Below are positions 1-64,000 of a stretch of 64,000 nucleotides of DNA, in pieces; the first letter of the stretch is position 1, and every line of letters starts with the position of its first letter. The stretch spans positions 512,001 to 576,000 of the forward strand of contig JAUQPB010000001.1 of the NCBI GenBank assembly GCA_030550585.1. Reading direction: 5' to 3'. The position numbers and the translations under genes are program-made. Source of the DNA: Thermoproteota archaeon. Its GTDB lineage: Archaea > Thermoproteota > Thermoprotei_A > Sulfolobales > Ignisphaeraceae. The notes below the pieces were generated by a model. The model had not been told where the DNA came from. It saw nothing but the letters and a program-made list of their open reading frames with translations, and searched no databases.

Positions 1-1
1 G

Positions 2-376
2 AAGAATACTGGTAAAAAACATTTGGCATTTAACATTGTTAAACATGCCTTTGAAATTATCCATGTGAGAACGGGGGAGAACCCAATACAAGTTCTTGTT
101 AGAGCAGTAGAGAATGCTGCTCCAAGAGAGGAGACAACTAGGATTATGTATGGAGGTATAGTATATCATGTTGCGGTAGATGTTGCTCCAATGAGGAGGG
201 TAGATTTAGCTATAAGACATTTGACTGAAGGGGCGTACAACTGCTCATTTAGGTCTGTCAAGCCTATTGAGGAGTGTCTAGCAGATGAAATAATCGCGGC
301 AGCGGCTAATGATAGCAAGAGTTATGCTATTCAAAGAAAAGAGGAGATAGAGCGTATTGCTCTGAGCTCTAGGTAG
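2..376 (+). CDS. rps7: 30S ribosomal protein S7 (uS7), 5' end outside window
   Basis: [27 protein letters not shown]...[10 protein letters not shown] uS7 motifs; frame open from position 2; precedes tuf. Confidence 0.97.
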
Positions 377-476
377 AGAACTGGTTTTTCGTTTGATGCG
401 ATGCAACTATACACTTATAAGTTCTACCTGCTCACTTTTTGTTTCTTAGAAGAGTATCGATGAAAGGGTTTGGAAT

Positions 477-1823
477 ATGAGCACAAAACCACATCTAAAC
501 CTAGTTATAATAGGTCATGTAGACCATGGGAAAAGTACGCTAGTTGGTAGGCTGTTAGTAGAGGTTGGTGCAGTAGATGAGAAAACATGGAAAGAAACTG
601 TTGAAGCAGCTATAAAGGCTGGTAAGGAAAGTGAGAAATATGCCTGGTTGCTAGACAGATTAAAGGAGGAGAGAGAAAGAGGGTTAACAATATCGCTTGC
701 CTATAGAAAGTTCGAAACCAACAACTACTACTACACAATAATTGATGCACCTGGCCACAGAGACTTCGTAAAGAATATGATTACTGGTGCAAGCCAAGCT
801 GACGTTGCTGTGCTGGTAGTCTCTGCGAAGAAGGGTGAGTTAGAGGCTGGTATGAGCCCAGAGGGGCAGACAAGAGAGCACATTCTACTAGCTAGGACTA
901 TGGGTATAGACCAGCTCATAGTAGCTGTAACAAAGATGGATACTACAGAGCCTCCATACTCAGAGAAAAGGTTTATGGAGATTGTAGAGCTCTTGACAAA
1001 GTTCCTCAAATCTGTGGGATACAAACTAGATACAGTTACATTTATCCCAGTATCAGGCTGGGTCGGAGACAACGTCACCAAACCCAGTGCAAATATGCCT
1101 TGGTGGAACGACCAGAAGATTGCTGAGCTAAAGAAGAAATACGGTGTTAATGGTGCTAGAACACTTTTGGAGGCTCTAGATGCTGTAAAGGAGCCTCCAA
1201 AGCCCATCGACAAGCCGCTAAGAATACCAATATCAGAGGTATTCGTGATATCTGGTGTTGGCACAGTTCCTGTTGGCAGAGTTGAGACAGGCGTTCTAAA
1301 GGTTGGCGACACAGTAGTCTTTATGCCCCCCAACGTGTCTGGCGAAGTAAGGAGTATAGAGATGCATCACCAGAGAATAGAGAAGGCCATACCAGGAGAC
1401 AACATAGGATTCAACGTGAGGGGCATTTCAAAAGAACAGGTTAAGAGAGGAGATGTTGCAGGCCACCCAACAAACCCACCAACAGTTGTCGACGAATTCA
1501 CTGCTAGAGTGATGATAGTCTGGCACCCAACAGCCATAGCACCCGGCTACACACCCGTAATCCACGCACACACTGCTAGCATACCATGTAGAATAGTTGA
1601 AATTGTTGCTAAACTAGACCCAAGAACAGGTCAGCCAACAGAGAAGAACCCGCCATTCATCAAACAGGGAGATATAGCAATAGTTAGATTCAAGCCTCTC
1701 AAGCCGATGGTCATAGAGAAGTACAGTGACTTCCCACAACTCGGAAGATTCGCAATGAGAGACATGGGCAAAACCGTTGGAATAGGAATAGTAATGGATA
1801 TTAAGCCCGCTGCAAAAGCATAA
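477..1823 (+). CDS. tuf: Elongation factor 1-alpha (aEF-1A)
   Basis: GHVDHGKST, DAPGHRDF, TKMD GTPase motifs; crenarchaeal GELEAGMSPEG insert; LGRFAMRDMG C-terminus. Confidence 0.99.
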   Translation: MSTKPHLNLVIIGHVDHGKSTLVGRLLVEVGAVDEKTWKETVEAAIKAGKESEKYAWLLDRLKEERERGLTISLAYRKFETNNYYYTIIDAPGHRDFVKNMITGASQADVAVLVVSAKKGELEAGMSPEGQTREHILLARTMGIDQLIVAVTKMDTTEPPYSEKRFMEIVELLTKFLKSVGYKLDTVTFIPVSGWVGDNVTKPSANMPWWNDQKIAELKKKYGVNGARTLLEALDAVKEPPKPIDKPLRIPISEVFVISGVGTVPVGRVETGVLKVGDTVVFMPPNVSGEVRSIEMHHQRIEKAIPGDNIGFNVRGISKEQVKRGDVAGHPTNPPTVVDEFTARVMIVWHPTAIAPGYTPVIHAHTASIPCRIVEIVAKLDPRTGQPTEKNPPFIKQGDIAIVRFKPLKPMVIEKYSDFPQLGRFAMRDMGKTVGIGIVMDIKPAAKA

Positions 1824-1841
1824 AGAAGGACTGAAGACACA

Positions 1842-2156
1842 ATGTCATCAATGGTTAGAATAAGGCTTTGGAGCACAGACTCCAACAATCTAAACTATGT
1901 AGTCTCACAAATAGTTGACATAGCAAAGAAAGCAGGCGTAAAAATAAGAGGACCTGTACCACTACCGGTAAAAAGACTTGTTGTGCCAGTGCCAAGACTG
2001 CCACACGGAGAGGGAAGCAAAGTATGGGACAAATGGGAGCTAAGAATACACAAGAGAATAATAGATGTTGAAGCAAACGAACATGTAATAAGACAGATAA
2101 TGAGGGTAAGAGTACCAGAAAATGTATACATAGAGATAGAGATAAGAAGAAAATAA
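1842..2156 (+). CDS. rps10: 30S ribosomal protein S10 (uS10)
   Basis: [28 protein letters not shown] motifs; conserved tuf-rps10 order. Confidence 0.98.
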
Positions 2157-2199
2157 GTATTTTTGATGTAAAACAAAATATTATAAACGTCTTTTACGC

Positions 2200-2288
2200 G
2201 CCGGGGTGCCCGAGCGGTCTAAGGGGCCGGCCTGGAGAGCCGGTGGGGCTATGTCCCCGCGCGGGTTCAAATCCCGCCCCCGGCGCCA
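2200..2288 (+). tRNA. tRNA-Ser(GGA), CCA encoded
   Basis: GCCGGGG/CCCCGGC acceptor stem, CCGGC-CTGGAGA-GCCGG anticodon arm, long variable arm, GGTTCAAATCC T-arm; TTATAAA TATA box at 2181. Confidence 0.97.
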
Positions 2289-2534
2289 CCTCTCCGCAAT
2301 TCTATTGCCTATGCATATAGCCTTCCAAGAAAGTTTGTTGTCTTGTTATTTACTATTACTTTGAAGCTGGTGTTAGTTTGATGAACCTAGAATATGTTAT
2401 TAATTGCGTATACAAGTATGGTGTTCGAAATAGGTAATAGGTTGATGAAAGTAATCTTTCAATAAAGTTTATATTTTATGGTGCCAGTAGATTGTTGTAA
2501 CATTATGTGTTTATGAAAGAGGGTGTGACTGTTT

Positions 2535-3500
2535 TTGGCGGCAAATACTGTACTTAGTGTCAGAGATTTGAGGATATACTATTTCACTAGTAGAGGGGCT
2601 GTTAGAGCTGTTGATGGGGTTTCATTCGATGTTGGAGAAGGTGATGTTCTTGGTGTTGCCGGCGAGTCTGGCTCTGGCAAGTCCACTCTTGGCTTTGGTA
2701 TAATGGGTCTTGTTCCACCTCCTGGCAGAATTGTTGGCGGTAGTATTGTGCTTGACGGCATTGATCTCACGAAGCTTTCTGAGGATGAGCTTAGGAAGAT
2801 TAGGTGGAGCAAGGTTAGCATGGTTTTCCAAGGAGCTCTAAACGTCCTCAATCCTGTTGTTAGGGTTGGGGATCAGATGGCCGAGGTTCTAGTTATTCAC
2901 AAGGGGCTTTCTAAAGATGAGGCCATGAAAATTGTTGAAGAGCATCTAAAACTTGTTGGTCTTCCACCAGATGTTGCAAGAAGGTATCCCCACGAGCTTA
3001 GTGGTGGTATGAAGCAGCGAGTGGTTATTGCAATGGCTCTTCTTCTCAGGCCAAGACTTGTGATAGCCGATGAGCCTACAACAGCACTCGATGTTGTTAT
3101 ACAGGCTCAGATAATGAATTTGTTGAAGAGGATTAGAGAGGAGGAGAAGGTTTCAATGATATTCATAACACATGATCTAAGCCTAATAGCAGAAATAGCA
3201 AACAAAGTAGCTGTGATGTACGCTGGTAAAATAGTTGAGATGGGCTCTTCAGATGACGTATATTCACAACCCCTACACCCATACACCCAAGGACTTTTAA
3301 ACAGCATACCATCAATTAGAAGAAGAAAGGGCCTTTCATGGATACCGGGCTCACCACCAGATCTAAGAAACCCACCACAAGGCTGTAGGTTCCATCCTAG
3401 GTGCCCATATGCAATGGATATCTGTAGGAGGGAGGAACCCCCTCAAATTGATGTTGGAAACAGTCATGTTGTCTCCTGCTGGCTATATGCAAAAAGGTGA
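2535..3500 (+). CDS. Peptide/nickel ABC transporter ATP-binding protein (OppD/DppD)
   Basis: GESGSGKS Walker A, LSGGMKQR signature, DEPTTALD, C-terminal GCRFHPRCP oligopeptide domain. Confidence 0.95.
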   Translation: MAANTVLSVRDLRIYYFTSRGAVRAVDGVSFDVGEGDVLGVAGESGSGKSTLGFGIMGLVPPPGRIVGGSIVLDGIDLTKLSEDELRKIRWSKVSMVFQGALNVLNPVVRVGDQMAEVLVIHKGLSKDEAMKIVEEHLKLVGLPPDVARRYPHELSGGMKQRVVIAMALLLRPRLVIADEPTTALDVVIQAQIMNLLKRIREEEKVSMIFITHDLSLIAEIANKVAVMYAGKIVEMGSSDDVYSQPLHPYTQGLLNSIPSIRRRKGLSWIPGSPPDLRNPPQGCRFHPRCPYAMDICRREEPPQIDVGNSHVVSCWLYAKR

Positions 3501-3979
3501 GGGGTGGTTAGCAAGTAGATCAGTATGGAGTTTCCCAAGATAAACAACGCTAAGCTAACAGTGGACAGGATCTTGAACGGCTCCTTAAAAACCTTGGCAT
3601 GGAAATTGATTGTCGCATTGCAGTTTCTATCAGATTTTACCAAAGCTATAAACGATGTTGATGGAAGTGAGATAGTAGTTGATTTGTTAGTAGCTTCAAA
3701 GTGACTGTAGTTTCCATGTGAAGCCTCAATAGAGATGTATATAGTGCAGGAGGTGCTTTCTATCTCTATAGATGCATTATCTATCTGTATGCTTTCTCCT
3801 TGTGTGAAATTGGCTAAGGAGAGAAAATAGACTCTACCCTCTTCAAATGAAATATACAATGTATTTTGTAATATATATTCAATTCTATATAGACTAGCAA
3901 AAGCAGTTAGAAGAGCAGATAGCAATAAAACTATGGCTAATGCTAACAGCCTCTGTCTCTGCTTCAATTTACCTAGCAC
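3464..3979 (-). CDS. Hypothetical membrane protein (N- and C-terminal hydrophobic helices around a beta-rich domain)
   Basis: 171-aa ORF with two TM-like segments; divergent from the solute-binding protein across TATA-rich 3980-4030. Confidence 0.7.
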   Translation of the reverse strand: MLGKLKQRQRLLALAIVLLLSALLTAFASLYRIEYILQNTLYISFEEGRVYFLSLANFTQGESIQIDNASIEIESTSCTIYISIEASHGNYSHFEATNKSTTISLPSTSFIALVKSDRNCNATINFHAKVFKEPFKILSTVSLALFILGNSILIYLLTTPHLFAYSQQETT

Positions 3980-4041
3980 AACGATTTTAAGCCCCCATAT
4001 AAATTTAAAACCTTTTTGAAAAACAATTTGATTTCAAGCAG

Positions 4042-6885
4042 GTGGATGGAATGAAGTTTAAAAATATAACGGTATATACTCTACTTACTGTTTTAATGAT
4101 ATCAATAATATCTCCAATAATGCTATATGCACAACAAGCAAACAAGGGGCCAGCATCAGATAGCATAACATTTGTTCAAGTGTCTACTGACAGAGTTGGA
4201 GAGGCATTCAGGTCAGGATCTATAGATGCATACATATATGGCTTGAGACCGACGCAGCTAGACCAATTCCAAGGAGTATCAAATATAAGGTTTGTCTCGG
4301 CGCCAGGAGGTCTAGTCTCAATTGTTCTAAATCCAGCACCAGTAAAAACAGTTAATCTATCTGGTGACTGGACGAAGAAGAGCTTAGATGACATAGCAAA
4401 GGCTGTTGGCTATCCAAAGGCGGTCATATCACAGATATACTATGACAAAGACAAAAATGTTACATATGTTGATCTAGCTGCCGACGGTAACAACATCAAT
4501 CCATTTGCACTAAAAGATGTTAGATATGCCATAAACTTCATAGTTGATAGGGACTTTATAGTCAAGAATATTTATAGAGGCTATGGAGCCCCCATGGTAA
4601 CATTCCTCTCATACTACGACCCAACATACATGCTAATATCAGATCTGATAGCATCGTTTGCGATAAGGTATGACCCTGCATATGCTAGAACGTTGATAGA
4701 AAAGGCATTGACAGCTGCAGGAGCAACTTTGCAAGGCGGCAAATGGTATTATGCCGGGAAGCCAATACAAATAATATTCGTTATAAGGCAAGAAGATGAG
4801 AGAAGAGACATTGGAGATCTTATTGCAACAGAGCTTGAGAACCTCGGATTTGTGGTGAATAAACAGGTTCTAACCTTTGCACAGGCACTTGAAATAGTAT
4901 ATGACTCAGATCCAAAAGAGCTTCAGTGGCATATATACACCGAAGGCTGGGGTAAAGGTGCGTTAGAGAAGTACGACTCTGCATCACCAGCTCAATTTTG
5001 TGCGCCATGGTTTGGTTATATGCCTGGTTGGCAGGTAGAGGGCTGGTGGTGGTACAGAAACGACACAATAGACAACTTAACACAGAAGCTGTACTTCGGC
5101 AAGTTCACGAGTCGTGATGACTATGTAAACACCTATAGAACTGTTGTGGCGATGTGCATGCAAGAATCTGTGAGAATATGGATTGCAACCAGAATGGATA
5201 TCCATGTTGTTAGAGCAGATATGCAAGGACTGACAGAGGATATGTCAGTGGGGCTAAGGTCGCCGTTCAATCTAAAGGGTATGTATGTACCAGGCAAACC
5301 AGATATCACAATAGGTCATCTATGGGTATATACAGCAAGAACAATTTGGAATATATATGGAGGCTTTACAGATGTTTATAGTGTCGATATAGAGAGGGCT
5401 ACATATGATCCGCTAACATGGAGAGACCCATTCAATGGAGAGCCAATACCTATTAGAACCAAGTATACAGTTGTGACAGCAGGACCCAACGGAACATTGG
5501 ATGTGCCACCCGATGCCATAATATGGGATGCTAAACAAGGCAAGTGGGTTAATGTAGCTCCTGGAACAAAAGCTATATCCGTTGTTAAATATGACATGTC
5601 AATGTTTATAGGCTCTAAATGGCACCACGGAATAAACATTACATGGGGCGACATACTGGCTGCCTGGGCACTAGGATTTGATCTAGTCTACAATGATACT
5701 AAGGCAAGCTTCGAAACACCTATATCAGGAGCGAACAAGCCATTCTTCGACACCATAAAAGGTCTGAGAATAATACCACAGAACAACACATTGGAGGTAT
5801 ATGTTAATTATTGGCACTTCGACCCCAACTATATAGCAGACTACGCAGCTTCCACGCCAATTAACCCTGCTGAGCTACTTGTTTTGCAAAACATTATAGT
5901 GTTCGACATGCAGAAATATGCGTTTACAACATCAACAGGCAGAGCAAAGAATATACCAGCTCTAAATCTAGTGCTAAGCGCCCATGCAAAAGACCTTGCA
6001 ACACTCGCACAACAAATGCTATCGGCAAACATCTTCCCAGCAAAATACTTTACAACACCGCAAGGAACTTATATGACACTTGATGAGTGGAAAACAAGGT
6101 TAAATGCATTTATAAACTGGGTTAACCAACATGGCCATGCATGGATATCGCAAGGACCCTTCTACCTAGACTCATTCGATGATAAAGCCCAGAAAGCAGC
6201 TCTAAAAGCATTTAGAGACCCATCATATCCATTTGCACCCGGTTACTGGGTGAAGGGCTCTGCAACACCAGCAACACTAACGGTGCCAGCAACCCCAAGC
6301 ATAATCGTGGGCAATACAACGACATTCCTGGTTAATGTTGTTCCTCCCACACTAACAGTTAGCGGAAGAACAACTGTTGCATCTGGAAACATATATGTGC
6401 AATACATTGTAAAGGATCTTCAAACAAATGCCGTTAAATACATTGGCGAAGCAACCCTTGTGGCAAGCGGAGCAACTCTGCTCACATACCAGATTGTTAT
6501 TCCAGCCGATGTGACAAAGTCAATGGCTCCCTACAATTATTACCAAGTGCAGATACTGGCATTTAGCGATGCTGTTGCAGTCCCAGCCTCGTACACATTG
6601 ACAATCCAGGCCCAGCCAAATATTGCTCAGATGATGTCAAGTGCGATTGCTGGGCAAATAGCTCCCCTGGCAAGCAAGATTGATGCAGTGTCCAATTCGA
6701 TAACAACAGTATCAAACAACATTATTGCTGTAGGCAATGCCATTAGCGATTTACAGAACGCTGTAAGTAATCTGAACAGCGCTGTATCATCAATGAAGAC
6801 ATACGTGATAGTGTTAATAGCGTTGCTTGTAGTATCGCTGATATCGAATGTACTGTTATTGTTAAGGCTTTTTAGAAGATCTTAA
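4042..6885 (+). CDS. ABC transporter substrate-binding protein, family 5 (archaeal large type) with C-terminal coiled-coil stalk and TM anchor
   Basis: Signal peptide, NPF..KDVRYAINFIVDRDFIV, IRQEDERRDIGD, YTEGWG, KWHHG, ISQGPFYL motifs; start may be ATG 4051. Confidence 0.9.
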   Translation: MDGMKFKNITVYTLLTVLMISIISPIMLYAQQANKGPASDSITFVQVSTDRVGEAFRSGSIDAYIYGLRPTQLDQFQGVSNIRFVSAPGGLVSIVLNPAPVKTVNLSGDWTKKSLDDIAKAVGYPKAVISQIYYDKDKNVTYVDLAADGNNINPFALKDVRYAINFIVDRDFIVKNIYRGYGAPMVTFLSYYDPTYMLISDLIASFAIRYDPAYARTLIEKALTAAGATLQGGKWYYAGKPIQIIFVIRQEDERRDIGDLIATELENLGFVVNKQVLTFAQALEIVYDSDPKELQWHIYTEGWGKGALEKYDSASPAQFCAPWFGYMPGWQVEGWWWYRNDTIDNLTQKLYFGKFTSRDDYVNTYRTVVAMCMQESVRIWIATRMDIHVVRADMQGLTEDMSVGLRSPFNLKGMYVPGKPDITIGHLWVYTARTIWNIYGGFTDVYSVDIERATYDPLTWRDPFNGEPIPIRTKYTVVTAGPNGTLDVPPDAIIWDAKQGKWVNVAPGTKAISVVKYDMSMFIGSKWHHGINITWGDILAAWALGFDLVYNDTKASFETPISGANKPFFDTIKGLRIIPQNNTLEVYVNYWHFDPNYIADYAASTPINPAELLVLQNIIVFDMQKYAFTTSTGRAKNIPALNLVLSAHAKDLATLAQQMLSANIFPAKYFTTPQGTYMTLDEWKTRLNAFINWVNQHGHAWISQGPFYLDSFDDKAQKAALKAFRDPSYPFAPGYWVKGSATPATLTVPATPSIIVGNTTTFLVNVVPPTLTVSGRTTVASGNIYVQYIVKDLQTNAVKYIGEATLVASGATLLTYQIVIPADVTKSMAPYNYYQVQILAFSDAVAVPASYTLTIQAQPNIAQMMSSAIAGQIAPLASKIDAVSNSITTVSNNIIAVGNAISDLQNAVSNLNSAVSSMKTYVIVLIALLVVSLISNVLLLLRLFRRS

Positions 6886-7073
6886 TACAATATATAAAGA
6901 ATAATTTTTTATATCATATTTTTAAACCATAATAAACCATAATCTAGACTATATAAAATTTATAAACTTCATTTATTAACTATTCCTTAAGTATTTCATT
7001 GACGTGTCATGCATGGATCGATGCCTATCTAGACTAGATTGGAATGGTATAGATATAGGATGGTGATGTATTA

Positions 7074-8174
7074 ATGTCTGTTGGCCTGGTAATTGTAAGA
7101 AGAGCGGCGTTCTTGGTCTTAGCTTTGATTATAGCAGTTTTTTTAACGGCTTTCATAATAGGTGCTACGGGGTATGTAGATAAGGTTGCTAGAGCCATTG
7201 TAAATGAGGAGGTTAGGGCCTATAGACAGGCATTGTCGAAGATGCCAAATGTCAATCAATCCTATGTAGAGGAGAAGGTGAGGGAGTATCAGCAGATGCT
7301 TATTGCGACTTATGGTCTTGATAAGCCTTGGTATTACAGGGTTCTGCCATTGGTGTATGCAACACTTATGTTCAAATTTGGTGATGTTCAGCAGGTTGGA
7401 GTTGCTGATGTTGCTGGTATGCAACTTCCTGCAAAGGCAAGTGATGTTATCTTGGCTTGTTTGCCTAGAACAATTGTTATGATAACTGTTGCCGAGCTTA
7501 TTGCAATTCTAATTGCATTAATTATAGCACCTTATGTAGCATTTAGAGTTGGTTCGTTAGCAGACAGATTCACGATAATATATGCAGCTCTAACTAATGC
7601 AATTCCCGTGTGGTGGCTAGCACTAATAATGATATTCGTTTTTAGCTATAGGCTTGGTGTTGCCCCACAGCAGTTTAGGGGTGTTATCAGAGCTTTGAGT
7701 GATATGTCAACAGCACTTCTATCCGGGGATTTAAAGGGGTTCATCATGGGTTTTGCAAATGTGTTGAACTACTCATGGTTGCCTATAGTAACCATTGTTA
7801 TTGTTCTCCTAGGACCGTGGATTTACAATGTTAGGGCCATGCTCTTAAGAGTTTCGCGAGAAGATTTCGTTACAGCAGCTATTGCGCGTGGTTTGCCGCA
7901 GAAGGTTGTTTTGCGAAGATATATTTTGAGACCAGCTTTACCGCCGGTGATAACCTCTGTGCTTCTTGGTTTGGCGGGGACTTTGGGAGGTTATATAATA
8001 ACAGAATCGGTTTTTAATTGGCCGGGCATGGGAACACTCTATTACGAAGCTATCACAAGTGGCGATCCAGCAACAATAATTGGTTTGACATATGTGTTGA
8101 CCCTTGTATATGTTATTGCAAGGCTCATACTAGAGGTTCTCTATGTTGTTCTCGACCCTAGGGTGAGACTATGA
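7074..8174 (+). CDS. Peptide ABC transporter permease (OppB/DppB)
   Basis: YGLDKPW, EDFVTAAIARG EAA loop, ITESVFNWPGMG, LDPRVRL end. Confidence 0.95.
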   Translation: MSVGLVIVRRAAFLVLALIIAVFLTAFIIGATGYVDKVARAIVNEEVRAYRQALSKMPNVNQSYVEEKVREYQQMLIATYGLDKPWYYRVLPLVYATLMFKFGDVQQVGVADVAGMQLPAKASDVILACLPRTIVMITVAELIAILIALIIAPYVAFRVGSLADRFTIIYAALTNAIPVWWLALIMIFVFSYRLGVAPQQFRGVIRALSDMSTALLSGDLKGFIMGFANVLNYSWLPIVTIVIVLLGPWIYNVRAMLLRVSREDFVTAAIARGLPQKVVLRRYILRPALPPVITSVLLGLAGTLGGYIITESVFNWPGMGTLYYEAITSGDPATIIGLTYVLTLVYVIARLILEVLYVVLDPRVRL

Positions 8175-9655
8175 TGGAGAGGCTAAAAGGGTTTTGGAAG
8201 CAGATAAGAGAGACCATATGGAGCCAGACAAGCGGAAAAGCGGCTCTGATACTACTTTCAATACTCATTGTTATTGGTGTGGCAGCCGCTCTAGCAATTC
8301 CACCAAACTTTGTATCTATATGGAATGATCCTAAGTATTGGGGTGGCAAACCAAAGAATACTCCACCCAGCTGGTCATCCTTTTTTGGATATCCATGTGT
8401 GCAACATTTTGAGGAGGATTTGAGAGCCCTTGGATACAAACTAAATGTTACAACAAATGAGGTATCCTTAACATATTTATTCACCTATGACTATAAAGGC
8501 GATGGATTTCCACAAGGGGTGGCCCTAAAAATTGATGGAGTTTACGCTAATGGTGTCAGAAGTATAAGGATTGAAGCATATATTACTAGGCCGGATGGGG
8601 TTACAGTACCAGATGTTATAACATATTTGGCAACTGGGGCCAACGGATCTATATCAATTGAAAACATGCTTTTAAATCCGGACACAATTAAACTAGCATC
8701 AACGCTGATAACGCTATATCCACAGTTTCTGCAAGTAGCTGGTGTGAATGATATTGCCATGAATTATCCTATGTATCTATTCGGCAAATACTCGAATACC
8801 TCAAGGATTGTGTCTTTGGGTGGGGTATATAGGGTGTCTGTGGTTGTAAAAGCATCTACCTTAGGTGCTGTGACTATTGACGATGTGAATAAAGTTGTGA
8901 ATGCATTGAAGTCTTCTAAGGACTTTAAATTCGTTGTTGTTGGTACTTGCTATGGTTTGTTAGGAACAGATTATAGGGGTAGAGACCTTGCGCAGGCAAT
9001 GTTTTTCGGGCTTCCAATAGCTCTTTTAATAGGCTTTGGAACAGCATTCTTAACAACAATAATAGGGCTGTTTGCAGGCCTTGCAAGCGGCTATTATGGT
9101 GGTCTCATAGATGAGTTTATTCAAAGGTTTATAGATGTTTTGGGCAGTATACCGACACTTCCAATACTTATTCTAATTGCGGTCTCGGTGCAACAAGCAT
9201 ATGGTGCTAGCCCCTACAAACCTATAATAATGCTTATGGTAATACTATTCACACTTATAGTTTTTGGCTGGGGCGGTCTAGCAATAATAGTCAGGTCCAT
9301 GACCCTAAGCATAAAAGCTGAGGCATATGTTGAAGCAGCTCAAGCTGTAGGAGCATCAAATTGGTGGATCATGACAAAGCATATAATTCCACAGCTACTG
9401 CCATATATAGCGGCCCAGATGGTGTATTCAGCGCCTTCAGCAATATTAACTGAGGCCGGGCTTTCTATTCTGGGTATTCAGCATGGGCTTCCCACATGGG
9501 GTGGAATATTATCTGATGCTAGGCTCTATGGGAATATCAGTTATTGGTGGTGGATATTCCCACCTGGGATAGCCATATCGATAGTCTCTCTAACCTTTGT
9601 GCTCTTAGGCATGTCTATAGAGAGGGTTGTAGAGCCTAGACTGAGGGGGATGTAA
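8171..9655 (+). CDS. Peptide ABC transporter permease (OppC/DppC) with large extracytoplasmic loop
   Basis: LLGTDYRGRDL, YVEAAQAVGAS EAA motif, WWWIFPPG, EPRLR end. Confidence 0.95.
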   Translation: MMERLKGFWKQIRETIWSQTSGKAALILLSILIVIGVAAALAIPPNFVSIWNDPKYWGGKPKNTPPSWSSFFGYPCVQHFEEDLRALGYKLNVTTNEVSLTYLFTYDYKGDGFPQGVALKIDGVYANGVRSIRIEAYITRPDGVTVPDVITYLATGANGSISIENMLLNPDTIKLASTLITLYPQFLQVAGVNDIAMNYPMYLFGKYSNTSRIVSLGGVYRVSVVVKASTLGAVTIDDVNKVVNALKSSKDFKFVVVGTCYGLLGTDYRGRDLAQAMFFGLPIALLIGFGTAFLTTIIGLFAGLASGYYGGLIDEFIQRFIDVLGSIPTLPILILIAVSVQQAYGASPYKPIIMLMVILFTLIVFGWGGLAIIVRSMTLSIKAEAYVEAAQAVGASNWWIMTKHIIPQLLPYIAAQMVYSAPSAILTEAGLSILGIQHGLPTWGGILSDARLYGNISYWWWIFPPGIAISIVSLTFVLLGMSIERVVEPRLRGM

Positions 9656-9656
9656 A

Positions 9657-10715
9657 GTGGGTGCAAAACCGATACTAATTGTTGACAACCTGAAAAAGTA
9701 TTATGAGATTAGAGGGTCTTTTCTACAAGTGCTGGGAATTAAACCACCAACATATTTGAGGGCTGTGGATGGCATTACATTTTCCATAGATAGGGGAGAG
9801 ATCTTTTGCCTAGTCGGCGAATCTGGGTGTGGCAAGACAACAACTGGGAGATTGATAGCAAGGCTTATAACACCGACATCAGGTTCTATACTTTACAGAC
9901 CATCCGATGAACTTAAAAATTATCTTGAATCGCAAGGCTTTACAAATGAGTATATAGATCTTGGAAAGCGCTATCCAAAACAAATCGACAAGGCGTTGAG
10001 AAGAGAAATTCAGATAATATTCCAAGACCCGTACAGCTCTCTGAACCCAAGGATGAAGATCAAGGATATTTTGGAAGAGCCTCTAATCATACATGGAATT
10101 GGCGACAAACCTTCTCAGAGACTAGAGACTATCCTAAAGGCCCTTCAAGAAGTTAAGCTCGCGCCGCCAGAGGAATTTGTTGAGAGATATCCACATATGT
10201 TATCTGGTGGGCAGAGACAGAGGGTCGCAATTGCAAGAGCGTTGATACTAAAACCCTCTCTTATAGTTGCTGACGAACCTGTGAGCATGCTCGACGTTTC
10301 AATACGTGTAGAGATTCTACAGCTTATGCTAGACATTAAAAAGAGCAGAAATATATCATACCTATTCATAACACACGATCTTGCAGTAGCAAGTTATGTA
10401 TGTAACAAGATAGCTGTTATGTATCTAGGGAAAATAGTTGAAATGGGTGACGCTGAAAAGGTAGTAGAGAATCCGTTGCACCCATATACCAAAGCATTAA
10501 TAGAATCTGTTCCAGAGCCAGACCCACGCAATAGATTAGCCCTTAGGAAAATCGATATAAAGGGCGAGGTCCCCTCAGCAGTGAACATTCCACCTGGTTG
10601 CAGGTTTCACCCAAGATGCCCGTTTGCTATGGATATTTGCAGAAGGGAGGAGCCACCAATGATCGAAATAGAGAATGGTCATAAGGTTGCATGTTGGCTT
10701 TATGCGAAAAAGTGA
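9657..10715 (+). CDS. Peptide ABC transporter ATP-binding protein (OppF/DppF)
   Basis: GESGCGKT, FQDPYSSLNP, LSGGQRQR, DEPVSMLD, GCRFHPRCP. Confidence 0.95.
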   Translation: MGAKPILIVDNLKKYYEIRGSFLQVLGIKPPTYLRAVDGITFSIDRGEIFCLVGESGCGKTTTGRLIARLITPTSGSILYRPSDELKNYLESQGFTNEYIDLGKRYPKQIDKALRREIQIIFQDPYSSLNPRMKIKDILEEPLIIHGIGDKPSQRLETILKALQEVKLAPPEEFVERYPHMLSGGQRQRVAIARALILKPSLIVADEPVSMLDVSIRVEILQLMLDIKKSRNISYLFITHDLAVASYVCNKIAVMYLGKIVEMGDAEKVVENPLHPYTKALIESVPEPDPRNRLALRKIDIKGEVPSAVNIPPGCRFHPRCPFAMDICRREEPPMIEIENGHKVACWLYAKK

Positions 10716-10806
10716 AAACTATTTTCTTTATAGCTTAAAAGCAGCTTCAAAATATTTTTTAAATGTTTAAAGTTATGTTTAGTCAATATGCTGATAGTGG
10801 TCTTAA

Positions 10807-11295
10807 ATGTCATCGTCAGGAGGAAGCTATAGACATATTGTAAGAATAGCTGAAACAGATATTCCAGGAAACATTAGCTTGGCCTGGGGCCTTGCAAAGA
10901 TAAAGGGTGTTGGATATAACATGGCTATAGCAATTTGTAGAAAGCTTGGTTTAGATCCCAGTTCTCTTGTAGGCTATTTAAGAGACGAGGATGTAGCACA
11001 AATAGAGGAGGTCATTAAGAATCCACTGAAGTATGGGTTTCCATCTTGGATGCTGAATAGAAGAAAGGACTATGAAACTGGGCAGGACATGCATCTTACT
11101 TCTTCCGAGTTGATATACTATGCTAGACAGGATATAGATAGAGAGATTAGGATTAGAAGCTGGAAAGGAATAAGACACTCAATGGGCTATAAGGTTAGGG
11201 GTCAGAAAACCCATACCACTGGTCGTATAGGACCTGTTGTAGGTGTGCAAAGAAAGAAGGCAGCCCAGCAGCAACAACAGCAACAACAGAAGTAG
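10807..11295 (+). CDS. rps13: 30S ribosomal protein S13 (uS13)
   Basis: HIVRI, IKGVG, PSWMLNRRKD, WKGIRH..G.KVRGQKT motifs. Confidence 0.98.
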   Translation: MSSSGGSYRHIVRIAETDIPGNISLAWGLAKIKGVGYNMAIAICRKLGLDPSSLVGYLRDEDVAQIEEVIKNPLKYGFPSWMLNRRKDYETGQDMHLTSSELIYYARQDIDREIRIRSWKGIRHSMGYKVRGQKTHTTGRIGPVVGVQRKKAAQQQQQQQQK

Positions 11296-11314
11296 TTTTT
11301 TGGTGGTGTAGGCA

Positions 11315-11836
11315 ATGGGCGATCCAAAGAAATCCAGAAGAAAGTGGGAATCACCAGGACATCCATGGATAAAGTCTAGATTAGAAAGAGAAATGGAGCT
11401 TGTTGGAACATATGGTCTTAGGAATAAGAGAGAGCTTTGGATTGCTGAAACGATGCTGAGAAGAGTAAAGCATCTAGCAAGATCTTTACTGGCTTTGCCG
11501 GAGGAGGAAAGAGAAAAGAGGCTTAATCAATTGGTGGCAAGGCTTTATAGCATGGGTATATTGCCGGCATCTAACGCCACAATCACAGATATCCTAAGCC
11601 TTTCAACAGAAGCTGTGCTGGAAAGGAGGTTACAGACAATTGTTTGGAAAAAAGGTTTGGCAAAGACAATTCATCAGGCTAGGCAGCTCATAGTTCATGG
11701 ACACATAGCTGTTAGGGGTAGGAGGGTCACATCCCCAGGATATCTAGTTAGCAGAGAAGATGAAAAATATATAGATTTTTACCCAACCTCTCCATATGCA
11801 AAAGCTGGTGCAACTAAAGCAACACAGACAGGCTGA
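11315..11836 (+). CDS. rps4: 30S ribosomal protein S4 (uS4)
   Basis: [34 protein letters not shown]. Confidence 0.98.
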
Positions 11837-11850
11837 GGTGACTAAGATAG

Positions 11851-12252
11851 ATGTCTTTTGGAAGTAGAGAACTGAAATGGGGTATAGCACACATATATGC
11901 ATCTTTCAACAACACAATAATACATATAACAGATATTAGTGGCGCCGAGACTGTTGCCAGAGGCTCTGGAGGTATGGTTGTGAGAGCCGACAGAGAGAAG
12001 CCAAGTCCTTATGCAGCTATGATGGTTGCCTATAGAGTTGCTCAAGAGTCTATGGAAAAAGGCGTTACAGCAATACATATAAGAGTTAGGGCTCCTGGTG
12101 GTCACGGGCCCAAGATACCTGGTCCAGGAGCACAAGCTGCTATAAGAGCCTTGGCTAGGGCAGGATTTATTATCGGTAGGATAGAGGATGTAACCCCAAT
12201 ACCGCATGATACCACTAGAAGGCCTGGCGGCAGACGTGGTAGAAGGGTGTAA
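11851..12252 (+). CDS. rps11: 30S ribosomal protein S11 (uS11)
   Basis: [37 protein letters not shown]. Confidence 0.99.
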
Positions 12253-12255
12253 TTA

Positions 12256-13113
12256 TTGAATATAGTGATTAGGGAGTGGTCTAAAGAGTTCATAGAGCTA
12301 TTTGTTGATGGAGCTCCTCTACCGCTACTAAATGCTATCAGAAGATACTCCCTAGCTAAGGTTCCAACATATGCCATAGATGAGGTAACAATAGTATCAA
12401 ATACCTCAGCTATGTTTGATGAAATGCTTGCACATAGATTGGCAATGGTACCTCTACGGAGTGAGGAAAGCGTTGACAGGTTGCTAGAGGTGGATGTAGC
12501 TACCTGTGAGAAATGCTCGCTTGATTCTGAGGAGAAGCCACCCAAAGATTTATGCGATAAATGCTTTGTTAACATGTTTCTCGAGGTTGAGGCACACGAT
12601 AACGAGATTACAGTATATTCTGGAGATATAAAGTCTGAGGATCCATACGTAAAACCAGTATACGATAATATACCAATAGTTGTTCTCTCACCCGGGCAGA
12701 GAGTTGCTTTAGAGATTAGAGCCAGGATTGGTAGGGGGTTGGAGCATGCTAAGTGGAGTCCCGCAACTGTTTCTGTCACTAGACACTTGGCTAGAATTGA
12801 AGTAGACAAAGGTTTGTGCACTCTTTGTGGAAAATGTGTTGAGGTGTGCCCCAAAAAGGTTCTTTATGTGGATGGCAACGAGATCAAAATTAGAAACATA
12901 TTTGATTGTATAATATGCAAGCAATGTATGCAAGTATGCCAGCCAAAGGCAATAAGCGTTGATGGAATAGACGATAAAAATATTTTAAGGATAGAGTCTA
13001 GCGGGTCTCTAGAGCCCGAAACCATACTTAAAATATCCCTTGAAATCTTGAAAAAAGAGCTTGCAGAAATCAGAAGCTTTATTGAAGAACTTAAAAAAGG
13101 TGGTGGTAGTTGA
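12256..13113 (+). CDS. rpo3: DNA-directed RNA polymerase subunit Rpo3 (D) with ferredoxin-like domain
   Basis: NAIRR, FDEMLAHRL, HAKWSP; two CxxCxxCxxxC motifs. Confidence 0.96.
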   Translation: MNIVIREWSKEFIELFVDGAPLPLLNAIRRYSLAKVPTYAIDEVTIVSNTSAMFDEMLAHRLAMVPLRSEESVDRLLEVDVATCEKCSLDSEEKPPKDLCDKCFVNMFLEVEAHDNEITVYSGDIKSEDPYVKPVYDNIPIVVLSPGQRVALEIRARIGRGLEHAKWSPATVSVTRHLARIEVDKGLCTLCGKCVEVCPKKVLYVDGNEIKIRNIFDCIICKQCMQVCQPKAISVDGIDDKNILRIESSGSLEPETILKISLEILKKELAEIRSFIEELKKGGGS

Positions 13114-13472
13114 GGAGAACAGGCCCCACAAACTACATATTGAGAAAGACCATAAGAGAACTTAGGAAAGCTGCTAGAGCTAATAAAGCAGCTATTTGGA
13201 GATATGTGGCCGAATTACTCGAAAGACCTGCTAGAAGAAGGGTTGTAGTAAACATCTATAAAATAAATAGGTATACAAGTGATGGAGATGTTGTTGTGGT
13301 TCCAGGAAAAGTTCTAGGTGTTGGCAAATTAGATCACAAGGTTACAATCGCTGCTGTAAGCTTTTCTCTAGTGGCCCTAGAAAAAGTTAAGAGTGCTGGT
13401 GGAAGAGCTGTGCACATACTTGATCTTGTTAAAGAGAATCCTACTGGAAGTAGAGTAAAGGTGATCATATGA
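13110..13472 (+). CDS. rpl18e: 50S ribosomal protein L18e (eL18)
   Basis: TGPTN, VVVPGKVLG motifs; synteny after rpo3. Confidence 0.96.
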   Translation: MRRTGPTNYILRKTIRELRKAARANKAAIWRYVAELLERPARRRVVVNIYKINRYTSDGDVVVVPGKVLGVGKLDHKVTIAAVSFSLVALEKVKSAGGRAVHILDLVKENPTGSRVKVII

Positions 13473-13972
13473 GTATAGTGGAAAGCACATCAAAAGATCT
13501 ATATGCAAACGTATTGTCGAAGGGAATAAAGGAAGTCATTATCGATGCGGATTCCATGGTTTTGGGAAGACTTGCAAGCATAGTTGCAAAACTGGCTCTT
13601 ATGAATGTTAAAGTTCATGTTGTCAATGTTGAGAAAGCCATGTTGACAGGAGATAAGAAGAGGGTGATAGAAGGTTATAAGCTTTTATTCAATGTAAAAA
13701 CCCATAAAAATCCATATAGACACGCTATACATAGGCCGAGGAACCCTGTAACAATATTTAAAAAAGCTGTTAAGAATATGCTTCCAAAAGATAATTGGAG
13801 AGGTGTAGAGGCACTTAAAAATGTTAAGGCCTATATAGGTGTGCCAGCCAAGTTTGAGGGGAGGGAAATCGTAAGAATTATTGATGTATCTATATATAGC
13901 CGAAAAGCAGAAAAATATATTACATTAGCTGAGTTGGCTAGAGCCCTTGGCTGGCATCAGAAGGTGGTGTAA
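13469..13972 (+). CDS. rpl13: 50S ribosomal protein L13 (uL13)
   Basis: IDA...LGRLASIVAK, RPRNP..IFKKAVKNMLP. Confidence 0.96.
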   Translation: MSIVESTSKDLYANVLSKGIKEVIIDADSMVLGRLASIVAKLALMNVKVHVVNVEKAMLTGDKKRVIEGYKLLFNVKTHKNPYRHAIHRPRNPVTIFKKAVKNMLPKDNWRGVEALKNVKAYIGVPAKFEGREIVRIIDVSIYSRKAEKYITLAELARALGWHQKVV

Positions 13973-13975
13973 TAG

Positions 13976-14437
13976 ATGTCGCAAGAAAAGCAGGAGCTGA
14001 GACTAATTGGCGCATATCCTCAGATAGTTAGTGGGAAAAAGATTGTGATAAGTGTTGGCAAGAGAAAGACTGCTATTGCAAGGGCAATTATAAGACCTGG
14101 GCAGGGCAGGTTCAGAGTTAATGGCTATCCAGTTGAGCTATGGCCGATAGAGTTGGCAAGGTTAAAGATGCTCGAACCTCTGAATATTCTTAGTGAGAAG
14201 CTTAGAAATACTATTGATATAGATGTCAATGTTGAGGGTGGGGGTGTGATGGCACAGGCCTACGCTGTACGAACAGCTGTTGCTAGGGGTCTTGTAATGT
14301 ACTTTGAAAACCCATTAATAAAACAGCTTTTTAATGAGTATGACAGGTCAATGCTGGCTGGCGATCCTAGGCAGACAGAGCCTGAAAAGTGGATGAGATA
14401 TAGCGCTAGGAGATTTAGACAAAAATCATATAGGTGA
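13976..14437 (+). CDS. rps9: 30S ribosomal protein S9 (uS9)
   Basis: GKRKTAIARA, GGGVMAQA, YDRSML.GDPR, QKSYR end. Confidence 0.98.
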   Translation: MSQEKQELRLIGAYPQIVSGKKIVISVGKRKTAIARAIIRPGQGRFRVNGYPVELWPIELARLKMLEPLNILSEKLRNTIDIDVNVEGGGVMAQAYAVRTAVARGLVMYFENPLIKQLFNEYDRSMLAGDPRQTEPEKWMRYSARRFRQKSYR

Positions 14438-14443
14438 GATGAA

Positions 14444-14644
14444 GTGATAATACCTGTTAGATGCTTCACATGCGGTTATCCAATAGGTGCTAAATGGGAA
14501 GAGTTTAGAAGGCGTGTGGAGAATGGGGAGGAACCAGCAAAAGTTTTGGACGACCTTGGTATAAAGAGGTATTGCTGTCGAAGGATGATGATCTCACACA
14601 TAGAATTATTTAGACATGTCATAAAATATGGTAGTGTTAAATAG
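14444..14644 (+). CDS. rpo10: DNA-directed RNA polymerase subunit Rpo10 (N)
   Basis: IPVRCFTCG and RYCCRRM zinc motifs. Confidence 0.98.
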
Positions 14645-14653
14645 GTGTTGTAA

Positions 14654-15280
14654 ATGGAAGAGCAGAAAGCATTAGCGCAACAACAAGTGGAGCTTCTGGT
14701 GCCCCTAGAGCTATATCTCCAAGCAGGGGTTCACATAGGGACTCATACATGCACCAAGCAAATGGAGAAATTTGTTTTTAGAGTTAGACCAGATGGACTC
14801 TACATACTAGATATCAAGAAAACTGATGAGAGGTTAAGAATAGCTGGCAAATTCCTTAGCAGATACGAACCATCGAAAATAATGGTGGTTTCGACAAGGC
14901 AATATGGAAAACAGCCAGTGCTGAAATTTGCAGAGTTTGTTGGTGCGAAACCCGTAGTTGGAAGATTTGTTCCCGGCACACTTACAAATCCAAAGCTTGA
15001 CTGGTACTATGAACCAGATGTTATAATATTGACTGACCCGAGGATAGACTCGCAGCCGCTTGACGAGGCATTAATGATTGGTATACCAGTGGTTGCTTTT
15101 GTTAGTACAGATAACAGATTGGAGGGGGTTGACCTAGCAATACCCGCCAACAACAAAGGCAGAAAATCTCTAGCATTATTGTACTGGATACTAGCAAGGC
15201 AAATTCTACGAGAGAGGGGAAGTATAGGACCCACAGACAACCTGCCTGTTACTCACGAAGCCTTTGAATCTCCTACCTGA
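14654..15280 (+). CDS. rps2: 30S ribosomal protein S2 (uS2)
   Basis: [29 protein letters not shown]. Confidence 0.98.
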
Positions 15281-15297
15281 ATAAACCATGTGATTCA

Positions 15298-16116
15298 ATG
15301 AATAGAGTGCTACGTAAAAGAGTTTCAATTCCTTTTACAATAATTGGCATTCCAATAAAAGGCTTCTACACGCCATTTGTATCAGCTCCGTCAAACATTT
15401 CATGCACCTTTATAGCAAGGATTGAAAGAGGCTCAAAAAGCTATGAGAGAACCTTGGACTACAAGCACCTAGATATTAGTGCAAACATTATAAACTATGT
15501 TGGTATGGTATTAGATGAACTAGGCTATGAAGGGATTGGTGGAGAAGTTAATGTCTCTTGCGACAGAGACCCACCTACGATATCTGTGTTCTCTGTAGCA
15601 ACAATTGAAATAATAAAGGAGTTGTTGGGAATAACTGCAAGGGATTACCTGTGGGCTCTAAAAAATATGGCACCATTTGACGAGAAAGTGCTTGGATTTG
15701 ATCCAGGCTATATTGAGTCATTGAGATGTTCCCATCTCTTCAATAGTGTATGTGTAGTTAAGGGACATAATGAAATAGTTAGATTGGGTAGTGCAAGGGT
15801 TTTTATTGAAAAAGTAAAGGAGGTTTTGTGCAAAGATAGAGAATGTAACTCACTTGAATATCCATATGATAGCTATACATTGTCGCTCTTTTACAAGTTG
15901 CTAACACATGTGATAGGCCTTTTTGCGCAAACGGTTAATGCAAATGGAGAAACAGGTTTAGATAAAATAAGTAAGGTGCTTGGCTTGTACATTGCGTGGG
16001 AGAGCAAAGCTGTAAAAGACTATCTAGGTGATGAACTTGTTTATAGCGAGGTAAGCGAGGCAAAACCGGTCATGGACTACACCAAAGTGGGGTTCTATAG
16101 AATAAAATTCATGTAG
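15298..16116 (+). CDS. Hypothetical protein, probable degenerate GHMP/mevalonate-kinase homologue
   Basis: 272-aa ORF in the mvk slot before ipk; weak colinear resemblance to MVK by eye, no PxGxGLGSS loop. Confidence 0.6.
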   Translation: MNRVLRKRVSIPFTIIGIPIKGFYTPFVSAPSNISCTFIARIERGSKSYERTLDYKHLDISANIINYVGMVLDELGYEGIGGEVNVSCDRDPPTISVFSVATIEIIKELLGITARDYLWALKNMAPFDEKVLGFDPGYIESLRCSHLFNSVCVVKGHNEIVRLGSARVFIEKVKEVLCKDRECNSLEYPYDSYTLSLFYKLLTHVIGLFAQTVNANGETGLDKISKVLGLYIAWESKAVKDYLGDELVYSEVSEAKPVMDYTKVGFYRIKFM

Positions 16117-16132
16117 CACAGGTTTGAGGTAT

Positions 16133-16912
16133 ATGATGGGCATAGTTAACATTCTAAAGATTGGCGGATCAGTGATAACAAACAAGGATGTCGAGTATTC
16201 AATAAGGTTTGACGAAATGTATAGAGTAGCTTATGAGATTAGCAAAGCATATCAGCTATGTACAAAGCAAATAATCTTGATACACGGTGGTGGGAGTTTT
16301 GGTCATGCAACTGTTGTAGAGCATGGGAATATAGAAAGTGGGCAAGCGATAACCCAGATAGTGTGGTTCATGAAAGAGCTGAACACTGTTTTCACCGATG
16401 CGTTGAATGCATATGGCGTTCCAGCACTATCTCTAGACACACACGCGGTTTTTTATCGAAGTCGTGGAGGAGAGCTAGAGTGTTTTTCTAAACCAATTGA
16501 AATGGCTCTGAAGAAAGGGGTCGTACCAATACTCTTTGGAGATATAATATTTGGGGACAATGACACAGAAATTTTGTCTGGCGATGAAATAGCGTGGAAG
16601 CTTTCAACAATTTTCAAACCGAGTAGAATACTCTTTGCAACAGATGTTGATGGTGTTTATGATAAGGATCCTAGAGACCCTAGAGCACACTTTCTAGAGC
16701 TTGTTAGAATAAGAGATATTGAGGCTATTGATACTAGTCTTCGGAAGAGAATTGATGTGACAGGAGGCATAAGGGCAAAGCTTCTATATGGTCTAAAATA
16801 TTGGAATAGTGATATAAGAGAGGTTCTTATATTCAATGGGCTTAAAAAAGATAACATCGTTAAAGCTCTTTGTGGAAAAAATGTTAGGGGGAGCAGGGTG
16901 GTGATGCTATGA
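16133..16912 (+). CDS. ipk: Isopentenyl phosphate kinase
   Basis: KIGGSVITNK, HGGGSFGH, ILSGDE, TDVDGVY, DVTGGI amino-acid-kinase motifs; next to fni. Confidence 0.93.
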   Translation: MMGIVNILKIGGSVITNKDVEYSIRFDEMYRVAYEISKAYQLCTKQIILIHGGGSFGHATVVEHGNIESGQAITQIVWFMKELNTVFTDALNAYGVPALSLDTHAVFYRSRGGELECFSKPIEMALKKGVVPILFGDIIFGDNDTEILSGDEIAWKLSTIFKPSRILFATDVDGVYDKDPRDPRAHFLELVRIRDIEAIDTSLRKRIDVTGGIRAKLLYGLKYWNSDIREVLIFNGLKKDNIVKALCGKNVRGSRVVML

Positions 16913-18000
16913 GTATAGAGAATAGAAAAAAAGAGCACATAGAAATAGCCTTATCTCCAGAGTCGCAAGGACCACTAACAACGCTATTCGAGGATGTTGT
17001 CTTAGTTCATAACGCTATCCCAGATGTTTCATATGATGAAATCGATGTATCAATAAATTTCCTTGGGCACAAACTCAATGCACCGCTAATAATCTCTGGT
17101 ATGACAGGTGGAACCGAGAAAGCCTTTGAAATAAATAGGAGACTGGCAGAGCTAGCCGAAGAGTTTCGTATAGCAATTGGCGTTGGCAGTCAAAGAGCCA
17201 TGATTGAAAACCCTTCTCTTCTATACACATATAAGGTTGTAAGGGATATAGCAAAATCGGTTCCGGTTATAGCTAATATTGGCTTTGCACAGCTAAAGAA
17301 GATAGGTATTGACCAGATAGAGGGTATGGTCTCAGCAATAGAAGCTAACGCGCTTGCCATCCATTTGAATCCAGCTCAGGAACTTGTCCAAGTTGAGGGC
17401 GATAAAGACTTTAGAGGGGTGCTTGACATACTTAAGGAACTTGCATCAAAGCTTTCAGTTCCTTTAATAATAAAAGAGGTTGGAAACGGGCTTTCAAAAG
17501 AGGTTGCCGAGAAGCTGTATTCCATAGGCATAAAAATATTCGATGTTGCTGGTGCTGGCGGCACCAACTGGGTCAAGATAGAATTGTTGAGGGGTCTAAA
17601 AAGCGGTGCAGATATGACTAGATTCGGTGAGGTGTTTACAGCTTGGGGGATACCAACAGCGGCTTCAATATGTGAAGTTAGGTCGGTTGCAGAGGATATA
17701 ACAGTAATTGGAAGTGGCGGAATTAGATCCGGTCTAGACATTGCAAAAGCTATTTCTCTTGGTGCAGATCTCGCAGCCGCCGCACAGCCATTTCTCAAAA
17801 GCGTGGCTATGGGAAGAGGCAGAGAATATGTAAACACAATTTTAAGACAACTCAAAACCGCAATGGCTCTTGTGAACTCTAAAAATATAGAGGAGCTGAA
17901 GCATGCCCCCACGGTGGTGCTTGGTAGGCTTGCCCAATGGATTTGCTCTAGAAAACTGAGGCTAAGAAACAATCACATTTATATACATTGTTGCTATTAG
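16909..18000 (+). CDS. fni: Type 2 isopentenyl-diphosphate delta-isomerase (FMN)
   Basis: RKKEHI, MTGG, GSQR, HLNPAQE, KEVGNG, GAGGTNW, SGGIRSG. Confidence 0.97.
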   Translation: MSIENRKKEHIEIALSPESQGPLTTLFEDVVLVHNAIPDVSYDEIDVSINFLGHKLNAPLIISGMTGGTEKAFEINRRLAELAEEFRIAIGVGSQRAMIENPSLLYTYKVVRDIAKSVPVIANIGFAQLKKIGIDQIEGMVSAIEANALAIHLNPAQELVQVEGDKDFRGVLDILKELASKLSVPLIIKEVGNGLSKEVAEKLYSIGIKIFDVAGAGGTNWVKIELLRGLKSGADMTRFGEVFTAWGIPTAASICEVRSVAEDITVIGSGGIRSGLDIAKAISLGADLAAAAQPFLKSVAMGRGREYVNTILRQLKTAMALVNSKNIEELKHAPTVVLGRLAQWICSRKLRLRNNHIYIHCCY

Positions 18001-18004
18001 AAAT

Positions 18005-19012
18005 ATGGGAAGCCATATGGATTTAACGAGTTATGCAAATGTTGTCGCAAAGAAAGTCGAAGATTTCATATACAATAATTTAAAGGGCTATCCACAAAAA
18101 CTATATGAAGCATCGCTACATTATATCAGAGCCGGTGGTAAGAGGCTTAGACCCCTGGTAGTTGTGCTCTCTAGCAGAATTGGTGGTGGTAGCGAAGAAA
18201 TAGCTATACCAGGTGCTGCAGCTGTAGAAGTTTTACACACATTCACACTCGTTCACGACGACATAATCGACAAGGATGAGTTTAGACGAGGCGTTCCAAC
18301 AGTACATAAACTATGGGGTGTTGAGATGGGCATCATAGCAGGAGACCTTCTGTTTGCTTATGCATATAAATGCTTGTTAAAGGCTCTGGAATACTCTGTG
18401 CCAAGCGAGAGGGTTGCCAAGGCTTTGGAAGCATTGACAGAAGCAGCTATAACAGTGGCTGAGGGACAGGCTCTAGACATGCTACTACCAGAAATGGAAA
18501 ATGCTGATATTGAGGATTACATAGACATGGTCTCAAAGAAAACAGCTGCACTATTCGCATATTCCGCAAAAATTGGTGGTATCTTGGCAGGAGCAGAGGA
18601 GAGACTGGTCTCAAACCTGTTTAATGCAATGATGAATGCAGGTATAGCATTTCAAATAAGAGACGATATACTTGGGCTAGTAGGCGATGAGAAAACACTT
18701 GGAAAACCTGTCTACAGTGATTTGAGAGAAGGCAAGAGGACTATACTGGTCATATACTCTTTGAAGAATTTAGATGAAGGTAAAAAAGCAAAGGTGCTCA
18801 GCGTTCTTGGAAACAGAAAAGCAGACATAGACTCTTTAAAAGAAGTGGCGCAGATCATTAGAGAGAGCGGAGCCATAGAATATGCAGATTCTCTCAGCGA
18901 GATGTATGCAAGCAGGGCGCTGGAGATTGTTAAGAGCATAGATTCAAACGATAGAGAAGCCCTTGAAATGTTCAAAGAAGTGATAGGATTCATGATAAAG
19001 AGAAACTATTAG
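18005..19012 (+). CDS. gds: Geranylgeranyl diphosphate synthase (polyprenyl synthetase)
   Basis: GGKRLRP, HDDIID..RRG, GQALD, KT, FQIRDD motifs. Confidence 0.95.
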   Translation: MGSHMDLTSYANVVAKKVEDFIYNNLKGYPQKLYEASLHYIRAGGKRLRPLVVVLSSRIGGGSEEIAIPGAAAVEVLHTFTLVHDDIIDKDEFRRGVPTVHKLWGVEMGIIAGDLLFAYAYKCLLKALEYSVPSERVAKALEALTEAAITVAEGQALDMLLPEMENADIEDYIDMVSKKTAALFAYSAKIGGILAGAEERLVSNLFNAMMNAGIAFQIRDDILGLVGDEKTLGKPVYSDLREGKRTILVIYSLKNLDEGKKAKVLSVLGNRKADIDSLKEVAQIIRESGAIEYADSLSEMYASRALEIVKSIDSNDREALEMFKEVIGFMIKRNY

Positions 19013-19042
19013 AACTTAGAGCTCAGCTGAGGAAAAAATTAA

Positions 19043-19591
19043 ATGTTCAAAAAGTCTTTTCAAAGGGTTGCATACCCTGTCGCATATTTAGATGAAGAAA
19101 GTATAAAGACTCTTGCTACGCAACACAACCTTCTTAGATATGTAAATCCGACCTCGAGAATCTATATAAACAGCAAGAGAAGATGTTTTGACGATAAGCC
19201 CTTGCAAGGTGGGGATAAGCAGCTCGTGGAAATAGTCTATGAGGCCCTACCTGAGCTTGCAATTGATGTAGAGAAAGGGATTGTAAAAACAAGTTTCGCT
19301 ATATACCTGCCAGAAAATGATCAATTGCTATATGTGGACACAGCTACAAAGGCTTTTATCATTGAAGCTTCAGGAAAAAATGTTTATCCACTTGTATCTG
19401 AGGGTAAAGTGGTTTCAGAGCATGAAAAAATATTTTATGTGGTGACAAACAAATTTGAGGTCAGGGTTATACGAGCAGAGGTTAGAGGAATAGTAGTCTA
19501 CATAGGTGATGCACTAGATAGCGAAACCAGTAAAATGATTTTAATAATAGTTGGTGAGGACAATGTCATCACAGTCTCTAGATGCCATTAA
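19043..19591 (+). CDS. DUF2118-like protein (C-terminal biotinyl/lipoyl-like fold)
   Basis: EASG..VYPLVSEG..V...E.IFYVVTNKFEVRVIRAEVRGIVVYI pattern recalled from DUF2118. Confidence 0.65.
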   Translation: MFKKSFQRVAYPVAYLDEESIKTLATQHNLLRYVNPTSRIYINSKRRCFDDKPLQGGDKQLVEIVYEALPELAIDVEKGIVKTSFAIYLPENDQLLYVDTATKAFIIEASGKNVYPLVSEGKVVSEHEKIFYVVTNKFEVRVIRAEVRGIVVYIGDALDSETSKMILIIVGEDNVITVSRCH

Positions 19592-21320
19592 ACAGAGAAT
19601 AGAGAATGTAGCACTGAAATACGCTGTAGAGAATAGGCTAAGGTATGGAGAGGCAAAGCAAGGCCCTGTAATGAATAAGGTATTGGGAGAGCTTAAGGAG
19701 TTTAGACATTTGGCCAAAGAGATAGCAGGGATTGTCTCTAAGGTTCTAACATATGTTAATAGTTTAAGCATGACAGAGCTGAAGGAGCTTGCAGAAAAAC
19801 TTGGCCTTGTCGAATCACGCGAATCTAAGAAGGAGGAGAGGGTACTACCTCCACTTCCAAATGTTGATATGTGGGGAAATGTTGTAACAAGATTTGCTCC
19901 AAACCCAGATTTTCCGATACATCTTGGAAATGCTAGAGCAGCTATTTTGAGTCATGAATATGCAAGAATGTACAAAGGAAAGTTTATACTTAGATTTGAA
20001 GATACTGATCCAAGAACCAAACCACCCCTTCCATTCTCATATCTGATAATTGAAAAGGATCTAAGATGGCTTGGAATAACATGGGATGAGAAATACATTC
20101 AGAGTATGAGAATGGATAAGTATTATTCAATTGCAAAGAAGTTGATAGAATTAGGATATGCTTATGTTGATCTATGTAAAAAAGATGTTTTTAGAGAATA
20201 TAGAAACGCTGGAAAAGCCTGCCCACATAGAGATATGTCACCAGAGCAGCATCTGGAGCTTTTCGATAAGGTCATTGCAGGAGAGTTTGGAGAGGGAGAG
20301 GCTGTTATAAGAATAAAAACAGATTTGTCGCATCCAGATCCAGCTATAAGAGATTGGGTGATGTTCAGAATTATAGATACTACTAGGAATCCCCATCCAA
20401 TAGTTGGGGACAGATATAGACTCTGGCCAACATACAACTTTGCAGCAGCTGTAGACGACCACCTCATGGGGATAACACATATATTGAGAGGCAAGGAACA
20501 TGCACTAAACACTGCAAAGCAAATATACATATACAAGTATCTTGGGTGGAGATATCCAGAAGTCGTCAACTTCGGTAGAGTCGGTCTAGAAGGACTTATA
20601 CTAAGCAAAACCTGGATAAAGAACCAGCTGAAAAACAATCCTGAGAAATTCATGGGTTTCGACGACATTAGATTTGCAACTATATCCGGCCTTAGAAGAA
20701 GAGGGATAGTACCAGAAACAATCAAGGAAATTATCCTTAGTCTTGGCCTCAGCCCTGTTGATGCGAGGATTAGCTGGGTTAACCTAGCAGCAATCAATAG
20801 AAAGAACGTTGATCCAATAGCAAAGAGGATCTTCGTTATATGCAACCCTGTCAAGGTTGTGATAGAGGGTGTTGAAACGCCTAGAGAAATCGAAATACCG
20901 TTTCACCCAGCAAAGGATCTAGGTAAAAGAAAATTAGTCTTAGCAAAACCCGAGGTTTACATATCCTCAAAAGATCTTGAAAACATTAATCAAGGAGCTG
21001 TTATAAGGCTCATGGAGCTTTTCAACATCGTCATCGAAAGAAACTCAAAAGATGGTATTATTGCCAAGTATCACAGCGCATCATTGGATGAGGCAAAGAA
21101 ATGGGGAGCTCCAATCATCCAGTGGGTTCCATGCAACGATAGCATAAAAGTCGATTTGCTGAGGGTAGAGGGTATGAAGATTCGAAAAGAGCATTGCATT
21201 GGAGAGTCATCATTAAAAACGTTGAGAGAAGGGGAGATAATACAAATGGTTAGATTGGGCTTTGGAAAAATAGAGAAAATATCTAAAGCAAGGATATCGA
21301 TTATATATAGCCATGAATAA
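19563..21320 (+). CDS. gltX: Glutamate--tRNA ligase
   Basis: TRFAPNP, HLGN, RFEDTDP, PTYNFA, THILRGKEH, LSKT; GGTGAGG SD before ATG 19563. Confidence 0.97.
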   Translation: MSSQSLDAIKQRIENVALKYAVENRLRYGEAKQGPVMNKVLGELKEFRHLAKEIAGIVSKVLTYVNSLSMTELKELAEKLGLVESRESKKEERVLPPLPNVDMWGNVVTRFAPNPDFPIHLGNARAAILSHEYARMYKGKFILRFEDTDPRTKPPLPFSYLIIEKDLRWLGITWDEKYIQSMRMDKYYSIAKKLIELGYAYVDLCKKDVFREYRNAGKACPHRDMSPEQHLELFDKVIAGEFGEGEAVIRIKTDLSHPDPAIRDWVMFRIIDTTRNPHPIVGDRYRLWPTYNFAAAVDDHLMGITHILRGKEHALNTAKQIYIYKYLGWRYPEVVNFGRVGLEGLILSKTWIKNQLKNNPEKFMGFDDIRFATISGLRRRGIVPETIKEIILSLGLSPVDARISWVNLAAINRKNVDPIAKRIFVICNPVKVVIEGVETPREIEIPFHPAKDLGKRKLVLAKPEVYISSKDLENINQGAVIRLMELFNIVIERNSKDGIIAKYHSASLDEAKKWGAPIIQWVPCNDSIKVDLLRVEGMKIRKEHCIGESSLKTLREGEIIQMVRLGFGKIEKISKARISIIYSHE

Positions 21321-21392
21321 GCTGTTTCAAAATATCTTAAATACCCGAGTGAATGAGTAGGTTTTGTAAACAAGATGTGGAAGGGATAAAAG

Positions 21393-21779
21393 ATGTCGAA
21401 ACCATTTTACGTAAAATTTGAGGTTCCTCCAGACATAGCTGAAAAAGCATATCAGGCACTGAAAAAAGCAAGAGAGACAGGAGGGAAAATAAGAAAGGGA
21501 ACAAATGAAGTAACAAAAGGTGTTGAGAGAGGTCTATGCAAACTAGTGCTCATAGCCGAAGATGTTGACCCACCAGAGGTTGTCGCACACCTGCCTCTGC
21601 TATGTGAAGAAAAGAAAGTTCCATACCTTTATGTACCAAGCAAAAAGAGATTAGGAGAGGCGGCAGGCATAGAGGTTGCAGCAGCTTCAGCATGTATAGT
21701 GGAGCCTGGTGAGGCAAAGGCCGAGCTAGAAGAACTTGCGTCGAAGTACCAAGAGCTTAGAGCAAAAGCTGGTAAGTAG
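21393..21779 (+). CDS. rpl7ae: 50S ribosomal protein L7Ae (eL8; also box C/D and RNase P protein)
   Basis: [32 protein letters not shown]. Confidence 0.98.
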
Positions 21780-21848
21780 CAAGCAGATACAAAACACATT
21801 AACAACTTTTTATAATAGATAAAATAATCGTTTTTACATAGAATGTAT

Positions 21849-22112
21849 TTACCTCCTTACTGTAAGCTTTCTAGCCTCTCTCTCAGTTTCTCTCAGTATG
21901 ACTATATCGCCAACCCTAACAGGCCCCCTGACATTTCTGGTTAGAATTCTGCCTTTATCCCTACCCTCAAGTACCCTAACCCTCACTTGTATAACCTCGC
22001 CTGTAACACCTGTCCTACCAATTATTTGCACAACCTCAGCTGGAAAACCTATTTTTTCAACAACATTTATCTCATACTCTTTGCTCCTATCTTCTACAAC
22101 AACATTGGGCAC
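21849..22112 (-). CDS. rps28e: 30S ribosomal protein S28e (eS28)
   Basis: [34 protein letters not shown]; GTG 22112 follows GAAGGTG SD (ORF track start 22127). Confidence 0.96.
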
Positions 22113-22217
22113 TTCTAACACCTTCAAGTAATGCTACTCATAGTGGCTTAATATGTTGAAGAGAGCTTTTAAGCTTTACCAAAAGAAACTAGGCTATGAA
22201 AAGGTGTGGTGTTGCAA

Positions 22218-22400
22218 ATGGTCTCGAAACATGTTTGCAGCTATTGTGGAAAAAGCATAGAGCCTGGTACTGGGCTAATGTTTGTGCAAAACGATGGTAG
22301 TATAATGTGGTTCTGCTCTAGCAAATGCTATAAGAATTATCGATTGGGTAGAGATCCAAAGAAACTGCCATGGACTAGACTATACCTTGGTAGGAGATAG
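22218..22400 (+). CDS. rpl24e: 50S ribosomal protein L24e (eL24)
   Basis: CSYCG.IEPGTG, FCSSKC, PKKLPWT. Confidence 0.96.
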
Positions 22401-22412
22401 AGGCAGCACATT

Positions 22413-24221
22413 CTACAAATTCTTTAGCAAGATCATGTATTCAGGCTCTTTAGACGCTTTAATCTTTAGAATCTCTTTGAGCACCTCAATACTATCCGGA
22501 GTTAACATAGATCTAAACTTTGTTGCCAGCAGTTTTGCGTGCTCTAATGGAACATCTGTGTATAGAACATCCCCTTCATGGATGTGACGTCCAACCATAA
22601 CATTTCCTCTAATGGATATTGCGACCTCTTGACCCATTCTAGCCTCTTTTAAAGTTTGGCCCATGTGCTGAATCTGAAGTATCTCACCAATTCTTTTTCC
22701 ATCGGCTCTCATGAGAGGGTTGCCAGGTTTTATCAGCCCCCCAACAACCTCTACTCCAACTATTGCAGGATCGCTTCTCCTAAATACAAAGCCTGGTAGG
22801 ATTTTTATCTTTCCTGGTGGTATCACCAATTCAAACTCTCTTTGTAGCTCCATCTTCTTCTCATTTTCTACCCACTGTATATACTCCTCTACGAGTCTAT
22901 ATATGATGTTGTTTGAAAACACCTTTATACCTTCTTTTTTGGCCAGTTCTTCGGCTTCTGGCAAAGGCTTTGTGTTAAAGAGTAGAATTACACCAAGGTA
23001 TTTATCTGCTTTTGCAACAAGCGATGCTTCAATAACATCTCTCTTTGTTAATGGCCCTACATCAGCTATACGAACAGGGATTCCATTTTTGGTAAGGGCA
23101 TATACTATAGCCTCTAGAGTTCCAAGCGTATCAGCTTTAATCACAACACCATTAACATCTCTTCTGAATCGCACAGCCTCAACTTCTTCTTGCACAAGTT
23201 TCTTGTAGTTCTCCACCTCATTTTCCTGTGGAACTACATAAAGCGGAGACCCGGCTAGAGCATCCTCTAGCCCAGGTGCCACTATTCTAATTCCTGCCGC
23301 TGCTGACACCAATTCCACTGTTCTAAGCTCTGTTTTGGCAACCCTTATGTCTGTTGTAGTCTTTGGCATTAGAATGGCTCTTACCCTTGTGACTATAGAT
23401 CCGTTGGCTCCAGCCAACACTATTATATCCCTTTCTTGTATAATACCATCATATAGAATAACATCTATAGCTGTTCCATATCCTGGTTGCTCCTTAACCT
23501 CAAGCACAACACCCTTTCCAGGACCCTCAGCATACAAAAGCCTGTCACCAATATACTTCTGAGCAACTCCAGCTACGACAGCCAGAAGTTCTGCAATCCC
23601 CTCGCCTGTCTTTGCTGAGACAGGAACTATTGGTACTGTTGCCAAGAAGTCTCTGATTCTCTCAAACAAATCGGCAGAGATTCCATAGTTTGATAATTGA
23701 GCAATTAATTTGTAGAGCAGATTATCTAATTTCTTAACAACTGCTTGATCCTGTTTTTTCAAGCTTATAGAAATTGGGGTGTCAGGATTTGGCTTCCAGC
23801 CGGGTATCTTATCTATTTTGTTAGCTGCTATCACAAAGGGGACTTTTCTAGATCTTAGTATTTCTATGCTTTCCAAGGTCTGGGGCATTACACCTTCATT
23901 AATATCTATCACAAGAATTGCTATGTCTGCAACACTTCCACCTCTCTTTCTGAGATTAGAGAACAATTCATGGCCTGGGGTATCAATAAACAATAAACCG
24001 GGTATAGTCAGTTTGATGGGTATGATTTTTTTGAGAGGCTCTATAACTTTTTCGATAACTGATATCGGAATATTACTGGCACCTATATGCTGTGTCATCT
24101 CACCAGCTTCTTTCTTTACAACAGCTGTACCCCTAATCTTATCTAATAGCGTTGTCTTCCCGTGGTCCACGTGTCCAAGAACAACTACTATGGGTTGCCT
24201 AAGCCTTTTTGTTGTATTCAT
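22413..24221 (-). CDS. infB: Translation initiation factor aIF5B (IF-2)
   Basis: LRQPIV..LGHVDHGKT, TQHIGA, DTPGHE, NKID, KADTLGTLEA; GAGGTGA SD before ATG 24221. Confidence 0.98.
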   Translation of the reverse strand: MNTTKRLRQPIVVVLGHVDHGKTTLLDKIRGTAVVKKEAGEMTQHIGASNIPISVIEKVIEPLKKIIPIKLTIPGLLFIDTPGHELFSNLRKRGGSVADIAILVIDINEGVMPQTLESIEILRSRKVPFVIAANKIDKIPGWKPNPDTPISISLKKQDQAVVKKLDNLLYKLIAQLSNYGISADLFERIRDFLATVPIVPVSAKTGEGIAELLAVVAGVAQKYIGDRLLYAEGPGKGVVLEVKEQPGYGTAIDVILYDGIIQERDIIVLAGANGSIVTRVRAILMPKTTTDIRVAKTELRTVELVSAAAGIRIVAPGLEDALAGSPLYVVPQENEVENYKKLVQEEVEAVRFRRDVNGVVIKADTLGTLEAIVYALTKNGIPVRIADVGPLTKRDVIEASLVAKADKYLGVILLFNTKPLPEAEELAKKEGIKVFSNNIIYRLVEEYIQWVENEKKMELQREFELVIPPGKIKILPGFVFRRSDPAIVGVEVVGGLIKPGNPLMRADGKRIGEILQIQHMGQTLKEARMGQEVAISIRGNVMVGRHIHEGDVLYTDVPLEHAKLLATKFRSMLTPDSIEVLKEILKIKASKEPEYMILLKNL

Positions 24222-24353
24222 AATTGTCACCTCTCTTACTGGAGTAAAGGTGATTTCAGAATATAAGGTGTTATGTAAAAGATTTTCAAGATAACTTTTT
24301 AGGGTTTGTCAGATAGGATATTGTCAACTGCTGTAGTAAGGTGTTTAAGGTAG

Positions 24354-25013
24354 ATGCCAGAGTTCAAGATAGTGGTCTCCGATCCTAGAGTAAGAGAGCT
24401 GAGGATAGTGCCTGTTAAAGTTGTTGGCTCTCCCGATATCGAGTATAGCGAAAAGCATAAGGAGCAGAGAGAACTTGTTGTAGGTAAGGCAAATCCAAAG
24501 CTAATAGAATTGATAAAGCCTGAGCTAGGCGTTGCAATAATTAGAATATGGAAAAACAAGGCAAATAGAGAGAAGGTCAATATAGCGACAAAGCTAGTTG
24601 AGGATTCTTCACTTGATATTCAGACAGTGGTTGTTCCAGAGGCGCTTCTACGCGAGAAGATAGGCTCTGCAGAGGCTTTAGGAGAGATATTCCGGGCTCC
24701 AGCTTTTCAGCTAAGGGTAGGTGGTGCAGAGGCCTCTAGGCTGATTGGAATGAGGATTGGTGATAGAATAGATGGCTCGATAATAGGCCTTCCACAAATT
24801 GTTTTAGAGATTAGAGGGGGGTCAGATTTAGCAGGCTTTCCGATGAGAAAAGACATAAGCGGTGCGGTTAAAAAATATGTTCTACTAGCCTCAGGACCCG
24901 GTTTTAGACCTAAAGAAGAAGGAGAGAGAAGGAGAAAGTTAGTGAGGGGCAATACCATATCCGAGGATATTGTTCAGATAAACACAGTAGCTATTTTGAA
25001 GAGCGGAAAATAG
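24354..25013 (+). CDS. rps6e: 30S ribosomal protein S6e (eS6), long crenarchaeal form
   Basis: FKIVVSDP start, IRGGSDLAGFPMR, GERRRKLVRGN. Confidence 0.96.
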   Translation: MPEFKIVVSDPRVRELRIVPVKVVGSPDIEYSEKHKEQRELVVGKANPKLIELIKPELGVAIIRIWKNKANREKVNIATKLVEDSSLDIQTVVVPEALLREKIGSAEALGEIFRAPAFQLRVGGAEASRLIGMRIGDRIDGSIIGLPQIVLEIRGGSDLAGFPMRKDISGAVKKYVLLASGPGFRPKEEGERRRKLVRGNTISEDIVQINTVAILKSGK

Positions 25014-25068
25014 GTAACAACATTTTTATTTTGATAGGAAACCTTTCTGGCTACATAGGTGCTTTCAA

Positions 25069-26301
25069 ATGCCTGCCGTAGAAAAACCTATACCAACTAT
25101 TTCCATAGGTGTTGTGGGTCATGTTGACCATGGGAAAACCACTCTCGTGCAAGCGCTCACAGGTGTTTGGACGGCTCGGTATTCAGAAGAGCTTAAAAAG
25201 TCTATGACCATATACCTCGGCTATGCCCAAACATCCATATTCCGTTGCAACAATCTCAAACCTCCAGACTCGTACATAACATCTCCTGGTTCCTGTGGAG
25301 AAAATTCTCAGCCAGAGTATGTTAAAACAGTGTCATTTGTTGACGCCCCAGGTCACGAGATTCTCATGGCAACAATGCTTTCTGGCGCATCGCTAATGGA
25401 TGCTGCCATAGTTGTTATAGCCGCTAATGAACCTTGCCCCCAGCCGCAGACACGTGAGCATGTTAAAGCACTTGAGATTCTTGGCATAAACCAGGTTGTA
25501 ATAGCTCAAAACAAGGTTGATGTTGTTCCTAGGGAAAAGGTGTTGGAGAATTACAAACAGATAAAGCAGTTCTTAGAGAGTACACCATATTCTAATGCAC
25601 CCATAATCCCTGTGAGTGCTTTGCACAAAGCTAATATTGGAGCTATTGCAATGGCTATTGCAAAGCTCTTTAAAGAGCCTGAGAGGGTTCTTGGAAAGCC
25701 AGCTATAATGCAGATTGCTAGGAGTTTTGATGTTAACCTGCCTGGCACGCGACCGGAGATGCTTGTTGGCGGTGTTGTTGGAGGTGGGGTTATAAGGGGT
25801 GAGATTAGAGTTGGAGATGAGGTGGAGATAAAACCTGGTGTAAGAATTGAGGTAAAGGGGAAGGTCAAGTACGAACCCCTAACAACAGAGGTGGTAAGCA
25901 TTAGATATGCTGATGTGGAATCAGATTTTGCTAGACCCGGTGGGCTAGTCGCCATAGGCACAAAGCTTGATCCATCACTAACTAAAAACAATAGGCTGGC
26001 GGGGCAAGTTCTTGGACACAGTGTTCCAGACCCCGTTAACGATATTTCGATAGAGTATAGAATGCTTGACAAAATAGTTGGAGCTAGAGAGCTCGAAGCA
26101 CCTCCTCAACTTAAATCAGGAGAGAGAGTTTTGCTTATTATTGGTACAGCTAACGCTAGTGCAGTGGTTCAGAGAGTTACTAGTGATGAAATGGAGGTGA
26201 AGACAGACAATCCTGTTGTGGTGCTTGAAAAAAGTAAGGTTGCGATTCTGTCAAAGGTAAAGGGTAGATGGAGACTTATTGGCTGGGGGATTGCGAGATA
26301 G
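25069..26301 (+). CDS. eif2g: Translation initiation factor 2 subunit gamma
   Basis: GHVDHGKT, DAPGHE.LMATMLSGA, CPQPQTREH, NKVD, WRLIGWG. Confidence 0.98.
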   Translation: MPAVEKPIPTISIGVVGHVDHGKTTLVQALTGVWTARYSEELKKSMTIYLGYAQTSIFRCNNLKPPDSYITSPGSCGENSQPEYVKTVSFVDAPGHEILMATMLSGASLMDAAIVVIAANEPCPQPQTREHVKALEILGINQVVIAQNKVDVVPREKVLENYKQIKQFLESTPYSNAPIIPVSALHKANIGAIAMAIAKLFKEPERVLGKPAIMQIARSFDVNLPGTRPEMLVGGVVGGGVIRGEIRVGDEVEIKPGVRIEVKGKVKYEPLTTEVVSIRYADVESDFARPGGLVAIGTKLDPSLTKNNRLAGQVLGHSVPDPVNDISIEYRMLDKIVGARELEAPPQLKSGERVLLIIGTANASAVVQRVTSDEMEVKTDNPVVVLEKSKVAILSKVKGRWRLIGWGIAR

Positions 26302-26699
26302 CCAAATGTGTTATTGTTTTGGATACGAGCATACTACTTTTGGTTGCAGATGGTCTAGCATCATTTGACAACATATATGATGTAGATTATGGTTGTAGGC
26401 TAGTGGTTATCAAACCTGTTCTCCAGGAGATTATAGATATTTCGAAGCGGGATCTTGGTAAAAAGAGTAGGTTGGCAAAGTGGGTTCTAGAAAACATTAT
26501 TCCAATGGTAGAGATCGAAGACTTTATCTTTGAAGGATCTGTAGATGATGCGTTAATAGCTTTTGCAAAGGATCTCCGTGATAGAGGATTCAAAGTTTTT
26601 ATAGCTTCAGCTGATAGAAAAGTAAGAGAAAAGGCTATGAAGGAGTCCATAGAGGTTATTGTCTATAGATCTTCTGAGAAGATTTTTGAAACTCTATAA
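26268..26699 (+). CDS. PIN-domain protein (Fcf1/Utp24-like)
   Basis: VLDTSIL, VDDAL, ASADRK acidic PIN motifs; conserved position after eif2g; start uncertain. Confidence 0.8.
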   Translation: METYWLGDCEIAKCVIVLDTSILLLVADGLASFDNIYDVDYGCRLVVIKPVLQEIIDISKRDLGKKSRLAKWVLENIIPMVEIEDFIFEGSVDDALIAFAKDLRDRGFKVFIASADRKVREKAMKESIEVIVYRSSEKIFETL

Positions 26700-26765
26700 C
26701 CATAAGCTTTTAAGGTTGTTTATGTAGTAGGAAATAGCGTGGATAGAATTTTTGGTGAGGTCTAT

Positions 26766-27302
26766 TTGTTTAGATTGTATAGACTGAGAGATATTGTAAG
26801 AATAGACCCATCAAAAATTAATAGGGCTATTGAAGAGGTGGCATTTGACGAGCTCAGAAAGAAGTACGAAGGGCTAAAAGATAAAAATCTTGGCATAGTT
26901 ATAGCAATAACAGATGTTAATGTAGATCCAATGGGCTATATACCTATAGGCGATGGAGCACCTTATCATAGAGTTGAATTCACTGTAGTTGCATATGTTC
27001 CTCTAGTTAGTGAGGTTGTTGAAGGGGAGGTTGCAACGGTTGGGAGAGGTGGTATAACAGTTTCTCTAGGTCCAATTGAGGGCTTTATACACATACAGCA
27101 AATAGCAGATGACGAAGTTTCATATGATGTTGCTAGAAACATTATTGTTTGCAAAAACACTAAAAGATTTGTTATGCAAGGAGATATAGTTAGAGCTAGA
27201 GTAACAAGCGTTTCTCTTGGAGCCGTTGGAAGACCGCCTAGAGTTACCATGACCATGCGTCAGCCGTATCTAGGCAAGCTTGAGTGGATTTCAAAGAAAT
27301 AG
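26766..27302 (+). CDS. rpo7: DNA-directed RNA polymerase subunit Rpo7 (E')
   Basis: DIVRIDP, GDGA, EVVEGEV, S1 domain, TMRQPYLGKLEWI; TTG 26766 after GGTGAGG. Confidence 0.96.
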   Translation: MFRLYRLRDIVRIDPSKINRAIEEVAFDELRKKYEGLKDKNLGIVIAITDVNVDPMGYIPIGDGAPYHRVEFTVVAYVPLVSEVVEGEVATVGRGGITVSLGPIEGFIHIQQIADDEVSYDVARNIIVCKNTKRFVMQGDIVRARVTSVSLGAVGRPPRVTMTMRQPYLGKLEWISKK

Positions 27303-27311
27303 TTTATATTT

Positions 27312-27366
27312 GATATGATGATCCTTGTAAGGGCTGACTAAAATGATGTTACCGGGGATACTGAAG
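27312..27366 (+). ncRNA. Box C/D guide sRNA; D' guide antisense to tRNA-Val(UAC) anticodon loop
   Basis: C ATGATGA 27315-21, D' CTGA 27334-37, C' ATGATGT 27343-49, D CTGA 27361-64; 12- and 11-nt guides; fully intergenic. Confidence 0.88.
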
Positions 27367-27368
27367 CA

Positions 27369-27764
27369 ATGGTCTGGATTAGTAAAAGAGAGATAGCCTA
27401 TTATATTATTCTAAGAAAAGTTTTTAACAACAAATCGTTTAATTTGGGCGAAGCATTAGATGTTCTTTCTCTATTTGGCTCCAAGAATATTGGAAGAAAA
27501 ACATTAAAAAAACTTGTCAAAAAAGGATTTCTTGAGAAGACCGGGGCCCTAGATTATAATATAGTTGAACTTGAAAAAGCTTTCGAAAAGCTTCTGCTAG
27601 GCTATATGATACAGAGACTCTATAGAAATTTAAAGTCAAGAGGATATAAAGTTGTAATTGATTTGAAAAACAGTTCTGTTATAGTTGAATGTGACCAAAG
27701 GCTGGAAAACATCATAGCAAACTTAAGTATTGTTGGCATAGATGTGAAGTGCAAGCAGAAATAG
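27369..27764 (+). CDS. Hypothetical protein, winged-helix-like N-terminus
   Basis: SKREIAYY...FNLGEAL...RKTLKKLVKKGFLEK resembles wHTH; inference only. Confidence 0.7.
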   Translation: MVWISKREIAYYIILRKVFNNKSFNLGEALDVLSLFGSKNIGRKTLKKLVKKGFLEKTGALDYNIVELEKAFEKLLLGYMIQRLYRNLKSRGYKVVIDLKNSSVIVECDQRLENIIANLSIVGIDVKCKQK

Positions 27765-27828
27765 CGTTGGCAATTGAGGGTACTCTAAAAAAGTTTTTAT
27801 GAAAATAATTGATAATTGTTAATCTTCT

Positions 27829-28131
27829 CTAATCCTTCTTTGTTATGACTATCTCTATTGTTGAAACTCTGCTTTGTCTACCATCGCTACCTGTTATTGT
27901 TTGGCTACCTATTGTAATGTTCTTAACTTCGATTTTTCCTGGTAGGAATCTGTTTCTAACAATTTCTATAGCGTCTACTGCTTTGCTTATTGCCCTACCT
28001 CTAGCCTTGACAACAACTTCGTTAACTCCTTGGTTTAATAGTGTCAACATTGCTAGCACATAATTCATGACAGGTTTTTTGCCAACCAATACTGTGTTTG
28101 CAGATGTGGGTGCTTGGGCTTGTGACATCAC
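27829..28131 (-). CDS. albA: DNA/RNA-binding chromatin protein Alba (Alba1)
   Basis: [32 protein letters not shown]. Confidence 0.97.
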
Positions 28132-28334
28132 TTATCCACCTTTTACTTCTAGATTCTTGTTTGTTTGTAGATAATTTTGAGACGGCTAGGGATTATAAAT
28201 TTATTTGCTACACGAGTTTTTTGCAACCCATTTGCATATAATGTATTTTACATCTGAAAACCTGGTTCTTCAGGGCTGGAAAGAGGCCAGAGTTGCAAGA
28301 CCAAGGCTCTCAGTTCTTTTGTATTTTTTCATGG

Positions 28335-31300
28335 ATGAGTAGAGCTTTGGCATTGGGTATCAAGTTGCTGAGGATAGAGTATAGAAACGGACTTAACGAA
28401 ACGTGTAGATCTCTGAGTGAGAGAGATGGAGTTGTAGCTATATGTGGGAGAGATAGCAATGTTTCTTCCCAATTCAACGATCTTAAAAATGTTATGGAGA
28501 AGGAGATTGAATTCTTTAAGGAGTTCTTCAAGCAGTGCACAAAGTATGAAATGAGGTCATTTCAGGAGTACTGGAGCAAGAGGCTTCTATTTGGAGAATC
28601 CTTTGCGCTTGTAGCTCCTACAGGTGTTGGCAAATCAACTCTCTTAACTGTTTACGCCCTTTACAAGGCGTTGATGTACAATAGCAAAGTTTATATAGTT
28701 GCCCCAACGAGGGAAATAGCCAAGCAACTGTATAGAAAGATATTGGACTACATCAATAACCTTGATGAGCAAGGGTATAGCGCCAACAAAATAAGGCTAG
28801 TGCTATACGACTCAACAGCTAAAAACGTTAGCGCATTGAAGAACTCTATAATCAGCGGTGACTTCGATATACTCATAACCTCTGCAGCATTTCTTTCTAG
28901 GCACCACGAACTTATAATGGACAAGAAGATCGATGTTATTATAGCTGACGATCTAGACTCTATACTAAGAAACTCTAAAAGTGTTGACAGAATTCTTCGT
29001 CTTCTCGGATTCAACGATGAAGTAATAGAAATTGGGCTGAGGCTAGTCAAAACTAAGCAGAAGATGCTTGTAGCAAAGCTTTCTAAAAATCAGGAGGAGG
29101 CTGATAAGATTCGAAGGGATTTAGTAGAGATAGAAGCACAGCTTAGAGATAGGCTATCTAAAATCACAACCCAACTAATAGTTGCGTCAGCTACTGGAAG
29201 GTCCAGAGGGATAAAGGCTATTTTGTTAAAGGAGTTGCTAGGATTTGATGCAGGGGCTGTTTTTGAGTATCTGAGAAATGTTGATGACTTTTACATTGGT
29301 CTAGACAAAATTGAAGAGATTGTAAACATTATTAAGGTTTTTGGAAGTGGCATAATCTTCGTATCTAGCTTATACAAAAACATTGTAGATGAGATATCTA
29401 CGCTTTTAGAGAGAAATGGTATTGCATTTTCTATTGCGAAGAGCGGAAACAGAGCAGTAGACAAGTTTAGGAGAGGTGAAGTCGATGTTCTAATAGGTTC
29501 GTCGTCGTATTACGGAATACTTGTAAGAGGTCTTGACGAACCCCAGAGAATTAGATTTGCAATATTCATTGGCGTTCCACACACCATAAGAAGATTGGAG
29601 GAGGCGTTAAATAATGTGAGATTCATGTTTATACTACTCAAAGCTTTAAACAAATATGGATTAGGTGTAGAGGAGGATATTAAAAAAGTTGTAGAGATAA
29701 TCCAAGGATCTTCACCTGCTCAGCTAATTCTCTACTCAAAAATGTTAAAAGGTGTAGTAGAGCCTCAGCAAGATATTGTTGAAAGAATAAATACTTTGAG
29801 AGAGCTGAAGAAAAAACTTATCTTGTTAACAAAGGACGCTCTCGATAAACATAACTATATAGTGATAGAGAATTACGGAGTTGTTGTTCGTGATGACAAT
29901 AACCAGGTCTATGTTGTTAAGCCAGATCCCTTCACCTATATCCAGGCAAGTGGTAGAACCTCTAGGATAGTTGGGAAGACCAAGTGCTATGGCGTATCAA
30001 TTGTTTTCGAAAAATACGATGAGCTTATCAAAATTCTTGAGAAGAGGCTCAAGAAGCTCACTGTGTTTAATGGGTTTAGAGAGTATAGTAGAGAGGCTTT
30101 ACGCGAATCATATGAAAAGGTTATTCAAAGCAGAAGTGGGGATAGTCGGGATGTAGAAGGGATACAAGTTGAGAATATAAAGCCTGTTCTAATAGTTGTT
30201 GAGTCTCCAACAAAGGCAAGAACAATAGCGTCGATGTTTGGCAAGCCTGTCAAGAAGATATACGGCGATGTTATTGTCTATGAGACTGTGATTCCTATGG
30301 AGGACAAGGTATATGTGGCAATGATCATGGCAACGCTAGGCCATCTAACAGATCTTGTGGTTGATGAGGGGTTTCATGGTGTTAAGGAGATAGGGTCTAA
30401 AGACTATGCAGTCATATACGACTTTATAACAAAGTGTAGGAGTTGTGGCTCTCAACATGTGGGGATCTTTGATTCATGTCCTTATTGCGGCTCTATGGAT
30501 GTTTATACATCAGCTTCTGTATACAGTGTTTTAAGGAAGCTTGCATCAGAAGTTAGCTTAGTTTTCATAGCAACTGATCCTGATACAGAAGGCGAGAAAA
30601 TAGCATTTGACATCTACAATCTCATCTATAGTTATAACAAGAATGTGTATAGAATAGAATTTAGAGAGGTTACAAAAAACGCAATACTTACAGCTCTTCG
30701 AAACCCAAGAGAAATAGATTTGAATAGGGTTCTAGCCCAAATCACTAGGAGAGTAGCTGATAGGTGGATTGGATTCGAGATTAGCATGTATCTTCAGACA
30801 GTATTCGATAAGCCGTGGCTTGGCGCTGGCAGGGTTCAATCACCTGTGCTTCTATGGACAGTCAGCAGATATAATGAGCATAAAGCGAATCAAGGCTATT
30901 CCATCAATGTGTCAGCTCTTGACTATGGATTCAAGGTGTTTTTAGGGCCTATAACTAGGTCCGAGGCAGAGGAAATTGCTGAGAAAATTCGTAGAAATGG
31001 TATTAGGGTTATCGATGTAAAGTACGAAGAGAAGGTGTTGAACCCTCAACCACCATTCACGACAGATACCCTGCTAGCCGAAGCAAATAGATTATATGGT
31101 TTCTCGGCATCGAAGACTATGACCCTTGCCCAAAACCTATTTGAGCTAGGTCTGATAACATATCACAGAACAGATTCTACAAGAGTCTCGGCAACAGGTA
31201 TTGCAATAGCTAAAGAAGCGCTAGAGAAACTGAAACTGGGTAATCTGTATACCCCCAGATCATGGGACAGAGATATAAAGGGTGAGGATGCTCATGAAGC

Positions 31301-32006
31301 CATAAGGCCTACAACATCGCAAAGTGCAGATGAAGTTGTAGAGGCCATTCTTCGTGGTGATATGGGTTTCATAACGAGAATCTCAAATGATCATCTGAAG
31401 TTGTATGACCTTATATACAGAAGATTCTTGGCAAGTCAAATGGCCCCTGCCAAGGTCTTGTACGCCACAATTGTTCTCGATCTAGATGGACGTAAATACA
31501 GCTTGTCTCTGCCTGTAGATATAATTGATCATGGGTTTACATATGTTTACCCAATTAAAATATACAAACAATTCAAGAATCTTAGTCAAGGCGCTATAGT
31601 GAGAATCGATGATGTTAAAGTTATGAAATCGTCTAGTGTATGGCTATACAGAGTCTCTGATCTAATAACAATGATGAAGAACCATGGGATCGGCAGACCA
31701 AGCACATATGCCAAGGCTATCGACAACAATGTGAGGCATGGTTATATTGTTCTAAGCAAGAAAAAGAAAGTTGCCATACCAACGAAACTGGGCATAGAGG
31801 TTGCTGAGATACTTTCAAAAGAATTTCTAGATCTCGTCGATATCGAGTTTACCAGAACCCTAGAGAAGCTTATTGATGATATTGAAAGGGGTGCTGTAGA
31901 TGTGGGTAGCGCGCTATCTCTCATTAAATCAAAAGTTGATATGATATCACCTAAAATTAGTGGGGTAATAACATCTCAACAAGCTGTATCATTAGCTATT
32001 ATATAG
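28335..32006 (+). CDS. rgy: Reverse gyrase
   Basis: APTGVGKS, DDLD, SAT, RGLD.P, QASGRTSR helicase-like motifs; VESPTKA, DPDTEGE, GRVQSP, ITYHRTDS, HEAIRPT, GIGRPSTY topo IA motifs; start uncertain (28293/28335/28365). Confidence 0.97.
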   Translation: MSRALALGIKLLRIEYRNGLNETCRSLSERDGVVAICGRDSNVSSQFNDLKNVMEKEIEFFKEFFKQCTKYEMRSFQEYWSKRLLFGESFALVAPTGVGKSTLLTVYALYKALMYNSKVYIVAPTREIAKQLYRKILDYINNLDEQGYSANKIRLVLYDSTAKNVSALKNSIISGDFDILITSAAFLSRHHELIMDKKIDVIIADDLDSILRNSKSVDRILRLLGFNDEVIEIGLRLVKTKQKMLVAKLSKNQEEADKIRRDLVEIEAQLRDRLSKITTQLIVASATGRSRGIKAILLKELLGFDAGAVFEYLRNVDDFYIGLDKIEEIVNIIKVFGSGIIFVSSLYKNIVDEISTLLERNGIAFSIAKSGNRAVDKFRRGEVDVLIGSSSYYGILVRGLDEPQRIRFAIFIGVPHTIRRLEEALNNVRFMFILLKALNKYGLGVEEDIKKVVEIIQGSSPAQLILYSKMLKGVVEPQQDIVERINTLRELKKKLILLTKDALDKHNYIVIENYGVVVRDDNNQVYVVKPDPFTYIQASGRTSRIVGKTKCYGVSIVFEKYDELIKILEKRLKKLTVFNGFREYSREALRESYEKVIQSRSGDSRDVEGIQVENIKPVLIVVESPTKARTIASMFGKPVKKIYGDVIVYETVIPMEDKVYVAMIMATLGHLTDLVVDEGFHGVKEIGSKDYAVIYDFITKCRSCGSQHVGIFDSCPYCGSMDVYTSASVYSVLRKLASEVSLVFIATDPDTEGEKIAFDIYNLIYSYNKNVYRIEFREVTKNAILTALRNPREIDLNRVLAQITRRVADRWIGFEISMYLQTVFDKPWLGAGRVQSPVLLWTVSRYNEHKANQGYSINVSALDYGFKVFLGPITRSEAEEIAEKIRRNGIRVIDVKYEEKVLNPQPPFTTDTLLAEANRLYGFSASKTMTLAQNLFELGLITYHRTDSTRVSATGIAIAKEALEKLKLGNLYTPRSWDRDIKGEDAHEAIRPTTSQSADEVVEAILRGDMGFITRISNDHLKLYDLIYRRFLASQMAPAKVLYATIVLDLDGRKYSLSLPVDIIDHGFTYVYPIKIYKQFKNLSQGAIVRIDDVKVMKSSSVWLYRVSDLITMMKNHGIGRPSTYAKAIDNNVRHGYIVLSKKKKVAIPTKLGIEVAEILSKEFLDLVDIEFTRTLEKLIDDIERGAVDVGSALSLIKSKVDMISPKISGVITSQQAVSLAII

Positions 32007-32084
32007 CATATACTTCCTTGGTTCTTGGAACACCCACCCAACATAGATCTAGCATATTTTGGAATTGTATTGGATTTGCTAAGG

Positions 32085-32360
32085 CTATTTTCTTCCAATA
32101 GATATCTTTATATATGAGACTCTTCTTCCCCGTACCAACATGCTTCCTATTTCAACATTTTTAAGGACTATCCTATCACCAAGTCTTGCAGCCAATGTGT
32201 TGTATAACGTAACAGCTCTATGGATATGCCTCCCTCTGCCAAGTATCTCAACAGAATCAGCATCTCTATTAAGGCTTATTATAGCTTCTAGCAAATATTC
32301 TCTTAGTGGCCTATTTCCAAGTACAATAGTTTTTATGTTGCCTGATGGCGTTGCACTCAT
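32085..32360 (-). CDS. Alba2 (Sso10b2-like) chromatin protein
   Basis: GNRPLREY, ILGRGRHIHRAV.LYN, VEIGS, RRVSYIKI. Confidence 0.85.
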   Translation of the reverse strand: MSATPSGNIKTIVLGNRPLREYLLEAIISLNRDADSVEILGRGRHIHRAVTLYNTLAARLGDRIVLKNVEIGSMLVRGRRVSYIKISIGRK

Positions 32361-32499
32361 TCTGTGACCCTCCTAGGTAATTGTAATAATGTAAATTGTG
32401 TATAGAAATATAAACTTATGATTTTTATCGTATATGTTATGTTGTTATAGACTTTAAAGCAAGTCTCTAGACATTCTATGTTATGAGAGGTGTAGGGCT

Positions 32500-33081
32500 A
32501 TAGAGAATAGAAATTTTCTCGTACTAACTTGGAACGATATAGTGGCACTTAGCTTAGAGCTATCAGAGAAAATTCTCTTGTCAGGTTTTAGACCAGGTGT
32601 GATAGTAGCCATTCTTAGAGGAGGCTACATAGTGGCAAAGCTTGTCAGCGACTATCTCGGTGTAGAGGATATAGCTACAATGGAAATAAAATTCTATAGA
32701 GGTGTTGGAGAACGAGCAGAAAGACCTATCGTATCAACACCACTTATACGTAGTATAAAAGATGAGAAGGTGCTTATAGTAGATGATGTTTCAGACAGTG
32801 GGAGAACTCTTCAAGTAGCCATAGACATTGCAAGAATTTATGGTGCCAAAGAAGTTAAAACAGCCACCTTATACCTAAAGCCATGGTCTATAACAGTACC
32901 AGACTACTACGTTGCGGAAACGAAAAGTTGGATAGTCTTCCCATGGGAGGTAAGCGAAGTTCTAAGAGAATTAGCAAAGAAGTTTGGAGGCTTTGAAAAT
33001 GCTGTGAATATGCTCAATCTAGAGATGTATTACAGCAAAGAGGTAATAGAAAAGATAGTGAGAATAGCGAGAGCCCTATAG
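32500..33081 (+). CDS. Purine phosphoribosyltransferase (type I PRTase)
   Basis: ILRGG, VLIVDDVSDSGRTL PRPP site, WIVFPWE; ORF track starts at GTG 32542 but conserved-looking FLVLTWNDI lies upstream, probable ATA start 32500. Confidence 0.9.
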   Translation: MENRNFLVLTWNDIVALSLELSEKILLSGFRPGVIVAILRGGYIVAKLVSDYLGVEDIATMEIKFYRGVGERAERPIVSTPLIRSIKDEKVLIVDDVSDSGRTLQVAIDIARIYGAKEVKTATLYLKPWSITVPDYYVAETKSWIVFPWEVSEVLRELAKKFGGFENAVNMLNLEMYYSKEVIEKIVRIARAL

Positions 33082-33127
33082 CAAACATTAAAGCTTAAAG
33101 CCCCTACACACAACAACAAAGATTAGT

Positions 33128-33205
33128 GCCGCGGTAGTATAGCCCGGTCAAGTATGCGGGCCTTTCGAGCCCGTGACCCGGGTTCAAATCCCGGCCGCGG
33201 CACCA
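33128..33205 (+). tRNA. tRNA-Glu(TTC), CCA encoded
   Basis: GCCGCGG acceptor stem, CGGGC-CTTTCGA-GCCCG anticodon arm, GGTTCAAATCC T-arm. Confidence 0.97.
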
Positions 33206-33529
33206 AAAAGCCAAAGCAATCAATTATAACAATCATTTCCTAGTCTAAACATTAAAGTAGGGTAGGAGATTTGCTATCATCATCTATTTAGATAAGGTTG
33301 TACACAGCCTTCGGCAGTCAGCGTTTCAAAAACCGTCGATAACCGATAGCTGTTGAATCAAGTGTAAATGTTTGCTGAGGGGTATGAGATATGACAATCG
33401 TCGATGCAAGACCTGGATGCGCAATGCTTTGGTTTGTGATGTGATGCTAATAGTTATTTATATCTGCATAATTTTGTATGTATAAGACTTATTTATGTAT
33501 TTAAAGTTATGAATGGATGTGCAATATAG

Positions 33530-33616
33530 ATTGTTTATACAGGCAAACAATTTTGTATAATTTTTTTTAAAACTTTATTTGTTTTTGTATAGGGTATACA
33601 CGAAAAGCCTTTATTC
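33530..33616 (+). promoter_or_regulatory. Putative hydrogenase-operon promoter with two inverted repeats upstream of BRE/TATA
   Basis: ATTGTTT-N8-AAACAAT 33530-51; TGTATA-N3-TATACA 33586-600; GAAAAG-CC-TTTATT immediately after. Confidence 0.5.
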
Positions 33617-33659
33617 TGCGCTTATCTCACTCAGCTTAGGGCATTTATCGGGAAATAAT

Positions 33660-34100
33660 ATGGATAATGCTAAGCTAGTGAGATATTCACCATGGGTTGT
33701 ACACTTCAATACTGGTGCATGCAATGGTTGTGACATAGAGGTTCTTGCGTCTATAAACCCTCTTTATGATCCTGAGAGGTTTGGGATAAAGCTTGCACCT
33801 AGTATTAGGCATGGAGATATTTTGATTGTTACAGGTGCTGTTACTAAGAAGTCTGGTGAAAGACTCAAGCGACTGTATGAGCAGATGCCCTGTCCAAAGC
33901 TTGTTGTTGCTGTTGGAGCATGTGCTATCGATGGCGGTGTTTTTGCAAATTCTTATAGTGTTATTGGAGGTGCTGATAAGGTTGTTCCTGTGAACATGTA
34001 TATTCCTGGCTGCCCCCCAAGACCTGAGGCAATTCTTGATGGCATTGTCAAGCTTCTTAAACTTATTGAGAAGGGTGAGGCTAGTGGAGAGTGTAAATGA
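33660..34100 (+). CDS. Group 4 [NiFe] hydrogenase small subunit (MbhJ/NuoB-like)
   Basis: GACNGCDIE, VGACAIDGG, IPGCPPRP; ATG 33660 preferred over TTG 33579. Confidence 0.93.
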   Translation: MDNAKLVRYSPWVVHFNTGACNGCDIEVLASINPLYDPERFGIKLAPSIRHGDILIVTGAVTKKSGERLKRLYEQMPCPKLVVAVGACAIDGGVFANSYSVIGGADKVVPVNMYIPGCPPRPEAILDGIVKLLKLIEKGEASGECK

Positions 34101-34539
34101 TGTTATAAAGATTGTTGAGAGATATGCTGTTGAGAAAGGCTCTATCAAACCTGATCGAATGCTTTTTGTTGTAAAGCCCGAAAGCGTGAGAAAGCTGTTT
34201 GAGGAGCTTGTTGATAAGGTTGGCTATGAACGGTTTTATCTGTCAACTGTTGTTGGGTCTGATATGAAAGAAGAGAATAGGTTTAGACTGGATTACTATG
34301 TTGTTATATTGCCAGAGGAGAGAACGATTGTCATAAGAACGTATATACCAAGAGATCAGCCGGTTATTGATAGCATCGTAGATGTTGTTCCAGCAGCTTT
34401 ATCAGCTGAGAATGAAACATATGACCTGCTTGGAATTGTATTCAAGGGTAATCCAGCTCTTAGAAGAGGATTTTTTGTATCTAGCGATGTTGTGGATAAG
34501 GGGGTGTATCCACTTAGAAAAGATGCTGCAGGTGTCTAG
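34084..34539 (+). CDS. Hydrogenase subunit MbhK/NuoC-like
   Basis: ENETYDLLGIVFKGNP..RR, YPLRKD. Confidence 0.9.
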   Translation: MESVNDVIKIVERYAVEKGSIKPDRMLFVVKPESVRKLFEELVDKVGYERFYLSTVVGSDMKEENRFRLDYYVVILPEERTIVIRTYIPRDQPVIDSIVDVVPAALSAENETYDLLGIVFKGNPALRRGFFVSSDVVDKGVYPLRKDAAGV

Positions 34540-34541
34540 AG

Positions 34542-35738
34542 ATGGCAGTTACAAAAATAGTGGAGGTTCCAATATCAGCAGAGGTTCCTATAGGTCCTCA
34601 GCATCCAGCGTTACATGAGCCACTGTTGCTAAGGGTCTATGCCGATGGCGAAGAGGTTGTCAGGGTAGAGATAAACACTGGGTATAACCACAGAGGTATT
34701 GAGAAGCTCTGTGAGAAGAACACTTTCTACAAAGATATATTTATTGTTGGTAGAGTGTGTGGAATATGCAATGCGGTTCACGCTAACTGCTATGTTAGAG
34801 CAGTCGAACAAATACTTGGAATAGAGCCGAACAACAGAGCTAAATATCTTCGTGTTCTTTCCATGGAGCTAGAGAGAATACATAGCCACATGCTGATAAA
34901 CGCTGTAATGGCTGAAAACATAGGCTTTGAAAATCTGTTCATGCAGATAATGTTAGATAGGGAAATGGTTATGAAGGCAAAGGAAATACTGACTGGCTCT
35001 AGGGTGATGGCAGATTTCATGATGGTTGGTGGGGTTCGCCGTGATATAGATGATGTGAAGAGGGCTAGGTTAAAGGATATTTTGCTCAAGTTGAGACCAA
35101 AGGTAGAGTACTACAAAAAGGTTTTTGAGGAGGACGAAACGATTTTCAAAAGACTTGCAGGAGTTGGGGTAGTCAAACGTAGAGATGCGCTTGCACACGG
35201 ACTTTTAGGACCTGTTGCGAGGGCCTCGGGAATTAGGATAGATAGCAGGGCTAGCGACAAGTATGATGCCTATGGCGATATACCGTTTAAGGTTATTACA
35301 AGAGACGAGGGGGATACATGGGCTAGAATGATGGTTAGATGGGATGAAACACTCGAATCAATTGAAATGAGCATCTATATTCTGGATAAACTACCCTCCG
35401 ATGGCAATCCAGTGCCTGACGAGAGAAAGTTGCCACGTAGATTCCCTCCAGGAGAGGCCTTCACAAGGGTAGAGGCTCCAAGAGGCGAATTGACATACTA
35501 TGTTATGAGCGATGGAAAGAGTCTTAACCCATACAGAGTTAAGATCAGGACACCAAGTTTCAACAACATCATAAACTCTACATTCATGTATCTAAAGCAC
35601 ACCATAGCAGATGTCCCAGTAATACTCACTTCGCTAGATCCCTGCATATCGTGTATGGAGAGGGCAACAGTAATTGATTTGGAAAAGGGCGTGAAATACA
35701 CAGTTCCATTCAAAGTACTTGCAGGTGGAAAGCCATGA
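34542..35738 (+). CDS. Group 4 [NiFe] hydrogenase large subunit (MbhL-like)
   Basis: GPQHP, GYNHRGIE, RVCGIC (L1), EAPRGE, RTPS, DPCISCMER (L2) plus C-terminal extension. Confidence 0.94.
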   Translation: MAVTKIVEVPISAEVPIGPQHPALHEPLLLRVYADGEEVVRVEINTGYNHRGIEKLCEKNTFYKDIFIVGRVCGICNAVHANCYVRAVEQILGIEPNNRAKYLRVLSMELERIHSHMLINAVMAENIGFENLFMQIMLDREMVMKAKEILTGSRVMADFMMVGGVRRDIDDVKRARLKDILLKLRPKVEYYKKVFEEDETIFKRLAGVGVVKRRDALAHGLLGPVARASGIRIDSRASDKYDAYGDIPFKVITRDEGDTWARMMVRWDETLESIEMSIYILDKLPSDGNPVPDERKLPRRFPPGEAFTRVEAPRGELTYYVMSDGKSLNPYRVKIRTPSFNNIINSTFMYLKHTIADVPVILTSLDPCISCMERATVIDLEKGVKYTVPFKVLAGGKP

Positions 35739-36130
35739 GAAGACCAAGATTATTGGAACTCACTCTGAAGAACCTATTCAGAAAGCCTGCAACCATAGAA
35801 TACCCACGTAAGAAAACGCCTGTTGAATCTGACTATAGGGGGTTACAATATGCGGATCTAACAAAGTGTACAGGGTGCTCTATATGTGCATTGGAGTGTC
35901 CTGCGAATGCAATTGCTATGACCCCTATACCACAAGGTTATGAAGCTCCGAAAACAAATCCGCGTAGACTTTATCCACTTATAAACTATGGAAAATGTGT
36001 TTTTTGTTATAGATGTGTAACAGTATGCCCATTTAACGCTTATATTACTACGCCCAAGTATGATCTTGCAAACGCTGAAAAAACTATTAATTCGAGCCCT
36101 CTTTCGTTAAGCACACTTAGGAAGGGTTAG
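35735..36130 (+). CDS. 2[4Fe-4S] ferredoxin-like subunit (MbhN/NuoI-like)
   Basis: CTGCSICALECP and CVFCYRCVTVCP. Confidence 0.93.
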   Translation: MRRPRLLELTLKNLFRKPATIEYPRKKTPVESDYRGLQYADLTKCTGCSICALECPANAIAMTPIPQGYEAPKTNPRRLYPLINYGKCVFCYRCVTVCPFNAYITTPKYDLANAEKTINSSPLSLSTLRKG

Positions 36131-36135
36131 CGCAG

Positions 36136-36405
36136 ATGATAGCAGAAATAATATTGGCGGTAATAATCATCTACATTATATCCATAATTTTGCTAGTCAT
36201 TAAAGCCATTAAGGGTCCTACTATTGGAGACCAGGTGCTTGCCATAGATGTAATCACATATATTACCGTAGTTCTCTTTGTGCTAACATCGATATATATG
36301 AAGGCGGCTCTTCTGATAGTAATTGCTATACCCCTTGCTCTGTGGATCTACGCTCTCGATATTTATATTGCAAAATATTTGGAGGAGGGTGATCTGGGTG
36401 CTTAG
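36136..36405 (+). CDS. Mrp antiporter subunit F-like (MbhB)
   Basis: GPTIGDQVLAID motif, three TM helices, IAKYLE end. Confidence 0.88.
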   Translation: MIAEIILAVIIIYIISIILLVIKAIKGPTIGDQVLAIDVITYITVVLFVLTSIYMKAALLIVIAIPLALWIYALDIYIAKYLEEGDLGA

Positions 36406-36769
36406 CATAGAAGCTGTTTTAAGGGGTGTTGGCGCAGCTCTTCTATGTCTTGGAGCCTTTGCTGGTTTGGTATCAGCAATAGGATTCTATAGGTTCAAGA
36501 ACTTTTATTTGAGATTGCATGCAGCGACGGTGGGTACGATATGGGGCTGTGTCTTCCCATTGATTGGCGCATCATTAATATCTGTGACTATGGATGAGCT
36601 TGGAGAGGTTAAGTGGTTCGCTGCAGGTGCAAGCATCGTTACAGCAGCTATAGTATTTCTGCTAGCACCAGCAGGTTCACACGCACTTGCCAGGGCTGTT
36701 CATAGGGCCCATGTGGCAAGGGTACAGCCATGTATATCAGATGCTCTTGATCCAAATCTTTGTGGGTGA
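36398..36769 (+). CDS. Mrp antiporter subunit G-like (MbhC)
   Basis: G..RF.NFYLRLHAAT, PAGSHALARA; GTG 36398 overlaps upstream stop. Confidence 0.9.
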   Translation: MLSIEAVLRGVGAALLCLGAFAGLVSAIGFYRFKNFYLRLHAATVGTIWGCVFPLIGASLISVTMDELGEVKWFAAGASIVTAAIVFLLAPAGSHALARAVHRAHVARVQPCISDALDPNLCG

Positions 36770-37038
36770 TGTGGAGAATGATTGCTGAAACAATAATATA
36801 TCTGATAATGGCTTGCACAAGCATAGCATCAACAATAGCTGTGTACTTGACTATAAAGGAGAAGGATCTCGTCAAAGCAGTTATATACTCAGCTCTTCAA
36901 AGTGCGCTTTACACAATAATATACTTCCTGCTCCTCACTCCTGACGTGGTTCTGGTATACCTACCTGTAGCTGTTGGTCTAATACCAGGGGTTTTTCTGA
37001 TACTAATCAGCAAAACTGAGAGGTGGGAAAAAGAATGA
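36769..37038 (+). CDS. MbhD / DUF4040-like membrane subunit
   Basis: EKDLVKAVI.S, LL.PDV, AVG motifs; three TM helices. Confidence 0.82.
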   Translation: MWRMIAETIIYLIMACTSIASTIAVYLTIKEKDLVKAVIYSALQSALYTIIYFLLLTPDVVLVYLPVAVGLIPGVFLILISKTERWEKE

Positions 37039-37814
37039 GGGCAGTCGAGATAGTTGTACTCATATCCATAATACTTGGCTTCGCACTTCTACTGACATTG
37101 GGTTATCAATATCTTGTGCCAGCAGATGATATAAGGGCTTTAGCCAAGTTCTATTTGCTAACAACATATTTCAATCCAAATTACACATATACAGCAGGCG
37201 CAACAGAAAGCGTTACAGCTATTGTATGGGACTACAGAGGGCTCGATACATTGTTTGAGACAACGGTATTCTACATAGCCTTGGCCGGCTGTCTCATTCT
37301 CGCTCGAGGGCTCTATAAAGAAGAGAAAGAAGCGTCAAAACCTGGTTCTGGTCTGTCTGTCATCGTTAGAAGTGTAACCAAGATTACAGCACCCATGATA
37401 ATAGCAGTAGGTGTTTCAATTGCTTTGCACGGACATCTAACACCAGGCGGAGGATTCCAGGGAGGAGCAACGATGGCCGTTCTACCACTTCTAATAATAG
37501 TGATCTTCTCACTAACACCCCTAATTAAGCGCGGCTTTACACCCTCCAGACTCGCAATAATAAGGGGGCTTGCCTTGACGGGAATAGGGCTAGTCTCCAT
37601 CATACTGGCTGTGATAGGCTTGGTGTTAGGTATCAACGCATATGTGTTTCAGAGTTTGCCAAAGCCTGACGCACCACTTGGTTTCCCATCTGAAGTTGAA
37701 GGAGCTCTGATGGGCGGAATACTATGGTTTTTCAACTTATTTGAATCTATAGCTGTTGTAGCAGCATTTACAATCGCTTTCATCGCAATCCTCCTCATAG
37801 AATCGAAGAGGTGA
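37035..37814 (+). CDS. Mrp antiporter subunit B-like (MbhE+MbhF fusion)
   Basis: VTAIVWDYRGLDTLFE plus HGHLTPGGGFQGG in one chain. Confidence 0.9.
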   Translation: MRAVEIVVLISIILGFALLLTLGYQYLVPADDIRALAKFYLLTTYFNPNYTYTAGATESVTAIVWDYRGLDTLFETTVFYIALAGCLILARGLYKEEKEASKPGSGLSVIVRSVTKITAPMIIAVGVSIALHGHLTPGGGFQGGATMAVLPLLIIVIFSLTPLIKRGFTPSRLAIIRGLALTGIGLVSIILAVIGLVLGINAYVFQSLPKPDAPLGFPSEVEGALMGGILWFFNLFESIAVVAAFTIAFIAILLIESKR

Positions 37815-38224
37815 TGCAAGTGGACATCTCAATAATAAACACCTATCTATTGATGGTAACACTTGTAGCAATGATAGCAAACTTTGTATTGTCTCTTTAT
37901 GGCGTTTTCTTCAAGCCTCATTACATTAAGAAGATCATCGCACTATCTATGCTCTCAGATACTGCAAATACCATTACACTATACATAGGCTATAGAAGAT
38001 GGGTAGATGGGGTTCCTCCAACAATACCTGTAATTACAAATAGAAGCATAGAGGGGATATATGATGTTGTCAGAAGATCTGTTGACCCATTACCTCCAGC
38101 ACTTGTACTAACAGCTGTAGTCATAGGACTTGCAACAACACTGTTTCTGGTATACCTCGGCTATATTTTGTATACTCATTACAAAACATTGGACATGAGG
38201 GAGATAAAACGGCTCAAAGGGTGA
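37811..38224 (+). CDS. Mrp antiporter subunit C-like (MbhG)
   Basis: IKKIIAL, DPLPPALVLTAVVIG, TLD...LKG end. Confidence 0.9.
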   Translation: MMQVDISIINTYLLMVTLVAMIANFVLSLYGVFFKPHYIKKIIALSMLSDTANTITLYIGYRRWVDGVPPTIPVITNRSIEGIYDVVRRSVDPLPPALVLTAVVIGLATTLFLVYLGYILYTHYKTLDMREIKRLKG

Positions 38225-38231
38225 AGACCAT

Positions 38232-38735
38232 ATGAAAGCCCTCGGAGCCTTTATTGTGTTTCTCCTTGCATTTGTAACATACATAGTATTCACAGGTAGT
38301 ACATCACCATATGATATCGTTACAGGCTTTGTTGCCGCGCTGATAACGGGTCTAATATTTTCACATATAACTGTTAAAAACCCTGCCAAGGTGTTTAGTC
38401 CTCGTCGCTGGCTCTACGCAATTATCTATGCATTCAAATACATTATTGTGTATGAGACGCTGGCACATGTAGATGTAATAAAAAGGATACTACATCCTAA
38501 GGTGCCTGTGAACCCAGCGGTGGTGAAGGTACCATTCTATGTAAAGACAGGCTATGGCATTACAGCTGTTGCAAATAGCATAACAAATACCCCTGGCACT
38601 GTGGTTCTCGAGGTTGATCAAAATGAGGGTGTTTTCTATGTTCATTGGATAGATGCTAAAGTGCTAGAGCCTGTTGAGGCACGCAAGCAAGTTTCTGAAG
38701 CTTTTGAAGAATATTGTAAAAAGATTTTTGAGTAG
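38232..38735 (+). CDS. Mrp antiporter subunit E-like (MbhA)
   Basis: NPAVVKVP, ANSITNTPGT, YVHWID. Confidence 0.9.
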   Translation: MKALGAFIVFLLAFVTYIVFTGSTSPYDIVTGFVAALITGLIFSHITVKNPAKVFSPRRWLYAIIYAFKYIIVYETLAHVDVIKRILHPKVPVNPAVVKVPFYVKTGYGITAVANSITNTPGTVVLEVDQNEGVFYVHWIDAKVLEPVEARKQVSEAFEEYCKKIFE

Positions 38736-38739
38736 GGTG

Positions 38740-40335
38740 ATGGATATGGCCGATTACCTGTTACATATAGTTGGGATGGCCACACCAATTCTAGTTTTGT
38801 TGTCATTTGCAATACCAGTCATAAGCAAGGCATTCAAAAGTAAACGTGCACCGTTTGTGGCAGCTATGATAGGTGGTATATACGCTGCTGTAGCATCTGT
38901 GCTGGCTCTCTATATGGTTTACAAGGATAACAGTCCCCTGGTTTACATGTATGGAGGTTGGCCTCCACACTTTGGGATAGCCTATGAAATAGACTATTTT
39001 AATGGTCTCATAGGAGTCTTTACAGCTCTAACAATGTTAGCTATAATGCTCTACTCGCTTTGGTATGAGCACCATATAGATGAGCCAACATGGTACTTCG
39101 CGCTTCTCCTAGGGTTAGAGGCGGGCATTCTTGGATGCCTATACACGGGCGATGCATTCAACTTGTTTGTTATGATAGAAGTTCTAAGCATATCGGCATA
39201 TGGGTTGGTGGCATATCATAGAGATAGGCCAGAGGCTGTTGAGGCTGCGGCTAAATACATTTTAATAGGGGCTGTTGCCACAATAATGTATTTTATAGCA
39301 GTAGTTCTACTTTATGCAGGATTTGGCACTGTCAACATGGCTATACTATCTAGAATTGCGATGCGCCCAGAACTACCACAGTCACTAAAATATCTTGCAA
39401 TGTTATCGATTTCACTTGCGTTATGGGTCTTCACATATAAGTCAGCTTTATTCCCTAACCACTTCTGGCTTCCTGATGCCCATCCAGAGGCTCCTACACC
39501 AATCTCCGCTGCTCTTTCTGGTCTTGTTGTTAATGTAGGTGTTTATGCATCTGCAAGGTTTCTATACACGTTGTTTGGAGACGGCAGTGCCGTTTCTGGT
39601 TATAGAGAATTTGTGTTGCTAGCTCTATTTGTGCTTGGCACAGTAAGCGGGGTTCTAGGAGCTTTAATGATGATGATACAAAGAGATGTTAAGAGGCTGT
39701 TAGCATATAGCACAATATGCCATATAGGCATAATCTATGTAGGTCTTGCAGCAGGATTCGCAATTGGAAGTGCAGAAGCTGTTAAACTTGCTCTCATGGG
39801 AACATCAATTCATATTGTAGCACATGGCATCTCCAAGGCTGTTCTCTTTATGGCTAGCGGCATCTTCATAGATGCTACAGGTTCTAGAGACCTCGATGCG
39901 ATGAAGGGTGTCGGCAGAAGATATCCACTGGCGTCTCTATCGCTGATACTTGGGTTCCTAAATCTTGCTGGGCTAATACCGTTTATGGGCTTCTACTCAA
40001 AGCTTCTAATTGCTTTGAGCTATCTGAAGATAGGGTTTGTTCTAGGTACAATCCTAATTATAGTTATATCTGCTCTCTCCATACCAGGATACATGAAGGC
40101 TATTTCAGCTATAGTCTTTGGTGTTGGAGAAGCAAAGGAGGGTAGGGTTGCTGGGCGTTGGGTAGAGGTAATGCTTCTCATAATGTCTTTGTCGACACTA
40201 TTTATAGGCATATTCTTTCAACAAGCTGCATATATTTTTGACTATTCCTCCAATTCCTTGGTTTCAGGAGTTCAAAATTATGTAGATGCTGTTATTAAGA
40301 AAATACCTCCAGAACTGAGGGGGTGGATACCATGA
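38740..40335 (+). CDS. Mrp antiporter subunit D-like proton-translocating subunit (MbhH)
   Basis: GGWPP.FGI, TGDAFNLFV.IE, HFWLPDAHPEAP, KRLLAYST, GFYSK. Confidence 0.93.
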   Translation: MDMADYLLHIVGMATPILVLLSFAIPVISKAFKSKRAPFVAAMIGGIYAAVASVLALYMVYKDNSPLVYMYGGWPPHFGIAYEIDYFNGLIGVFTALTMLAIMLYSLWYEHHIDEPTWYFALLLGLEAGILGCLYTGDAFNLFVMIEVLSISAYGLVAYHRDRPEAVEAAAKYILIGAVATIMYFIAVVLLYAGFGTVNMAILSRIAMRPELPQSLKYLAMLSISLALWVFTYKSALFPNHFWLPDAHPEAPTPISAALSGLVVNVGVYASARFLYTLFGDGSAVSGYREFVLLALFVLGTVSGVLGALMMMIQRDVKRLLAYSTICHIGIIYVGLAAGFAIGSAEAVKLALMGTSIHIVAHGISKAVLFMASGIFIDATGSRDLDAMKGVGRRYPLASLSLILGFLNLAGLIPFMGFYSKLLIALSYLKIGFVLGTILIIVISALSIPGYMKAISAIVFGVGEAKEGRVAGRWVEVMLLIMSLSTLFIGIFFQQAAYIFDYSSNSLVSGVQNYVDAVIKKIPPELRGWIP

Positions 40336-40691
40336 GAATAGCTAAGATAGTGGATCCTTTCACAGCTATATACCTAATAACAGTTTTCACTATAGCAATT
40401 CTAGCAGTAACCATAGCAGTATATTACACATTGAAGTCTAAGCGCGTTCGCATAACATCTGTTTATCTAGGTGGGGAACCCGAAAATGTTGTATCGATGA
40501 TAACGCCAAGTGTTGGAGCATTGTACTGGGGTTTTATGAAAAGATTTGCAAAGCATTTATATGAAGCTCTTGTCGAGAAAATACATACTGGCAGTCTACA
40601 TGATTGGCAGAAATTCATATCATCTTGGCTCGCCATACTAATTATAATCTCCATAATATCCTTTGTGCTATTCACTTTATTTGCAAGGTGA
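40332..40691 (+). CDS. MbhI-like membrane anchor subunit
   Basis: YLGGEP, LYWG, HTGSLHDW pattern; two TM helices; ATGA overlap. Confidence 0.75.
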   Translation: MRIAKIVDPFTAIYLITVFTIAILAVTIAVYYTLKSKRVRITSVYLGGEPENVVSMITPSVGALYWGFMKRFAKHLYEALVEKIHTGSLHDWQKFISSWLAILIIISIISFVLFTLFAR

Positions 40692-40696
40692 CAAAA

Positions 40697-41677
40697 ATGA
40701 ATGAGATAATACTCATCTTAATAAGCATTTTAATATTCCCAGGACTACTATTCCTAGTTGTACTATCTTTCCTGACGCAGTATGCTGTGAGAAAGCTAAG
40801 TGCTAGGTATCAGAGAAGGATGGGGCCAAGCTATGTTGGCCCCCTAGGGATTTTACAGCCATTCTATGACTTCTGGAAGCTACTCAGATCCAAGGAGATT
40901 GTTAAGAATAAATATAGCTTGGTAAGTGCAGCAGAGATTTCTCTGCTTATCGGAATATCCTCTATTGTCGCATCTGTAGTTCTTCTACCACTTAGCCTAT
41001 ACAACATTGTCTCTGATTTCGATATACTGATATTCTTCTACATGGCCAGCGTCGTGCCATTGTTCATGATGGTTATAGCATCTCTCTCAATGCCAGGTCC
41101 ATACACCAGCATGGGGGTTTCAAGACTCTTATCCCTAGCAACGCTATCGGAGCCAACATACTTTGCAAGTCTAATCATTCCAGTATATCTGGCAACAAGG
41201 CAAAGCGGAGTTTTCATGAGTATAAGCTCAGCATATAGAAATGTACTGAGTATATGGCTTGATCCTAGAGGAGCAGTTATAATGGTACTATGTTTAATAG
41301 CATATATTGTAGCTGTGCAGGCCAAGTCAATGTACCAGCCATTCAACATACCCGAGGCAGAGCAAGAGATTATAGCAGGCTACGAAACAGAGTTTTCAGG
41401 CCCTCTTCTAGCACTAATGAATCTATTCCATGATATGGATCTAGCGGTGTCTCTAATCATTGGAGTTTATCTATTGTTTGGAGGCCCACTTCCATATAGC
41501 CACACATCACCTCAAGGTATATTAATGATAATAATTAAGTATTTAATACTATTAGTGGTGGTAACATTGATAAAGAATATTATGGGGCGATACAGAATAG
41601 AACAAGGATTAGCACAGATTCTAAAATATGGACTGGTACCATCGATAATGGCATCAATACTAACATTTCTATTCTAA
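40697..41677 (+). CDS. MbhM/NuoH-like membrane subunit
   Basis: RKLSARYQRRMGP, QPFYDFWKL, PFNIPEAEQEI.AG..TEFSG, RYRIEQ. Confidence 0.93.
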   Translation: MNEIILILISILIFPGLLFLVVLSFLTQYAVRKLSARYQRRMGPSYVGPLGILQPFYDFWKLLRSKEIVKNKYSLVSAAEISLLIGISSIVASVVLLPLSLYNIVSDFDILIFFYMASVVPLFMMVIASLSMPGPYTSMGVSRLLSLATLSEPTYFASLIIPVYLATRQSGVFMSISSAYRNVLSIWLDPRGAVIMVLCLIAYIVAVQAKSMYQPFNIPEAEQEIIAGYETEFSGPLLALMNLFHDMDLAVSLIIGVYLLFGGPLPYSHTSPQGILMIIIKYLILLVVVTLIKNIMGRYRIEQGLAQILKYGLVPSIMASILTFLF

Positions 41678-41854
41678 TCAATTTCTAGATGTAGCTTTTG
41701 TTATAGTATTTAGTATCTGCAAGAGATTAAATGTGATTAATTAGAATAGGAGAATTGACATAGTTAAAACATAAGTAGAGGCAAATTAAAGATTCGAACA
41801 AAAATAAAAAATGGTTTAAAAAGTTTTGTTTTTACATGGGTGTGTTTGTTTTGT

Positions 41855-42040
41855 TTAGCTGCATTCTGGGTAGTCGTCTGGTACCTTAGCTCTGAAGTAC
41901 TTTCCTGATGCCGGGTCTTGGAACAGCCCTATCTTAACTCCTTTCCTACCCTTTGGAGATAGGCTCCAAACCTTCTTTGGAACCAGCTCCTTCTCCCCAC
42001 CATCAGGCAGCTTAACCTTAACAGGCTTTGTACAGGCCAT
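41855..42040 (-). CDS. creN7: Chromatin protein Cren7
   Basis: [39 protein letters not shown]; GGTGG SD and T-rich terminator downstream. Confidence 0.95.
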
Positions 42041-42404
42041 TCAAACCACCGAAAAAAGATAAAGAGAAAAACAAGCTTAAAAACATGGCGTAAAGGCATA
42101 AGCTAAAAAGTTGTGGCTGAAGACCACGTATTAGTGTTTTATGGAATCTAGTCAAATGATATAAAACATTAAATTAAGGCCGATAAACACATTCTATAGT
42201 AATAAAAAATTTTAGCCAGGACTTGAATCAAATCAATGTGTGGCATACTGATGATAGAGGGATCACTATTAGTATGAACGTAATAATGGCTAGCAACATC
42301 GTGTCAAGTTTCTGTTGACTTATTTTCCATATTTGTCCCTGTAACTCAAGATCATTTTTATTTTGAAATAAAGTAAAATTCATATGCTATATATAGGTGA
42401 TAAT

Positions 42405-42908
42405 ATGGATGTAAAGGTAAAGAAGGCTATAACATTTTCAATTATAACTATTGTTGTTCTAGCAACGGTGTTTGCACTATTGATGCTAAACACTATTGCT
42501 GTTCAAAATCAGCAGAGTAGCTTTGGACTATGTGCAATGAAGGTGGACAATAAAGTATATTTACTATATTTAGCAGACAGCCCAGCTCTATGGGCAGAAG
42601 GATACAAAAACAAAGATAGTATAGACTTTATGAAGGTTGGAGCGATCGGAATAATTTTCATGAATAAGAATGGGTGGTATGAAGATATATTGATAACCAT
42701 GGAAGACGTCAAAGTGAATTTCTCGATTTACTTGATTGTAGAAATTGGGAACAAGCTATATATCGTAAAGCCAACTGTTAGCAGAGTATCAGAATACATC
42801 TTCAAAATAAGCAACCCATATCCAATGCTAGGAGCAAAGACAGTAGCATTTGTTGAAATGGATCCAATTACTGGTGTAAAGGAGGTGGAGCTAACATGCA
42901 CAAGATAA
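42405..42908 (+). CDS. Membrane-anchored hypothetical protein, DUF192-like
   Basis: N-terminal TM helix; YLADSP..WAEG..N.DS.....GIIF resembles DUF192 VADT...RGLM..GMLF; GGTGA SD before ATG 42405. Confidence 0.6.
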   Translation: MDVKVKKAITFSIITIVVLATVFALLMLNTIAVQNQQSSFGLCAMKVDNKVYLLYLADSPALWAEGYKNKDSIDFMKVGAIGIIFMNKNGWYEDILITMEDVKVNFSIYLIVEIGNKLYIVKPTVSRVSEYIFKISNPYPMLGAKTVAFVEMDPITGVKEVELTCTR

Positions 42909-43032
42909 AACATTATTCAACTAGGATAAGGCTTAAAGAAATTATGCACGTCTCTAAACAAAGTCCAGTAGTATTGGTCGACCAAGTAACATATTCCTGG
43001 TTTTGTTAAAACAGAAACAGAACTGGGGTTAG

Positions 43033-43106
43033 TGGGCCCGCGGGGATTTGAACCCCGGACCTCCGCCTTGTAAGGGCGGCGTCCTACCAGACTAGACGAC
43101 GGGCCC
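43033..43106 (-). tRNA. tRNA-Val(TAC), CCA not encoded
   Basis: Reverse complement GGGCCCG...CCGCC-CTTACAA-GGCGG...GGTTCAAATCC...CGGGCCCA. Confidence 0.97.
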
Positions 43107-43196
43107 CTTTTACCTGCACCTCTTTTTATAGTTACTAATTTGAGGTTGGGTTATTAGCTTTTTAGTTAATTTGCTTGAAAAGACAAATTAATAATC

Positions 43197-43529
43197 CTAG
43201 TATTCTCTCCATGTGTGTCCGCATTTTGCGCATTTATAGAATGTTGTTGGAGGCTCATCTGCAGCTCTTGTCTGCATTTGCCATGCATATACCTCTTCGC
43301 TTCCGCACTTTGGACACCTCACATGACCTTTCACCAATGTTGCTGTTGGCGGTGCTGAAACTGTTGACGAATCAACTACCGTTAGCCTTTCTTTTTCGTT
43401 ATGTGATATCGATTTTGTCATAACCACTTTATTACCGAGGTTTCTGGTCTCATAACCGCATTTTGGGCATCTGTAAACTTTTTTCGTTTTATCGAATATA
43501 AGTAATGTTCCGCATTTTGGGCAAAACAT
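43197..43529 (-). CDS. tfs: Transcription factor S (cleavage-stimulating)
   Basis: MFCPKCG, CPKCG, QTRAADEP.T.FYKC..CGHTWRE with intact DE. Confidence 0.96.
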   Translation of the reverse strand: MFCPKCGTLLIFDKTKKVYRCPKCGYETRNLGNKVVMTKSISHNEKERLTVVDSSTVSAPPTATLVKGHVRCPKCGSEEVYAWQMQTRAADEPPTTFYKCAKCGHTWREY

Positions 43530-43595
43530 TTTGATTTCACTACTACTTTATTTGAAGATTATATTCACTTTGTTTTTCAGCTAAAAAGCTTAAGT

Positions 43596-44168
43596 TTAAT
43601 AAAAGAACTCCTCATTTCGTATGTGAACTCCTAGATCAAATACGTTTTTAACTATTGGTGTAAGCATTTTTCCTTTCTTTAGAAGAGATTCAATTTCTTT
43701 TAGATCATGCAGGGCAATACCTATGCCTATGGCAGTATAGTCATCTCTATCTATGACTGCAACAGGCCTACCTTTTAAAATCGGTGGCAAACCCTCTTCA
43801 AAGGATGCCAAAAGCAGGTCATTACCATAAAGAAACGCCTTAACGCCTTGGGGCTTCGCTACAATGCCGCAGCCAACCTTTTTTGCAAATCCTTTTATAA
43901 AGTTATATAAATGTGGCGATGGAATGAATCTACCTCCCCATATCCAACCAGCCAACATACCTGTGCCAACAACATTAACACTGCGTAGAGATTTAAGCAA
44001 TGTGTTGTCAAATCTTGCAGGGTATAGCATAACCTTTGTCCAGCCTTTCAACGATGAGAAAAGAGCCATATGAAAATTGTTTTCAAGGCTACTTACAGCA
44101 TACTCATCAAAACATGTTCTTATGAATTCTATCAATTCGCTAAATATAGTCTCTTTTTCAAAGGCCAT
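43596..44168 (-). CDS. NIP7-like PUA-domain protein
   Basis: FLYGNDL, AIGIG, KNVFDLG.HIR; usual neighbour of eif5a. Confidence 0.75.
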   Translation of the reverse strand: MAFEKETIFSELIEFIRTCFDEYAVSSLENNFHMALFSSLKGWTKVMLYPARFDNTLLKSLRSVNVVGTGMLAGWIWGGRFIPSPHLYNFIKGFAKKVGCGIVAKPQGVKAFLYGNDLLLASFEEGLPPILKGRPVAVIDRDDYTAIGIGIALHDLKEIESLLKKGKMLTPIVKNVFDLGVHIRNEEFFY

Positions 44169-44487
44169 ACATTCTTTCAGCCAATTTTACTATGTATAGA
44201 AAATCCATAACAACGTTCTTGTCAACTTTCCTTTTATCTATTTTCGCATCCCATATGCTGTCCCACACATCAAGAACTTTGCTACTGCCATTCAAATAGT
44301 CGCACACAAGTTCTACAGCCTCATCCAATGTCTCTATGTCCCACTTTTCAATTTCTTTGAATCTATTGTCTACCTTTGCCGAAACTTCTTTAATAAATTC
44401 TACATAGAGATTGTATAGAGTGTCTGCATCAACATAATCTCTATTTGAGAGCATCTCAAGACTTTGCCTAATCTCCTCTAAACCCAT
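44158..44487 (-). CDS. Hypothetical acidic helical protein
   Basis: ORF overlapping the PUA gene start; ATG 44487 preferred to track start 44526. Confidence 0.65.
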   Translation of the reverse strand: MGLEEIRQSLEMLSNRDYVDADTLYNLYVEFIKEVSAKVDNRFKEIEKWDIETLDEAVELVCDYLNGSSKVLDVWDSIWDAKIDKRKVDKNVVMDFLYIVKLAERMYGL

Positions 44488-44573
44488 TTTGATTTCACTA
44501 CCAGTTTCACAAAATCTTATTAGCAAGCGAATAGCTTATATCTCTACACAAAAATAAGCTATTCGGTGATTTT

Positions 44574-44969
44574 ATGAGTGTAGACTATGCAGAGCTTGGA
44601 GACCTGAAAGAAGGAAGCTATGTTGTCATAGATGGGGAGCCCTGCAGGGTAGTCGAAATATCAAGAGCTAAAACGGGGAAGCATGGTAGTGCAAAGGTTC
44701 ATTTGGTTGCAATAAGCCTGTTTTCCGGTTCTAGAAAAACGCTTGTAGGGCCAGCCGACCAAAGAGTGGAGGTTCCGATAATAGATAAGAGGATAGGGCA
44801 GGTTGTAGCAGTATTGGGAGACAAAATACAGGTTATGGACACTGAAACATTTGAAACATTCGAAGTTGATGCGCCATCAGATGAGAGTGTTAGGGCTAAG
44901 ATAGCTCCAGGAGTTGAAGTCGAGTACTGGAGTGCCATGGGAAGAAGATTCATTGTCAGAGTCAGGTAG
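44574..44969 (+). CDS. eif5a: Translation factor aIF5A
   Basis: KTGKHGSAK hypusine loop. Confidence 0.98.
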
Positions 44970-44988
44970 GCATTGATAGGATTGCGAA

Positions 44989-46344
44989 ATGAGCTCAGTC
45001 TTAGACTCTCTAAAAAAACTTGTCGCGGATTTTTTGCGTGGTAAAGACCCTTATGAGGTAGCCGTTGAAAACTTTATTAAAGAGCTTCAAAAAACGCTTT
45101 TAAAAGCCGATGTAAATGTAAAGCTTGTTATACAACTTACAAACTCGATTAAAGAAAGAGCACTCAAAGAGAAGCCACCCCCACTTGTTTCAAGGAATGA
45201 GTGGTTCATAAAAATAGTATATGATGAGCTATCAAATCTTTTTGGTGGTGATGTAAAGCCTCAGATATTTCCACAGAAAACACCATATGTAATAATGCTT
45301 GTGGGCGTTCAAGGATCAGGTAAAACAACTACAGCAGCAAAGATAGCATATTTCTATAAGCGGTATGGATACAAACCCTGCCTCATATGTGCCGACACAT
45401 ATAGACCTGCAGCCTATGACCAGCTTAGTCAGCTCAGCAAGCAAATTGATGCACTTTTTTGTGGAGACCAAAAATCAAGTGATGCTGTGGAAATTGCTAG
45501 GAAATGCGTTGATTGGTGTATAAAGCAGGGCTCTAATATTGTAATAATAGATACTGCTGGCAGACATGGATATGGGGAAGAGGAGTCGCTGCTAAAGGAG
45601 ATGCAAGAAATAGCCAAGGCTGTGAACCCTGATGAGATAATGATGATTCTCGATGCGTCCATGGGGCAAAAAGCATATGAGTTAGCACTTAGATTCCACT
45701 CAGCAACGCCAATAGGCTCCATAACTATTACAAAACTCGATGGAACTGCTAAGGGTGGTGGCGCATTATCAGCTGTTGCAGCAACAAAAGCAACTATAAA
45801 GTTTATCGGAACTGGTGAAAAGATACCAGAGATAGAGGTTTTCGAGCCTAGAAGATTTGTTGGAAGGTTGCTGGGCTTAGGAGATATATCCTCGCTAATA
45901 GAGAAATTCAAATCGATTGAACATAGTGAAAAGATCGAGAAGAGATTTGCAAAGGCGCTGTCTACAGGCAAGATAACTCTTGCTGACATATACCTCCAGT
46001 TACAGACAATGAAAAAGCTTGGCCCCTTAGCCAAAATAATCCAGTTAATACCAGGTCTATCAATGCTGCCGATAGATGATAAGCAGATGAAACTCACTGA
46101 AGAGAGGATGAAGAAATGGCTAGCCATAATGGATTCTATGACATTTGAAGAGCTTAGAAATCCAAACATAATTGATAAGAATAGAATGCTAAAAATCGCT
46201 ATAGGATCTGGAACAACAGTTGAGGATGTCAAAGAGCTCCTCAAATACTATGAGCTTATGAATACCATGATAAAGAATGTCAAGAGAAGAAAAACATTAT
46301 TAAGGAGATTTGGAATAGATCTAACAAAAATTGAAGAAGAGTAG
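44989..46344 (+). CDS. srp54: Signal recognition particle protein SRP54
   Basis: GVQGSGKTTT, DTYRPAA, DTAGRH, TKLDG.AKGG, M domain IMDSMT. Confidence 0.98.
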   Translation: MSSVLDSLKKLVADFLRGKDPYEVAVENFIKELQKTLLKADVNVKLVIQLTNSIKERALKEKPPPLVSRNEWFIKIVYDELSNLFGGDVKPQIFPQKTPYVIMLVGVQGSGKTTTAAKIAYFYKRYGYKPCLICADTYRPAAYDQLSQLSKQIDALFCGDQKSSDAVEIARKCVDWCIKQGSNIVIIDTAGRHGYGEEESLLKEMQEIAKAVNPDEIMMILDASMGQKAYELALRFHSATPIGSITITKLDGTAKGGGALSAVAATKATIKFIGTGEKIPEIEVFEPRRFVGRLLGLGDISSLIEKFKSIEHSEKIEKRFAKALSTGKITLADIYLQLQTMKKLGPLAKIIQLIPGLSMLPIDDKQMKLTEERMKKWLAIMDSMTFEELRNPNIIDKNRMLKIAIGSGTTVEDVKELLKYYELMNTMIKNVKRRKTLLRRFGIDLTKIEEE

Positions 46345-46367
46345 CAAAATATATTCATGGGAAGAAA

Positions 46368-47663
46368 ATGGAAAGCGTAATAGACACTACCATAAAGCTT
46401 CTGGAAAAGTACCCACTATGCAATAGATGCTTAGGTAGACTATTTGCACGTTTGGGAAGGGGCCTTGGTAATGATGAGCGTGGGAAGGCACTGAAAATAG
46501 CGTCTCTGCTTGAACTACACAAAAAGATCTTAAACGGCAACAAGGAGTTAATCGATACGGCGAAAAGAGTTGCATTGAATAGCAAGCTCGAGTCAAAAGA
46601 GCTTCTCAAACTTTTTGGTGTTGAGCCCCCCACAAATCCATTAAAGTGTTATATATGTGAGGATAGACTTGATAATATCATTAATAGTTTTGCAGAGATT
46701 GTTACAAAGATAGTGAATGAAAAGAATATAGAGAGCTTCATTATAGGGGTGAAGGCTCCAGAGGATCTAATCAAAAGAGAAAACATCTTAGTAAGAGAAT
46801 ACCGGTTAGCGTATTGGGAGAGTATAAAAAGAGAGATAAAGAGGGAGGTAGGAAAAAGGGTTCAGACAATTACAAAGGCTAGGGTCGATTTTGACGACCC
46901 TCAGACAATATTCATAATAGATTTAAATGATAATACTGTTAAGGAAGAGGTGAGATCTCTTCTTGTCTATGGAAAATATAGAAAATTGGGTAGATTGATT
47001 TCGCAGAATATATGGATTGGAAAGGATGGGAAGAGGAAGTATTCTTTATCAATAGAAGATGTTGCAAAACACTCGCTTGAATATGTTAAAGCCTCTAGCG
47101 TTGTTTTGCATATTGGGGGTAGGGAGGATACTGATGTCAGGGTAATCGGGGATGGAAGGCCAATAGTTCTGGAATACAAATCTCCGAATAGAAAAGATAT
47201 TGATTTGGCTTATCTAAATAAGGTGCTGAACTCCTACACCCCATGGATTCAGTTCAACATCAATATGAGAGTCAAAAAAGCCTTTGTCTCGCGACTAAAA
47301 AGCTTTGCTGGGCAAGCATACAAAATTTATAGAGCTCTGATATTCTCCGAGCAGGAAATTACCGTAGAAAAGCTTCAATCACTAGAGAAATTCTTTGAAA
47401 ATAAGTTGATTCTGCAGAGAACCCCTACGCGGGTTCTTAGAAGAAAAAGTGATAGGCTTCGCAAAAAGATGGTGCACCAAGTAAAAACAATTCTTATTTC
47501 GCCACATATCTTCCTAGCACTTATAAAATGTGATGGAGGCTTATATGTGAAAGAATTGATAACAGGCGATAATGGTAGGACATCGCCAAGTTTCTCAGAA
47601 TTTCTAGGATCGCCACTACAATGCTTAATGCTAGACGTGATGCACGTTCATGAATATATATAA
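46368..47663 (+). CDS. pus10: tRNA pseudouridine(54/55) synthase Pus10
   Basis: LCNRCLGR, GRED.DVR..G.GRP catalytic motif, QRTP.RV, GGLYVKELI.GD.GRT. Confidence 0.94.
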   Translation: MESVIDTTIKLLEKYPLCNRCLGRLFARLGRGLGNDERGKALKIASLLELHKKILNGNKELIDTAKRVALNSKLESKELLKLFGVEPPTNPLKCYICEDRLDNIINSFAEIVTKIVNEKNIESFIIGVKAPEDLIKRENILVREYRLAYWESIKREIKREVGKRVQTITKARVDFDDPQTIFIIDLNDNTVKEEVRSLLVYGKYRKLGRLISQNIWIGKDGKRKYSLSIEDVAKHSLEYVKASSVVLHIGGREDTDVRVIGDGRPIVLEYKSPNRKDIDLAYLNKVLNSYTPWIQFNINMRVKKAFVSRLKSFAGQAYKIYRALIFSEQEITVEKLQSLEKFFENKLILQRTPTRVLRRKSDRLRKKMVHQVKTILISPHIFLALIKCDGGLYVKELITGDNGRTSPSFSEFLGSPLQCLMLDVMHVHEYI

Positions 47664-47717
47664 GGGTATTCAAAAGGTTTTTATGTAGTTAACGATTTTT
47701 TGTAGGTTGTTCGGATT

Positions 47718-48113
47718 ATGGTCAAAGCACCCCAAGGATTGAGACACAGAACAAGAAAACTGATGAAGAAGAGTGTTAGAGAGAGGGGAGCAATCCCTCC
47801 ACTTAGCAGAGTGCTAATCGAGTATAGAGTAGGTGATAAAGTCTACATAGATGTTAATCCAGCGATACACAGAGGGATGCCCCACAGAAGATACATTGGA
47901 AAAGTTGGCAAAGTAGTTGGGTTTAGAGGTAGAGCACTTATAGTAGAGGTAGAGGTTGGCTCAAAAATCAAGAAACTTTTCTTGTTGCCGGAACATGTAA
48001 AGCCGGCTTTTGATGTTAAGGAAAGAGTAAGCGAATTACTACAGAAACTAGCTGAAATATCAAAGGCTAGGAAAGAGCAAAGGACAATAATGTTGAAACT
48101 TCTAAAAAAGTAG
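47718..48113 (+). CDS. rpl21e: 50S ribosomal protein L21e (eL21) with C-terminal extension
   Basis: G.RHRTR, GMPHRRY.G, PEHVKP. Confidence 0.96.
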   Translation: MVKAPQGLRHRTRKLMKKSVRERGAIPPLSRVLIEYRVGDKVYIDVNPAIHRGMPHRRYIGKVGKVVGFRGRALIVEVEVGSKIKKLFLLPEHVKPAFDVKERVSELLQKLAEISKARKEQRTIMLKLLKK

Positions 48114-48168
48114 TCTTCTGATGTAACTAATCATCGGATTCTATGATATATTTTTAGAGGGATGCAAA

Positions 48169-48513
48169 ATGCCATACGAGATTATAGAGTATCACGATAT
48201 CCCCAATTCGATAGCAAAAAGAATTCTCGAAAAATATATCGCAAATTTGAGAGGAGAGGCATCAGAAATTGTGAAGGTAACACTCGAATATTTGGATAAA
48301 GTTGAGAAATGTGATTATGAAAAGATAGAGAATTTGTATAATGAATTGAAGAAATTTGGATTTAAAGAGACAACACTTGCAATGATTCTAAATATTCTTC
48401 CGAGATCGGTTGATGAACTTAGAGCTCTTCTTGTCTTCGAGGATAGAGTTCCAGAGGAGGATGTACTAAAGAATGTTGTAGAAATTATTTCAAATACTTG
48501 TAAAACAGAGTAA
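48169..48513 (+). CDS. rpo4: DNA-directed RNA polymerase subunit Rpo4 (F)
   Basis: TLEYL, NILPRSVDELR HRDC-like motif; conserved rpl21e-rpo4-DUF655-ksgA order. Confidence 0.88.
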   Translation: MPYEIIEYHDIPNSIAKRILEKYIANLRGEASEIVKVTLEYLDKVEKCDYEKIENLYNELKKFGFKETTLAMILNILPRSVDELRALLVFEDRVPEEDVLKNVVEIISNTCKTE

Positions 48514-48524
48514 AAAGACAGCCC

Positions 48525-49196
48525 ATGGGCAGGCTTTGGAATATGAGACCGCGTCCCAAGAGATTTCAGATTGTGCCAGACGAGTTTGCCATTGTCTTGG
48601 ATTACATGCCCATGGGCAATCCATACGATAAGCATACCCACCACAGAACAATGCCCATAGCCCAAGGTATAGGCACAAAATATTTCTCCCTCGTAGAGAT
48701 AGTGCCTGCAAGAGGGCAGGCGCTTGTAATTGGCGATAGAATTCCAATTTCCACAGCACCTGACAGACCTGGTTTAAAGGTTTTCGAGAGGCTGTTGTAC
48801 GAGGATTTAAGTACAATAGCAAAGGAAAATCTGGGTAAGGTTCTTACAAAAATTATTGAGGAAAAGGAGAAGGTTTTTGTAGAGTTTTTTAATGTTGCAG
48901 AGCCAATAAACATAAGGTTGCACAGCCTAGAGCTTTTACCAGGTATAGGAAAGAAGACATTGAGTATGATATTAGACGAAAGGAGGAAGAGCCCCTTTAC
49001 CAGTTTCGAGGATGTTAAAAGAAGGGTGAAGATTTCAGATCCAATAAAACTTTTTGTTGATAGAATCATTACTGAGCTACAGAGGATAGAGAGGTACTAC
49101 CTGTTTGTTGAGCCATACCCACCATCACCTGAATACAAATTCCTCAACTATTTAGAGTTGCTCTATAAGATAACTGGATATAGTGAGCCATGGTAA
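48525..49196 (+). CDS. DUF655 family predicted RNA-binding protein
   Basis: VLDY.P.G, AQGIG..YFSLVE, FFN.AEPI..RLHSLELLPGIGKK. Confidence 0.9.
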   Translation: MGRLWNMRPRPKRFQIVPDEFAIVLDYMPMGNPYDKHTHHRTMPIAQGIGTKYFSLVEIVPARGQALVIGDRIPISTAPDRPGLKVFERLLYEDLSTIAKENLGKVLTKIIEEKEKVFVEFFNVAEPINIRLHSLELLPGIGKKTLSMILDERRKSPFTSFEDVKRRVKISDPIKLFVDRIITELQRIERYYLFVEPYPPSPEYKFLNYLELLYKITGYSEPW

Positions 49197-50044
49197 AAGA
49201 TCTCATCAACATTTCATCTAAACAAGAGTTCAAGAATCGAGTAAGGGATATTCTGACCGAGAATGCTATAGCCATAAAGAAGAAACTGAGTCAAACATTT
49301 TTAGTCGACCCACATGAGCTGAAACTCATTGCTAAAATCGTTAAAAAAGAATCTGTGGATAAGCCATGTATTATGGAGATAGGTTCTGGCATAGGAAATC
49401 TAACAGTTTTTCTTGCCTTTGAGAACATAGACAAAACTATAATATCAGTTGAATATGATCAGCGATTCGCTAAGATATTGAAAGAGTTGCAAGAGGATTT
49501 CTATAACGTTGATGTTGTCATAGGAGATGCAAGACAGATCATTGCAAGTGTGAGGGGCTGTAATGTTGTAGTAGGCAACCTGCCTTACCATATAACCTCC
49601 CAACTACTGCTATCCATTGCAAAGGGCGTTTTCGACACCGTAATCGTGACCGTGCAGAAAGAGGTGGCTGGAAGAATAGCTTCTAGGCCTGGTACCAGAG
49701 GCTACGGAAAACTAACAGCTTTTTTGCAACACATGTTCTCGGTTAACTACATAAAAACCATTCCACTAAACAAATTTTATCCCAGACCAGAGGTTCATTC
49801 AGCTGTTTTGCTTCTCAAGCGCAAACACTATTATGATAGTTTTTCAGAGGTTTTTGAAGATATAGTTAAATGCTTATTTTTTTACAGAAGAAAGGTTGTT
49901 GCAAAAGCACTGAGTAGATGTATAGATAAAGAGATAGATGAAAAAATCGAGGGACTCGAAGAAATATGGAGAAAGAGGGTATATCAATTATCAGTAGAGG
50001 AGCTGGAGAAGATAGCACATATTTTTGCAAAGCTAAAGAGATAG
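49190..50044 (+). CDS. rsmA: 16S rRNA m6,2A dimethyltransferase KsgA/RsmA
   Basis: KKLSQTFL, EIGSGIG, GNLPYHITS, QKEVA.RI, F.P.PEV.S. Confidence 0.93.
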   Translation: MVKDLINISSKQEFKNRVRDILTENAIAIKKKLSQTFLVDPHELKLIAKIVKKESVDKPCIMEIGSGIGNLTVFLAFENIDKTIISVEYDQRFAKILKELQEDFYNVDVVIGDARQIIASVRGCNVVVGNLPYHITSQLLLSIAKGVFDTVIVTVQKEVAGRIASRPGTRGYGKLTAFLQHMFSVNYIKTIPLNKFYPRPEVHSAVLLLKRKHYYDSFSEVFEDIVKCLFFYRRKVVAKALSRCIDKEIDEKIEGLEEIWRKRVYQLSVEELEKIAHIFAKLKR

Positions 50045-50667
50045 AAACAATAAGTATTGATAATATTATGGTAGAACTCAATGAGGAGGTATACAAACCC
50101 TCTGACGATACATATATCGTTGTTGACACATTCAACGACTTGATGTATAAATCAGAGAAATCAATCAATTTGCTAATAGAGATAGGGTCTGGATCAGGCT
50201 ACATAACCATATCAATACTCAAGACAATATTGTCAAAGAGCGCACCTTATGCAATACTTATAGACATTTCTCCATGTGCCACAGCCAGCTCTTGGAACTC
50301 CATTAAACTCAACGGTTTGGATCCATATTCTGATGTTATACAATGCGATGGTTTATCATGCATACGCAACTTTGTAGCAGATACAATTGTTTTTAACCCA
50401 CCCTATCTCCCAGTAGAGGATAGTGGTTCGTGGTTAGCAAGGTCGTGGAGTGGTGGAGCTGACGGCATGTCTATATGGCTAAAGTTCTTTGTAGAGTCGT
50501 TGGATAGATGCAAACCGTCTGTATGCACTATAATATTCACATTATCGACATTGCAGGATCTAGAAAAAGCTTTGAGTTTGCTGGAGAGAAGCTGTATTGC
50601 TGTAGATTTTTATAGATGTAAAAGCTTCTTTTTTGAGACAATATGTGCAGCTGGCTGTAGTAGGTGA
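49966..50667 (+). CDS. HemK2/PrmC-family protein methyltransferase
   Basis: VYKPSDDT, EIGSGSG, FNPPY, WSGG.DG; real start probably later than 49966. Confidence 0.85.
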   Translation: MEKEGISIISRGAGEDSTYFCKAKEIETISIDNIMVELNEEVYKPSDDTYIVVDTFNDLMYKSEKSINLLIEIGSGSGYITISILKTILSKSAPYAILIDISPCATASSWNSIKLNGLDPYSDVIQCDGLSCIRNFVADTIVFNPPYLPVEDSGSWLARSWSGGADGMSIWLKFFVESLDRCKPSVCTIIFTLSTLQDLEKALSLLERSCIAVDFYRCKSFFFETICAAGCSR

Positions 50668-51389
50668 TTAAATTGCTAAAGGTTGTTGTTGTTGGGATTG
50701 AAGGGGAGGCCAACCTAGGATTTATCATAAGGCTTTGCAGAAATTTTGATGTTGATGAACTGGCCCTAGTGTCTCCAATAGCCAATGTGTGGTCTGATGA
50801 AGTCAAAAGGTTTGCTGCAAACGGTATAGACTTCCTTCTAAGTGGCAGGGTGAAGATATACCAAAATCTAGAGGACAGTTTAAAGGATGTTGGTATAGCA
50901 GCGTGCACCTCATCAGTTGTAGACACTAAAAGTGGCGATGTGCTCAGAAAAGCTATTGAGCTCGAAGATTTCATCAAAATAGCGTCGGCTTACTCAAGCA
51001 TTGCGGTAGTATTCGGAAGAGAGAGTGTTGGTTTGACACGAGAAGAGATAGCAAAGTGCCATATTCTTGTTCATATTGCGTCAAATCCAGAGTACCCTGT
51101 GCTGAATCTTAGCCACGCAGTAGCAATTATTTTGTACGAGCTTTATAAAGGATTGAAAAAACCCTCCCTCATAGAGAAAATCGATAGAGCAGATGAGGAA
51201 AGTCTAAAAATAGCAGAGAAGTATATAGATGTGTTGGCAAAATCGGTTGCAAGTGATGAGAGACAATATGAGATGTTTTCTCTAACACTCAAAAGACTCA
51301 TTAGAAAAGCTCCGCTATCAAAAGCTGAAATAGGTTTTCTAGTAACATTTATAAGGAGGTTGGCAAACAAAATACAGAAACAAGAGTAG
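50664..51389 (+). CDS. trmJ: TrmJ-like SPOUT tRNA 2'-O-methyltransferase
   Basis: NLGFI.R, VFGRESVGLT.EE, YPVLNLSHAV. Confidence 0.88.
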   Translation: MIKLLKVVVVGIEGEANLGFIIRLCRNFDVDELALVSPIANVWSDEVKRFAANGIDFLLSGRVKIYQNLEDSLKDVGIAACTSSVVDTKSGDVLRKAIELEDFIKIASAYSSIAVVFGRESVGLTREEIAKCHILVHIASNPEYPVLNLSHAVAIILYELYKGLKKPSLIEKIDRADEESLKIAEKYIDVLAKSVASDERQYEMFSLTLKRLIRKAPLSKAEIGFLVTFIRRLANKIQKQE

Positions 51390-51404
51390 CTGGGGGTTTG
51401 AGGA

Positions 51405-51911
51405 ATGCCCCAAAAACCGGCTAGGTGCTATACCAATCAGAGAAAGCCTCCATATACTAGAAAAGAGTATATTCATGGAATCCCACCCCCAAAAATAACA
51501 AAGTTTGTAATGGGAAACACAAAACTCAACGCTGAGGTAGTAGCAGTTCTCAAAGCGATGGAAAGAGGTGTTATAAGGCATAATGCATTAGAAGCTGCAA
51601 GAGTAATTGCCCACAAGTTCCTTAGCGGCGAGATTGGCGAGCAGAACTTTGTTTTAATAATAAGGAAGTATCCTCACCAAGTGTTAAGAGAGCATAAGAT
51701 GATGGCGTTTGCCGGAGCAGACAGGCTTCAAGAAGGTATGAGAAGAGCTTTTGGAAAGCCGGTTGGTGTTGGAGCTGTGGTAGAACCTCTGGATGAGCTA
51801 ATAGAGATTAGGGGTCTGGCACAACATACGGAGTTGTTAAAGGAGGCACTTAGAAGAGCGTCGTCAAAGCTTCCTGTTAGATGTACTATAGAGATAAGGC
51901 GGCTGAAGTAG
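51405..51911 (+). CDS. rpl10e: 50S ribosomal protein L16/L10e (uL16)
   Basis: PARCY, ALEAAR, AGADRLQEGMRRAFGKP. Confidence 0.97.
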   Translation: MPQKPARCYTNQRKPPYTRKEYIHGIPPPKITKFVMGNTKLNAEVVAVLKAMERGVIRHNALEAARVIAHKFLSGEIGEQNFVLIIRKYPHQVLREHKMMAFAGADRLQEGMRRAFGKPVGVGAVVEPLDELIEIRGLAQHTELLKEALRRASSKLPVRCTIEIRRLK

Positions 51912-51918
51912 CAAAGCC

Positions 51919-52908
51919 ATGAGTTTTTGTAATGACTATGACTTTGAAATAGATAATATAGTTAAATTTATTGAGGAGAATAAAGCTAGGAAAATTCTTT
52001 TGCAGATGCCAGAAGGGCTACAAGTATGCTCATCACTTATTGTAGATTCTTTAAAGAACAGGCTTGGCGATTCGATAGAGATATATCTCTCGCTGAATCC
52101 ATCGTACGGTTCTTGCCTTGTTGACGAATATGGCGCTTCTGAGATTGGAGCTGATGTGGTTATTCATATTGGGCATGATGAATATCCATTATACAAGCCT
52201 AGAAAGCCTACTCTATTTATACGAGGCGACTACAAGAAGATCGATAAAGAAAAAATTAGAGAAACGTTAAAAAGTATATGCAATGAATATCCGCAACCAG
52301 TTTGTGTTGCGTCAACGGCTCAACATATTAAAGAATTAAATGGTATTTTAAATAATATAGATGCTTGTAGCACATTGTTCAAAGGGATTATACTGGGCTG
52401 TGTTCCCGCAGATACAAAAGAATGTGGTATTGATGTTATTGTTGCCGGCGGCAGGTTCCATTGTATTGCTCAAGCACTCAACAACTATTCGAAATATGGA
52501 CGCGCAAAAACCATTTGCATAGATCCCTATACTAATATTGTTTGGAATCCAGAGAAGGAGGTTGAAAAAATTTTGCGTGTTAGACTATGGAAAGTTAGGG
52601 AGGCATTTGATGCTAGGAAATGGCTTATAATCGACGGCTTTTATGGGCAACATAGACAAAGTGTAGTTGATCTGATAACAAACGAAATAAAGAAGCGTGG
52701 TATGGGCTATCTAATTGTTAAGGCGCTGAAGATTGACAGAAGTCTTCTAGACAATATATATGCAGGTGAAGGCTTTGACGCTGTTGCAGTTGTTGCATGT
52801 CCACACATAGCGTTTGATTTGATGGATTATAGCAGACCTGTACTAACAGTGGGAGAGGCTTTGATGGCTCTACACAAGGATATTACTAGGTATAGATATC
52901 CATGGTAG
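51919..52908 (+). CDS. dph2: Diphthamide biosynthesis protein Dph2
   Basis: LQMPEGL, YGSC, HIGH, ILGC, GGRFH, VACP: three Fe-S cysteines. Confidence 0.92.
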   Translation: MSFCNDYDFEIDNIVKFIEENKARKILLQMPEGLQVCSSLIVDSLKNRLGDSIEIYLSLNPSYGSCLVDEYGASEIGADVVIHIGHDEYPLYKPRKPTLFIRGDYKKIDKEKIRETLKSICNEYPQPVCVASTAQHIKELNGILNNIDACSTLFKGIILGCVPADTKECGIDVIVAGGRFHCIAQALNNYSKYGRAKTICIDPYTNIVWNPEKEVEKILRVRLWKVREAFDARKWLIIDGFYGQHRQSVVDLITNEIKKRGMGYLIVKALKIDRSLLDNIYAGEGFDAVAVVACPHIAFDLMDYSRPVLTVGEALMALHKDITRYRYPW

Positions 52909-53546
52909 TGAGAACCAAGAAAGAGCTGGAGATGTTGCTGAACCAAACACCCCCTTTTCCAAGACCAAAACAATTTTTAGAGCAGTATCTGTGTGATAGC
53001 AGAATTGCTAGCGAAATGCTTTGGAATGCCTACATATCTGGTGACATAAGGGATAAGATCGTTGCTGATCTGGGTTGCGGCACCGGGATGCTTGCGTACG
53101 GAGCTCTAATTCTCGGCTCTAAAGAAGTGATATGCATAGATATTGACTGTGAGGCCATTCTAACTGCAAAAAACTTTTTGTCTAGCAAAAACCTTTTTAA
53201 TGCTAGTTTCATATGCGCTGATGTAAACGTGTTGAGCCTGAGGGCTGTGGATACAATAGTTATGAATCCCCCATTTGGTGTTTATAGACAAAAATCGGAT
53301 ATGCAGTTTTTGGAAAGTGCATTGAGATTAAGGCCTAGAGCCATATACACAATACATAAATACTCTCAAAAGCTATTTAATATTATAAAAAGTAAGTTGG
53401 ATATGCGTGAAGATGATTTTAAGATGTTGCCACTGCTTTTAGATAACATGATTATTCACGCATCATATGGTCACCATAGGAAACGCGTACATAGGTTCCG
53501 CATAATTGTGCTAAAAATTAAAAGAGAGGTGGAAGCACATGGATAA
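52902..53546 (+). CDS. METTL5-family RNA adenine methyltransferase
   Basis: LEQY, DLGCGTG, MNPPFG, HRKR. Confidence 0.88.
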   Translation: MVVRTKKELEMLLNQTPPFPRPKQFLEQYLCDSRIASEMLWNAYISGDIRDKIVADLGCGTGMLAYGALILGSKEVICIDIDCEAILTAKNFLSSKNLFNASFICADVNVLSLRAVDTIVMNPPFGVYRQKSDMQFLESALRLRPRAIYTIHKYSQKLFNIIKSKLDMREDDFKMLPLLLDNMIIHASYGHHRKRVHRFRIIVLKIKREVEAHG

Positions 53547-54102
53547 CAAAATCGTGGTTCCAGGAGAATTCTTGTGTACAGAAGAGGAGTTCATGGCGTA
53601 TACCGGCACCTATGTAGAGGAAGGCATAATAAGAGCTGTTGTCATGGGCCGTCCAGTGTTTGACCTAATCAATAGAAGGGTATACATAAAACCTGTAAAG
53701 GATGTTAAAATACCGAAAAGCGGGGATGTTGTAATAGGTCTTGTGGAGCAGATGAGAGATGAAATTGCTATGATAAGGCTTTTAGGATATGATGTAAATA
53801 AGCCGTTTAAACATGAGTTTAGGGGCGTGCTGCACATCTCACAAGCATCGAATTCTAGGATCCAGAGTTTATATGATGTTATCAGAATTGGTGATATAAT
53901 AAGGGTGAAGATACTTAATAGCTATATACCATATGTTGTAACAGCCAAAGATGTGAAACTAGGTGTTATAGCAGCATATTGCTCTAGATGTGGAGCTCCA
54001 CTAGTGAAGGAGAAAAACAGTGATGCTCTAAGATGCAGCAGTTGTGGAAATGTTGAGACAAGAAAAATAGCACCAGATTACATGTTCACTAATAAAAGGT
54101 GA
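53539..54102 (+). CDS. csl4: Exosome RNA-binding subunit Csl4
   Basis: VVPGE.L..EEE, S1 domain, LGVI.A.CSRCG...CSSCG.VETRK. Confidence 0.95.
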   Translation: MDNKIVVPGEFLCTEEEFMAYTGTYVEEGIIRAVVMGRPVFDLINRRVYIKPVKDVKIPKSGDVVIGLVEQMRDEIAMIRLLGYDVNKPFKHEFRGVLHISQASNSRIQSLYDVIRIGDIIRVKILNSYIPYVVTAKDVKLGVIAAYCSRCGAPLVKEKNSDALRCSSCGNVETRKIAPDYMFTNKR

Positions 54103-54106
54103 TCTT

Positions 54107-54721
54107 ATGGGTGGGGTTTTCATAGAGAGAACATTTTCATATTCTTGTCCGTCAAGAACCTTGTGCCTAGAGCTTTTAGAAAAAATAGATGAGGAGTTAT
54201 CTCTAGAAGCAGAATTGTTTGCAGAACTGAAGCACGATAAAATTGTTTTTAGAGTAGTGGGTCTAGAACCATATGTAGAATCGGCCATAAAAAAGATTAG
54301 AGAGTACATATCACAGTTTATGATGATAAAATCGATTAACCCACGAAATGGGGTATCGGCTGAGCAATTGGCGAAGCTAGTGCGTAGAACAATACCACTA
54401 GATGTTTTGGCAGAGGTTTTGCGAAGGCAGGGGGTACGAAACATTATTTTGAGAGGTTCTATAATCTATGCAGACACGGATTTAGAAACTATCGAGATGT
54501 TTGCACAGCACATAGCAAAAGCTTTTGACAGGGTTTCTAATGCTGGGTACTCATATAATTTGAAAAAATTGATTGTAGCTGCAGTTGCTCTCTACAATAT
54601 TGGAGAGTCTGAGGTGCTCGACATGTTAAGCGAAATAAATGCTATTGATGATAAGTTGGAGCTTAAGGTGCCGTGGCAAGAAGCGTTAAAATACATTGAA
54701 GAAAGACTTATTTCGACTTAA
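54107..54721 (+). CDS. DUF2067-like crenarchaeal protein
   Basis: Position between csl4 and rpo11; IPLDVL.E.LR pattern; family call mainly from synteny. Confidence 0.6.
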   Translation: MGGVFIERTFSYSCPSRTLCLELLEKIDEELSLEAELFAELKHDKIVFRVVGLEPYVESAIKKIREYISQFMMIKSINPRNGVSAEQLAKLVRRTIPLDVLAEVLRRQGVRNIILRGSIIYADTDLETIEMFAQHIAKAFDRVSNAGYSYNLKKLIVAAVALYNIGESEVLDMLSEINAIDDKLELKVPWQEALKYIEERLIST

Positions 54722-54782
54722 AAAATATAAGCTTTGATTATGCTGTGAAATTATATCTTAAGCTAGTTAAATGGTGATTTAA

Positions 54783-55091
54783 TTGCCTATACGTTTAGAG
54801 CTAAAAAAGCTTACTGATAGAGAACTGAGGGTGGTTATCTATGATGAGGATAAGCACTCTTTGCCAAATCTATTATCGAAGCTTGCCTTGAAAAAACCTG
54901 GAGTGGTTTACGCAGCATACATGATTGAGCATCCAATAACGTCCTACCCAGAGGTTGTCATAGTGACTGATGGTAGCAGAAAACCGCTGGAGATATTCGA
55001 AGAGGTTGTCCAAGATGCGCAGAAACTTGTTGAAGAGTTTTCTCTAAAGCTTGAAGAGGCCTTGAAAAATGCAACTAAAGAAAGAAAGTAG
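54783..55091 (+). CDS. rpo11: DNA-directed RNA polymerase subunit Rpo11 (L)
   Basis: EDKHSLPNLL, V.YAAY.IEHP, TDG..P. Confidence 0.92.
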   Translation: MPIRLELKKLTDRELRVVIYDEDKHSLPNLLSKLALKKPGVVYAAYMIEHPITSYPEVVIVTDGSRKPLEIFEEVVQDAQKLVEEFSLKLEEALKNATKERK

Positions 55092-55421
55092 AATTTTTGT
55101 AGTTGACGCTCTAGACGATGAGATCATAGGATTTGTTATAAGAGGTTTGATAGGCATAGAAGATGCTGTCATATTCAAGGATTGCGATGCACTAGAAAAT
55201 TTTTAAAGAGTAAGCGGGGTCTTGCAGGAGAGATAAACTATATAATTGATTTGACGGGCAAATGCCAGTACAAGTCTGTTTCAATTGGGAGAATCATAAA
55301 AATTGATGACATTGAGGATGATCAGTTACGAAATGTTGTAAACAATGTCATTGATGTTATAAAACTTATAAAGGTAAGGCTTTTAGTAATGAAAACAGTT
55401 CTTAGTTTGGGAGATGATTAA
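55069..55421 (+). pseudogene. Split hypothetical gene (55069-55206 and -1 frame to 55421): frameshifted, recoded or sequencing indel
   Basis: 45-codon ORF from ATG 55069 ends GAA AAT TTT TAA; -1 frame continues 72 codons to TAA 55421. Confidence 0.6.
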
Positions 55422-55464
55422 GGTTTTAAGATCTGACAACTGATGAAAAACCCACGCTATGATC
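55412..55464 (+). ncRNA. Candidate box C/D sRNA
   Basis: ATGATTA 55414-20, 12 nt, CTGA 55433-36, CTGATGA 55440-46, 12 nt, ATGA 55459-62; terminal boxes imperfect. Confidence 0.45.
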
Positions 55465-56920
55465 CGGTGTTTTTCATCTTATCAAGCATACTTAATATAA
55501 TCTCTCTTACGAGTTGGGGATCAGCTCTTCCACCAGTTTTCTTCATAACAAGGCCAATGAGATAATTTATAGCCTTTGGATTCTCTAAAGCATCTTGAAC
55601 AGCCTTTGGACTTTCTCTAAACACCTCTTCAACAACGCTCTTAAGATATTCCTTATCAGCTAGTCTTGTATAGCCAGATGATTTAACATAGTCTTCAACA
55701 TCAATGCCATCTCTTATTATCTGTGGCAACAGTTCTTTGACCATTTTAACTGAAAGTGTTCCCTCATCCCACAGCCTCAAAAGTTTGACTATCTGCAATG
55801 GGTCTAGCCTCAAGTTTTTATAGTCGATATTGAATTCATTTATCCATCTGAGAAAATCTGTTATGAGTAAATCAGCCAACTTTTTGTATTTGTCGTAGTG
55901 CTTGGCACACGTCTCAAATAAGTCGGCAAGCCATTTGTTTAGAACTAGGACGGTTGCTCTATATTCATCTAGGCTATACTGCTTCATAAATCTATCTATT
56001 CTTTCGTCTGGTAGCTCTGGAAGAGACTTTGTTATTTGTTCTATGAGTTCCTTGCTTATCCTTAGAGGGGGCAGATCAGGGTCCGGGAAATATCTATAGT
56101 CCTCTTCAAATTCTTTAGATCTTAAAGATATGGTCACCCCTTTATTAGAATCCCAATGCCTGGTCTCTCTTTCTATCTTCCCCCCTCCTGCAATAATTCT
56201 CCTCTGTCTAACAATTTCATAGGTTAAAGCCTTTTCAACATCCCTTATAGACCCAATATTCTTTATTTCAACTCTTCCAAACCCCTCAAAAGAAATATTT
56301 GCATCAACTCTGAAGGCCCCTTCAAGCCCTGGGTCTGTAACTCCTAGGTATTCTAGTATTGCTATGAGCTTCTCTAGGAATATTCTAGCCTCTTTTGGAC
56401 TTTCAATATCTGGCTCTGTAACAATTTCCAAAAGTGCTACACCAGATCTATTATAATCTATGAGACTATATGGACTTGTCTCAATACTTCCTAAATATAC
56501 GATTCTCCCCGGATCCTCCTCAATATTGATCCTTCTAATCCTTACAATTTTTGGCTTTCCATCCACTATTATCTTTACATAGCCATTTTTAGCAATTGGG
56601 GCGAAGCCCGGCCCTATATACTGAGAGATCTGATAGTTCTTAGGGAGATCTGGGTAGAAATAGTGCTTTCTCACAAACATTAATCTATCGCTTATTTCAC
56701 AGTTCAGCGCTTTGGCAACAGCAATAGCATATTCAACAGCTTTTCTGTTCACTGTAGGCAGGGTTCCAGGAAGCCCTAAGCAAACAGGGCATACATGTGT
56801 GTTCGGCTTCTTCTCTCTATAATCAGCTGAGGTCGCGCAAAACAGCTTTGTCTTCAACTTTGTTAACTGCACATGGATCTCAAGACCTATAATTGTTTTT
56901 AGAGTCTGGTTGCTGCTCAT
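55457..56920 (-). CDS. gatB: Asp-tRNA(Asn)/Glu-tRNA(Gln) amidotransferase subunit B
   Basis: IGLEIHVQL, YFYPDLPKNYQISQ, DYNRSG..LLEIVTEP, YRYFPDPDLP. Confidence 0.98.
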   Translation of the reverse strand: MSSNQTLKTIIGLEIHVQLTKLKTKLFCATSADYREKKPNTHVCPVCLGLPGTLPTVNRKAVEYAIAVAKALNCEISDRLMFVRKHYFYPDLPKNYQISQYIGPGFAPIAKNGYVKIIVDGKPKIVRIRRINIEEDPGRIVYLGSIETSPYSLIDYNRSGVALLEIVTEPDIESPKEARIFLEKLIAILEYLGVTDPGLEGAFRVDANISFEGFGRVEIKNIGSIRDVEKALTYEIVRQRRIIAGGGKIERETRHWDSNKGVTISLRSKEFEEDYRYFPDPDLPPLRISKELIEQITKSLPELPDERIDRFMKQYSLDEYRATVLVLNKWLADLFETCAKHYDKYKKLADLLITDFLRWINEFNIDYKNLRLDPLQIVKLLRLWDEGTLSVKMVKELLPQIIRDGIDVEDYVKSSGYTRLADKEYLKSVVEEVFRESPKAVQDALENPKAINYLIGLVMKKTGGRADPQLVREIILSMLDKMKNTGS

Positions 56921-56928
56921 AACCCCAC

Positions 56929-58401
56929 CTAAGGCTGCGCCAAAATGTCTCTAAAGCCAGTTCTATCCTCTAGTTGTTTAGCTACATACAATAGCAATGG
57001 CTCGGAGAACTGTTTCGCCATTGCTTGTAGCCCTACTGGAAGACCATTATAGAAGTCCACTGGAATGCTAATTGCAGGTATGCCAACAAGATTCGCTGCT
57101 ACGGTATTTACATCTGCTAGGTAGATTCTCAATGGATCCTTAAAAAATTCGCCTAGTCTAGGTGGTAAAATTGGCATTGTAGGGCTTACAACAATGTCGT
57201 GGTCCTTGAATATTTGATCGAATCTCTCCTTGAGAACTCTTCTCAATTTTAGAGCTCTAATATAGTACATGTCTCGGTAACCAGCGCTAAGTATGTATGC
57301 TCCTATGGCAATTCTCTTTCTAACTTCATAGCCGAAACCCTTTGTCCTAACCTCTGTGAAAGCTTCGTCCCAGCTCCTATTGGTAAAATCTATCTTCATA
57401 CCATATCTAACCCCATCAAATCTTGCAAGATTCGAGCTGGCCTCAGCCATTGCAATAATGTAGTATGCGGCGATTATTTGTTTTGAGAATGGCAATGAAA
57501 TTTCTTGGCATTCGTGGTACGAGCATAGCAAATCCACGGCTTTAGTAGCCGCTTTTTTAACAGGTTCTTCAGATCCCTCGAAAAATTCCTTTATAATACC
57601 TATTCTAAGTTTAGGCTCTTTGTGATAGAGTTTATACAGCTCTTGAACATAGTCAACGCTTTGTACAAAGGGTACAGAAGTTGAATCGCGAGGGTCGTGA
57701 CCAGCTATAACACTTAGCAAAATCGCTAAATCAACCACGTTTCGGGCCATCGGACCTATCTGATCCATGCTACTGGCATAAGCTATTAATCCATATCTGC
57801 TAACCAGGCCGTATGTCGGCTTCAAACCATAAACTCCGCAAAAGGATGCAGGATTTCTTATAGAACCCCCAGTATCGGATCCTAATGCAAGAGGGGCTTC
57901 TCCAGATGCTAATGCAGTAGCGCTGCCCCCAGAGGATCCGCCAGGAACTCTTGTCGTATCCCAAGGATTTTTGGTGGGGTAAAAAGCGCTTGTCTCTGTG
58001 GTAGAGCCCATGGCAAATTCATCCATGTTTGTCTTGCCTATTATTATACCACCTTCTCTCATTATTTTCTCAACAACTGTGGCATTATATGGAGGAACAT
58101 AGTTTTCAAGCATCTTCGAGGCGCAAGTTGTTCTAATACCTTTGGTTGAGATGTTATCCTTAACAGCTATCGGTATTCCAAAAAGCTTTAGGTTGTCAAT
58201 TCTATGCTTGTTTTCCTTGATCAGATTTTCTACATATCTATCTAAAGTCTCTTGTGGTATGATGGTAATAAAGGACTGGATTTTGTTTTCAACTCTTTTT
58301 ATATTATCGTATAAAGAATCGAGATAGTCAAAAACCTTTGATGGATCTATCTTAAACTCTTCAACAAGTTTGTGGACAGGCATCGACAGATATTTACTCA
58401 T
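56929..58401 (-). CDS. gatA: Amidotransferase subunit A
   Basis: KDNI, GKTNMDEFAMGS, PGGSSGGS, GSDTGGSIR, SSNLARFDG. Confidence 0.98.
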   Translation of the reverse strand: MSKYLSMPVHKLVEEFKIDPSKVFDYLDSLYDNIKRVENKIQSFITIIPQETLDRYVENLIKENKHRIDNLKLFGIPIAVKDNISTKGIRTTCASKMLENYVPPYNATVVEKIMREGGIIIGKTNMDEFAMGSTTETSAFYPTKNPWDTTRVPGGSSGGSATALASGEAPLALGSDTGGSIRNPASFCGVYGLKPTYGLVSRYGLIAYASSMDQIGPMARNVVDLAILLSVIAGHDPRDSTSVPFVQSVDYVQELYKLYHKEPKLRIGIIKEFFEGSEEPVKKAATKAVDLLCSYHECQEISLPFSKQIIAAYYIIAMAEASSNLARFDGVRYGMKIDFTNRSWDEAFTEVRTKGFGYEVRKRIAIGAYILSAGYRDMYYIRALKLRRVLKERFDQIFKDHDIVVSPTMPILPPRLGEFFKDPLRIYLADVNTVAANLVGIPAISIPVDFYNGLPVGLQAMAKQFSEPLLLYVAKQLEDRTGFRDILAQP

Positions 58402-58403
58402 TT

Positions 58404-58706
58404 TTATGCACCAACAGTTTTGGGGGCTTTAACGTAGTCGTTCTCTAGAATGGCATTATCCTTGAGTAGCTCATGATTCTCGTCAATGGCATCCAATACC
58501 TCATCTTCTCTCAGAGGCAGCTCTATCTCAACAACATGATATAGTGGCTCAACATTGTCAAGACCTTCAACCTTCATAACCTCATTGAATAGTTCTATCA
58601 CTTTTTTAATCTCTTCATAAACCCTCTTTTTCTCTTCCTCATTAAACTTAATAAGCGTTAATCGCTCCAAATACTCTAAAATATTGCTATCGCTTGAGCT
58701 CAACAA
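58404..58706 (-). CDS. gatC: Amidotransferase subunit C
   Basis: VEPL.H, LRED, NA....YVKAPK; directly upstream of gatA. Confidence 0.9.
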   Translation of the reverse strand: MLSSSDSNILEYLERLTLIKFNEEEKKRVYEEIKKVIELFNEVMKVEGLDNVEPLYHVVEIELPLREDEVLDAIDENHELLKDNAILENDYVKAPKTVGA

Positions 58707-58769
58707 ATATACACCCTTAGTCTAGGCTAGATATAACACTATTTTAGTCTAAAAATCTATTTAAGAACC

Positions 58770-59234
58770 TTGAAAATATGGTGCAAGTCCACGAAGCCTG
58801 AAGAAGTTATAGAATCTTTGAAGAACTTCTTAGAGAATGATACAATAGTATTTACCGCAGTTGAAGAAGCAAATACTCTAGGCTATAACGTAATACAATT
58901 TTTAATTGGTCTAGACATAGATGGTGTATCTAGTTATGTGGTATTTCAATATACCCCATTAGCTGATGAGCTAATTCCAATAGCTCTCATAGTAGAGTTC
59001 AACGACGCTCTTTCCAAAGAAATCAATTTTAACTCTATAGCAGGTCTTGTAATGGATTCTGGTGGATTTATATTTGGCTCGGGAGAGGCGACAGGAATTC
59101 TATTTCCACTATCAAGTATAGATGACGTTAAAAAGGCTTTGAATAGTGTTCTGCCCACACTTATATCAAAGCTTTTTAACAAAGTCGTTAGAGTTGTTAT
59201 TAATGGGTACAAACTAGATTACATTCAGATATAA
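58770..59234 (+). CDS. Hypothetical protein
   Basis: 154-aa ORF filling the gap between gatC and ala; no motif recognised. Confidence 0.65.
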   Translation: MKIWCKSTKPEEVIESLKNFLENDTIVFTAVEEANTLGYNVIQFLIGLDIDGVSSYVVFQYTPLADELIPIALIVEFNDALSKEINFNSIAGLVMDSGGFIFGSGEATGILFPLSSIDDVKKALNSVLPTLISKLFNKVVRVVINGYKLDYIQI

Positions 59235-59320
59235 CCCTGCTTATGACCGCCAATCACTGTTTTTATAACTCATTAAAAAATTTTAATCTTCTGCATAAAT
59301 CAGGCTATAAGTGATACAAG

Positions 59321-60310
59321 ATGGTTGACATATTATTTTTGAATGCTAACGAAATTGAGAAAATTATCGATATAAAGAGGGTTATAGAGTTAGTTGAGGT
59401 AGCGTTTAAGGAAAAGGGTTTGAAGAGAGTTCAGATGCCTCCTAAAACATACCTGTTTTTCACAAAGTACGATGGAGATTTAAGAACAATGCCAGCCTAT
59501 TTAGAGTCCCTAGATATAGCAGCTGTGAAGGTGGTTAATTCCCATCCGAAGAATTCACAAAGATATGGATTGCCTACTGTAATGGCTGTAATAATATTGG
59601 TCGAACCACACTCAGGAAGACCTCTTGCCATAATGGATGGAACTGTTATAACTAGGTATAGGACAGGGGCGGCAGTTGCTATAGCAACAAAGTATTTGTG
59701 GGGGATGAAGGAGGCTCATGTAGGACTTATTGGAGCAGGTTCTGTGGCTACACACTCCCTTGAGGCATTGGTGCACGTGGTTAAAGTACGTTCTGTAGCG
59801 ATATATGACATCGATTATGAAAAGGCTGCTAAGCTAGCGCAAAACGTTCAGAACAGATATGGTATAGAGTCGAGAGCTGTTAAATCTCCCTATGAAGCTG
59901 TAAAAGAAGCTGAAGTCATAGTAACTGCAACACCTTCGAGAAGCCCTATTATAAAGAATGAGTGGGTAAGAGAGGGTATTCATATAAATGCTATGGGTGC
60001 TGATGCACCGGGCAAAGAAGAGTTAGATCCACTCATATTAAAGAGAGCTAAAATAGTTGTTGACGACTATGACCAAGCTATACATAGTGGGGAAATCAAT
60101 GTACCTATATCATCAGGTCTTCTAAAACCGAGTGATATATATGCCGAACTCGGTGAAATAGTTGCTGGATTGAAGAAGGGCAGGGAATCAGATGAAGAGA
60201 TAACGGTGTTTACCTCAACTGGGCTGGCTATACAAGATGCTATAACAGCTTGGTACATATATAATGAGGCTATCAAGAAGGGTGTTGGAACAACCCTAAA
60301 ACTTTTGTAA
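59321..60310 (+). CDS. ala: Alanine dehydrogenase (ornithine cyclodeaminase/mu-crystallin family)
   Basis: MPPK.YL, GDLRTMPAY, KVVNSHP.N, RTGAA, IGAG, AMGADAPGKEEL, STGLAIQD. Confidence 0.9.
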   Translation: MVDILFLNANEIEKIIDIKRVIELVEVAFKEKGLKRVQMPPKTYLFFTKYDGDLRTMPAYLESLDIAAVKVVNSHPKNSQRYGLPTVMAVIILVEPHSGRPLAIMDGTVITRYRTGAAVAIATKYLWGMKEAHVGLIGAGSVATHSLEALVHVVKVRSVAIYDIDYEKAAKLAQNVQNRYGIESRAVKSPYEAVKEAEVIVTATPSRSPIIKNEWVREGIHINAMGADAPGKEELDPLILKRAKIVVDDYDQAIHSGEINVPISSGLLKPSDIYAELGEIVAGLKKGRESDEEITVFTSTGLAIQDAITAWYIYNEAIKKGVGTTLKLL

Positions 60311-60313
60311 ACG

Positions 60314-60371
60314 TATCAGATAAAGGAATTCCAATCATATATTCTCATGAGGGGTGGAGTATCATCATCTA
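60314..60371 (-). ncRNA. Box C/D guide sRNA with two guides antisense to 16S rRNA
   Basis: Minus strand: C ATGATGA 60368-62, D' ATGA 60348-45, C' ATGATTG 60338-32, D CTGA 60319-16; guides CTCCACCCCT and AATTCCTTTA complement conserved 16S AGGGGUGGAG and UAAAGGAAUU. Confidence 0.85.
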
Positions 60372-61096
60372 CCGAAAAACTTTTGAAGAGTTGTCTGCTT
60401 TGATATAAGAGTCTTTATCTGCGGATCATCTGTTGCAATGCCGTCTACACCATATCCAATCACCTTCAATGCTATAGCAACATCGTTAACAGTCCACGTA
60501 TACACCCTCAATCTTTTTGAGCGGATCTCTTTAACCACTCTTGGAGAAATGGTATTAAACCTTGGTAGTATGGCAAACGCCTTTATCTTCAAGGCAAATT
60601 CTATTGGCATTAGATGAGAATATGTTAATAAGCCTACTTCAAGCTTTTCATCTAAGCCCTTTAGTTTTGCTAAAACATCATAATTAAATGATATCAATAG
60701 ACAGTTTTCATAAATGTTGTACTGTTTTATCAGAGTTGCTACAACATTTTCTATCCCTTCATCTTTTAGCTCAATAAACATTGGTATCTTATTGCCAAAC
60801 TCCTGCAAAACCTCCTCGAAGGTGGGTATAGTTTCCTCTCCAAAAATTTTAATGTTTTTCAATTCATTTACCCGTAGCTCAGAAACTTTCTTAGGTATGC
60901 CAGCAACTCTCTTTAGATCCTCATCATGTAGAACTATAGGCACTCCATCAAGAGTTCTACGAAGATCAAATTCAATTGCATCTGCACCCATCTCTATGGC
61001 TTTTCTAAAAGATTTTATTGTGTTCTCTGGTGCGTGTGCAGAGGCCCCTCTGTGTGCAATAACTAAAAACTTCTCCTTCCAACTCATATTCTTCAT
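60365..61096 (-). CDS. Glycerophosphodiester phosphodiesterase (GDPD) with C-terminal PIP box
   Basis: IAHRGAS..APENT, IEFD, LHD, IELK, ISF, WTVND, GVDGIATDDP; ends KQTTLQKFFGR. Confidence 0.93.
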   Translation of the reverse strand: MKNMSWKEKFLVIAHRGASAHAPENTIKSFRKAIEMGADAIEFDLRRTLDGVPIVLHDEDLKRVAGIPKKVSELRVNELKNIKIFGEETIPTFEEVLQEFGNKIPMFIELKDEGIENVVATLIKQYNIYENCLLISFNYDVLAKLKGLDEKLEVGLLTYSHLMPIEFALKIKAFAILPRFNTISPRVVKEIRSKRLRVYTWTVNDVAIALKVIGYGVDGIATDDPQIKTLISKQTTLQKFFGR

Positions 61097-61920
61097 CCCT
61101 TTGTAACACTTCTCGAGGCTATTTCCTGGTAGAGGTGGTATAGCTCTGATTTTGATGGATCTGAGTTTGCTGAAATCAAATCATTGTACATTTTTCTGGC
61201 AAGCGTTTCAACGTCTATTCCAGGCTCAATACAGATTTGAGCATCTTTGTGATGGCGCATAATTGTTATGAGGGTTAATGAAAATGCTGCTAAATCATCG
61301 TTGCTGACCTTCGATTCCTCTACTTTTCTCTTCATCAAATCTATAAGCTGTGTAAAATAGGGATCTTCTCCAAGTTCTTTCACAGTCTCTAAATCTCTTA
61401 AAATTATCTTTGTAGCAACTTCAGCAAAGGCATTTAGTGGTGGAAGCATATCATCACTATTTACACATGGAATTCTGAGCCGCTTTTGATCAACAGTCGC
61501 TTGTTGTGAGATTATGGACATTAGCGAAATGACTTCTCTAAGCATATTCATCAATTTGATAATATCGGCAACCTTCTGATACTCTATTAAACACCTTCTT
61601 GAAACAGAGTGTGCATCAAAACCGAACTTGGATGGTGCCAGTCCCACAAGCCTCTCTAGAAAAGCTATCTCATTTTTTTCAGCTCTAAGCAAAAACTGTG
61701 CAAGTCTTCTTTGTAATAAGACTATATCGCTATAGCTAATGCCATGCATTCTAGCAACATTGATACTATGTAAAGCTATGGTTATTGCTAGAGCTGCATA
61801 AGGTTTGGTAAGAAAATCAATCTTGCTTATCACATCGCTGCTTAGAACTCCTTGAACTCTATAACACTTATGCAGCTTCAGTATAGCATCGACAAAGTCG
61901 TTGTATTTAGTTAAGCTCAT
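61093..61920 (-). CDS. Hypothetical alpha-helical protein, translationally coupled to GDPD
   Basis: 275-aa ORF; stop overlaps GDPD ATG (ATGA 61096-61093). Confidence 0.8.
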   Translation of the reverse strand: MSLTKYNDFVDAILKLHKCYRVQGVLSSDVISKIDFLTKPYAALAITIALHSINVARMHGISYSDIVLLQRRLAQFLLRAEKNEIAFLERLVGLAPSKFGFDAHSVSRRCLIEYQKVADIIKLMNMLREVISLMSIISQQATVDQKRLRIPCVNSDDMLPPLNAFAEVATKIILRDLETVKELGEDPYFTQLIDLMKRKVEESKVSNDDLAAFSLTLITIMRHHKDAQICIEPGIDVETLARKMYNDLISANSDPSKSELYHLYQEIASRSVTKG

Positions 61921-62043
61921 TATATATCACTAGATCGTCAGTAGACCAGCAGTGTAGTATTCCAGAGAAGAGAGTAAAAAATTTATGGTGACGATGATGC
62001 TTATAGCCAAGAACGACATCTAATACAATATTCAAGATTATTG

Positions 62044-62277
62044 TTACCTTTCAACAACAATAAGTGTTGTTGTTGCTTTGATGTGGGGCAACCTTCTAAT
62101 TCTTGATATAACAGCATTTCTCAATTTATCAAAGTTTTCAGCTTCGACTATGGCCACCACATCGTATATACCATAAACTATGTGAACCTCTTTAACCTCT
62201 GGGATTTGTGATAAAAGTTTCACAACCTCTTCCTCCATACCAACATCAGTATTTAGTAATACGATGGCTTTTGCCAA
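62044..62277 (-). CDS. Stand-alone Lrp/AsnC ligand-binding (RAM) domain protein
   Basis: AIVLLN...G.E..V, V.EVHIVYG.YDVVA.VEA, IR....I..T.TLI; no HTH. Confidence 0.9.
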   Translation of the reverse strand: MAKAIVLLNTDVGMEEEVVKLLSQIPEVKEVHIVYGIYDVVAIVEAENFDKLRNAVISRIRRLPHIKATTTLIVVER

Positions 62278-62337
62278 GACTAGTCCCCAGTATATAATTA
62301 GGAAGAGGCAGTATAAAAAGCTTAATTAATATAACAC

Positions 62338-62754
62338 TTAATCTCCAATAACAACAATTATAACATTCCTAACAGATCTAGGCCCATCCATTTCAACTAA
62401 AAATATGTTTTGCCAAGTACCTCTAACAAGCCGGCCATTTATTACTGGAAAAACTCTTTCAGCACCTATTATGGCTGAGCCTATGTGAGCATGAGCATTG
62501 GTGTCAATAATATTGTGCTTCCACTCCCTCTCAGGTTTTACAAGCTCTTTAATAAACGTTATTATATCGTTGAGGAGGCCAGACTCACTCTCATTGGCAA
62601 TTATCGCAGCTGTTGCATGAGGTGCGAAAACAAGGCAAAGACCATTCTTGATTCCACTCCTTTTTACTGTGTTTTCAACGTGTTCTGTTATATCGATTAG
62701 CTCAAATTGCTTTGTTGTCGAAATTTTTATAGTCTCGTAAAAAACCTTGCACAA
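62338..62754 (-). CDS. YjbQ/UPF0047 family protein
   Basis: IDIT, HATAAI..NE.E, NAHAHI, GTWQNIFLVE.DGPR; TTG 62754 after GGTG. Confidence 0.93.
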   Translation of the reverse strand: MCKVFYETIKISTTKQFELIDITEHVENTVKRSGIKNGLCLVFAPHATAAIIANESESGLLNDIITFIKELVKPEREWKHNIIDTNAHAHIGSAIIGAERVFPVINGRLVRGTWQNIFLVEMDGPRSVRNVIIVVIGD

Positions 62755-62820
62755 GATGTTTGCACCTAGGTATAGAGGATAGAACAACGTTAAAAACTGT
62801 TATGTTTTATTTGTTTACCT

Positions 62821-63228
62821 TTACGATGCTTGAAGCGATTCTGTTTGCGACCCTTGCTGTGGGATGGGCTTCAGCATCTTATATACAGCATCCTTGATTC
62901 CTGCCCTAATCAATAACCTCTCTAGTCTATATAGTTGCTCATGGGCAACATCAATTGTTTTGGCCATTTGGGCTATTGGAATACCGTTAGCTCTCGCATA
63001 GAGAAGGTATATCAGAGTTCTTATACTGTGTGGATGCCTAAGTGATGATGCAATAGCCGAATCGAATACGAGCCAGTCCAGCAACTCTATGTGTGCTTTT
63101 GCCCATTCTGCGATTTCTGGAGGTAATTCGAATGAGTGTTCAACTCTTTTTCTAAATACAACTCTATTATCTAGTATCATAAGCTTTCTTTTCTTCCTCC
63201 TTCTTTTCTCAATCATAACCTCCGACAT
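62821..63228 (-). CDS. Hypothetical protein with basic N-terminus and C-terminal HTH-like motif
   Basis: KRRRKKRK; IPIAQMAKTIDVAHEQLYRLER; GAAGGTG SD. Confidence 0.8.
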   Translation of the reverse strand: MSEVMIEKRRRKKRKLMILDNRVVFRKRVEHSFELPPEIAEWAKAHIELLDWLVFDSAIASSLRHPHSIRTLIYLLYARANGIPIAQMAKTIDVAHEQLYRLERLLIRAGIKDAVYKMLKPIPQQGSQTESLQAS

Positions 63229-63369
63229 GTTCTTGGCACCTTCAACTCTTACTCCAATAAGAATATGGAATTCTAGTTAATAAATTTTATTGTTTCTAGC
63301 TCTGCAAACCAGATTCTGAAAACACAAAACATTTTAACCAATCTAGGACATACGGCAACTAGAGCAAAC

Positions 63370-63819
63370 ATGGTGGAAGATAGTTTTAAGATTGAGAAAC
63401 TATTAGAGCTTGAGCTCAGAGTTGTAAATAGACACTTACCACTTCAGAGACTCCCAATCGATGAGCTAATTAACATGCCACAACCTTATGTAAAACTGCG
63501 TGACGGGTCGTTGCACGTATTTAAGAGGTCTGAGCTTAAAAAACTTAGATCTCATCTTACTGATGAAGAGGCAAAGAAATTGCTTCTCCCCATAATAATC
63601 GTATTGAGACCAGATCTAGGTGAGGGAGTAGCTGTTATAGAGGATCCAATTGCAGCGCGTGTGGTGGCAAAAATCCTCGGTATCAAGTACAGCGATGCCA
63701 ATAAACTTACTCTCTACAAGCCTCATATCGCTCTTCTCAGAAGCTCCTATGACACGCTATTCCAATTTGCGCTCTCAATAGATTTTTCGTCAGAGCGAGA
63801 AAGTCAGATCAGTCCTTAG
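63370..63819 (+). CDS. DUF61/UPF0216 family protein
   Basis: NRHLP..R, P.V.LRDGSLH.F.RSEL, LLLPIII pattern. Confidence 0.8.
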   Translation: MVEDSFKIEKLLELELRVVNRHLPLQRLPIDELINMPQPYVKLRDGSLHVFKRSELKKLRSHLTDEEAKKLLLPIIIVLRPDLGEGVAVIEDPIAARVVAKILGIKYSDANKLTLYKPHIALLRSSYDTLFQFALSIDFSSERESQISP

Positions 63820-63877
63820 AAAATGGTCAGTAATATTTTTATATATTATTGCCGCAAATAAATTATCGGAGATATTC

Positions 63878-64000
63878 ATGTCTAAAAACATTCCGGAGGT
63901 CGAGGGCGCGGGGCTCAGAACAGAGTTAATAATTGATAACAATGTGTTTAGCATTTATTGCGATCCCGATGAAATTTTAGAGTGCAATGACGATGCTTGT
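63878..64000 (+). CDS. Possible CDS start, truncated by window end
   Basis: ATG 63878 open to the end: MSKNIPEVEGAGLRTELIIDNNVFSIYCDPDEILECNDDAC; TATA-like sequence near 63838. Confidence 0.45.
   Translation, partial: MSKNIPEVEGAGLRTELIIDNNVFSIYCDPDEILECNDDAC

Follow-up and report, generated by a model that had tools for sequence, protein, structure and literature searches.

The question raised by this locus is whether a glycerophosphodiester phosphodiesterase (GDPD) carries, at the end of its catalytic barrel, a functional docking motif for the sliding clamp PCNA. The gene lies in a 64,000-nucleotide stretch of DNA (the window), taken from an archaeal genome of 1.76 Mb that is 99.9% complete, and the closest matches to the protein are named Ignisphaera in their source databases. 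An initial annotation had described the product as a complete GDPD barrel followed by a short linker and a PCNA-interacting (PIP) box. Here, we consider the enzyme, the box and its conservation, and then weigh what the tail might be for.

The enzyme

The GDPD gene occupies 60365..61096 on the reverse strand, including the stop codon, and encodes an open reading frame (ORF) of 243 amino acids. An alternative start at M4 (61087, same strand) gives the 240-residue form found in the protein database. Pfam family PF03009 (GDPD) matched residues 15–226 with an E-value of 6.9e-44 and a score of 151.2 bits, compared to a cut-off of 23.6, and the match covered positions 1–243 of the 244 in the profile. 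PF03009 and PF13653 were the only Pfam matches in the ORF, and the NCBIfam matches were to GDPD-type models. The closest solved relative by sequence is the GDPD from Thermoanaerobacter tengcongensis (PDB 2pz0; E = 2.5e-36). The AlphaFold2 (AF2) model of the protein (pLDDT 96.1) is a (β/α)8 barrel that could be aligned to 2pz0_A by VIA-align with Z = 32.2 and an rmsd of 1.4 Å over 224 residues. The barrel described by the initial annotation is therefore indeed complete, in both profile coverage and fold. Its limits (60419..61054, reverse strand) were set from the Pfam match, the 2pz0 alignment, the invariant columns and the AF2 model.

Residues H15, R16, E42, D44, H57, E109 and K111 occupy the active-site positions in the alignment with 2pz0 and showed no variation across 36 aligned sequences. 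From the literature on 2pz0, we take these two histidines, the arginine, the Glu/Asp/Glu set and the lysine to be the catalytic and metal-binding residues of a GDPD. The N-terminus has no signal sequence, since the HRG motif already begins at residue 15. The predicted product is a complete, cytosolic, UgpQ-type GDPD with an intact set of catalytic residues, and its predicted activity is glycerophosphodiester hydrolysis. The sequence gives no sign that the active site has been retooled, and its catalytic set matches that of any ordinary GDPD. No other PF03009 gene occurs in the genome.

The C-terminal box

Residues 234–241 (60374..60397, reverse strand) read Q-x-x-L-x-x-F-F, exactly as had been claimed, and match the PIP definition Q-x-x-h-x-x-a-a given in the available portion of a review of archaeal PCNA (PMC4929162). 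The assignment of the box draws on the sequence, the orthologue alignment and the complex model described below. A glycine and an arginine (60368..60373, reverse strand) follow the box, directly before two stop codons, so that the box is near-terminal rather than at the extreme C-terminus as originally described; the orthologues have 0–4 such trailing residues, often basic. Between barrel and box, residues 227–233 (60398..60418, reverse strand; defined from the alignment, the AF2 model and the column entropies) form either a linker or the start of the last helix. They are hydrophobic at 227 and 231, basic at 228 and 233, and highly variable at the other positions, with Gly, Ser or Asn in several orthologues. 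The short linker of the initial annotation is thus present in length, at about seven residues, but AF2 models linker and box together as one continuous helix, a point to which we return below.

PIP-like motifs are diverse, and searches for them yield false positives, as pointed out in the available text of PMC6881253. The chance expectation was calculated on a crude set of 1789 ORFs from this genome. The strict motif Qxx[LIM]xx[FY][FY] occurred 20 times, and ended six or fewer residues from the C-terminus in three cases, compared to 0.49 expected; the other two proteins are an ABCE1-type ATPase and a subunit of an Mrp antiporter. The loose pattern [STA]L..[FYW] was found in 64 of the 1789 tails, equal to the internal background of 3.0%, and shows no C-terminal excess in this genome. 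The strict-motif count in this genome alone has no significance and was given no weight; any excess over chance comes from clade-wide conservation, not from proteome statistics. The flanks of the box carry a net positive charge, and positive flanks raise the affinity of PIP motifs for PCNA, according to the same available text (PMC6881253). We considered net charge as a supporting argument (clade median +2, compared to −2 in an outgroup of only six sequences), but found it too weak to use.

Conservation of the tail

Conservation was assessed on the best 120 of 3158 homologues of the GDPD. The pattern [QH]xx[LIM]xx[FYW] was present within the last 14 residues of 30 of the 34 closest homologues, which range in identity from 99% to 44%; one of the four close homologues without it is a fragment at a contig end. 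Among the more distant GDPDs in the matches listed, the pattern was found in only 2 of 86.

We also surveyed 26 Ignisphaeraceae genomes from six genera, counting as orthologues full-length proteins with at least 45% identity. Such an orthologue was found in 20 genomes. Conservation of the box in orthologues had been named beforehand as a test of the PIP assignment, and 18 of the 20 species-level orthologues indeed end in K-Q-x-x-L-x-[KR]-[YF], preceded by a variable linker. In the two exceptions, the aromatic position has been lost. The clade consensus is K-Q-x-[TK]-L-x-[KR]-[YF]-x, and the eighth motif position is non-aromatic in most orthologues, as it is in known PCNA clients of the Ignisphaeraceae. 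The box is missing from the GDPD of genus g5, which is 40% identical. The gene itself is absent from two sister genomes (97% and 99% complete), and in one further genome of the family it is a pseudogene fragment with stop codons; the enzyme is dispensable in some sister species.

Column entropies were calculated from 30 clade sequences, for which the mean was 1.25 bits. They were low at Q234 (0.21 bits), L237 (0.36 bits), K233 (0.56 bits) and Y/F240 (0.81 bits), with the lysine present in 27 and the glutamine in 29 of the 30 sequences. The linker positions 229, 230 and 232 had entropies of 2.8–3.4 bits, and the motif positions 235, 238 and 241 ranged from 2.05 to 3.04 bits, with 2.96 bits for 241.

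A wider sample consisted of the best 150 representatives, at 50% identity clustering, out of 47,222 matches. In this sample, the glutamine motif together with a high score on the client matrix (described in the next section) was found only in the clade's own representative. One other representative scored above the threshold, without the glutamine, and a sister representative at 43% identity keeps K-Q-x-T-L but has lost the aromatic residue. As judged from its conservation across these relatives, the tail is therefore a conserved, lineage-specific addition to the GDPD of the Ignisphaeraceae.

Comparison with the tails of established PCNA clients

The genome encodes three PCNA homologues, whose best solved matches are Saccharolobus PCNA3, PCNA2 and PCNA1. 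Its Fen1, RNase HII, 799-aa PolB, RFC-L, UDG and NreA all have near-terminal [ST]-L-x-x-[FYW] tails that follow basic residues. The glutamine, however, is missing from all six. The statement in the initial annotation that the form of the box typifies archaeal clients consequently holds for the presence of a C-terminal PIP-like tail, but not for the glutamine, and because the established clients lack this residue, the glutamine-containing “canonical” box of the GDPD is unusual in this genome and family. A Lys or Arg before the aromatic residue, as kept in the GDPD, also occurs in several RNase HII tails, whereas most client tails in the family are acidic or neutral at this position.

The likeness was quantified with a matrix derived from 88 client tails (Fen1, RNase HII, UDG and NreA/NreB) of the 26 family genomes, in which each client family was weighted equally and GDPD was excluded. 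(A first matrix, built from the six tails in this genome only, was overfitted and placed the GDPD outside the top 25; the family-wide one took its place.) The GDPD tail ranked 7th among the 1789 C-termini of the genome. Ranks 1–5 were occupied by the training families and rank 6 by a radical-SAM protein, while PolB, which had been held out, came 9th. In the orthologues, 15 of 20 GDPD tails fell at or above the 99th percentile. RFC-L, also held out, reached only the 92nd percentile, and the matrix is therefore incomplete.

Model of the complex with PCNA

A complex between the PCNA3-like subunit, supplied with an alignment of 22 family orthologues, and residues 214–243 of the GDPD was modeled with ESMFold2. 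The GDPD part of the model is 30 residues long and detached from the barrel, and PCNA is represented by one of its three subunits. The ipSAE scores were 0.77, 0.75 and 0.76, compared to 0.02 for the best of three controls; 58 of 80 solved complexes attain the ipSAE mark used for reference, as do 2 of 110 mismatched pairs. The pLDDT of the partner was at least 51, and the contacts agreed between runs to at least 67%. A complex prediction with the PCNA homologues had been suggested as a further check, and with one of the three it thus came out in favor of an interaction, at an ipSAE of ≈0.76.

On the GDPD side, the modeled interface consists of residues 231–238 and 240–242, and on the PCNA side of residues 52, 55–59, 133–138, 210, 235–236, 251 and 253–256. 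The latter correspond to the hydrophobic pocket, the interdomain connector loop and the C-terminus, which is the site where PIP peptides sit in solved structures. Since PIP–PCNA complexes have already been solved, the favorable score may stem from the memory of the predictor. The model indicates that the tail is sufficiently PIP-like to be docked, and it supports binding to that extent.

Genomic neighborhood

Directly upstream of the GDPD, on the same strand, is an ORF for a 275-aa protein (61093..61920, reverse strand), the stop codon of which overlaps the GDPD start. Its product, here denoted up275, is an orphan protein with four invariant cysteines (C19, C110, C152 and C230) and an all-helical predicted model (pLDDT 87.8). 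A stand-alone Lrp/AsnC ligand-binding-domain protein of 77 aa (62044..62277, reverse strand) is encoded 123 bp further upstream. The up275 gene directly precedes the GDPD gene on the same strand in 16 of the 20 orthologous loci, and GDPD and up275 form a conserved operon. The Lrp/AsnC-domain gene precedes up275 in 15 loci, and a convergent gene of the ornithine cyclodeaminase family lies downstream of the GDPD in 11.

Searches of Pfam, NCBIfam, PADLOC and the PDB sequences returned no match for up275, and the six homologues that were found are all from Ignisphaera. Foldseek gave nothing at E ≤ 0.001, and a search of the protein atlas returned scores of at most 0.79 and no recognizable family. 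A resemblance to four-helix bundles (best VIA-align Z of 7.5 over 78 residues) was within the noise for helical models and was discarded.

Two genus g4 genomes have two further genes between up275 and the GDPD, immediately upstream of the latter: one for a 293-aa nfo/Endo IV-like protein (below the cut-off) and one for a 608-aa Hef/XPB-like helicase. The helicase, whose PADLOC matches are defense helicases, occurs in 3 of the 26 genomes, in the third of them on a different contig from the GDPD. We treated this context as an inserted accessory cassette and gave it little weight, since the helicase is rare (3 of 26), defense-like and absent from the genome studied here.

Alternative explanations for the tail

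In our estimate, the chances that the tail is a working PCNA hook, and the GDPD a genuine new PCNA client, are about evenly balanced. The most serious competitor, to which we assign a smaller but appreciable probability, is that in this clade the last TIM-barrel helix has been lengthened, with the leucine and the aromatic residue packing against the bottom of the barrel to stabilize a hyperthermophilic enzyme. The protein would then be a conventional cytosolic GDPD, with glycerophosphodiesters or phosphodiester compatible solutes as its substrates, and its likeness to a PIP box would be coincidental. In the AF2 model, residues 227–241 form a single helix that prolongs the last barrel helix, with a mean pLDDT of 88 for residues 231–240 and of 60 for 241–243; the box may be part of the fold instead of a free tail, with hardly any flexible linker before it. 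A typical PIP motif sits in a terminal stretch that is accessible and, as a rule, disordered. In the closest solved GDPD, the chain stops at the position corresponding to residue 232, which speaks against a structural role, but the distant solved GDPDs 1zcc, 3ks6 and 3qvq align up to model residues 238–240, and in two unrelated GDPDs (P0086 and P0090) the last helix by itself satisfies the loose pattern. The canonical active site, too, is what would be expected of an ordinary enzyme. A clade-specific N-terminal pair, Trp6 and Phe10, is present in 28 of 30 sequences and would lie near the C-terminal end by TIM-barrel geometry, where it could clasp the tail; yet one lineage without Trp6 keeps the tail, and three lineages without the aromatic residue keep Trp6. 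The pattern of conservation also fits poorly with packing. The conserved positions 234, 237 and 240 are spaced i, i+3, i+6, whereas residue 241, which on a regular helix would face the barrel together with 227, 231 and 234, is among the variable columns listed above. Moreover, the near-invariant K233 and Q234 would place polar side chains within the supposed packing stripe, several orthologues have the Gly, Ser or Asn noted above in the linker, and the tail scores like those of true PCNA clients. Should the structural explanation nevertheless be right, it would serve as a caution that a perfect PIP box can be imitated by the terminal helix of a TIM barrel, even to the point of passing a docking prediction.

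Alternatively, the tail could be a docking motif for a partner other than PCNA, most plausibly the co-transcribed up275, although we consider this improbable. Besides being adjacent in most loci, up275 accompanies the tail-bearing GDPD in all 20 genomes that have one, and was not seen in the genus g5 genome (70% complete), where the GDPD has no tail. This co-occurrence is weak evidence, since the genomes are close kin, and up275 persists in both genomes from which the GDPD has been lost. In genus g4, the two genes are 3–6 kb apart and the tail is still kept, and its fit to the PCNA-client profile points away from a partner other than PCNA. Finally, a chance match without function might be suspected from the numbers for a single proteome, in which 0.49 strict C-terminal motifs are expected and three are seen. 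It is contradicted by the conservation among orthologues, where the box is kept in 18 of 20 down to 45% identity and its motif columns are conserved like the catalytic ones, and we regard it as very improbable indeed.

Proposed function

If the tail is a PCNA hook, the GDPD of the Ignisphaeraceae would have acquired its PIP box within the family. The box, with Q234, L237, F240 and F241, would extend from where the last barrel helix stops and insert into the hydrophobic pocket that lies beneath the interdomain connector loop of PCNA, in our model that of the PCNA3-like subunit, and the phosphodiesterase would thereby be held on DNA-loaded clamps. There, it might cut the phosphodiester between a DNA 3′-oxygen and a glycerol-like, ring-opened or fragmented sugar; candidate substrates are the 5′ side of an open-chain abasic (AP) site and the unsaturated-aldehyde end that AP lyases leave behind. 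The GDPD reaction, in which glycerol-phosphate-OR is converted to glycerol phosphate and ROH, would in this way free a clean 3′-OH. The four-cysteine up275, being co-transcribed, may be a partner. Binding in the cell and the substrate cleaved by the tethered enzyme are what we infer from these considerations. As chemistry, the cleaning of DNA ends by a GDPD is plausible. The full proposal, that the GDPD is a clamp-recruited, new phosphodiesterase of DNA ends or abasic sites, possibly acting with up275 (perhaps an iron-sulfur protein), is a speculative one that we consider unlikely as it stands. The safest statement is that the enzyme probably hydrolyzes a phosphodiester next to a glycerol-like diol, given its ordinary GDPD active site.

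We know of no GDPD with an activity on DNA. No archaeal literature linking GDPD and PCNA was found, and among the matches listed for the two together there were only animal, human or clinical studies, as seen from titles and the beginnings of abstracts. No GDPD appeared among the matches listed for the literature on AP sites, phosphoglycolate and DNA repair. These negative results hold for the literature outside supplementary tables, where an interactome list could include a GDPD. The idea that the enzyme fills in for a missing AP endonuclease was considered and found to be unsupported: ExoIII is absent from the genome, although there are seven AP_endonuc_2 matches (best E = 4.6e-38), and because members of this family are present there is no obvious gap in repair.

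The conserved tail hints at an unrecognized, DNA-linked job for an enzyme usually classed with lipid breakdown. According to the available portion of PMC4929162, the core set of archaeal PCNA partners is probably only a fraction of the interactome, and a metabolic-looking phosphodiesterase would, if it is a client, be an unexpected addition to that poorly charted interactome. A role in DNA-end processing, if true, would offer a testable lead to how hyperthermophiles clean up heat-induced abasic sites and blocked DNA ends, and a clamp-recruited enzyme of this kind would be the first member of the GDPD/PLC-like barrel superfamily with a nucleic-acid role. The idea lends itself to direct testing, since Ignisphaera aggregans DSM 17230, a relative whose GDPD has the tail, is in culture.

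Comparison with known systems

The GDPD belongs with the cytosolic UgpQ-type enzymes, such as 2pz0 and the Thermococcus/Pyrococcus structures 4oec and 7e0v, with which it shares the Pfam family, the fold (Z = 29.9–32.2) and identical His/Arg/Glu/Asp/His/Glu/Lys positions. It differs from them by the conserved 10-residue, C-terminal, PIP-like extension characteristic of the Ignisphaeraceae, and by being the sole GDPD in its genome. Endonuclease IV, the AP_endonuc_2 TIM barrel, is a metal-dependent phosphodiesterase that acts at AP sites and 3′-blocked ends. By analogy, the GDPD might work as a TIM-barrel phosphodiesterase brought by the clamp to damaged DNA, although the two TIM-barrel families are distinct and the GDPD has no PF01261 or nfo match. 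A PCNA-linked AP endonuclease and EndoQ are reported for Thermococcales (PMC2770678 and PMC4858679).

The available portion of the archaeal PCNA review lists PolB/D, RFC, Fen1, RNase H2, NucS, NreA/B and TIP as partners, and that list includes no phosphodiesterase of the GDPD kind (PMC4929162). With archaeal PIP clients (Fen1, RNase HII, PolB, RFC-L, UDG, NreA and NucS), the GDPD has in common a near-terminal leucine, an aromatic residue three positions on, basic flanks and a variable eighth position. Functionally, such clients are defined by motif-dependent binding to PCNA and by a PCNA-stimulated activity on DNA or RNA-DNA substrates. In contrast to these clients, its catalytic domain has no known nucleic-acid substrate and its linker is very short and predicted to be helical; and unlike the clients of the Ignisphaeraceae, it keeps the glutamine as well as a conserved basic residue at motif position 6. 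The GDPD family and PIP-box clients are each already known, and what is new here is the combination of the two, a GDPD with a putative PIP box.

Genomic Neighborhood of the GDPD Gene

The GDPD gene is co-transcribed with its direct upstream neighbor (positions 61093–61920 of the window, minus strand), which encodes an orphan, all-helical protein of 275 residues, here called up275, with four invariant cysteines (C19, C110, C152 and C230). A search of 5.8 billion proteins returned only six homologues, the named ones being from Ignisphaera, and a fold search with up275 gave no match. Further upstream on the minus strand lie genes for a stand-alone Lrp/AsnC ligand-binding-domain protein of 77 residues (62044–62277), which adjoins up275 in 15 related loci, and for a UPF0047 (YjbQ-like) protein (62338–62787).

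Up275 persists in genomes that lack GDPD. In the Ignisphaeraceae genome G013 (locus L174), no GDPD is found downstream of up275, and in G015 (locus L045) it is a fragment with two stop codons; both are natural losses. GDPD was likewise without a match in G012.

In genus g4, a two-gene cassette lies directly upstream of GDPD on the same strand (L176, 1433–4137, in G019; L177, 4337–7041, in G022). One gene encodes an AP_endonuc_2 protein of 293 residues that, among curated models, matches those for deoxyribonuclease IV best, with scores under their cut-offs; the other encodes a 608-residue Hef/XPB-like SF2 helicase, present in only three of the 26 family genomes.

PIP-Like Tails in Other Proteins

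The loose PIP pattern can be mimicked by the GDPD fold, since a few unrelated GDPDs (P0086, P0090 and P0171) carry Q-x-x-[ILV]-x-x-F near the C-terminus, where it apparently sits inside the normal last helix.

In the window's genome, G000, C-terminal tails resembling those of PCNA clients are also seen in five other proteins: a 281-residue radical-SAM protein (C6:46880–47725, minus strand; rank 6 with a matrix built from client tails), a PAPS-reductase and ferredoxin protein (C4:318282–320357, plus), a TmcA/NAT10-type acetyltransferase (C3:168707–171190, minus), a possibly Mre11-like calcineurin-like phosphoesterase (C4:584066–585262, minus) and ABCE1 (C4:400796–402604, minus).

The 948-residue PolB (C3:177459–180305, plus) has a PIP-like [ST]-L-L-x-F near its N-terminus rather than its C-terminus. 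The established PCNA clients of this genome, Fen1 (C4:440426–441481), RNase HII (C3:225126–225809), UDG (C3:95221–95895), NreA (C4:273728–274978), PolB (C7:298661–301060) and RFC-L (C4:211685–213121), all have PIP tails without the glutamine. Orthologues of Fen1, RNase HII, UDG and NreA/B across the family likewise have glutamine-free PIP tails; some RNase HII orthologues are missing the tail altogether.
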